Virus record (IMG/VR): IMGVR_UViG_3300011724_000029
Location: 1-32,000 of that record
DNA: 32,000 bases
Source of the DNA: a virus
Direction: 5' to 3' (one strand)
Below are positions 1 to 32,000 of the stretch, piece by piece (position 1 is the first letter of the stretch; each line of letters starts with the position of its first letter). The position numbers and the translations under genes are program-made. The notes beneath the pieces are model-generated. The model ran no database searches. It had not been told where the DNA came from and saw only the letters and a program-made list of their open reading frames with translations.

Positions 1-339
1 TTAATCATCCGAATCAACCAATGAAGCTTTTTGAATTTTATCAAATGTAATACGTTTTATTGAAAAGTCAGTGTCTAATAGCAGCTCCTTTTTATACGCA
101 TCGGTACCTGTAACCCTACCCACCTCATCATGCAACTTGTTTTGGTCCCACAATGTCAATCTCACAAGCTTTTGCATCTTACAAGCACGCTGGATGGTAT
201 TCTCTATTTCTTCAAGTTCCCATTCAGTTAAATCACGCTTTTTATCATAATACTGCTCTTGTTTCCACTTCTTAATTTCATCCAAATGCTCTGGAAGCAT
301 CATTGCTGTCCATTTCATACTCCCTCGATCATGCAACAT
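1..339 (-). CDS. YolD-like protein (family associated with SOS/Y-family polymerase loci)
   Basis: 'DRGSMKWTAMMLPEHLDEIKKWK' matches the YolD-like signature. The ATG at 337..339 lies 10 nt after GGAG, whereas the track GTG at 348 has no usable spacing. Stop TAA at 1..3. Confidence 0.75.
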   Translation of the reverse strand: MLHDRGSMKWTAMMLPEHLDEIKKWKQEQYYDKKRDLTEWELEEIENTIQRACKMQKLVRLTLWDQNKLHDEVGRVTGTDAYKKELLLDTDFSIKRITFDKIQKASLVDSDD

Positions 340-354
340 ACAAATCACTCTCCA

Positions 355-630
355 CTAATATTCAGTATCATTAACCTTCAAAATATCTAAAAAATGAACT
401 TTATGAACATTGAAGTATTTGTCTTTGATGTGTATTAGCTTAGTGTTTGTGTCCATGTTTGTGACTATACCCTCTAAAGGTTCATCATGTTTATAGATTG
501 TAAAAACCTTGGTCTGCTTTTCCTCCATCACTTCAGTTAGTGTATTAGCGATTTCTTCTAAGTCGAATTCGTCACGATCCATGTGCTTAGGTTCTTTCTT
601 TTTAGTAGGCGTTTTTGTTTTAGCTGCCAT
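355..630 (-). CDS. Small hypothetical protein, first gene of the LexA-box operon (Lys-rich N-terminus; C-terminal half loosely YolD-like)
   Basis: ORF track 355..639. GGAGTGG lies 7 nt before the ATG at 628..630. Positioned directly downstream of the promoter/LexA box. Confidence 0.5.
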   Translation of the reverse strand: MAAKTKTPTKKKEPKHMDRDEFDLEEIANTLTEVMEEKQTKVFTIYKHDEPLEGIVTNMDTNTKLIHIKDKYFNVHKVHFLDILKVNDTEY

Positions 631-665
631 ATTAACCACTCCATTCAGAACATTTGTTTGTATAT

Positions 666-695
666 ATTATAGAACTAACGTTCTGTTTTTGGCAA
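666..695 (-). promoter_or_regulatory. SigmaA-type promoter of the 630<-1 operon
   Basis: Minus strand reads TTGCCA (690..695), an 18-nt spacer, then TATAAT (666..671), about 35 nt upstream of the ATG at 630. Confidence 0.65.
671..684. promoter_or_regulatory. LexA (DinR) Cheo box AGAACTAACGTTCT
   Basis: Perfect GAAC-N4-GTTC palindrome lying in the spacer between -35 and -10 of the promoter above. This is the classical repressor position. Confidence 0.75.
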
Positions 696-696
696 T

Positions 697-734
697 AAAA
701 AAATGCCTAGGCTCAATATTAATTGAGTGCCTAG
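697..734 (-). terminator. Rho-independent terminator, minus-strand orientation
   Basis: Stem CTAGGCTCAAT/ATTGA(GT)GCCTAG (707..734, 2-nt bulge) followed on the minus strand by a 7-T run (complement of A 697..703). Confidence 0.55.
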
Positions 735-810
735 ACTTATTATCACTATCATTTTTGGTACTATTCAAGTAGTGTTTTATGAAGAGTAGCTAACACATAA
801 GCTAAATAAG

Positions 811-839
811 TGGAAAAGAACTCTAATTAGTGTTATAAT
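811..839 (+). promoter_or_regulatory. Extended -10 promoter (TGTTATAAT) pointing rightward toward the Panacea operon
   Basis: TGTTATAAT at 831..839. Weak -35 TGGAAA at 811..816 with a 17-nt spacer. Confidence 0.5.
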
Positions 840-846
840 AAATATA

Positions 847-860
847 AGAACAAACGTTCT
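847..860. promoter_or_regulatory. Second LexA Cheo box AGAACAAACGTTCT
   Basis: Perfect GAAC-N4-GTTC starting 8 nt downstream of the TATAAT at 834..839, so it covers the predicted +1. Confidence 0.7.
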
Positions 861-964
861 TTTAAATGAAATATCTGAACAAATTTCTTTGATATTGATT
901 ATCATATTAACCCAAAAAGGTTTACATATATGCTTCCTTGATGTAACTTAATGATATTACATAG

Positions 965-989
965 TTCATATATACAATGTATATATGAA
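965..989. promoter_or_regulatory. Perfect 25-bp palindrome (12-nt arms), candidate operator
   Basis: TTCATATATACA-A-TGTATATATGAA. It ends 14 nt before the GAGAGGAGGAG RBS of the 1020 gene. Confidence 0.45.
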
Positions 990-1019
990 CAAATCGTCCT
1001 TTAGAGAGGAGGAGTTTAT

Positions 1020-1457
1020 ATGGTTGGAATGAGAGCATTAGCTGACCACATAATTGCAATTGGAGCAAATAAAAATTTATCTGTTACAAACTTACAAGTA
1101 CAAAAGGTTATGTTTTTTGCTTTAGGATTTCATTTACAAGATAATGGCATTGATTCTCTTGCTAAGGAAATTTATGATATGCCTTTTGAAAAATGGAGAT
1201 ATGGTCCTGTAGTTGAAACTATATATTATGAGTTATGTCAATATAAAGACAAGCCGATAACAGAAGAAGGAATATACACAAATAAATTATCAAGCTTCGA
1301 TTCAAATATAGAGAAATTATTGCAGATTAACGTTTTTGATCTAGTAGAACTATCACACCAATTATCATCATGGGCAAATTATAAAACAGAAATATTAGAT
1401 CGCAGGTCTGTTGAAAGCTATACTTTAAAAGAAATTTGGGAAGATTTCACAAGATGA
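1020..1457 (+). CDS. Panacea / DUF4065 (SocA-, GepA-like) domain protein, putative PanA-type antitoxin
   Basis: 'LQVQKVMFFALGFHL' and 'EKWRYGPVVETIYYEL' match the two conserved blocks of DUF4065. AGGAGG lies 7 nt upstream of the ATG at 1020. Stop TGA at 1455..1457 overlaps the next ATG. Confidence 0.75.
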   Translation: MVGMRALADHIIAIGANKNLSVTNLQVQKVMFFALGFHLQDNGIDSLAKEIYDMPFEKWRYGPVVETIYYELCQYKDKPITEEGIYTNKLSSFDSNIEKLLQINVFDLVELSHQLSSWANYKTEILDRRSVESYTLKEIWEDFTR

Positions 1458-2533
1458 ATGAAATAAATGAAGAGCAATTTTTAGAGCGTTTCAGAGATTT
1501 ATTACTTAGTTTTCCTAACTTACTGAAATCAGAATTAAGTACTGGTGTTAGAATAGAAGGGTTAAACAACCTTCGTCAAAATCTTGACTCATTATCACCA
1601 ATCCCTAATGTTAGACCTAACCAAAGTGTACCACTTTTACAAACTCGAATTGAGGAGTTTATTGAGACTATTTCAAAAACAAAATTTGATAACAAATTAA
1701 TTCCTTATGATAAAATAACTGAATTTGTTTTTATTGAAACACCAGAAGAATTATACTTTGAATTTACTACTAGATTAAAAACTTATGGTAAACAATATTT
1801 CCAAAGACTATCTGAGGTGTCTGCCACTGTAACTAGTGGTGAAACTGAAACAAATTTAGATTCCGAACAAGCAAGCATTAATGCGTCTGATTGTGAAAAG
1901 GACTTTTATAGAATTGTCAGACATATTGATCTCGCGTTGATACAGATTACAAAGTTTGCTAGTACAAAAATAGAACATTTGCAATCTGAATATGATAATT
2001 TAAAAGAGCAATACTTGGAATTAAATACTCAACTTACAAATTTAAAAGACGAGGCTGAACTCCAATATAAAAATATGCTAACACAATATATTTCTATTCT
2101 TGGGATTTTTGCAGCTATATTGATGGGATCTTTTGGAGCGATCCAAGGCTTTTCAAATATTTTTGCCAAGGCTGACAAAATACCTTTAGGTAAATTATTA
2201 ATAATAAGTTCTGTTGGCGGTTCATCTGTAATTCTAATCTTATTTTTCTTATTAAACGGTATAGCTAAATTGACTAATAGAAGTTTATCTAGTGTTACTG
2301 ATGAAAATGCTACTCTTTTAAGAAAACATCCAACAATCGTCCTTTCACATGGAATATTGGTGAGTATAACTTTAATAGGTGGAGCATTAATATTAAGTAA
2401 TATTGAATTAAATTTTGCTTGGGAAGGACTTTGGTGGGTAGTCCCAGTCTTATGGGTTGCTTATTTTATAACATCAGTAACAAAAAACAATCCATTATTT
2501 TTTATGAATATATTTAAAAATAAGCGAAAGTAG
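1454..2533 (+). CDS. 359-aa coiled-coil + four-TM membrane protein, putative cognate toxin/effector (no recognised family)
   Basis: The ATG at 1454..1456 forms an ATGA overlap with the upstream stop; the track start at 1436 is TTG. Coiled-coil stretch 'LQSEYDNLKEQYLELNTQLTNLKDEAELQY' is followed by four hydrophobic segments (about nt 2090..2490). AT-rich. Confidence 0.7.
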   Translation: MNEINEEQFLERFRDLLLSFPNLLKSELSTGVRIEGLNNLRQNLDSLSPIPNVRPNQSVPLLQTRIEEFIETISKTKFDNKLIPYDKITEFVFIETPEELYFEFTTRLKTYGKQYFQRLSEVSATVTSGETETNLDSEQASINASDCEKDFYRIVRHIDLALIQITKFASTKIEHLQSEYDNLKEQYLELNTQLTNLKDEAELQYKNMLTQYISILGIFAAILMGSFGAIQGFSNIFAKADKIPLGKLLIISSVGGSSVILILFFLLNGIAKLTNRSLSSVTDENATLLRKHPTIVLSHGILVSITLIGGALILSNIELNFAWEGLWWVVPVLWVAYFITSVTKNNPLFFMNIFKNKRK

Positions 2534-2560
2534 GTGAAAACTACTTTCGCTTATTTTTTT
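2522..2560. terminator. Bidirectional rho-independent terminator between convergent genes
   Basis: AAGCGAAAGTAG (2522..2533) pairs with CTACTTTCGCTT (2541..2552). A T-run follows on the plus strand, and ATTTTTAAAT follows the hairpin on the minus strand. Confidence 0.8.
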
Positions 2561-3215
2561 ATCGTTGAGAAATAATAATTTTTAGTCCTTCAAAATCCCC
2601 ACCTGTCATCGTACCCTGGTCAAATTTCTCAAGCCACGACTTGTCAATCTTCCCTTTATCTACAGCTTGTTTAATGTAGTCACGTACTGCATTTTCCGTT
2701 GTTGGATTTGTAAATTTCATAAAATCATCATCCTTTTCATTTGGTTTATCTTCAACAAATAGCTGTACTTTTAATTTGCTATTAGATGGAACAATTACTT
2801 GTCCTTCTAATTTATAGCCTGCTGGCACCTTCCATGTCGTAGGAATTTCAAAATGAGGTGCATCATACTGTCCTACTGGCCAATAGCCTCCCCAAGTGAT
2901 GCCTAGCTTTTTAGCAATTGCCCCTACCTTCCCTAAAATAGAAATATCATATAAATTTCTTGGCGGTGCCACAGCAATATCCCATGCTCTACGTGATGTA
3001 TGATTACTATTACGCGTCCATGTTACTACTTGTCCAGGTCGCGATCTTCCTTGCTCATACAAATAATTTTGGCGAGCTTGGCTACGGTATGTTTCTGTGA
3101 TGAAAACAAAGTCTATGCCTGCCTTGTAGCATTCTTGAAAGAGTAGTCGGCATGCTGTTTGGGCTGCTGCAGTTAGTTCACTTAAATCGCGGCATGTAGT
3201 TGTAACACTATTCAT
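2559..3215 (-). CDS. Endolysin, peptidase M15 (VanY/CwlK-like L-Ala-D-Glu peptidase) with C-terminal putative wall-binding region
   Basis: 'ETYRSQARQNYLYEQGRSRPGQVVT', 'SNHTSRRAWDIAV' (H-x6-D) and 'APHFE' match the VanY-type zinc peptidase. ATGA overlap with the holin stop. Confidence 0.8.
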   Translation of the reverse strand: MNSVTTTCRDLSELTAAAQTACRLLFQECYKAGIDFVFITETYRSQARQNYLYEQGRSRPGQVVTWTRNSNHTSRRAWDIAVAPPRNLYDISILGKVGAIAKKLGITWGGYWPVGQYDAPHFEIPTTWKVPAGYKLEGQVIVPSNSKLKVQLFVEDKPNEKDDDFMKFTNPTTENAVRDYIKQAVDKGKIDKSWLEKFDQGTMTGGDFEGLKIIISQR

Positions 3216-3472
3216 TTCGCATCATCCTTTGGTTTTTCGTATTTTAATGCCTGTTTGCTATCACTCGTACCTTCTGTAGTTGGATCAACTACCACACCAA
3301 CTAGAACTAAAAAAGCGAGTACAGTGTTAAATAACTCTGTAACTCGCTCGTTATAAATTGTTGTGTCGTAGCCTACTAGCGCCCCAATTTGTTGCACTAA
3401 TAATAAGAGTAGCGCAAACGCACCAATTAAGAATGGTTTGTGTTTTAATCGTACTTTCCAGTTGATTTTCAT
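3212..3472 (-). CDS. Holin, phi LC3 / Phage_holin_1 family
   Basis: 'MKINWKVRLKHKPF' N-terminus, two hydrophobic segments, 'VVDPTTEGTSDS' motif. Lies immediately upstream of the endolysin. Confidence 0.8.
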   Translation of the reverse strand: MKINWKVRLKHKPFLIGAFALLLLLVQQIGALVGYDTTIYNERVTELFNTVLAFLVLVGVVVDPTTEGTSDSKQALKYEKPKDDAK

Positions 3473-3490
3473 TTGTATTTCCTCCTAAAA

Positions 3491-3739
3491 CTAAAAGATG
3501 TGTTTTTCCATGCGGTCCATACGGCCTTCAAGTGACGTTAAGCTTTTACTGATCTCCCGCATGGCATTGGCTTGCTCACCTTGTGCCTCTGTTAATGTTT
3601 CTAAATTTTTAAGCAATCGTTCTTCCCGTTTATTGGAATTCCAAAATACATATACAACTAAGCAAATACACAATATCGACCACACAACTTGCGAGTTTGC
3701 TATCTGACTTGCTGTTGTTACCGTTGTTACTGGATCCAT
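3491..3739 (-). CDS. BhlA/UviB-family holin-like protein
   Basis: Single N-terminal TM ('VVWSILCICLVVYVFW') followed by 'KREERLLKNLE...' charged coiled coil, the same architecture as SPbeta BhlA. Confidence 0.65.
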   Translation of the reverse strand: MDPVTTVTTASQIANSQVVWSILCICLVVYVFWNSNKREERLLKNLETLTEAQGEQANAMREISKSLTSLEGRMDRMEKHIF

Positions 3740-3762
3740 TACATCACCAACCCTTTGCCCTA

Positions 3763-3862
3763 TTAAAATAAAAAGCCATGAGACGAATTGAGATTCAGTA
3801 TAATGTACCGTTGCCCATCTCGATTGCTCTCATAGCGTTAAAAAACATAAAAAATAACGCTA
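3763..3862 (-). promoter_or_regulatory. Two tandem hairpins between the tail-fibre module and the lysis cassette; the distal one is terminator-like
   Basis: TAGCGTTA (3833..3840) pairs with TAACGCTA (3855..3862). An imperfect 17-nt stem joins 3778..3794 and 3817..3833 (14/17 pairs) and is followed on the minus strand by GGCTTTTTATTTT. Confidence 0.35.
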
Positions 3863-3876
3863 GTCTTTGACTGCGT

Positions 3877-4035
3877 TTAAATACCTGGCGTATTTCTTAA
3901 AATGTAATCTTCTACAGCTGCTCGGTAATCCTCATTCGTGATGTCGTCAATGACATAGACTGCATTTGTCTTTGGATTAAGTCCTTTGTTAATAATGCGT
4001 CCTGCTGCAATCCTTACTACGATTTCATTTACCAT
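3877..4035 (-). CDS. 52-aa conserved-looking small phage protein (below the ORF-track cutoff)
   Basis: Hand translation gives MVNEIVVRIAAGRIINKGLNPKTNAVYVIDDITNEDYRAAVEDYILRNTPGI. Its ATG overlaps the upstream TAA (TAATG). The position is equivalent to XkdX-type small genes before the holins. Confidence 0.5.
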   Translation of the reverse strand: MVNEIVVRIAAGRIINKGLNPKTNAVYVIDDITNEDYRAAVEDYILRNTPGI

Positions 4036-4322
4036 TATAAAATCCCCCCAACTTCATTTTCAGTTGCTAAAAGCAAAGCATCTTCTAGTTCACGTATTTG
4101 TTTTTCTTGTTCATTTTCAATTGGTTGTAATATTATTTTTTTATTTTCTGTATCAACACCGACAATCATGTTTTTTGTGTAATCGATTGATCCATAGTCG
4201 ATGTCGATAAATTCTACTACTTCGTCTGGATCACGCTGTGCATCCGAATTATGAATTTCACCAGCGATAAATAAGATATTACCTGTTGATGCATTGTAAT
4301 ATATTCTGTTCCCTACTTGCAT
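4035..4322 (-). CDS. Hypothetical protein of the tail-fibre module
   Basis: ORF track. AAGGAGTGA RBS 4 nt before the ATG at 4322. Coupled to the flanking genes. Confidence 0.6.
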   Translation of the reverse strand: MQVGNRIYYNASTGNILFIAGEIHNSDAQRDPDEVVEFIDIDYGSIDYTKNMIVGVDTENKKIILQPIENEQEKQIRELEDALLLATENEVGGIL

Positions 4323-4334
4323 AGTCTCACTCCT

Positions 4335-5252
4335 TTATTTAATAGCCCACCAATCAAATTGCCCTGTACCAGCAGGATAAGCGGCCGCAACGGTAAATCC
4401 ACCATCAAATACCGAAGAGACATTACCATATGAACTGTGGTTTATTACAACAACGAAGTCCGATGCACTAAAAGTGCTATTGTATACTCCCCATGATCCA
4501 GGTATATTACCTCCTCTAGTGCGGAACATATAAGCCCTTGGTTTAAACGACAACCCAGTTACATTGAAGAAAGTCTGGGTTCCGTTATTTGTAATAGTTC
4601 CTACCCCAACTACAATGTTACTCAAATTTCGTATATTAGCAGCAGTCGTCGCAAACGATGCGTCAGGCGCAGTGTAAACACCCATGTCAGTAACCGCCTG
4701 ATTGACTGTTGCCTTACCATTACTGACAGATGTAAAAAGTTTACTATAACTAATTTCCCTCCAACTTGACCAAGCTGTCCCTGCTGTATACGCTCTTTCC
4801 CATTGTCTGTATGCTGTAGCAGACTCATCAAAATAAGTTATTACTTGTCTCACCCAGTCTGTAGAATACTTTTCTACCCTAAGGGATAATAAGGCATATT
4901 CGTACAAACCATCTGGCTTGTTAGTAAAAAAAGCAGAAGCGTAATCTCCTACTTCTTTTATCTCGTTTAAATCTTTTAAAGAACCATAATACTTAAAACC
5001 ATCTTGTTTGCTATTCCAATTAACTCGCTCTCCAACTTGCAAGTGCTGACTGTTATCGTTGATATGATTATCTGATTCAACTAATTGTTCTTCAATCTTA
5101 TTCATATTTGCTGCCATTATAGGGGTTCCAGCTTCTGAAACTTTTCCCTCTGCAGGTATTAAAGTAGTTGTTCCATCCCCATTATCTTGTAAAGTAAAAG
5201 TTCTAGGCTTCTCAACTTCTCGGTTTTTCCATATTGTTGGTTCATATGCCAA
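4335..5252 (-). CDS. Putative receptor-binding / tail fibre protein with pyocin-knob-like central domain
   Basis: N-terminus 'EPTIWKNRE...MNKIEEQL' is typical of Firmicute phage fibre proteins. 'LNEIKEVGDY...FTNKPDG...WSSWREI' resembles the pyocin knob pattern. TTG start 9 nt after GGGGAG. Confidence 0.55.
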   Translation of the reverse strand: MAYEPTIWKNREVEKPRTFTLQDNGDGTTTLIPAEGKVSEAGTPIMAANMNKIEEQLVESDNHINDNSQHLQVGERVNWNSKQDGFKYYGSLKDLNEIKEVGDYASAFFTNKPDGLYEYALLSLRVEKYSTDWVRQVITYFDESATAYRQWERAYTAGTAWSSWREISYSKLFTSVSNGKATVNQAVTDMGVYTAPDASFATTAANIRNLSNIVVGVGTITNNGTQTFFNVTGLSFKPRAYMFRTRGGNIPGSWGVYNSTFSASDFVVVINHSSYGNVSSVFDGGFTVAAAYPAGTGQFDWWAIK

Positions 5253-5648
5253 TTAAATCAGCTCCCCTCCACAAATAAAAACACCACAGATTGGTACAGC
5301 CTCTGCGTTACCTCTGTAGTGTAAATATAGTAAATTCAAATTATGTTCTAAACGTCTGGCATCATTAAAATCAAATGAGTCATTCGATATCCAATCAAGT
5401 TTATTTTCAATCCATCCAACCGGTGTAAAACGTTGACTCAATATATCCTGATTACTCTCAATACGATTCAAACTATCAGCAAATTCAATACGACCCATAT
5501 CACGATTAGTGACAGAATTAAGTGGTGGTAGAGTGATAAAATACCCAACTAGATTTGAAACGATAACTGTATTATTTTCTACTCTATTGAGATCTTCAAA
5601 ATTATAAAAATCTGTGGATGTCCAATTTAATTTAGGTGTTAACCACAT
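5253..5648 (-). CDS. Hypothetical baseplate/fibre-associated protein
   Basis: The ATG at 5646..5648 follows AAAGGTGGTG by 6 nt, so the track start at 5681 is probably too long. 'FYNFEDLNRVENN' motif is shared with phage fibre proteins. Confidence 0.55.
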   Translation of the reverse strand: MWLTPKLNWTSTDFYNFEDLNRVENNTVIVSNLVGYFITLPPLNSVTNRDMGRIEFADSLNRIESNQDILSQRFTPVGWIENKLDWISNDSFDFNDARRLEHNLNLLYLHYRGNAEAVPICGVFICGGELI

Positions 5649-5649
5649 C

Positions 5650-7284
5650 TTAAACACCACCTTTTGTCTCTGTCTTACCACTTAAGTATCCAACGAATTC
5701 ATATTCTTGTTTAGTTATGCGAGATTGTTTTTGAGCTCCAAAAGAATCCTCTACAAATACAATATCTCCGCATTCTAATGCTGGATTTTGGCGCCAATTT
5801 ACTTGATATAATGCCCTTAAATTACTTTCGCTAATAATCCATTGAGCTATATTACTAGCATGTTCAAATGAGCTAATTAAAGGATTATCACATTTTATAG
5901 TGACGCCTTCTTTTACTCCGTCATTCTGAAATGTGTAATCTACTTTCGTCCCGTTTGAATGTACAGTAATAATAAGGTTTTGGACTAATTTTTCTAATTT
6001 GATTTGCGGTTCCTTATATACATTATCAAATGTAATTTTTTTCATATCGTATCCAGAATAAACAGTGGGTGTTATCATCCCTGTAAATGTATCAAAACCA
6101 GCGAAATTGATGTAAGATGTACTTTCATCCAATATTTCAAATGGTTTAATTATCACCACGCCGTTTCGATCTTGATAGACAGCACTTTTACTGGCGATAC
6201 CAATACATTGCAGAGCCCTTCGATAGGTCACTTTATCGTCAAAACCGGTTGTCAATATGTCCCTAAGAGAAGGATCGATAAAATAAATCATTATACCTGC
6301 TTTCTTTAAAATATCTTCTGCTAATCCATAGAGATCCGATACTGGTATTTGGATATATTCTTTATCCAACAGCTCAAAAATATTTCGTGCTGTAAAAGTA
6401 GTTGTAAGAGCACCTTCATCCGATTGCCAATCAGTTAAGTAATAACCTTTAGTGGTTATGTACTCGAATACATCTTCTTCAACCTCTACACCTATACCTA
6501 ACGATACCTCTTGTCGTTCTTTCAAAAAACGATAGAAACCTTGTGGATTTAAGATATTAAATTCTCTACTTGAATTATCGATAGTGAATTTAATCTCATT
6601 AGCTGGTAATGTATCACCTACTACATTCATCTGCTCAATTAGATTAACTTTAATAAGTTTATCACCCTCATATTCCTGAAACACTCCAAAATCCATTTCA
6701 ACAATACGAGCACGACGATACGACCTACACCATTTACGGATTGTGATTACAATTTTTTTATAGGCATCTAATCCTTTTACCCACAAATATGCAGATTCCA
6801 TATTTCCAACAACATTTTCAGAAGCTATCAAAACATCATTATCTTGATACACATCAATATTAAAATCTGTAGCATACTCATTCGTTGCGACGTCAAATAT
6901 TATCGTCAAACCCATTGAATGATGTTCTTCAGTGAATGTGAGTGTGACTGTTTGAGGGATAGTGAATACTCCATCCATACCACATAAGTCACCACTCCAC
7001 CAACCTAGTTCGCTGTCATCTTCATTAGGCCGCGGAGGAATCTTGAAAGAACCATCTAGTTTAAAATAATCCCTTTCAAACGTTCCATATTTATCGGTCA
7101 TGCCACGCTGTTTATTAGTTATTTGCTCTTTTTTACTTATGATAGCTTCAGTGCTTGCTGTGACCGTTGCATCTTCATAAGCTGCATTATCTAAAATTTC
7201 AAATACCACTTTAGCAGCAGACTTGCGGATTTGGGCATACACAGCCTGTTTGAAGTCACGACTCACCTCATTCAATTGATTCAC
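5650..7284 (-). CDS. Tail tip / Tal-like minor structural protein (544 aa)
   Basis: Size and position (second gene after the tape measure). No lytic-domain motif seen. The start is either GTG at 7284 or TTG at 7275. Confidence 0.5.
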   Translation of the reverse strand: MNQLNEVSRDFKQAVYAQIRKSAAKVVFEILDNAAYEDATVTASTEAIISKKEQITNKQRGMTDKYGTFERDYFKLDGSFKIPPRPNEDDSELGWWSGDLCGMDGVFTIPQTVTLTFTEEHHSMGLTIIFDVATNEYATDFNIDVYQDNDVLIASENVVGNMESAYLWVKGLDAYKKIVITIRKWCRSYRRARIVEMDFGVFQEYEGDKLIKVNLIEQMNVVGDTLPANEIKFTIDNSSREFNILNPQGFYRFLKERQEVSLGIGVEVEEDVFEYITTKGYYLTDWQSDEGALTTTFTARNIFELLDKEYIQIPVSDLYGLAEDILKKAGIMIYFIDPSLRDILTTGFDDKVTYRRALQCIGIASKSAVYQDRNGVVIIKPFEILDESTSYINFAGFDTFTGMITPTVYSGYDMKKITFDNVYKEPQIKLEKLVQNLIITVHSNGTKVDYTFQNDGVKEGVTIKCDNPLISSFEHASNIAQWIISESNLRALYQVNWRQNPALECGDIVFVEDSFGAQKQSRITKQEYEFVGYLSGKTETKGGV

Positions 7285-7629
7285 CTACTTTTCGATAATA
7301 TTGAACTTACAATCTTTCCAACGTATATTGCCATTGATGTAATCAAGAGCTCCTGTACTTCTATCACCAGAATAGAAGGTGCCTGTTTTTCTAGAGTTTG
7401 TTTGAGGATCTAAAAATTCAACTTGAAAGAAAACTGGACTGACAGCATTTAATACCAACTGTAAATTAGATTGAGAAAGATGCTTCCAAGCTACCTCAAT
7501 CTTTCGTTTAGTAGCTATACGTTCGATTATCATATCGCCTCTAGCATTTCGTTCAGCCTTCGAAATATCCATAATCCCAACTTGGTAATCGGAAGGAGTG
7601 GGAATCTCCTTGCCATCAATTTTAATCAA
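7285..7629 (-). CDS. Small tail component in the distal-tail-protein (Dit) position
   Basis: First gene after the tape measure. TTG at 7629 lies 5 nt after AAGGGGTGA. It is much shorter than canonical Dit proteins. Confidence 0.45.
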   Translation of the reverse strand: MIKIDGKEIPTPSDYQVGIMDISKAERNARGDMIIERIATKRKIEVAWKHLSQSNLQLVLNAVSPVFFQVEFLDPQTNSRKTGTFYSGDRSTGALDYINGNIRWKDCKFNIIEK

Positions 7630-7643
7630 ATTCCTCACCCCTT

Positions 7644-10600
7644 TTAAACTGGTCGTATGATTGGAGAACCGATTCGTTGTTCTTCGCGCGCCAGGTATGG
7701 ATTCATAATACGCGCAAATGTTGTACCATCCACATTTAATACGATATCACCATTGTCATTACTAGATGATTGTTGTCCTCCCATTTGCATTGCTGCCATA
7801 ACAGCAGTACCTAGAGCACTGGCTAATTTGTCCACAAATGGAGTGTTTTCAAGAGGTACAACCATTTCAGCGCCTGCCTCACCAGCAATGTAATTACCAA
7901 AGTTCGTAGCTCCATCTACGATACCACCGCGTGCTAGTTTAGGTATTTGAGGCACTGGAATCAAGTTAATATTTACATCAAACCCAGGTATTTTATTCGC
8001 TAATGATATTGCACCTTGAATCATGCGATTTAGGTTGTCTAGAATGCCTCGAATCGCAAAGTTAATTACATCAATCACAATGTTCATGACTCCTTTAAAA
8101 ATGCCAGAAATCATCTCAACAAGCCCTTTGTAGATATCCACTATTCCTTGCCAAGCTTTACGCCAGTTACCTGTGAAAACACCTACTAAAAAGTCAATCA
8201 ATCCACCTAGTACCTTTAAAAGAGCCTTTATGATGTCGGATATTTTAGCAATCGATGTTGTAACGATATCAACGATTAAAAGGAAAACATTTTTAAATTC
8301 CGGTCCTAAAATGTCAATTAGTAATTTTACAATAGGAGTAATAAATTTATTGGAAATTTCAAGAACTCCGTTTACTAATTTAGCTATGAAATCGCCTAAT
8401 TCTTTGATCAAGCCCTTCAAGTGTTCATTCCACAACCAAGTTAATTTTTCTAGAAATGGTTCAACAATTGGTTTTAATACCTTGTCCCATAATGCTTGAA
8501 AAATATCTTCTATGTTTTTGAATAAATCCTTTAGGTTTTTTAGCAAATCCTTACCATGTTTATCCCACAAATCTTCTACAATTTTTAAAGTATCTGTGAC
8601 AATTTTTTTGACTAAGTCAAAGGTTGGTTTGATAACTGATTTGTAAATGTCATTCATTAAATTAGCTGCCCATTCAAAAGCTTCTACTGCTATTTCGAAA
8701 GCCGTGACTAAGACATCTGTAAATATCGGTACCAATGTTCTTACAATTGCATCGGCTATTGGGATAACAAAATTATTTAATAAATAATCAACAAATGGTT
8801 TGATCGTTCCGTCCAAAAGATTTTGCAGTGCTGCCCCAATCTTTGGCACCATTTCAATAAATGCGTTTTTAATCTTTTCTAATGCTGGCAAGATCACTGT
8901 TGCTGTAAGATTGTTTAGCGTATCCGTTGCTGTTTTAAATGTCTTTGAAAATAATTGCATCGCATACACTAAGACATCTGTAAAAATTGGTACGAACGTT
9001 TTTAAAAGTTGAGCTGAAATAGGTATTATAAAACCGTTTAATATAAAGTCTACTAAAGGTTTGATTGTTCCATCTAAAAGTGACTGTAAGGTCTGTGCAA
9101 CAGATGAGCTCATTTCTAGCCAAGCAAATTTGATTTTCTCAAGCGATGGAAGTAAAGTACCATTCCATAAATTGATTATTTCATCGGTTACATTTTGCAT
9201 TGTTCTAGCAAGTAAGTCCATGCTCCAAACAGCTACATCAGCGAATACTGGCGCAAAATCTTCAACAAATCCAGTTACGATAGCTGGGATAAAATCAAAC
9301 AAAATATAACCAGCTGCAGGTTTTAAAAACTCGTCTACTAGTTGCATAAGCGTGCCGCCAATTTCCCTAAACGACTGTTTGATTGGCTCTACTGCATCTC
9401 GTAGTGGTTGTAGGGCTGGACCAATTCCACTAAACGCTTCTGCAAACATTGAACCAAATTCTTTCGCACCATCCCACAAATCTTTGAAAGAACCTTTTAT
9501 TTTATCTACCATCTCTTGGATATGTGCTGGGATAGTTTCGGTATCGATTTCAGGCATATCGAAATCACCAATACCCATATCATCCATTCCACCAATACCA
9601 CCGTCGCCACCAGCACCTGAACCACCACTTCCGGAATCACTATCCGACTTTTTCGATGGCTCTGTAAGGGAGTTAATTTCATCAAAACCAGCTACTGATC
9701 GTTTCGCTTCTTCCGCTGCTTTCTTTGCCTTTTTCCCAGCCTTTTCTGCTTTTTTTCCTGCCTTTTCAGATGCTGCACCATACGAATCTTGTGCAGCTAC
9801 ACCACCACCAACAGCGGCAGTAGTTTGTTTCTGTGATTTTGAAACACCAAAAAATGCTTGCATAAAGTATTTAAAATAAGTCGTCACTCTTATTAACCAA
9901 TTTGCAAGCTTTTGGAGGATAGGAAGTACAAACCTTGCTATTGGCATAAATGCTTCCCCTATATTTGATTGCACGTCACTTAAAGTTTTACTTAAATATG
10001 CTAATTGACCAGCATAGGTTTCTGCATATCTCCCGGCGTCTCCAACTTGGAATTTGGTTTCATCCATGATTCCGTTAACTTCAGCTTGAATCTTTTGCTG
10101 CTGAGTTAGATTATTGGATGTGGTGCCAATAGATGCCGCATATTCATCCCACATTTTAGCTACGTTTTTTGTAACGCCAGCATTATCAACTAGTATACTG
10201 TTTTCATTTTTCAAACCCTCAGCAGCCGTTGCGACTGCGGCACCTAATGTATAAGATGACTGCCGTCCAAAAGCTGCAGCATCTTTTAAACGTTCCATTA
10301 CTTGTTGTATTTGTTCGTCATTATATCCCCTTGCAGCTAAATTTTTGTATGCATTTACGGCATCTGTAAGAGGTACAAGACCGTCGCTAATGTAATCATT
10401 AATAAAACCCTTTGCCTTAGCAAAAGAACGTCCTTGACCTTCAATAATACTTTGGAGACCCATATAAGCCCCCTCTAAATCACTTACTGCCTGAATGCCA
10501 TCTTTTATATACTTAACAATACCTAGGGTAGCTAAAGCTGCAGCTACACTCTTAAACGCACTTTTCATAGCATCCGTTGATTGTTTAACAGCATTATCTA

Positions 10601-10697
10601 ATCCACCAAGTTCTCTTCGGACATTATTAAGCTCGTTCCTCAAACCTGATGTCTCACTTGTGATTAGGATTTGAAGTTCTTCTAACGTCATTGCCAC
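7644..10697 (-). CDS. Tail tape measure protein
   Basis: Over 1000 aa and alpha-helical. Contains a Gly/Ser/Asp and Lys/Ala low-complexity block, three 87-aa internal repeats and a C-terminal 'LARGGIV...GEAGAEMVVPL' motif. The probable GTG start at 10697 lies 8 nt after GAGG; the track start is 10739. Confidence 0.85.
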   Translation of the reverse strand: MAMTLEELQILITSETSGLRNELNNVRRELGGLDNAVKQSTDAMKSAFKSVAAALATLGIVKYIKDGIQAVSDLEGAYMGLQSIIEGQGRSFAKAKGFINDYISDGLVPLTDAVNAYKNLAARGYNDEQIQQVMERLKDAAAFGRQSSYTLGAAVATAAEGLKNENSILVDNAGVTKNVAKMWDEYAASIGTTSNNLTQQQKIQAEVNGIMDETKFQVGDAGRYAETYAGQLAYLSKTLSDVQSNIGEAFMPIARFVLPILQKLANWLIRVTTYFKYFMQAFFGVSKSQKQTTAAVGGGVAAQDSYGAASEKAGKKAEKAGKKAKKAAEEAKRSVAGFDEINSLTEPSKKSDSDSGSGGSGAGGDGGIGGMDDMGIGDFDMPEIDTETIPAHIQEMVDKIKGSFKDLWDGAKEFGSMFAEAFSGIGPALQPLRDAVEPIKQSFREIGGTLMQLVDEFLKPAAGYILFDFIPAIVTGFVEDFAPVFADVAVWSMDLLARTMQNVTDEIINLWNGTLLPSLEKIKFAWLEMSSSVAQTLQSLLDGTIKPLVDFILNGFIIPISAQLLKTFVPIFTDVLVYAMQLFSKTFKTATDTLNNLTATVILPALEKIKNAFIEMVPKIGAALQNLLDGTIKPFVDYLLNNFVIPIADAIVRTLVPIFTDVLVTAFEIAVEAFEWAANLMNDIYKSVIKPTFDLVKKIVTDTLKIVEDLWDKHGKDLLKNLKDLFKNIEDIFQALWDKVLKPIVEPFLEKLTWLWNEHLKGLIKELGDFIAKLVNGVLEISNKFITPIVKLLIDILGPEFKNVFLLIVDIVTTSIAKISDIIKALLKVLGGLIDFLVGVFTGNWRKAWQGIVDIYKGLVEMISGIFKGVMNIVIDVINFAIRGILDNLNRMIQGAISLANKIPGFDVNINLIPVPQIPKLARGGIVDGATNFGNYIAGEAGAEMVVPLENTPFVDKLASALGTAVMAAMQMGGQQSSSNDNGDIVLNVDGTTFARIMNPYLAREEQRIGSPIIRPV
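8560..9345 (-). repeat. Three tandem 261-nt (87-aa) in-frame repeats inside the tape measure gene
   Basis: 'LLDGTIKP(L/F)VD(F/Y)(I/L)LN..(I/V)IPI....L..(F/L)VPIFTDVLV' appears twice, and a diverged first copy reads 'LVDEFLKPAAGYILFDFIPAIV..FAPVFADVAV'. Antisense marker ORFs start 261 nt apart (8800 and 9061). Confidence 0.75.
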
Positions 10698-11426
10698 GAT
10701 CTTCACCTCGCTTCCGTTTTTCAAATGCATAAGCTTCAATTCGAGCTTTCATTAGTTGCCAATTTTGTTGTCTTACTTGTTGAAGTTGGGCTTTTTGTTC
10801 AAGTTCAGGGAATATTGCCGGGAATGCTTCGTGTATTTCTTTTGGAGCTTGCTTACTTCCAAGAGATATTCCAACTAGATGAGATATTAAATTGGCTTGA
10901 TGATAGGCAATGATAGATTTAGTCTGCAATTCTATCTCTTGCCTTTTTGAAAACCCTTTAATGGCAGCAAATATCTCTTTGTAAGTCATATCCCAATAAA
11001 AAACTGCATCCACGCCTGCCTCTACAGCAATTGGATACAGTTTTTCGAATAGTTCTGTTAAGTTTTTTACAGGTTCGCTGTTGCTACTGTTGCCGCCGTC
11101 TCCTGGCTCGTTGACTTGAAAAAACCACTTGTTCTAAAAGTATCAACCATAATTGGTATTAAATCTGTATAAGAATTACCTGCATCAACATAATCATCAT
11201 ATAGTTCAAGTACTTTCTCCCATGTCATTCCATGATGATACTTTTGCATTGATGCATGTAGGATTAACAACAAACTCCCCACTGATGGGATTTCTCCATT
11301 TTCAACTGTCATTAACACTTGTAGAGGATTCCTTCCACCTAATTTTTTCTCTAATTCAACGATAGCTGAAGCAGTAGCTCTCAATTTGTATTCATTTTCT
11401 CCAACCTTAAAAGTCGTATATAACAT
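10654..11426 (-). CDS. Tail assembly chaperone G-T fusion made by -1 programmed ribosomal frameshift
   Basis: The ORF 10654..11013 is in the -1 frame relative to 11067..11426. By hand translation that frame is open from the TAG just upstream of the slippery site down to 10654. Confidence 0.7.
11067..11426 (-). CDS. Tail assembly chaperone (G-like, zero-frame product)
   Basis: Lies between the tail tube and the tape measure. ATG at 11426 is 8 nt after GGAGG. Contains the slippery site near its 3' end. Confidence 0.75.
   Translation of the reverse strand: MLYTTFKVGENEYKLRATASAIVELEKKLGGRNPLQVLMTVENGEIPSVGSLLLILHASMQKYHHGMTWEKVLELYDDYVDAGNSYTDLIPIMVDTFRTSGFFKSTSQETAATVATANL
11118..11124 (-). 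other. -1 frameshift slippery heptamer T TTT TTC
   Basis: The zero frame reads GGT TTT TTC, giving an X XXY YYZ motif. The plus strand shows gaaaaaa at 11118..11124. Confidence 0.65.
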
Positions 11427-11441
11427 AACGTTTTCCTCCAA

Positions 11442-11470
11442 TTTAAAAAGCACTCCCAATGAGAGTGCTT
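11442..11470 (-). terminator. Rho-independent terminator after the Pmp3-like gene
   Basis: The minus strand reads AAGCACTC-TCATTGG-GAGTGCTT followed by TTTAAATT. It sits between 11476 and the chaperone RBS. Confidence 0.6.
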
Positions 11471-11475
11471 TAGAA

Positions 11476-11670
11476 TTAATTATTTTGTTGAATTGCTTTG
11501 ATTAACTTATTGTTGCGTTTATCAGCATTGTACTGATTTACCACTAAAATTGCATGAATAACACCAGGAACATAAAAACAAAGTGTTAAAACACAGTTAA
11601 TTAAAAATTGAAAAGGTTTCCCACATGATAGAATGGCCAAAGGTGGAATAAGACATAATAAATACCTCAA
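11476..11670 (-). CDS. Pmp3 / YqaE (UPF0057) family small membrane proteolipid
   Basis: 'LIPPLAILSCGKPFQFLINCVLTLCFYVPGVIHAILVV' matches the Pmp3 consensus (PPLA..G..F.IN..LTL..y.PG.IHA). TTG at 11670 lies 8 nt after GGAGG; the track start is 11712. Confidence 0.8.
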   Translation of the reverse strand: MRYLLCLIPPLAILSCGKPFQFLINCVLTLCFYVPGVIHAILVVNQYNADKRNNKLIKAIQQNN

Positions 11671-11731
11671 TAGAATTACCTCCGCATATTGATTATAGGA
11701 AAACTCTACCACAAATATTGTTGAATTCCAA

Positions 11732-12160
11732 TTAAGGCGTTGGATTAGTCACTGTGATATCACTTTGCAAACTCATTGATGCCGTGAATGTCATCGCTGC
11801 ATTAACTGCTGCAGAATCCATTTTAACGTTTACATATGCCTCAAATTCATGTCCTGTACCATCTGGATATTCTACCTTAAATGTTACTGGCTTATTTGCC
11901 TCTTGTAAGCCACGTAATACACGGTAGTTACTTGTTGCTGTTTCGTTATCATATAAAAACTTAAAAGCTAAGTCTCCTAAATCACGAATACCGGGAATGT
12001 ATTGTTTAACTCCACTCGCTAGTGTGGTTACATCTACTTTTTCTGGATCTCCACCTAACTCTGGCACCTCCATTAAGTGCTCAATTTCAGTAAAAGATGA
12101 ACCACTATCTTTATAACTCAACGTAGTGTCTTTCGTTAATAAACCTGCCAATGTTTCCAC
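11732..12160 (-). CDS. Major tail (tail tube) protein
   Basis: 'VPELGGDPEKVDVTTL...IPGIRDLGDLAFKF' is typical of the TP901-1/phi13 tail tube family. Position is upstream of the chaperone. The start is GTG at 12160 or TTG at 12151. Confidence 0.8.
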   Translation of the reverse strand: METLAGLLTKDTTLSYKDSGSSFTEIEHLMEVPELGGDPEKVDVTTLASGVKQYIPGIRDLGDLAFKFLYDNETATSNYRVLRGLQEANKPVTFKVEYPDGTGHEFEAYVNVKMDSAAVNAAMTFTASMSLQSDITVTNPTP

Positions 12161-12165
12161 TCTCC

Positions 12166-12519
12166 TTATTGATGTACTAATTTAGTTCGTTTATCGACAA
12201 TACCTCTAAAGCGCATTGTTTTGCGTTTCATACCACTTGGATCATTCAAATCTGCTGAGAATTGTCTTAGAAAGCCGATACTCGCCATTTTGTCGTTAAC
12301 TTCTTGCGAAATTGAACCAGTTGACCTTGTATGCCACACATCAATTAAAATAATAATTTCTGATTGTAGCTCAGTACTCATACTTCGGTAGTTAGAGTTA
12401 TCAGCTTCCTTAAATGTGATATGGGGTGTTTTCTCTGGACTTGCAGGAAACTGATCGGATACAGTAACGCCATTGATCGTTAATAATAAGGCATTTACTT
12501 CTGGTTTCACATCGTACAT
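12166..12519 (-). CDS. Tail completion / tail terminator-like protein
   Basis: Position between the HK97 gp10-like gene and the tail tube; size 117 aa. Confidence 0.55.
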   Translation of the reverse strand: MYDVKPEVNALLLTINGVTVSDQFPASPEKTPHITFKEADNSNYRSMSTELQSEIIILIDVWHTRSTGSISQEVNDKMASIGFLRQFSADLNDPSGMKRKTMRFRGIVDKRTKLVHQ

Positions 12520-12954
12520 TTAACCACCTAGCTTTCGTATTTCCTTTTTCAATTCCTCTTTTACCATTTGTTTGACCTTTCCTTCATTGTGCTTTATGGC
12601 TGGATATAGATAAGGTTGTGCCTCCATACCTGACCAATCTTGCCTGTAGGATACGTTTTCTGGTGACTTGGGAGGTGCAGGGGATGAAGCACCTCTTTGT
12701 CCTGTACCAAATTCAACATATTGTGCATATTCAAGATTTGTTGATACTTTACCAGTAATAACACCGTTTTTCTCTTGAATATTGGTTTGAATACTATTTC
12801 TTAAAAAACCACTATCTCCAACTGGCGCAAGATTTTTAGCATCTCCTTGCACGTGGATAGTCGCTTTCTGTATGCCTTTTTTTAAAGCTTTTTGGCTGTT
12901 GCCACCTAGTGTGTCGATTTTACGTAAAAGACTATCCATACCTCGAATTGTCAT
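12520..12954 (-). CDS. HK97 gp10-family head-tail joining protein
   Basis: 'VSTNLEYAQYVEFGTG' motif. The ATG at 12954 forms an ATGA overlap with the upstream stop. Confidence 0.75.
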   Translation of the reverse strand: MTIRGMDSLLRKIDTLGGNSQKALKKGIQKATIHVQGDAKNLAPVGDSGFLRNSIQTNIQEKNGVITGKVSTNLEYAQYVEFGTGQRGASSPAPPKSPENVSYRQDWSGMEAQPYLYPAIKHNEGKVKQMVKEELKKEIRKLGG

Positions 12955-13280
12955 GTTCTCACCTTCTCTAAATCGATTACAAAATGAGAATTCCAAGACC
13001 TAATAGCTACAACCTTGTAGTCAGGGTTTTTGTCATCGTCAACATTAATATAGAAACCATCAGATTCTTGTACATTATTTAACGACTCTAGATATGCCGT
13101 CATCATATACATCAAACGTTCACCGTACATCTCCGACATCATTTTTCCTCCTGCCGGTTGAACATTAGCTTCTACTTTTCTTTCCTCTCCCCAATCTTCA
13201 TAAGTGGTTCCGTCTGGTTCAGTTATCGTTGTCCGTCGTTTGACTGTGTACTCTTTTAAATCACGCTGTCTAAGTCGCAT
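12951..13280 (-). CDS. Head closure / head-tail adaptor protein
   Basis: Size and order in the connector cluster. The pattern 'EPDGTTYEDWGEERKVEANVQP' is typical of the head closure family. Confidence 0.65.
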   Translation of the reverse strand: MRLRQRDLKEYTVKRRTTITEPDGTTYEDWGEERKVEANVQPAGGKMMSEMYGERLMYMMTAYLESLNNVQESDGFYINVDDDKNPDYKVVAIRSWNSHFVIDLEKVRT

Positions 13281-13584
13281 AGCGAGTCGCCTTTAGTAAT
13301 CTGTATTGAATGATAGTGTTTTGTATGGATTGAGGTAAATCATCGAAAGAAAGGCTAATACCACCCTCTGAGTGCGATGTTTGCCCTTCAACACCTTGCA
13401 TGTTGTAGCGAATGACACCAATTTGACGTACAACGGAATTTAATACTTCTGGTAGCTCTTTGCGATTGGTCCATATAAGCACATCATCTTTAACATCTTC
13501 TAAGATAAGGTTTAATTCATCGTCCTTGGATTCATTTTTAATACCAAGAGTGATCTTAAATTTATCTAATAGAGTTTGTGTCAC
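13270..13584 (-). CDS. gp6-like head-tail connector protein
   Basis: 'LLDKFKITLGI...DDELNLILEDVKDDVL' resembles the Phage_connect_1 N-terminus. It is the first connector gene after the capsid block. Confidence 0.65.
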   Translation of the reverse strand: MTQTLLDKFKITLGIKNESKDDELNLILEDVKDDVLIWTNRKELPEVLNSVVRQIGVIRYNMQGVEGQTSHSEGGISLSFDDLPQSIQNTIIQYRLLKATRYAT

Positions 13585-13775
13585 GTTTCCACCCCATCTA
13601 TTGTGGCAATTACTTCTTTTAACTTCTTCATACCTAATTTAGAAGCATTTTCAATACCTAACTCTTTAGCCCGTTCACGTAATTGAGTTAATTCATCGTT
13701 GGCATCCTGTTCTTTCTTTAACGCTTGTTTAGCAGCTTGTTCGCGCCTCATGCGCTGAAATGCTGTTGCTGACAT
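13581..13775 (-). CDS. Small hypothetical head protein with Rho-N/SAP-like helix motif
   Basis: 'LRERAKELGIENASKLGMKKLKEVIATI'. The ATG at 13775 lies 5 nt after AAGGAGTGA. Confidence 0.55.
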   Translation of the reverse strand: MSATAFQRMRREQAAKQALKKEQDANDELTQLRERAKELGIENASKLGMKKLKEVIATIDGVET

Positions 13776-13800
13776 ATTCATCACTCCTTATATTAAAATT

Positions 13801-13829
13801 TTCCAAATTAAAAGGTTAATTGCTATAAT
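13801..13829 (+). promoter_or_regulatory. Extended -10 promoter TGCTATAAT for the zinc-ribbon mini-gene
   Basis: TGCTATAAT at 13821..13829 with a weak -35 TTCCAA at 13801..13806. It lies 34 nt upstream of the TTG start. Confidence 0.55.
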
Positions 13830-13862
13830 TGTCGAATCATGTATTTAAAGGAGGTGATTCCA

Positions 13863-14009
13863 TTGACTTATAAAACAGGTGAAAAACCAGGCAAAGGTAC
13901 ATACGAGTGTACTACTTGTAACCGTACTTTATATTTAGATGAAGATTCAGACAGATTACCACCATGCCCAACTTCAGGATGTGATGGTACGGAATACAAA
14001 CGCGCATAA
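13863..14009 (+). CDS. 48-aa zinc-ribbon protein (CxxC...CxxxxC), opposite strand to the late operon
   Basis: Hand translation gives MTYKTGEKPGKGTYECTTCNRTLYLDEDSDRLPPCPTSGCDGTEYKRA. AGGAGGTGA lies 5 nt before the TTG at 13863. It has its own promoter and terminator. Confidence 0.65.
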   Translation: MTYKTGEKPGKGTYECTTCNRTLYLDEDSDRLPPCPTSGCDGTEYKRA

Positions 14010-14020
14010 TTCCAAAAAAA

Positions 14021-14051
14021 GAAGCCTTGCATTTGAAGGCTTCGTTTTTTG
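14021..14051. terminator. Bidirectional rho-independent terminator (ends the capsid gene and the zinc-ribbon gene)
   Basis: GAAGCCTT-GCATTTG-AAGGCTTC is flanked by an A7 run upstream and GTTTTTTGTTT downstream. Confidence 0.8.
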
Positions 14052-14052
14052 T

Positions 14053-15057
14053 TTATTTTAATTTGTAATCAAATTTCACAATACGGATTGCCTTTGGTTC
14101 GTATACACGTCCCCAGTTATCAGCTAAAGCAACCTCTGCATTTGAAGGTGTTGGGCCTGCAACAGTTGTGTTTTTAAATTTAACGCCTCGTGGGTGTAAT
14201 ACAAACGCTTGACGGTTGATAAGGATATCATCGCCAGCTAGTGAATCACGATCTGTTTCTACAGCCTCTGGGTGGAATCCATTACCTAAACCGATAGCAC
14301 CTTCACCAAAAAGGTATGATGTATAAACATCACCATTTACTGGGTGGCCATCATCAACAATTACGCGGCGACCCATATAAGTAGGAATTTGTACTTTCCC
14401 CTCTGAGTCAGGGATAAATTCGATTAGGTTTTGCTTTTGTAAATGCGTGTATGCTGCACTATGCATTGAGATAGCAGTTAGTAGACTAGAAGCATCACCT
14501 AGTTTTTGTTTAGCATCAAGGAATGTAGAACCTGATAAAACTGCATCGTTTCCTGTTAATGTTGAAATATCATGCGTATTATCAGCCATTGTTGGTGAAG
14601 CAAATACCCCTTTCAACATTGCGAACAAAAGCGCTTGTCGGCGACGTGCCCAATAAGTAGCCACTAAATCACCGATAGCTGCCATAGGGTCAGAACCAGC
14701 TAATACATGCGCTAAATCATTCGAACTCCAAGCTTTACCACGTAAGAATAGTGCCGCAACATCTTGTCCAGCCGTGATTTTCCCAGGTGTTAATGCATCA
14801 TCATCTGAAAGCACTTCATCTTCACCATCAAGATCTTCCCAGTACGGCATGTTAATAAGAATACCGCCACCTTGCGCTAATGCGTCTAATTCTGGATTAT
14901 TTGAGATAATACCAGATGATTGTAGTGCGGAAAGTTCCATAGTGCGTTGAATAACATAAGGGTTGAATACTTCTGGGACAATCACATCGCTGATTTTTGT
15001 CTTTGCGAACATTTGAATGTCTAATTTCATCAGTAAATTAAATTTTGTTGTAATCAT
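14053..15057 (-). CDS. Major capsid protein
   Basis: 334 aa directly after the scaffold gene. N-terminal 'KLDIQMFA' pro-sequence motif. Followed by a strong terminator. Confidence 0.8.
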   Translation of the reverse strand: MITTKFNLLMKLDIQMFAKTKISDVIVPEVFNPYVIQRTMELSALQSSGIISNNPELDALAQGGGILINMPYWEDLDGEDEVLSDDDALTPGKITAGQDVAALFLRGKAWSSNDLAHVLAGSDPMAAIGDLVATYWARRRQALLFAMLKGVFASPTMADNTHDISTLTGNDAVLSGSTFLDAKQKLGDASSLLTAISMHSAAYTHLQKQNLIEFIPDSEGKVQIPTYMGRRVIVDDGHPVNGDVYTSYLFGEGAIGLGNGFHPEAVETDRDSLAGDDILINRQAFVLHPRGVKFKNTTVAGPTPSNAEVALADNWGRVYEPKAIRIVKFDYKLK

Positions 15058-15074
15058 TAATAATCAATTCTCCT

Positions 15075-15776
15075 TTATTTTGCAGCAGCTATTAACTGCT
15101 TTGCTAAGTCTGGATTTTCTTTTAAAATACGGCCTTGTTCAGTTAGATTGAAATCAGGTCCTTTTTTCCAAGGATTCTTTTGCCCTCCACCTTTAGAACC
15201 TCCACCACCAGGTGGATTACTTCTTAGGCGATCATTTACGCCAGCCTCTACAGCCTCGCGGAAAGCTGTTTCAACTGCTACGATACTTGCGTTTGTTTTT
15301 TCAGCATCTGAGTAGTCAAGAATATCAGCAAGTTGTTTTGGTAGTTGTTTCTCTACAAGTGTTTCTATTGCTGTTGCTCGCAGTTCACGTCGTGTAATAT
15401 CTGATTCACGCTTCGACAGCTCTTCCTCACGCTTTTGACGTTCATACTCAGCCTTTTGCTCGGCATTCATTTTCGCCAACTTCTCGGCTTCTGTTTTAGC
15501 AGCCTCTAATTTTGTTTGATAATCTTTTTCCCACTTTGTTTGTGCCTTGCCAAGCCTTTCGCCAAGAATACGATCTATTTCAGCTTGTTGTTCTGGGGTG
15601 AATTCAACTTTAGCTGGTGGATCTGTAGGAGGGTCTACAGGGTCAGTTGGTGGATCAGCAAAGAATTGAATATTCAAAGGTAAATAAGACTCAAATGATT
15701 TAAATGCATTTATTCGCTGCCTCGGTTTGATAAACCACGATTTTATAAACAAGATTAATAGCTTTAAATAATTCAT
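15075..15776 (-). CDS. Scaffolding protein
   Basis: 'LNIQFFA' motif, a Pro/Thr/Asp repeat 'PPTDPVDPPTDPP', then a long charged coiled coil. GGGAGG lies 6 nt before the ATG at 15776. Confidence 0.75.
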   Translation of the reverse strand: MNYLKLLILFIKSWFIKPRQRINAFKSFESYLPLNIQFFADPPTDPVDPPTDPPAKVEFTPEQQAEIDRILGERLGKAQTKWEKDYQTKLEAAKTEAEKLAKMNAEQKAEYERQKREEELSKRESDITRRELRATAIETLVEKQLPKQLADILDYSDAEKTNASIVAVETAFREAVEAGVNDRLRSNPPGGGGSKGGGQKNPWKKGPDFNLTEQGRILKENPDLAKQLIAAAK

Positions 15777-15862
15777 ATTTTACCTCCCGTTTAACGCCCG
15801 TCGGCTATCTCCATGCGGCTTTTATAGTCATCAGCACGTTTTAGACAAAATAAAAAAGCCTC

Positions 15863-16180
15863 TTATTTCGCAACGGTTTCTGGCGGTTTATCTCTATAAA
15901 AATTTAAATTGTTGTTTTTTAGTACTTGATATAAAACTATAGATAACCGATTGACCATTTCCTCATCCTGTTCATCGTAGCCAGCTTCATTCAACATGGC
16001 ATGAACTAATTCGTGGATTAACACTTGTTCTTTCTTGCTCTCGCTCATTGAGGAATCAATATCAATTCTGGATTCAGCATAGATTACTTGTCCCATAAGA
16101 CTGTGTGTTTTAAGCAAACCTTCTTGATAGTGCACTGTATAATCAATACCAGCAACATTTACTTTTATCGGAATTGGCAT
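15863..16180 (-). CDS. Small HExxH (zinc-metallopeptidase-like) protein
   Basis: 'VLIHELVHAMLNEAGY' contains H-E-L-V-H. 105 aa, located between the MuF-like and scaffold genes. Confidence 0.55.
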   Translation of the reverse strand: MPIPIKVNVAGIDYTVHYQEGLLKTHSLMGQVIYAESRIDIDSSMSESKKEQVLIHELVHAMLNEAGYDEQDEEMVNRLSIVLYQVLKNNNLNFYRDKPPETVAK

Positions 16181-16184
16181 TTAA

Positions 16185-17234
16185 TCACCCTGCTTTCTCA
16201 TATTTTTCTTTCCATTGAGGAAACTTCATACTTGCTGGAACAAGCTCATTCTTTCCTGTTTTCGGATTTCTTGCCCTACGCTGAAGGTTCTTGAGTGTAT
16301 CTGGTCCGAAATATGCTCTTGTCGTTGAACGACAAAAAACATGCATTGGTGGCATGTTAACACCTGGCACAGCATCTTTCACTTTGTATACTTTACCGTC
16401 TTGTTCTTGGCATATATTAGATGTTTTATTATCAAGCGTTGCCATAAACATGTACTTGTCGATTTCAGCCTCAATATAGCTTTCCATTTCAGCAGCATTT
16501 GCCATGTAGGTAGTTTCTGTACGTATTAACCGGTTAGCAGCATGTTTTCCTACATTCATTCTTTCCATCAAATCAGTACGCATCTTGTTGATGCCTACCC
16601 CTGACATAAACCCGGCTGCAATAACTTCGGTTACTTGTTTTGCAAGTACATCTGTATTGCCCCATATCCGTTGACTAAAATGTTCACCACTCCAAGGATT
16701 TTTAAGAATGGTTTCGATTGTTCTTGTAGGCACGGTTGCGAATTCAAATCCTAACCCTATCCCTTTTTGTACATCAAACATGGTTCTGAAATAGGCATTC
16801 TTTATTGTTCTCATGTAACCTGCCGTACTCGCTCTTATTTCGGCATCAGCGACTATCTTGGATTGTAGGTAAGCATTCTCTTTCAACGCCTCTAAACGCG
16901 TAATACGAGCACCGTACGCTGGAGCATTCAGTCGATTAAGCATTTGTCGCCTTATCTTAGGATCACCTATATCTTTTATTTTGCTTTTAATTTCATTCCA
17001 TTCAGCTTTTGATATAGGTTCATTTAATACCTTCTTAGCTTCGTCAATAGTTAGATTGCCATCTTTGGCAAACTTCTCGAATATCTTATCAATACTCTTT
17101 TGCATATCCTTTTGTGCCTTATCATAAGCATTCGTAACTGTGAGGACAGTTGAATCAGCAGAACGATGATACTCGGCCATACGCTCCATCGCTCTTTTAT
17201 CCCAATAGGCATTAGTCCGTTGTTCCATCTGCAT
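16185..17234 (-). CDS. Minor head protein, SPP1 gp7 / Mu F family
   Basis: Lies immediately after the portal gene. The C-terminal region 'TLDNKTSNICQEQDGKVY...PPMHVFCRST' is typical of Phage_Mu_F. Confidence 0.8.
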   Translation of the reverse strand: MQMEQRTNAYWDKRAMERMAEYHRSADSTVLTVTNAYDKAQKDMQKSIDKIFEKFAKDGNLTIDEAKKVLNEPISKAEWNEIKSKIKDIGDPKIRRQMLNRLNAPAYGARITRLEALKENAYLQSKIVADAEIRASTAGYMRTIKNAYFRTMFDVQKGIGLGFEFATVPTRTIETILKNPWSGEHFSQRIWGNTDVLAKQVTEVIAAGFMSGVGINKMRTDLMERMNVGKHAANRLIRTETTYMANAAEMESYIEAEIDKYMFMATLDNKTSNICQEQDGKVYKVKDAVPGVNMPPMHVFCRSTTRAYFGPDTLKNLQRRARNPKTGKNELVPASMKFPQWKEKYEKAG

Positions 17235-18594
17235 TCACATACTTTGAAGTATCAATATTGTAGCCGAATTCTTGACGCGCTCTTTCCAAATCGTCCTTGA
17301 GTTGCTGTTTCAACTTTTTGATTTCTTCTGTCGTGTCCTCTACAAACGGCAAGATAGAAAGCAAAGTCTCATTGCTAACCAATCCTATTAATGAAACAAT
17401 TTCTTGAATAGTAAGCTCATTTTCTGGAAGGTTACGGATCATGGTAATTTTAGCATCTGAAACATCAACGGCTTTAGCTTTTACTTTCAGGATATTAGCA
17501 AACAACTTCAAACGTTCTCGTAGCCCTTGGATGTAATAACGCTCTTTGGTAACTGCCAATTGTTCAAGACCAAATAATTTATATTTCATGGCAACACCAG
17601 AACTATTAGAGGCGAAGTTTTCATCTGTTAGGTTTGGAACCATAGAAAACTCATGAATGTCTGATTTAATGGCATCCTTCAAGACCTCTACTTCGGTTTC
17701 ATTAAGATTTTTGATTAACCATCCGGCATCTGCACCTTCTGGAAGTTCGAGAATCTTGTGCTTTTTTATCATCCTAGCAGTATCTGTTTGTTCTTCCTCT
17801 GTATCTCCGAAAGAAACACCAGAAACCTTCAATAACGCATCTACTAGTTGTTCCTTATCGTTTACACGGTCAGATTGGAGCAAGTTATAAGCATCGATGA
17901 GGCTGATTTGTTGTTCAAAGTCACCTTGTTGCTCCTCGTTGTTCCAAAACTCTGTGACAGGGACGGCACCATAATAGTGGTTTTTAATATCTTGCATTTC
18001 AAAATCAGTTAAAGTGGAGCCAAAATATGAAACTATCAAATCTTGAGTGTAAACATTGATGTTATAGCCAATTACAGCATTATTGATATCTCTTTTTTCA
18101 TAGTAATGAACACCAAATAATGATCTGTATTCTACCGTATCATCAACAACTAAGAATATTTGTCGCGGATCTATAACAGTTACCTTTGGAATAGGAACTT
18201 CATCGCTACTCATAAAGTACAGCTCTAACCCTATACCGAATATTGATAGGTCCTTTGACATTTCTGAGTCATGGGAAACAATATCAATTTCTTTGTACAC
18301 TTCCATTATCTCGTCAATTTGTTTACCCTCGTATTTCACCGGCTTGCCAGAAACATATCCAACTGCAATATCCGTAATGTACTTCGCGTGGTTAGCCACA
18401 AGCTTGTTATTTGGCAGCCCCATATCCTCACCAGCAAGAGGACGATTTAAAATTGCATGCTTGCCTTTGTAATACTTTTCGAGCTTATTTAATCGCTCAA
18501 GACCTTCCTGGTGCTCTTTAATACAACTTGCTATGAGTGCAACTGGAATGTCATTAATGTCATCAATTAAATCTCTGTCACGAATAATAGCCAT
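17212..18594 (-). CDS. Portal protein (SPP1 gp6-like)
   Basis: 460 aa following TerL with a 4-nt gap. The overall sequence pattern fits SPP1-type portals. Confidence 0.85.
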   Translation of the reverse strand: MAIIRDRDLIDDINDIPVALIASCIKEHQEGLERLNKLEKYYKGKHAILNRPLAGEDMGLPNNKLVANHAKYITDIAVGYVSGKPVKYEGKQIDEIMEVYKEIDIVSHDSEMSKDLSIFGIGLELYFMSSDEVPIPKVTVIDPRQIFLVVDDTVEYRSLFGVHYYEKRDINNAVIGYNINVYTQDLIVSYFGSTLTDFEMQDIKNHYYGAVPVTEFWNNEEQQGDFEQQISLIDAYNLLQSDRVNDKEQLVDALLKVSGVSFGDTEEEQTDTARMIKKHKILELPEGADAGWLIKNLNETEVEVLKDAIKSDIHEFSMVPNLTDENFASNSSGVAMKYKLFGLEQLAVTKERYYIQGLRERLKLFANILKVKAKAVDVSDAKITMIRNLPENELTIQEIVSLIGLVSNETLLSILPFVEDTTEEIKKLKQQLKDDLERARQEFGYNIDTSKYVNADGTTD

Positions 18595-18598
18595 TTCA

Positions 18599-19891
18599 TC
18601 ACCTCAAACCTAACGCTGATTTTTTGCTTACTTTCAGTTTTACTTGACCTACTAAAATCGTATTAACGAAATATCTATCGCCATCTAATTGGTGGTCGTT
18701 TTGTTTAATTGGCTTATCTTCTCCGCGTTCAGCAGCTTTCGGGTCCCACATATAGGATGAAAACTCACGAAACGTTTCTTCGCATACATCGTTATATAAA
18801 ATCTTGCCCTCGATAAGAGCTGACGCTAGGTTACGTATGCCGTCTAACACTTCATTCTTGGCTTGTATTACGTTATATCTTGCTTGCTTTAATGCAGCTA
18901 TAAATGATGCAGCAGAAGGGTCAACGATGATTGCACTTGGTTTAATCGCACCTAAAAACTCTTTCATATCAGCAACGTATTCTTGGTCAGTTTTCTGTTT
19001 ACTTGTTTTACGGCCATCGTAGTGATACTCTTTCACCTTGTACCAAACGCCATCAAAAAAGCCCCACAGACCAAAAGTTGTAGGGTTCTGTGTCCCATAA
19101 TCGACACTTACATAGTATTTAGAGTATTTCCGTGGTTCTGTTTTAACACTGTGCAAGGCTTCATCAAACATATCGTAAATAAGGCCTTCTGCAAGCACCC
19201 ATAAACCAAGGATGAACCGTTGATAGAACACACCTTTATACATACGCTTATAACGCTCTTTGATACGTTGTGACAGTGACAAGTTGTCATCCATCGTAAA
19301 GTGTAAGTGCAGCATGTTCTTATCTTCTAATTGATCCAGATACTCTAATTTGAACCAATGATATGGCCCAGCAGGGTTACAGTTAAACCAGAACTTAGCA
19401 CCATCAACAGAACATCGAGCTGTTGCTTGGTTAACGAATGATTGAGGCATAAGTGCCACTTCATCAAAGAACATTCCAGCGAGTGTAATACCTTGGATAA
19501 GGTCTTGTGAAGCCTCGTCTTTTCCTCCGAATATATAAAAATAGTTCACTTTGCCATTTCGAGTGACAGTGAACATGTTTTCGGAACGATATTCTTTTAC
19601 TTTGTAGCCTCTGGACATCAGCATTCGTTTTAATGGCTTGAATACGTTACGACGGAACGAGCCGATTGTTTTACCAGCCATACCAAGGTTCTCATCCTCA
19701 AACGTCTCCATTGCCCACATAACGAACGATAGAGACATGACGACCGTTTTCCCTGCACGAACAGAACCGTCGCAAATAATACCGTCCTTGTCCTTGTGAG
19801 GGGAATTGGATTGCCACCATTTGAGTACTTTAAGTTGTTTCTTACTAAAAGGTTTGAATGTGAATAGAGCAGGTTTCTTTCGTTTACTCAT
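18599..19891 (-). CDS. terL: Terminase large subunit (PBSX/XtmB-like)
   Basis: Walker A 'GSVRAGKT' and 'FFDE' Walker B region. Size 430 aa. Overlaps TerS by 8 nt. Confidence 0.9.
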   Translation of the reverse strand: MSKRKKPALFTFKPFSKKQLKVLKWWQSNSPHKDKDGIICDGSVRAGKTVVMSLSFVMWAMETFEDENLGMAGKTIGSFRRNVFKPLKRMLMSRGYKVKEYRSENMFTVTRNGKVNYFYIFGGKDEASQDLIQGITLAGMFFDEVALMPQSFVNQATARCSVDGAKFWFNCNPAGPYHWFKLEYLDQLEDKNMLHLHFTMDDNLSLSQRIKERYKRMYKGVFYQRFILGLWVLAEGLIYDMFDEALHSVKTEPRKYSKYYVSVDYGTQNPTTFGLWGFFDGVWYKVKEYHYDGRKTSKQKTDQEYVADMKEFLGAIKPSAIIVDPSAASFIAALKQARYNVIQAKNEVLDGIRNLASALIEGKILYNDVCEETFREFSSYMWDPKAAERGEDKPIKQNDHQLDGDRYFVNTILVGQVKLKVSKKSALGLR

Positions 19892-20717
19892 CCCAATTCA
19901 CTTCCTTGCCTTCCAGTGCCTCTAAGAAACCATCATCCTCGAATTCATCTTCGTCATCACCATTCTCTTTACGAATAGCGATTTTTGATAATTCGATGTC
20001 TGTTTTCGTTTTCTCCATGTTAAGTTGCATCTGTTCAAGTTTAAGTCTGCGCTCGTCATCCTGATCCGCCATCTCAACAAATTGACGAATAGAAGAACGC
20101 AACTCCCCAATTGCTCTAGATTGAGCAGTGAGTAGTTGAGCCTGTCGTTCCCATGCGAATTGGAATTCATATTCTTCTTCTGTTACAGCCTTTTCTACGC
20201 CTCCACCATCCTCTTTAGAACGTGGATAGTATTCGTACTTTGCCTTTTTGAGCTCCTTAATTATTTCGTCTTTAGATTCGACGTGCATAATTCTTTGGGC
20301 CCTTATGATTGCAGCATACTGTATTTGTATCTGATCCCAGATTAAATCGGCTGGAGAACGTTCGTTCATTGCTTCCATGATTTCGAGTGTTTCCTCCGGC
20401 AGAAACTTCGAGAAGAAGCCGTGCTTCTCTGCGATTGAGTTGCGTTTTGGAAACTTAGGTGTTGGATTGGGATTACCTCTATTCCCCTTAGCATTGTCAT
20501 TGCCTTTTGGGGCTCCAACTTCATTTGGAACGTTCCGTTCATTTGATTGGAGCGTTCCATTCAATGTTTCGTCCCATTTATCTTTATTTTTCCATCCTCG
20601 GACGGTACCTTCACCTTTACCAAGTTGTACAGCAATATCTTTAAGTGGGATATCACCATTATGTTCTTTGTAAATTTCAAAAGCTTTATCTCGGTTTGGA
20701 TCTCTTTGTCTAGCCAT
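19884..20717 (-). CDS. terS: Terminase small subunit
   Basis: N-terminal HTH 'IPLKDIAVQLGKGEGTVRGWKNKDKW' is typical of Firmicute phage TerS. Lies directly upstream of TerL. Confidence 0.85.
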   Translation of the reverse strand: MARQRDPNRDKAFEIYKEHNGDIPLKDIAVQLGKGEGTVRGWKNKDKWDETLNGTLQSNERNVPNEVGAPKGNDNAKGNRGNPNPTPKFPKRNSIAEKHGFFSKFLPEETLEIMEAMNERSPADLIWDQIQIQYAAIIRAQRIMHVESKDEIIKELKKAKYEYYPRSKEDGGGVEKAVTEEEYEFQFAWERQAQLLTAQSRAIGELRSSIRQFVEMADQDDERRLKLEQMQLNMEKTKTDIELSKIAIRKENGDDEDEFEDDGFLEALEGKEVNWDE

Positions 20718-20765
20718 ATCTCATAAACACCACCTCCAGAACATATAATCTCCGTTCAAAAAATC

Positions 20766-20774
20766 TGTTATAAT
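20766..20774 (+). promoter_or_regulatory. Extended -10 element TGTTATAAT for the 20799 gene
   Basis: Exact TGnTATAAT located 25 nt upstream of the TTG start. No convincing -35. Confidence 0.5.
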
Positions 20775-20798
20775 GCTATTTGAAAGGAGTTGAATAAA

Positions 20799-20984
20799 TT
20801 GAAATTAGAAGAATTAGTTGGAAAATATATTAGAATAGAATATATAGATTCTAATAAAGATTTCGGTAACTTCGAAGGATTTGATAATGATTTAAAAATT
20901 ATTCATCTTCGAGATACTATAAACAAAGAAGATTTATTAATACCTTTATCCTCTGTGAAATCAATAACTGAAGTTTATACTTGA
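20799..20984 (+). CDS. 61-aa small protein with Sm-like/beta-barrel sequence pattern
   Basis: 'LVGKYIRIEYIDSNKDFGNFEGFDNDLKIIHL' resembles the LSm motif arrangement. The TTG at 20799 lies 9 nt after AAAGGAG, whereas the track TTG at 20790 abuts the SD. Confidence 0.55.
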   Translation: MKLEELVGKYIRIEYIDSNKDFGNFEGFDNDLKIIHLRDTINKEDLLIPLSSVKSITEVYT

Positions 20985-20991
20985 TTCATGC

Positions 20992-21021
20992 AGTCCTTTC
21001 CGTTTATGGGAAGGACTTTTT
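20992..21021 (+). terminator. Rho-independent terminator of the 20799 gene
   Basis: AGTCCTTTCC-GTTTAT-GGGAAGGACT (one G-U pair) followed by TTTT. Confidence 0.7.
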
Positions 21022-21091
21022 ACTCTCAAAAGTAAGTACCATTGCCCTAGCAGTGAAAGGGAGGAACTGTTCGATACTCACTTTTCAAGGC

Positions 21092-21119
21092 AAAATAAAA
21101 AACACCCAAAATGAGTGTT
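21092..21119 (-). terminator. Rho-independent terminator of the 21124..21696 gene
   Basis: The minus strand reads AACACTCA-TTT-TGGGTGTT followed by TTTTTATTTTG. Confidence 0.65.
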
Positions 21120-21123
21120 TTCA

Positions 21124-21696
21124 TCAATCTTCTCTAATTATTTCTATTAATTTATTTTTTTCTTTTTCATAATTTCCAATCAAATTAAGTATTATCTCCT
21201 CACAATCCTTATAGTATTCCAAAAAATCATATGGTTCGATTTGCTGATTAAATTTTAAATTTAAACCCATTAATAAATTTTCGAGATCTGTAGTTTTTTT
21301 ATAAAGTTGCGGACTGATACCTGCCGAAAGTTCAATAAAATTTGACTCCCTTATTAATTTTTCAGCCATTTTATATGTGTCATTAGGTTTTTGAAAAATA
21401 TCCATCCCTAAAAAATTAAAATTTTTCCATAATTCTTTCAAAAAACGAATATTATACGCTATTTTTTCTAATTTTATTGGAGCATCATTGATTTTTTTGC
21501 TCAAATTGTTATTTTCAATTGTTTTATTTACACCTATTAATGTAATAGACCCACCAATTACGGCCCCAACAAAAGCTATTATACCTGCCAATAGGGTAGT
21601 ATCTAGAGTTTTAAACTCTATAAGTACCATCCCCATTATTAGTAATGTAGTTAATGCTGTTATTGTAATAACAGTCAATTCGCTAATTTCTTTCAT
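21124..21696 (-). CDS. 190-aa membrane protein (two N-terminal TM segments + soluble C-terminal domain), function unknown
   Basis: GGGAGG lies 8 nt before the ATG at 21696. 'LTVITITALTTLLIMGMVLI' and 'LLAGIIAFVGAVIGGSITLIGV' are hydrophobic. AT-rich (17/60 G+C in line 21181..21240). Confidence 0.65.
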   Translation of the reverse strand: MKEISELTVITITALTTLLIMGMVLIEFKTLDTTLLAGIIAFVGAVIGGSITLIGVNKTIENNNLSKKINDAPIKLEKIAYNIRFLKELWKNFNFLGMDIFQKPNDTYKMAEKLIRESNFIELSAGISPQLYKKTTDLENLLMGLNLKFNQQIEPYDFLEYYKDCEEIILNLIGNYEKEKNKLIEIIRED

Positions 21697-21896
21697 AATA
21701 AAAACCTCCCACTCAATCATAAAGTGTTAGGCAACACATTGGAACAATTTTCTATAAATTTCACTCTCAAAACCACACCAAACTCAGCCCTATATAGCCA
21801 GTGCGCTTATTGCCGTAAAAACGCCCCACCCTACTGTCCCCTCGCTACTGACCATGTTATTTGAATTTGTATGGTTGTTTGATGCAGTTTTCAAAG

Positions 21897-21936
21897 CAAA
21901 ATAAAAAGCCCCATCGCATTGATGAAGGCTTTTTTC
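21897..21936. terminator. Bidirectional rho-independent terminator inside the ORF-poor region
   Basis: AGCCCCATC-GCATT-GATGAAGGCT is flanked by AAAATAAAAA upstream and TTTTTTC downstream. Confidence 0.65.
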
Positions 21937-22300
21937 TATTGTGGAATCCTATTTGTCGAGAGCTCACTTGCGACTCGTGGTAGAGCGACGCCACGTTATT
22001 TTGTAACGAATTGTGTTCTAGTTTTATAGTGCATTTCCGTGCACTTAGTAAGTTTGACCGAAATTATGGAAAGTGGACGAAGTTCACATATAAACCACTC
22101 CTTCAGTTTTATTTGCCTGTTCCCTATATCTCTTAAAAAATATGGGCCGGCAATGTATGTCATGCTCCGAACAAGTTTGCTCAGCGCGGGTCGGTCGTCG
22201 GTCTGTCTTTCCCTAATATTTAGGTTTTTATAAATACCAAGGGAGGAAAACATTGCCGCACCGACCTACCTCCAAGTTTATTTTATAAATATAGGTGGTT

Positions 22301-22795
22301 TCAACTATTCGTCATATGCGTTTTTTGCGTCATATGCGACACTTGCGCCATATCGTTTCCTATCATCATATTAATAATACTTTCTCTGATTCTTCTAATT
22401 GTTGCTTCTGATAGCCCCATTGTTTGCCCGATTTTACGCATTGAATAACCATCCAAAATGCAATTGAGTACAAATACCTCACGTTCTCCTATTACGTTGC
22501 TTGCACGGTGTTGAATCTCTCTAACCTTCCACTCATAACGTAATACACCATCAGTATAAAATTGTGCTCGTCGTGTAGCCTCGTAGCTCACTGGATCGCT
22601 GTTGCCACCACTAGCTTTCGGTAATGTTGCTTCGATTCCCCACATTGCCGTTTTAATGCCACTGTATTCGACTTCTTTGACCATTTCGTTTTTATTTTTT
22701 GCTATTTTGATTTGCAAGACCATCCAAGAATAATCCTTTAACCATTGATCCAACATATTCTTTTTCACTTCTGTTTTTTGCCCTTGTTTGCCCAT
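22301..22795 (-). CDS. Sigma-70 region-4-like phage late transcription regulator (Xpf/ArpU-type position)
   Basis: 'EREVFVLNCILDGYSMRKIGQTMGLSEATIRRIRESI' is a region-4 HTH pattern. AGGAGGG lies 8 nt before the ATG at 22795; the track start is 22882. Confidence 0.65.
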   Translation of the reverse strand: MGKQGQKTEVKKNMLDQWLKDYSWMVLQIKIAKNKNEMVKEVEYSGIKTAMWGIEATLPKASGGNSDPVSYEATRRAQFYTDGVLRYEWKVREIQHRASNVIGEREVFVLNCILDGYSMRKIGQTMGLSEATIRRIRESIINMMIGNDMAQVSHMTQKTHMTNS

Positions 22796-22817
22796 TAGGT
22801 TTGCCCTCCTAAGTTGT

Positions 22818-22845
22818 GTTATAATGGAGATGTTAGAACCGTCAA
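22818..22845 (-). promoter_or_regulatory. SigmaA-type promoter for the late regulator gene
   Basis: The minus strand reads TTGACG (22840..22845), a 16-nt spacer, then TATAAC (22818..22823). Confidence 0.55.
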
Positions 22846-22864
22846 AGGGCATAACCAATTCTAA

Positions 22865-22900
22865 GCTGTAGCGTCTGATCACGCTGCGGCTTTTTCTTTT
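22865..22900 (+). terminator. Plus-strand-specific rho-independent terminator
   Basis: GCTGTAGCGT (22865..22874) pairs with ACGCTGCGGC (22881..22890): 10 bp with two G-U pairs and a 6-nt loop, then TTTTTCTTTTC. On the minus strand the G-U pairs become C-A mismatches and no T-run follows. Confidence 0.6.
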
Positions 22901-22929
22901 CTATTTACTGCGCAAATTCCTCATATTGT

Positions 22930-23925
22930 TCAGCAAATTAATTGTAATTGTCCGTTGGATTCTGTTATGAAATCAGTTCCGTAATTGCCATCTAAAAGCA
23001 ATTCAAAGATCGCTTCTAATTCTTGGACTACTATACTGTTTCCTGCTTGGTGATAAAGAGTGCCATTTAGACAGCCTTCTTTTGACGGATGTTCCTTCAA
23101 AGCAGCCTCGTAATCAGAATCATCGAAGCCCATCAATCTCCAACATTCTCGTTCAGTTAAATATCTCCAACGACCATCTTTTGTTCTTACAACCCCACTA
23201 TTTGGACATCTCATTTGTTTAGTAGTAATTGTGTAAACAAATTCCTTTACTTCATCTAACATCCTACCTCCATAAGTGCCTGGAACAATCGGTTTATCTG
23301 GAAGTTTTCTCACCATACTAGGTTGTGTAATAATATATTTTTCGTCTACATCATCTTCTAAGAATTCTTTAATCGATCGCATCGGTCTTTTCTTCAACTT
23401 TGCGAAATCAAAATGTGTACCATTTAAAATTGATATCGTGAACAATCTTTCTCTAGCCTGCGGAATACCGAAATCACGAGCATCTAAAATTTGATACGAA
23501 TTGGTGTAACCTAAGGCCTCCATATCATCTAGATAGTGATTGAAGGCTTTCACCATTTTTTTCGAAAGTGCGTTTTTTACATTCTCCCAGATAACTACTT
23601 TCGGTTTCCAAACTCCTAAATTTTCAATGATTTTAATAGTTTCAAACATAAGTGAACTTCTAGTACCATCCTCCACATTGCCACCGTACTGTTTGCCTGC
23701 TATTGAAAAGTCCTGGCATGGACTACCATGTACTAAAATGTCTGGTTGCAATGTATATCCAACAACACTTTCGGGCTTATATCGATTATCAAACATAGCG
23801 TTATAAGTACGAACTGCTTTTTCATTCCACTCAACATAATCTACGGATTTGTGTACAACACCTAAATTGATAAGCGCTTTTCTTGGTGCTCCGATACCTC
23901 CGAATAATTCTAGAATTTTAATCAT
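22930..23925 (-). CDS. DNA (cytosine-5)-methyltransferase, no cognate endonuclease in view
   Basis: Motif I 'ELFGGIG', motif IV 'GSPCQDFS', motif VI 'ENV', motif VIII 'QARERLF', motif X 'GNSI'. The ATG at 23925 lies 5 nt after AAGGCGGTGA; the track TTG is at 23961. Confidence 0.9.
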   Translation of the reverse strand: MIKILELFGGIGAPRKALINLGVVHKSVDYVEWNEKAVRTYNAMFDNRYKPESVVGYTLQPDILVHGSPCQDFSIAGKQYGGNVEDGTRSSLMFETIKIIENLGVWKPKVVIWENVKNALSKKMVKAFNHYLDDMEALGYTNSYQILDARDFGIPQARERLFTISILNGTHFDFAKLKKRPMRSIKEFLEDDVDEKYIITQPSMVRKLPDKPIVPGTYGGRMLDEVKEFVYTITTKQMRCPNSGVVRTKDGRWRYLTERECWRLMGFDDSDYEAALKEHPSKEGCLNGTLYHQAGNSIVVQELEAIFELLLDGNYGTDFITESNGQLQLIC

Positions 23926-23961
23926 ACATTTCACCGCCTTTTGCTGAACAATTTCTTTCAA

Positions 23962-24186
23962 TTACACCTCTAACTGCTTTAATTTCATGTTCCAAAGATC
24001 TGCAATTTCTTTAGCTAAATCAATCTCGAAATCATTAAAGAAATAGGCGTTTTCAATATTTTTTGTGAATGTATAATGCCATCTGATGTCAGAATCATTA
24101 GCGATATATTCATTTATGACATCAGGTAATTCACCTCGTACTTCTGAGGGTTTCAAATAACTTTGATAAACAAGGTATCTTGCCAT
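23962..24186 (-). CDS. Hypothetical protein (74 aa)
   Basis: ORF track; in the operon and tightly packed. Confidence 0.55.
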   Translation of the reverse strand: MARYLVYQSYLKPSEVRGELPDVINEYIANDSDIRWHYTFTKNIENAYFFNDFEIDLAKEIADLWNMKLKQLEV

Positions 24187-24217
24187 ATTAGATTCACCTT
24201 ATTTCGCATTTTCTTTT

Positions 24218-24595
24218 TCAATCAAAAATAGTGCCAATTATCCTTGATCTGAAATGAACATTACCTATAAAATTTTCATCTCCAGCCATAAAAGCACCCA
24301 TGTGCATACTTACATCCTCATTCCAACCATCGTCCGAATCTTCATCATCATATATACGAATAATGTGACCGTCATAAATCTCTTTACCGTCCATATCTTC
24401 ATAGCCACTATATTGTAAGAGCTTAAATTGATTTTCTTTTGCATGTTCAACTAACTCGCCAAAACCCATTTCAAATGCCACACCATTGAATGTAATTTGT
24501 TTGTTTTTGAAGTCAATCCATTCAACATCAACAATCTTTCCAGCACTTAAATGTGACTCATCAATGATTTTTGCACGAAACTTTATATTATCCAT
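24218..24595 (-). CDS. YopX-family protein
   Basis: 'IKFRAK' N-terminus and 'DMDGKEIYDGHII' match the YopX pattern. Confidence 0.7.
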   Translation of the reverse strand: MDNIKFRAKIIDESHLSAGKIVDVEWIDFKNKQITFNGVAFEMGFGELVEHAKENQFKLLQYSGYEDMDGKEIYDGHIIRIYDDEDSDDGWNEDVSMHMGAFMAGDENFIGNVHFRSRIIGTIFD

Positions 24596-24623
24596 GCCCT
24601 CACTCCTTGCTGCACATTTCCTT

Positions 24624-24860
24624 TCATTTCTGTATTTCCTTCATTTCGGATTGGTTCAATTCGATTAATTTTTGTATATAGGTAATTGCCTTTTCTAAAT
24701 CTCGAACGTTATAGCCATTCTTTTTCCCATATCGAGTTAAATATTTAATAGCGTTGATTCTGTGAAAACCGATACATTCATCTAAGTTGAAGTTTTCATC
24801 AGCAAACGCCCACACATCAATTTTGCCTTCATGATAGTGCTCTGAGTCTGGTCTATTCAT
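24624..24860 (-). CDS. DUF3310-family protein
   Basis: 'PDSEHYHEGKIDVW...INAIKYLTRYGKKNG...DLEKAITYIQKL' matches the DUF3310 pattern. Confidence 0.7.
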   Translation of the reverse strand: MNRPDSEHYHEGKIDVWAFADENFNLDECIGFHRINAIKYLTRYGKKNGYNVRDLEKAITYIQKLIELNQSEMKEIQK

Positions 24861-24890
24861 TTTGCTTCAACTCTCTTCCACACATTTTTG

Positions 24891-25508
24891 TCAGTATCCA
24901 CTCTCCTGACGATCATGATTGACCTTATTCTTCTCAAAGTAAGCATCCTTAATTTGCTTCCATGTGAAGCCAAAGCCATTCATACCGATGTTTAAGAACA
25001 ATATCCAAGCAGTTCTAAAGCAATATTCATTGTTTAAATATCCGAATGAATCTTTACATTTAGCTTCTTCTTCATCCGTAAACTTTCGGATATATGCCAA
25101 GCTCAAGAAATAATCCATTTCTAAGAACCAACTTGTTAAATCACCATCAAATTCATCTGGATCAAGTTGTTCCTCGTATACCCAAAGTGCATCTTCCCAG
25201 CCTTTTTGGTTAGCGATAGAAACAAAGAAGTGAACAGAATCAACAAATTCTTCTATAGCAGGATTCTTATCATTTGGTATAGAATGGTGTTCACACATTA
25301 CACAACCGCATATTGATTCTGTTTTTGTTCTTGGTTTCTGGTCATTGCTCCAGTGTTTAAACCAGCGCCCTTCATTTGCAAATTCAGCTAACTCAACTTT
25401 TAATGCTAAAAATGTATTAGCTGTTAAATCCTTATCTTCCAACCCTTTTTCTTTGATGATTTTTGCATCCAGTACTTTTTGTGCATCAATTATATTTTGT
25501 AAACTCAT
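24891..25508 (-). CDS. Dimeric (all-alpha, dUTPase_2/MazG-like) dUTP pyrophosphatase
   Basis: 'LALKVELAEFANEGRWFKHWS' and 'EEFVDSVHFF' resemble the dimeric dUTPase motifs. Confidence 0.65.
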   Translation of the reverse strand: MSLQNIIDAQKVLDAKIIKEKGLEDKDLTANTFLALKVELAEFANEGRWFKHWSNDQKPRTKTESICGCVMCEHHSIPNDKNPAIEEFVDSVHFFVSIANQKGWEDALWVYEEQLDPDEFDGDLTSWFLEMDYFLSLAYIRKFTDEEEAKCKDSFGYLNNEYCFRTAWILFLNIGMNGFGFTWKQIKDAYFEKNKVNHDRQESGY

Positions 25509-25684
25509 TTTTCTGCCCCTTTTCCGAATTTCATTAAGACTTGATATGGCTTTGGTTCATGATCGTAAAATTTAATATCACTGATCGGATACCGATGGTT
25601 CCTTGCTTCTGATTGGATTTGTTTATTGAGTTTTTCCCTTGTCTTGGCTTCAAGGATTTTCTTGTTTGCCTTTTTCGTTGTCAT
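25505..25684 (-). CDS. 59-aa basic hypothetical protein (below the ORF-track cutoff)
   Basis: Hand translation gives MTTKKANKKILEAKTREKLNKQIQSEARNHRYPISDIKFYDHEPKPYQVLMKFGKGAEK. GGGGTGA lies 6 nt before the ATG at 25684. The stop forms an ATGA overlap with the dUTPase start. Confidence 0.55.
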   Translation of the reverse strand: MTTKKANKKILEAKTREKLNKQIQSEARNHRYPISDIKFYDHEPKPYQVLMKFGKGAEK

Positions 25685-25701
25685 TAGTAATCACCCCTAT
25701 T

Positions 25702-26208
25702 TTAGAAAGGTAAATCGTCAGAATTAACCTCTATTGGTGCCTTACTATTAGCAAACGGATCTTCATCTACCCTTGTATAACTTGGCCGGTTGTTATTACC
25801 GCCATATTGCCCCTGTGAAGCCCCTGTATTTGCTCCCTGATAATTTGTACTAGATTCGTAGTTTGATGCGCCCTGTGAGCCTGCTGTGCTGTTTCTTGGC
25901 TCTAAGAATTGGATACTGTCTGCTACTACGTTCGTAAAATAGATTCTTTGCCCGTCTCTCTCATACGAACCTGTTTGTATTTTTCCATCAATCCCAACCA
26001 GTGACCCTTTCTTTAGATAGTTGGCTGCATTCTCCGCCTGTTTCCTCCAAGCTTGTACCTGGATGAAATCTGCTTCTCTTTCACCACTTTGGTTAGCAAA
26101 CGATCTGTTAACTGCCAATGTAAATTGAGCCTTCGCAACACCTTGTGGTGTATACGAAAGGTCAACGTCTTTTGTTAGCCGACCAGTTAAAACGACTCGG
26201 TTGATCAT
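25702..26208 (-). CDS. ssb: Single-stranded DNA-binding protein
   Basis: 'MINRVVLTGRLTKDVDL' OB-fold N-terminus, Gly/Gln/Asn-rich linker and C-terminal 'DDLPF' tip. Confidence 0.95.
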   Translation of the reverse strand: MINRVVLTGRLTKDVDLSYTPQGVAKAQFTLAVNRSFANQSGEREADFIQVQAWRKQAENAANYLKKGSLVGIDGKIQTGSYERDGQRIYFTNVVADSIQFLEPRNSTAGSQGASNYESSTNYQGANTGASQGQYGGNNNRPSYTRVDEDPFANSKAPIEVNSDDLPF

Positions 26209-26642
26209 GCCGTTTCCTCCAACAATTCAGGATTTCCGTAAATGTTGCCGATGACTTCTAAATCATAAATGTGATTTTCCTCATCGCTGTTATTCCAATA
26301 CAACTGTGATAATGGATATACATGGTCGTTCCAGCAATCAACGAACTCTTCATACATATCTGTGTTTTCATCGATTTTCACCAACAAGAAACTTCCTATT
26401 TCTAAAGTTATTTGATACTTAATACCATTACGCTCAACGATATCTCCATTGAAAATCTCCTTGCTGTTCTTGTCCTTTAAGCCTGTAAAAAACACAACAT
26501 TTTCGGATTTAATTTGTATCATAGGTGGATTATTTACATCTCCAGCCCATATACGTCCACTAGATTCCATAATCAAATCACAACCATCAATCCACTTATT
26601 GTTGATTTCATCCCAAGCACGAAACTTATTCTCTCTACTCAT
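26205..26642 (-). CDS. YopX-family protein (second paralogue)
   Basis: 'NKFRAWDEINNKWI' and 'DKNSKEIFNGDIV' are the YopX hallmarks. Confidence 0.8.
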   Translation of the reverse strand: MSRENKFRAWDEINNKWIDGCDLIMESSGRIWAGDVNNPPMIQIKSENVVFFTGLKDKNSKEIFNGDIVERNGIKYQITLEIGSFLLVKIDENTDMYEEFVDCWNDHVYPLSQLYWNNSDEENHIYDLEVIGNIYGNPELLEETA

Positions 26643-26878
26643 GCCGAAACCTCCCTCTTATCCCACTTCTCCGTGATTCGATAACCTTCTTTTTTCAATT
26701 TTTTAAAGTCTGGATGCATGAACGGAACCATTGTCCAGATGTTTTGATTGCCATCACGTTTGAACATAGTCACATACACGTTGTACTGGTTGTATTCATT
26801 TGGCTTCTGCACCTTAACTTTCGGTACTGACTTACGAGCACCAGAAACATCAATTGGAATGCCGTTGCGTCGTCTCAT
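26639..26878 (-). CDS. Hypothetical basic protein (79 aa)
   Basis: ORF track. GGAGTGA RBS. ATGA-type overlaps on both sides. Confidence 0.6.
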   Translation of the reverse strand: MRRRNGIPIDVSGARKSVPKVKVQKPNEYNQYNVYVTMFKRDGNQNIWTMVPFMHPDFKKLKKEGYRITEKWDKREVSA

Positions 26879-27147
26879 GCCGATTCACTCCTAATGACGA
26901 ATTTTTCACCATCAAACCAGTTTGCATAATCCCAAACGAATAATCCTAAATCAATAAATGGTTCGTCGTCATACGGCTTAAATGTGTCGATTTCATCGTC
27001 AGAATAGCCTAATGAACGAATCTTCTCGCGATTCTCCTCGTTATCTTCAACGTTTGCAAACAACATTGTGCTATCCTCTGTTTCATAATCATCAACTTCA
27101 ATCGAATTAATAATTTCTAACGCCTTTTGTTTATCTAATGTACTCAT
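26875..27147 (-). CDS. Hypothetical highly acidic protein (90 aa)
   Basis: ORF track. By hand count 25 of 90 residues are D/E and 8 are K/R. Confidence 0.6.
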   Translation of the reverse strand: MSTLDKQKALEIINSIEVDDYETEDSTMLFANVEDNEENREKIRSLGYSDDEIDTFKPYDDEPFIDLGLFVWDYANWFDGEKFVIRSESA

Positions 27148-27332
27148 GCAGCCATAGCCCCTTCCAATTTCATAATGAGATAATCCGTAGCCTCTTCTGC
27201 ATCTTTCAGCCCTACCATAACTCTCAATTGCTCCAAACGGTTATAAGCCATAGTTTCGTTTTGTTTGCCTCCAAAGCGTTGATGTTGTCCTAGGTACAAA
27301 ATGATTTGATCGATTAGAAACTGTTCATTCAC
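27144..27332 (-). CDS. Hypothetical protein (62 aa)
   Basis: The GTG at 27332 lies 7 nt after GAGGAGG. The longer track ORF would overlap the upstream gene by about 95 nt. Confidence 0.5.
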   Translation of the reverse strand: MNEQFLIDQIILYLGQHQRFGGKQNETMAYNRLEQLRVMVGLKDAEEATDYLIMKLEGAMAA

Positions 27333-27498
27333 AAAAATTCCTCCTCTCCAACAACTCGTTGTCTTGAAACTCCCTAATCTTTGCGATGATATGGTGCCAT
27401 TGTTGTATTTCAGTAGCATTTAAAATCCGCGTTAACTCACCGTCTCGAATCATGATTTTGCTATTACTACGTGTGATGATTTTGTTTCCGTTCGACAT
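27325..27498 (-). CDS. Hypothetical protein (57 aa)
   Basis: The ATG at 27498 lies 5 nt after AGGTGGTGA. Confidence 0.5.
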   Translation of the reverse strand: MSNGNKIITRSNSKIMIRDGELTRILNATEIQQWHHIIAKIREFQDNELLERRNFCE

Positions 27499-27499
27499 C

Positions 27500-27871
27500 C
27501 TATTCACCACCTAAAGCTTCTCGAGTAATTTTATAAGCAGGTGTTTCCCAGCCTTCCATGATAGGCGCCTCAACTTCCATGACTTGTTCAAGTGCATTTT
27601 TAAAAACACTCATTCTATCAGTTGCTTTAAATGCTGCTTTTTTAATGATTTCATAGCACTTTTCGGTTTTCTCTAATTCTGTTTGTAACCTCTCAACCTC
27701 GGCAACAAGAGCTGGCACATCTTTATGAGTCTGAGCTATAAATTCTGCATCTTCACAAGTCCATGGTATCTGTACTTGTCCGTTGTATATGCGACCAGCA
27801 ATTGCATACCATGGTCCTTCAGTAGTTTCTTCAAATCGTTCTTTAATGGCATCCAACTGTTTTTGATCCAT
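27500..27871 (-). CDS. Hypothetical phage protein with 'EGPW...DAEFIA...DVPALV' pattern
   Basis: ORF track. GGGGAGTGA RBS. The motif is common in uncharacterised early phage proteins. Confidence 0.6.
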   Translation of the reverse strand: MDQKQLDAIKERFEETTEGPWYAIAGRIYNGQVQIPWTCEDAEFIAQTHKDVPALVAEVERLQTELEKTEKCYEIIKKAAFKATDRMSVFKNALEQVMEVEAPIMEGWETPAYKITREALGGE

Positions 27872-27874
27872 CCC

Positions 27875-28051
27875 TCATTCACTCCCCACTAATTTGTTAA
27901 AAGCCTCACGGTTCCTAGTTTCTAAAGCAACATCAATCGCAGCGCCTTTGTAATTTTGTTTATTGAAATCTTCAAGTTCTGATATGAGATGATTTATTTC
28001 TACCTCTCGATAAGCTTCGAACATCTCACTAAGTTGATGACGACAATTCAT
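27875..28051 (-). CDS. Hypothetical protein (58 aa; start uncertain)
   Basis: The ATG at 28051 follows GGAGGGTGA by 4 nt. The track start is 28087. Confidence 0.45.
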   Translation of the reverse strand: MNCRHQLSEMFEAYREVEINHLISELEDFNKQNYKGAAIDVALETRNREAFNKLVGSE

Positions 28052-28083
28052 CCCTTCACCCTCCATCAAGGGGCTGTTGCCCC

Positions 28084-28968
28084 TCACTTTAATCTGTAAT
28101 TCAGCGATAAATCCTTATCAATTATTAAAAAATATCGTTTACACATCTGATAAAGCCTTGTGCCTAGAGCTTCATCCAGTAAAATCATTTGGTCAAAATC
28201 CAGCTCGCTGCTAAGGAAAATAGGTTTCTTATTCATGTACCGATAATTAACCACCGAATAAATCTGCTTAATCTCCCATGAACTAGCTTGCGGTATTTTG
28301 ATTGGCATATTGTCTTTATCTAATGCAACCTCACCGTTACGATCACGTTTGTTTACAGGTTTGAAAAGATCATCAATGAATAAAATATCTACTTCTTTCA
28401 TGCGGATAAGCTTTGCTTGTAATTTCTCAAAGTCGTCTCGCAAGTCATCAAATCCTTCAACGTAAGGAAAATATAAGACTGACTTTAATTTCTTAAGCAT
28501 CATGTTGTTACTTAATGCAGATAACAAATGTGTCTTACCGAAACCAGGTTGTCCGAGTACTGCAATTCCGACAGCCATTTCTTCTGCCTCTGTGAGCCCT
28601 GTAACTGGCTTTTCAAAATCCTTAAAGTACTTCATCGCTAAATCCTTTGCTTCAACCACTAGACTGGATTGCCCCTCCGTGTAGTAGTTTGCAAATGTCA
28701 TAGCTTTAAAGTTGTCTGTGATCTCGCTGGCCTTGATTAGCTTGTTAGCAATCTTTTGCTTTTCACATGAACAGTCAACCCATATCTGAAATGATTTGCC
28801 GCAGGTAATGCTTTTTTCATCCTCATCCACTTTCATTTCAAAGAAACCACCAACATCTTTGCACTTAGGACATGAGAACTCTTTTTGTTCATTCGTTGCT
28901 ACTTCTTCGGGTGATAATTTTAGGTACTTCTCTTGTATTTTTTGAAGTACTTGTTGCATTGGATCCAC
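28084..28968 (-). CDS. DnaC/DnaI/IstB-like AAA+ helicase loader with N-terminal Cys-rich zinc-finger region
   Basis: Walker A 'GQPGFGKTHLL', Walker B 'ILFIDDL', N-terminal 'CPKCKD...CSC'. Confidence 0.8.
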   Translation of the reverse strand: MDPMQQVLQKIQEKYLKLSPEEVATNEQKEFSCPKCKDVGGFFEMKVDEDEKSITCGKSFQIWVDCSCEKQKIANKLIKASEITDNFKAMTFANYYTEGQSSLVVEAKDLAMKYFKDFEKPVTGLTEAEEMAVGIAVLGQPGFGKTHLLSALSNNMMLKKLKSVLYFPYVEGFDDLRDDFEKLQAKLIRMKEVDILFIDDLFKPVNKRDRNGEVALDKDNMPIKIPQASSWEIKQIYSVVNYRYMNKKPIFLSSELDFDQMILLDEALGTRLYQMCKRYFLIIDKDLSLNYRLK

Positions 28969-29755
28969 TTATCTTCACCTGCCAATCTGCGTATGTTTTA
29001 ACACCATCATCTTTTCGCCAGTTATCTAAAATACCAATTACATAAGCGAATGATCTACCTCGCATTTCTTTAGCTGTTTTAATAGCCTCTAGGATTAGAG
29101 CAGGCTCATAAAAATCAAGAGCTTCATTCAGCTTTTCAAGATCAGTGTTTTTTGGTTCTCGTATACTTTGGCTAAAGAAATCTTTTAGTTTTAAAAACTG
29201 AATATCAGTGACAGGGCTGACAGACTGACAGACAACTTCTTCTATGTTGTTTATAGTCTCTGTTCTCTTAACTCTAGTCTCTAAACTCTGTTCTCTGTTC
29301 TCTGGTGGAAGTTTGTCGGACATTTGTCCGTTTTCATTTGGACATTTGTCCGACGTTTGTCCGATTAATAGCTTTTTCTCAGCTTCGATAGTCATTCGAG
29401 CTCGCTTTTTACGTTCAGCTTCTGTGGATGCTTTACCAATAAATAATTCAATATCGTTCATGTAAATAGTGCCGTTATCCAGTACCTCGATAAGCTCTAA
29501 ATCTCTGAAAATAGTAAGTGCTTTCTCCACTGTTCCAATCTGGTGACGTGTGATCGTAGCTATCATTTGAGCGTTGTAAGGGATTGTATCCTTGAACATC
29601 AAACGACCTTCATTTTTTAAGCTTTTTAGATATAGTTTGATTAGTATATTTGAGTACAACATGCCCTCTGGCATCGATTCCAACATGACTAACTCTTCAC
29701 TTTCGAAGAAGTTTTCTTTTAGCCGCATATAGTAGTACTTCTTGTTGTCTGCCAT
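28889..29755 (-). CDS. Phage replisome organizer (Phage_rep_org_N + DnaD-like C-terminal domain)
   Basis: 'YYYMRLKENFFESEELVMLE...LIKLYLKSLKNEGRLMF' matches the replisome-organizer N-domain. 'SFAYVIGILDNWRKDDGVKT' matches the DnaD/DnaB_2 domain. Confidence 0.8.
   Translation of the reverse strand: MADNKKYYYMRLKENFFESEELVMLESMPEGMLYSNILIKLYLKSLKNEGRLMFKDTIPYNAQMIATITRHQIGTVEKALTIFRDLELIEVLDNGTIYMNDIELFIGKASTEAERKKRARMTIEAEKKLLIGQTSDKCPNENGQMSDKLPPENREQSLETRVKRTETINNIEEVVCQSVSPVTDIQFLKLKDFFSQSIREPKNTDLEKLNEALDFYEPALILEAIKTAKEMRGRSFAYVIGILDNWRKDDGVKTYADWQVKISGSNATSTSKNTREVPKIITRRSSNE
29205..29365. repeat. Iteron cluster, putative phage origin of replication inside the organizer gene
   Basis: TGACAG x3 (29209, 29218, 29226). 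CTCTGTTCT x3 (29258, 29286, 29293). TTTGTC(C/G)G x4 (29312, 29322, 29344, 29356), including near-palindromic GGACATTTGTCC. Confidence 0.65.
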
Positions 29756-29770
29756 TTGCCCTCGCCCCTC

Positions 29771-30175
29771 CTATTCGATCAAAGCCCATCCATTACGTTC
29801 TGCTGCCTCGTTGTATGCTGTTACAGGAATGATAATATTGACAGGATCATAGTGTTTTAAAGCTTCTTCAAAATCCAATCCAATAAAAGCATCCGTTCCA
29901 AACGTTTTTTGCACCATTAATTTGTAGGCCTCAAATTCCAGTCTTTTCTTTACAACATCCTCTGAGTTAGGTTCTGTATAATCATCTCGAACAATAATAA
30001 ATGCATTCTCAATATCTTCCATTGTCACGTCTAAATCTTCGTCATCCCAATCACCTAAATCTGACGATTCAGCTAAGTAACGGCCCTCTTTACTACGGTT
30101 TTTTAATACAATCACTGGTACATCTGACAAGATGATATCCTCTCCACCGAAGATGTTTTGCTGAAATACTTGCAT
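29771..30175 (-). CDS. Hypothetical acidic protein (134 aa)
   Basis: ORF track. GGAGGG lies 6 nt before the ATG at 30175. Confidence 0.6.
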   Translation of the reverse strand: MQVFQQNIFGGEDIILSDVPVIVLKNRSKEGRYLAESSDLGDWDDEDLDVTMEDIENAFIIVRDDYTEPNSEDVVKKRLEFEAYKLMVQKTFGTDAFIGLDFEEALKHYDPVNIIIPVTAYNEAAERNGWALIE

Positions 30176-30207
30176 GGTTTGCCCTCCATATTTTCAATAT
30201 TCAAAAT

Positions 30208-30909
30208 TCAAGGTATATAAATCATCTTGCCTGTTGCTCTTGCTACTGCTTTAAAGATGCGCTCCATGTTGCTGTTACTATCTGATAAATGCAGCAGATG
30301 TATTTCTTCAACCTTTGATAAGTCGTTCGCCTTAAAGAACTCTAGTAAGTTTTCTAAGCTAAAATGCGATTTCATAACACGCTTTTTCATCGCTGGATGA
30401 ATACGGCCACTATCAACATTTTCATCTAATGTTTGTTGGTCATAATTACACTCAATCATGATGTGAGTTAGCCCTGTAAATCTGTATTTCACATAGTAAG
30501 TATCAGTTGAGAATAACAGCTTGCCACCGTTGTCACTTTGTAACAGGAACCCTAACGGCTCATTTACATCGTGCTGCACGTCAAACGGCAATATCGTCCA
30601 TGTACCGACTCTTAATTGCTTTTTACTTTCGACTGTAACAATACGGTGGTGCTGTAGCTGCAAAGCCTCTTGAGTACCTTTTGACATATAAACATCTAAC
30701 CCTCGATTTAACACCGATTCCACGCCTTTACAGTGGTCTTTGTGTTCATGAGTAACAAGTACACCACCAAGGCTTGAAGTCTCGAAATTAACGCCCTGCT
30801 GCATCTGTTTGAAGCTGATACCACACTCTAGGAGTAGAGGGGTGCTACCATCTGTAATGTGATAGCAATTCCCCTTACTTCCAGTTGCTAGAGTTTTGAT
30901 TTCAATCAA
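30208..30909 (-). CDS. MBL-fold metallo-hydrolase
   Basis: 'VTHEHKDH' is the HxHxDH motif. The TTG start overlaps the recT stop. Confidence 0.8.
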   Translation of the reverse strand: MIEIKTLATGSKGNCYHITDGSTPLLLECGISFKQMQQGVNFETSSLGGVLVTHEHKDHCKGVESVLNRGLDVYMSKGTQEALQLQHHRIVTVESKKQLRVGTWTILPFDVQHDVNEPLGFLLQSDNGGKLLFSTDTYYVKYRFTGLTHIMIECNYDQQTLDENVDSGRIHPAMKKRVMKSHFSLENLLEFFKANDLSKVEEIHLLHLSDSNSNMERIFKAVARATGKMIYIP

Positions 30910-31856
30910 AATCCTGGTCCATCCATCGACGTTTGCTGTTGTTCTTGTGCCGGTTGTTGTGATACCTCCACGTACTCTGCTTCTTGTACAGGTGCATTTG
31001 ATACTTGCTGTTGTTCGATATATTGCGGTTCTGGTGTAATGTCGATAGGTTCACTGTTTGCATTTTCGTAAATTTCTGCTTGTATTGCGGCTTCTTCGCT
31101 TCTATTATCAGAACCATTGAAGTGATCCATAATTAAACTGCTATCATCAGATGAATTTAAGAATTTCTTACATGCACGATTAATGACCGTTTTCTTCGCC
31201 ATTTCTTGTTTGAATTCATCATGTGTAGAACCAGCCTTTTCTTTTTCCTCACCTTTGCCCCAGAACTGAGCTTTTGACCATGCTTTTCGTAATTCATCAA
31301 TTGTCATAAGTTCTGTGTAAATTTCGTTATTAGGCAATTCAATGATGCAATAAGCACCAATCAAATTTTCCTTTTTGATATTTCCGAATTTTTGCTTGTG
31401 AGTAAGATTAGTAATACGACCATTCTTCATCTCATAGTCCACTTCATCACCGTCATAAATAACAGCTGCATCGATATTTTTAGCGCCTGTCACACGTTTC
31501 GTAACAGCCATCGTACCAAAGTAAGAACGTTGGAAAGTTAGTTGCTTGCCATAAACAATGAAGTATCCTTGTTTTTTCATAGGGTTTAGACCTTGGACTA
31601 CCATGTCTAGAAGTGCATTAGCTACACTATCTTTTGTACACACTTCCAAAGCTGGTTTATATCCACTGTCCTTGCCTGTTTTTGTACTTTGAAGTATTAA
31701 CCATGCTGACTTCATTGCATTGTCAGGAGAGTAACCAGCAGGGAAATGTAATTCCCCACGGTCTTGAAATTCTTTTACTTTTGCTTGTACAGAATCAGCG
31801 ATACTTTTCTGTTTAACTGCCACCTGTTGCTGTTGTTGTGCTACTTGATTTGTCAT
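30906..31856 (-). CDS. recT: RecT-family single-strand annealing recombinase
   Basis: 'NPMKKQGYFIVYGKQLTFQRSYFGTMAVTKR' is the RecT core pattern. Gln-rich termini. Confidence 0.8.
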   Translation of the reverse strand: MTNQVAQQQQQVAVKQKSIADSVQAKVKEFQDRGELHFPAGYSPDNAMKSAWLILQSTKTGKDSGYKPALEVCTKDSVANALLDMVVQGLNPMKKQGYFIVYGKQLTFQRSYFGTMAVTKRVTGAKNIDAAVIYDGDEVDYEMKNGRITNLTHKQKFGNIKKENLIGAYCIIELPNNEIYTELMTIDELRKAWSKAQFWGKGEEKEKAGSTHDEFKQEMAKKTVINRACKKFLNSSDDSSLIMDHFNGSDNRSEEAAIQAEIYENANSEPIDITPEPQYIEQQQVSNAPVQEAEYVEVSQQPAQEQQQTSMDGPGF

Positions 31857-31859
31857 TAC

Positions 31860-32000
31860 TTAACACCCTCCTTTGTCACTTCTAAAAATCTAACTTTTGT
31901 TAATTCATTAAGCGCATCCCTTAAATGCAAAGCTTGTGAAATTGTTAGACGAAAATTTGGTGTATCTTCATGGAAAGGGAAAGCCATTTCGATTAATGGA
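31860..32000 (-). CDS. 3' end of an upstream early gene (partial, product unknown)
   Basis: Hand translation gives ...PLIEMAFPFHEDTPNFRLTISQALHLRDALNELTKVRFLEVTKEGVK with stop TAA at 31860..31862. The frame stays open to the window edge. Confidence 0.45.

Follow-up and report, generated by a model that had tools for sequence, protein, structure and literature searches.

Stand-alone Panacea domains neutralise their toxins directly (PMC10440598), and complex formation between PanA and PanT has been reported (PMC8832971). In the Helicobacter representative of toxin cluster T4, PanT (WP_095295403.1) was described as an N-terminal coiled coil followed by C-terminal membrane helices, and it depolarised the membrane, as seen with DiSC3(5), without opening large pores, as judged with SYTOX Green (PMC8832971). 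The T4 pairs assayed in E. coli gave mixed results, since the Helicobacter genes behaved as a toxin-antitoxin (TA) pair, gp52 of phage P9 was toxic with a non-neutralising PanA, and a C. difficile member was non-toxic (PMC8832971).

In this work, we have analysed two adjoining genes in a 32,000-nt stretch of viral DNA (IMG/VR record IMGVR_UViG_3300011724_000029, referred to here as the window). We propose, with a probability of roughly 0.75, that they form a prophage-borne type II PanAT operon whose toxin belongs to cluster T4 and which works by the mechanism set out below. The features of the locus are collected in Table 1. An ORF scan of the window reproduced the coordinates, the ATGA overlap and the orientation opposite to the phage genes given in a preliminary description of this DNA: both genes are read from the plus strand, they share ATGA at 1454-1457, and the remaining 28 ORFs of at least 120 aa are all on the minus strand. 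The same description had stressed the AT-richness of the region, and its hand counts of G+C were exact on recounting (15/60 at 1981-2040 vs 30/60 at 14101-14160), whereas the regional contrast is milder, with 29.8% G+C in 1020-2533 and 37.6% in 2559-32000. Of the 1.5-kb segments of the window (mean 37.1%, sd 2.5), those lowest in G+C fall within about 550-2560, which comprises the module and the upstream intergenic region, and GC3 is 19-20% in the module and 26-39% in the phage genes. A strong bidirectional terminator had also been described, and we find it as an 18-bp stem-loop that should work both ways because an A-run precedes the stem and a T-run trails it; it is the only terminator-like site within 600-2700. 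The locus has the make-up of a PanAT two-gene operon, that is, genes on the same strand, antitoxin first, an ATGA overlap, a single promoter region and a single terminator. No credible match came from an Rfam scan of 600-2700, and none was obtained when 50,697 phage records were searched with 700-2700 by megablast. The portal protein of the prophage is at most ~45% identical to the portals of Enterococcus and Brochothrix phages and, judged by these comparisons, the prophage is one without a close sequenced relative.

Table 1. Features of the panAT locus and its surroundings (positions in the window)
Feature	Position	Strand	Basis or remarks
Two YolD-like genes	1-348, 355-639	-	Divergent; PF08863 YolD on contig L004; layout repeated in L053 and L061
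Perfect LexA box within YolD-like promoter-like site	672-683		One of 3 perfect GAAC-N4-GTTC in the window
YolD-like promoter-like site (TTGCCA, 18 nt, TATAAT)	695..666	-	Promoter scan, 11/12 matches
Putative promoter P1 (TGGAAA, 17 nt, TATAAT, TG extension)	811..839	+	Consensus scan, 10/12 matches
Perfect predicted LexA/Cheo box GAACAAACGTTC	848..859		8 nt past the -10, 172 nt upstream of the ATG of PanA
Small leader hairpin or palindrome TGATA-TTGAT-TATCA	890..904	+	Leader alignment
Conserved leader block GGTTTACATATATG...TTGATGTAACTTAATGATATTACATAGTT	919..967	+	Almost unchanged in L007 and L053
Perfect 13+13 palindrome GTTCATATATACA-A-TGTATATATGAAC, putative operator or hairpin in the leader	964..990		Arms 100% complementary
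panA Shine-Dalgarno GGAGGAG	1008..1014	+	Sequence reading; conserved in leader alignment
panA (gene 1), stand-alone Panacea (DUF4065) antitoxin, 145 aa	1020..1457	+	PF13274, phrog_1281
panT (gene 2), T4-cluster putative membrane toxin, 359 aa from ATG	1454..2533	+	N-terminal helical domain, coiled coil, 4 membrane helices
PanT most conserved core, TM1 and TM2 (aa 211-273)	2084..2272	+	Signature Q[YF]I[ST]ILGIFA
Bidirectional intrinsic terminator	2516..2558	both	18-bp stem; A-run before, T-run after; common to convergent endolysin gene
Endolysin (Peptidase_M15_4)	2559..3215	-	Pfam families recorded on identical contig L004
Holin-like genes	3212-3472, 3491-3739	-	Beyond the endolysin; Pfam families on contig L004

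The domain identity of the gene 1 product is clear. It matched the Pfam model PF13274 (SocA_Panacea) with E=2e-9 and 38.8 bits (gathering score, 25.7) over profile positions 1-112 of 113, and phrog_1281 with E=3e-29. Both DUF4065 motifs on which its first assignment to Panacea had been based are present (QKVMFFALGFHL at aa 28-39 and WRYGPVVETIYYEL at aa 59-72), and that assignment is confirmed by the Pfam score. The NCBIfam SocA equivalog model gave a partial match of 58.8 bits, under its cutoff of 190, the PADLOC-DB 2.0 defence models gave none, and a PanA sequence profile searched against the PDB retrieved designed helical bundles only.

By homology, gene 2 is a member of the already described toxin cluster T4 and not a new effector, because four of its significant homologues (P0061, P0072, P0096 and P0098) are WP_127584829.1, WP_026801853.1, WP_099091143.1 and WP_090793204.1, all of which Dataset S1 of Kurata et al. 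2022 (PMC8832971) lists as T4 toxins together with their PanA partners. The first two were matched with E=9e-43 and 4e-35. An ORF picked out by the family motif in Helicobacter sp. 13S00482-2 proved to be WP_095295403.1, the validated PanT. Comparison by hhalign of the alignment of Bacillales relatives (A1) with the alignment containing this protein (A3) gave a probability of 99.6% (E=2e-24, 170 columns), the columns covering the PY..IT and K[IL]..H..L motifs, the coiled coil, TM1 and TM2, and pairwise BLASTP of gene 2 against the Helicobacter PanT gave E=7e-10. The preliminary description had proposed a new membrane effector, and in this it has to be corrected in view of the four accession matches and the hhalign result, the T4 cluster having been published in 2022 (PMC8832971). 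Since the pair can be assigned to a published family, which here amounts to about 2,000 clusters at 50% identity, it is not worth pursuing as a discovery in its own right. With our results, the T4 PanT family now includes a prophage subfamily of Bacillales or Planococcaceae that has a long N-terminus and four membrane helices.

The pairing of the two genes is conserved. A same-strand ORF was found at most 250 nt upstream of the gene 2 relative at all 47 genomic loci, most of them overlapping it by 1-32 nt, and among the 50 candidate partners scanned (those of the 47 loci, that of the window and those of two phages) 46 are Panacea proteins (PF13274). A conserved gene pair is the FlaGs criterion for TA-like loci (Kurata et al. 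2022), and such a pair is what these loci contain. The pair was also found in phages LP019, P9 and SpT152. The last of these was considered as a possible carrier of the toxin without PanA and rejected as such, an unannotated PanA ORF preceding the toxin gene; the SpT152 toxin gene is split over the ends of the linear record. Our data thus bear out the PanAT-type pair of the preliminary description, with gene 1 above the Pfam threshold and the survey of gene 2 neighbourhoods that had been suggested returning Panacea genes. The outcomes named there as speaking against the pair, among them a gene 1 without a significant DUF4065 hit and gene 2 homologues never adjacent to Panacea genes, were found in no case that computation could address.

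Gene 2 matched no Pfam family at threshold, and its Pfam and NCBIfam matches (ZapB, GrpE and similar), every one under cutoff, were discarded as coiled-coil noise. The helical N-terminus, coiled coil and four hydrophobic segments first read from the sequence were recovered by hydropathy analysis, which places the segments at about aa 211-234, 245-273, 293-315 and 323-344, and by an AlphaFold2 model, which is all-helical with a mean pLDDT of 85.8. In the model, a single 100-residue helix (138-238) carries the coiled coil directly into the first membrane helix and three further hydrophobic helices follow, which is the T4 architecture; the best heptad register puts hydrophobic residues at 14 of 21 a/d positions. 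The topology is predicted to be N-in, C-in. Conservation peaks in TM1 and TM2, where I215, L216, G217, I218, F219, G228, F264 and L266 are invariant in alignment A1. The Q[YF]I[ST]ILGIFA motif of TM1 is shared by the Helicobacter PanT and gp52 of phage P9, and this cross-phylum signature detects members of the family directly in DNA. Searches with the PanT sequence profile against the PDB retrieved only designed helical bundles. In Foldseek searches, the model found family members only among viral structures, and its best PDB match, MscK, was rejected (E=0.13, TM-score 0.17). Gene 2 has a single coiled-coil-level match (E=0.017) and no defence model in PADLOC-DB 2.0, and, across the coiled coil and TM1, a weak match to the 'hemolysin' phrog_1193 (E=8e-4). 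Pfam, PHROGs and NCBIfam gave no match to a holin family, and a holin reading was rejected, the protein being 359 aa long, encoded on the opposite strand and paired with PanA, with distinct holin genes at 3212-3739.

We propose that PanA is translated first and that translation of PanT is coupled to it via the ATGA overlap. The N-terminal domain of PanT would be helical and cytoplasmic, and would be followed by a long coiled-coil helix continuous with the first of the four membrane helices. When free of PanA, PanT would most likely self-associate via the coiled coil and the conserved glycine-rich TM1-TM2 hairpin, and the self-associated protein would cause loss of membrane potential and growth arrest, by analogy with its Helicobacter homologue. 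PanA most likely neutralises PanT by binding directly to the cytoplasmic part that lies ahead of the membrane helices. We infer that PanT would be toxic and depolarising in its own host, and that the pair may serve in phage exclusion, in prophage addiction or in an SOS-linked response.

Transcription appears to begin at a promoter (P1) with an overlapping LexA box. In that case, a lysogen free of damage would keep the operon repressed, and DNA damage or induction of the prophage would switch it on. A Cheo box overlapping or adjoining a promoter is what characterises the LexA (SOS) regulon of Firmicutes, and the 32 kb contain only 3 perfect GAAC-N4-GTTC sites. The P1 arrangement TGGAAA...TA(T/A)AAT aligns in related loci L006, L007 and L053, and the position of the box is conserved in 5-6 related loci, a perfect box lying at -169 to -173 in L006 (start corrected), L007, L008 and L053 and at -159 in L056; in many more distant family loci, LexA boxes are missing upstream. 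Further down the leader, the pairing of the small hairpin is maintained, because L006, L007 and L053 have TGAGA...TCTCA, with both sides changed. The conserved block that follows is nearly identical in L007 despite a PanA only about 58% identical in protein, and an exact 24-mer from it had no match in viral or metagenome contigs. At the 13+13 palindrome, the relatives retain a palindrome of another sequence, 3 pairs being changed on both sides, and in 4 of 5 leaders the panA Shine-Dalgarno is predicted to pair with an upstream UCCUU. Since the box, its position and the structured leader are conserved in the closest relatives, this arrangement suggests that panAT expression is SOS-inducible. 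The box might instead serve the divergent YolD-like operon, because the two share the intergenic region and the latter is likely SOS-controlled. We found no report in the literature of a link between Panacea and LexA, and the conserved LexA control site seems to be the only unreported feature of the pair.

What would be the role of such a pair in the prophage? The preliminary description had put forward superinfection defence or induction-linked killing as possible roles, and the conserved LexA box speaks indirectly, to some extent, for a tie to induction or DNA damage. One explanation, possible although on balance unlikely, is that it is an abortive-infection or superinfection-exclusion module, in which PanA would sense an incoming phage and release PanT, so that depolarisation aborts the infection and the lysogen population is protected. 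The location fits this proposal, since in numerous unrelated phages and prophages, Streptococcus phage P9 and Listeria phage LP019 among them, the module occupies an accessory-gene spot by the lysis cassette, usually beside the phage endolysin, and its low G+C is consistent with horizontally acquired cargo. The preliminary description had regarded it as cargo at the prophage edge; the spot does adjoin the lysis cassette and is not the outermost one, as the YolD-like genes lie further out and a YhjD-like gene is situated outside these, past the window edge. An unrelated prophage membrane protein, PdpSau, gives abortive infection with membrane changes from the same spot (PMC10127798), and Panacea as a sensor, in TA networks tied to phage defence, was proposed by the NetFlax authors. 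PdpSau, from S. aureus prophages, was rejected as a relative, having a single N-terminal membrane helix and an OB fold, so that the analogy is positional and phenotypic only (PMC10127798). However, neither protein of the window matches any PADLOC defence model, phage-challenge data for any T4 pair were not found in the literature searched, and a LexA-repressed promoter is ill-suited to a guard that is needed before infection, unless the leader has a second, constitutive promoter. Exclusion overlaps our preferred explanation, from which it differs in role and not in molecular mechanism.

Rather doubtful, in our opinion, is the more specific proposal that in one Bacillales subfamily a Panacea-guarded depolariser, placed tail-to-tail with the prophage holin-endolysin genes, is SOS-wired by a LexA-repressed promoter and a structured leader. 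With such wiring, DNA damage or prophage induction would therefore turn on the depolariser and, if true, this could time holin firing and lysis, or be a TisB-like damage-induced dormancy or suicide switch. LexA control of some PanAT pairs is a testable idea, and it bears on what triggers Panacea-type systems. As the role of the module, help to the lytic cycle by a PanT depolarisation that times holin triggering, or else a TisB-like dormancy of DNA-damaged cells, is improbable. Holins are triggered when the membrane depolarises, and TisB is one example of a membrane toxin under LexA control. The conserved LexA box, whose upstream distance from PanA is constant within the closest subfamily, and the tail-to-tail arrangement with the holin-endolysin genes, with a common terminator, also agree with this role, but the predicted box could serve the divergent YolD-like genes, boxes are missing in many distant family members, L013, L017, L020 and L058 are not beside lysis genes, and the Helicobacter pair is annotated outside a phage region. 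Very improbable is a non-toxic membrane protein with a chaperone-like partner, acting for example in injection-blocking exclusion, the toxicity of T4 proteins in E. coli being an overexpression artefact: toxicity is a common consequence of overproducing multi-pass membrane proteins, the T4 member from C. difficile was non-toxic and, in E. coli, the P9 toxin was not neutralised by its PanA, but the Helicobacter pair shows specific neutralisation and depolarisation, the near-universal pairing has the tight overlap typical of TA operons, and a specific membrane activity is indicated by the extreme cross-phylum conservation of the TM1-TM2 hairpin.

Our preferred reading, a PanAT operon with a T4 toxin, can be placed among the known systems, beginning with the more distant ones. 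E. coli TisB/IstR-1, with a membrane-depolarising toxin and a LexA box in the promoter, is an analogy for regulation only, as its antitoxin is an RNA (type I) and its toxin a 29-aa peptide unrelated in sequence to PanT. SocAB of Caulobacter crescentus, a type VI TA system, has the Panacea domain in common, and SocA is the founding Panacea protein; the window's PanA remains well under the SocA equivalog cutoff, its partner is a membrane protein and not SocB, and the ClpXP adaptor role is a feature of SocA. The PanTs of Bartonella apis/choladocola (T12/D11) and E. coli STEC O31 (T3) are Panacea-neutralised membrane toxins, as the window's PanT would be by analogy, but they are small, sequence-unrelated peptides that open large pores (SYTOX-positive), which the T4 representative does not. 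Closer is the T4 pair gp51/gp52 of Streptococcus phage P9 (YP_001469231.1/YP_001469232.1), likewise phage-borne and adjacent to the endolysin where the late genes end, whose gp52 resembles the window's PanT in the coiled coil, TM1 and TM2, with a weak pairwise similarity (E=1e-6, two-sequence comparison); the P9 pair shares its strand with the lysis genes, whereas the window's pair is convergent, and gp52 is toxic in E. coli and is not neutralised by gp51. In the Helicobacter sp. 13S00482-2 pair (WP_095295401.1/WP_095295403.1; PMC8832971), PanT is only 27% identical to the window's over 125 aa and has 270 aa and three membrane helices, in contrast to 359 aa, four helices and an extra N-terminal domain of ~60-70 aa; that pair is marked 'NotPhage' and has no perfect LexA box upstream, whereas the window's is prophage-borne beside the lysis cassette and has one. 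Both loci have a stand-alone Panacea gene upstream of an overlapping toxin gene, and in both PanTs a helical N-terminus, a coiled coil and C-terminal membrane helices are accompanied by the PY..IT, K[IL]..H..L and Q[YF]I[ST]ILGIFA motifs.

The preliminary description had read two plus-strand genes of the window as a PanAT-like pair with a new membrane effector; its observations are confirmed and the PanAT reading is supported, but the claim of novelty is not. The best-supported interpretation is a type II PanAT operon formed by gene 1 (panA, the antitoxin candidate) and gene 2 (panT, the membrane toxin candidate). Both ORFs were recovered at the coordinates first proposed, with the ATGA at 1454-1457 providing the stop of gene 1 and the start of gene 2, and their orientation is opposite to that of every other ORF of 120 aa or more in the 32-kb window, 28 in all. 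The terminator described for the pair was also found, and is the sole terminator-like site within 600-2700. Recounting the single lines used to illustrate the low G+C gave the same figures (15/60 and 30/60); taken over entire regions, the difference is less marked but real, with 29.8% in 1020-2533 versus 37.6% in 2559-32000. The 1.5-kb windows of lowest G+C fall in ~550-2560, which covers the module together with the intergenic region 5' of it (overall mean 37.1%, sd 2.5), and GC3 is 19-20% in the pair versus 26-39% in the phage genes.

Features of the PanAT pair, its surroundings and the SpT152 homologue
Feature	Position	Strand	Remarks
Two YolD-like genes	1-348 and 355-639	-	with YhjD-like gene; L004 (source contig with the identical pair) 3831-5122
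Predicted LexA box	672-683		within minus-strand promoter-like site of the YolD-like genes
Promoter-like site	811-839	+	TGGAAA-17-TATAAT
Predicted LexA box	848-859		8 nt past TGGAAA-17-TATAAT; 172 nt 5' of panA ATG
Small hairpin/palindrome	890-904		both stem sides changed: TGATA/TATCA vs TGAGA/TCTCA
Near-invariant block, ~48 nt	919-967		common to four to five loci
Perfect 13+13 palindrome	964-990		sequence varies among loci, symmetry kept
Possible Shine-Dalgarno-sequestering hairpin	995-1014		predicted
Gene 1 ORF	1020..1457	+	145 aa
Gene 2 ORF	1454..2533	+	359 aa counted from ATG
Stem-loop, 18-bp	2516-2558		A-run 5', T-run 3'; terminator-like; ends the pair, faces convergent endolysin gene
N-terminal helical domain	gene 2 residues 6-128		AlphaFold2
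100-residue single helix	gene 2 residues 138-238		coiled coil continuing directly into TM1; AlphaFold2
Three more hydrophobic helices	gene 2 residues 245-273, 293-315, 323-344		AlphaFold2
SpT152 pair	L059 2089-2529 and 2526-3041; L001 10-795		Panacea ORF and split toxin

Gene 1 matches nearly the full Pfam SocA_Panacea model (PF13274) above threshold (E=2e-9; 38.8 bits, gathering score 25.7), and the two motifs from which a DUF4065/Panacea protein had been proposed were located at aa 28-39 and aa 59-72. It also matches PHROG 1281, of unknown function (3e-29). Since its score with the NCBIfam SocA equivalog model (58.8 bits) is far below the cutoff of 190, gene 1 codes for a Panacea protein and not for SocA itself. 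No domain other than Panacea is present, and gene 1 is a stand-alone PanA of the "noNTD" class of Kurata et al.

Gene 2 gave nothing significant against Pfam, NCBIfam or PADLOC; it matches PHROG 5763, of unknown function (1e-27), and has 90 relatives, for the most part from Bacillales, in a search of 5.8 billion proteins. Among the three membrane-targeting PanTs validated by Kurata et al. 2022 (PMC8832971) is a protein of Helicobacter sp. 13S00482-2 that is described with an N-terminal coiled-coil-like region and C-terminal membrane helices and, in E. coli, depolarises without SYTOX Green uptake (PMC8832971). Dataset S1 of that work (PMC8832971) places this protein in toxin cluster T4, in which Solibacillus, Listeria, Brochothrix, Staphylococcus, Pontibacillus, Paenibacillus, lactic acid bacteria, Clostridia, Campylobacterota and two streptococcal phages are represented as well. 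Exact-sequence look-up identified four relatives of gene 2 as WP_127584829.1 (homologue P0061, E=9e-43 to gene 2), WP_026801853.1 (homologue P0072, E=4e-35), WP_099091143.1 (Staphylococcus edaphicus) and WP_090793204.1 (Pelagirhabdus alkalitolerans), all four of which are among the T4 toxins of Dataset S1 (PMC8832971). A profile of 34 gene 2 relatives, almost all from Bacillales genomes and metagenomes, matched a second profile of 20 toxins from Campylobacterota, Clostridia and phage P9 with 99.6% probability (E=2e-24, 170 columns), the match spanning two motifs in the N-terminal part (PY..IT and K[IL]..H..L) and continuing through the coiled coil into TM1 and TM2. When gene 2 was compared directly with the validated Helicobacter toxin, BLASTP gave E=7e-10, with 27% identity over 125 residues. 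Together, the four accessions, the profile match and the BLASTP match place gene 2 in T4, so that it is not the new effector first proposed. This family is large: of 1.84 billion cluster representatives searched with a profile, 2,011 pass E<=1e-3 and 860 pass E<=1e-10.

How constant is the pairing with Panacea? Scanning one genome per species with the best-conserved peptide of the family, [QN][FY]I[STA]ILGIF, gave 47 loci. One of these, in Helicobacter sp. 13S00482-2, has an ORF identical to WP_095295403.1, the validated toxin. All 47 have an ORF on the strand of the toxin gene, no more than 250 nt 5' of it; most of these ORFs are 140-180 aa long and overlap the toxin start by 1-32 nt, and some are short or probably truncated. 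When these 47 partners, the PanA of the window and those of Listeria phage LP019 and Streptococcus phage P9 were scanned with Pfam, 46 of the 50 matched SocA_Panacea; the possibility raised beforehand, that gene 2 homologues are never adjacent to Panacea genes, is thus contradicted, and the conserved pairing, like the Panacea domain itself, supports a PanAT-type pair. Two of the four partners without a match (alignment A2, of the 50 partners) carry DUF3862 (E=7e-38) and DUF7829 instead, and here a toxin-like gene may have a different or displaced partner. Staphylococcus phage SpT152 (KX827369.1) was considered as an exception and rejected, as an unannotated Panacea ORF of 146 aa is present, with a GTG start and a 4-nt overlap with the N-terminal part of the toxin. 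The SpT152 toxin gene is divided between both ends of the linear record, gene 068 being the N-terminal part and gene 001 the rest, with overlapping sequences. T4-type pairs are common in the genomes of H. pylori (L044-L049, L052) and C. jejuni (L028, L035, L037), where the two genes invariably share 11 nt. The apparent truncation of several copies, with toxin ORFs of only 148-214 aa and partners of 91-100 aa, is suggestive of decay in some strains.

The coiled coil and four membrane segments proposed for gene 2 were borne out by an AlphaFold2 model (50 homologues as input, mean pLDDT 85.8), all-helical throughout and in agreement with hydropathy. The TM1/2 and TM3/4 loops are short, and the 274-292 loop and the C-terminus are basic; under the positive-inside rule this agrees with an N-in, C-in topology. 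Conservation is densest in TM1-TM2 (I215, L216, G217, I218, F219, G228, F264 and L266 are invariant), and the TM1 signature is common to the gene 2 family, the Helicobacter toxin and the phage P9 toxin. Foldseek found no resembling fold among solved structures (best E=0.13), and only family members among predicted viral structures.

The identical pair is present on NCBI contig DAINIJ010000029.1 (GCA_036737995.1), where host FecCD-type ABC transporter genes, an unnamed ORF, a YhjD-like gene and two minus-strand YolD-like genes are followed by PanA-PanT on the plus strand and then, on the minus strand, by a Peptidase_M15_4 endolysin, Phage_holin_1, a BhlA-like holin and tail genes. The order YolD-YolD-YhjD / PanAT / lysis cassette is repeated in a metagenome contig and in Sporosarcina. 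A convergent endolysin lies directly downstream of the pair in loci L006, L007, L008, L009, L019, L055, L056/57, L061 and L063, and two genes further on in L053, whereas in phages P9 and LP019 the pair comes immediately after the lysin and shares its strand; some family members are sited elsewhere, beside glutamate dehydrogenase, a resolvase or a methylase. This recurrent adjacency agrees with a cargo spot next to the lysis genes, as first suggested, but "prophage edge" is no more than an approximation, since the YolD and YhjD genes are more peripheral. These genes form a recurrent module between PanAT and host genes in several prophages (L004, L053, L061, L055), with no Y-family polymerase gene seen beside them; in L055, YhjD and PanAT have as a neighbour a protein of 76 aa that contains a LexA DNA-binding domain. 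Megablast of the module region against 50,697 phage records found nothing, and the prophage (2559-32000) has no close relative among them, its portal protein (17212-18594) sharing at most ~45% identity with those of Enterococcus phiFL3A, Brochothrix BL3 and Lactococcus TP712.

Transcription of panAT is probably LexA-repressed, to judge from conserved motifs. Three perfect GAAC-N4-GTTC (Cheo/LexA) boxes occur in the window, two of them in the 380 nt 5' of panA. The closest relatives carry a perfect box about as far from panA as the one at 848-859: at -173 in Lysinibacillus (L007) and Sporosarcina (L008), at -172 in Solibacillus CAU 1738 (L006, using a corrected start, the original being over-extended), at -169 in metagenome contig L053 and at -159 in Solibacillus FSL W8-0372 (L056). 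Across 25 Bacillales loci, nine of 16 perfect boxes fall within 300 nt upstream of panA, which represents 7.5 kb of 207 kb, and one-mismatch boxes of the GAAT type occur in the same interval at several of the other Bacillales loci. No box is present upstream in more distant members of the family, the Helicobacter locus among them. The third site of the window, GAACGTTCGTTC (20356-20367, within the minus-strand ORF 19884-20717), is probably a chance match. Separately, an imperfect palindrome, GCCTAGGCTCAAT...ATTGAGTGCCTAG, preceded by an A-run, lies at 700-741 between the YolD promoter and the panA promoter region, and could be a minus-strand terminator or an attachment-site remnant.

The ~170-nt panA leader, from box to ATG, is structured and conserved, with elements common to four to five loci. 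The comparison of five sequences is suggestive rather than conclusive, being compatible with RNA structure and protein operators alike. The leader had no match in Rfam, and an exact 24-mer of it was absent from the viral and metagenome contigs searched. A literature search found no paper connecting DUF4065/Panacea with LexA or SOS, and the conserved SOS box with its leader is the one modestly new angle.

We propose that PanA would bind the cytoplasmic part of PanT directly, and that free PanT would oligomerise via the coiled coil and TM1-TM2 hairpin and collapse the membrane potential, with panAT transcription probably held down by LexA. Toxicity, neutralisation, depolarisation and LexA control are thus what homology and motif conservation would predict for this pair. 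Candidate roles are prophage addiction, an SOS-linked lysis or dormancy function, and abortive infection or exclusion. No PADLOC model covers the pair.

Our analyses establish the identity and predicted architecture of the pair, which adds a member to a family already known and sampled by experiment. Of the earlier T4 cases in E. coli, one pair was validated, one toxin was active but escaped neutralisation and one member was not toxic, a mixed record that limits functional confidence. Compared with the validated Helicobacter toxin, of 270 aa and three hydrophobic helices, gene 2 has an extra N-terminal domain of ~60-70 aa and a fourth membrane helix.
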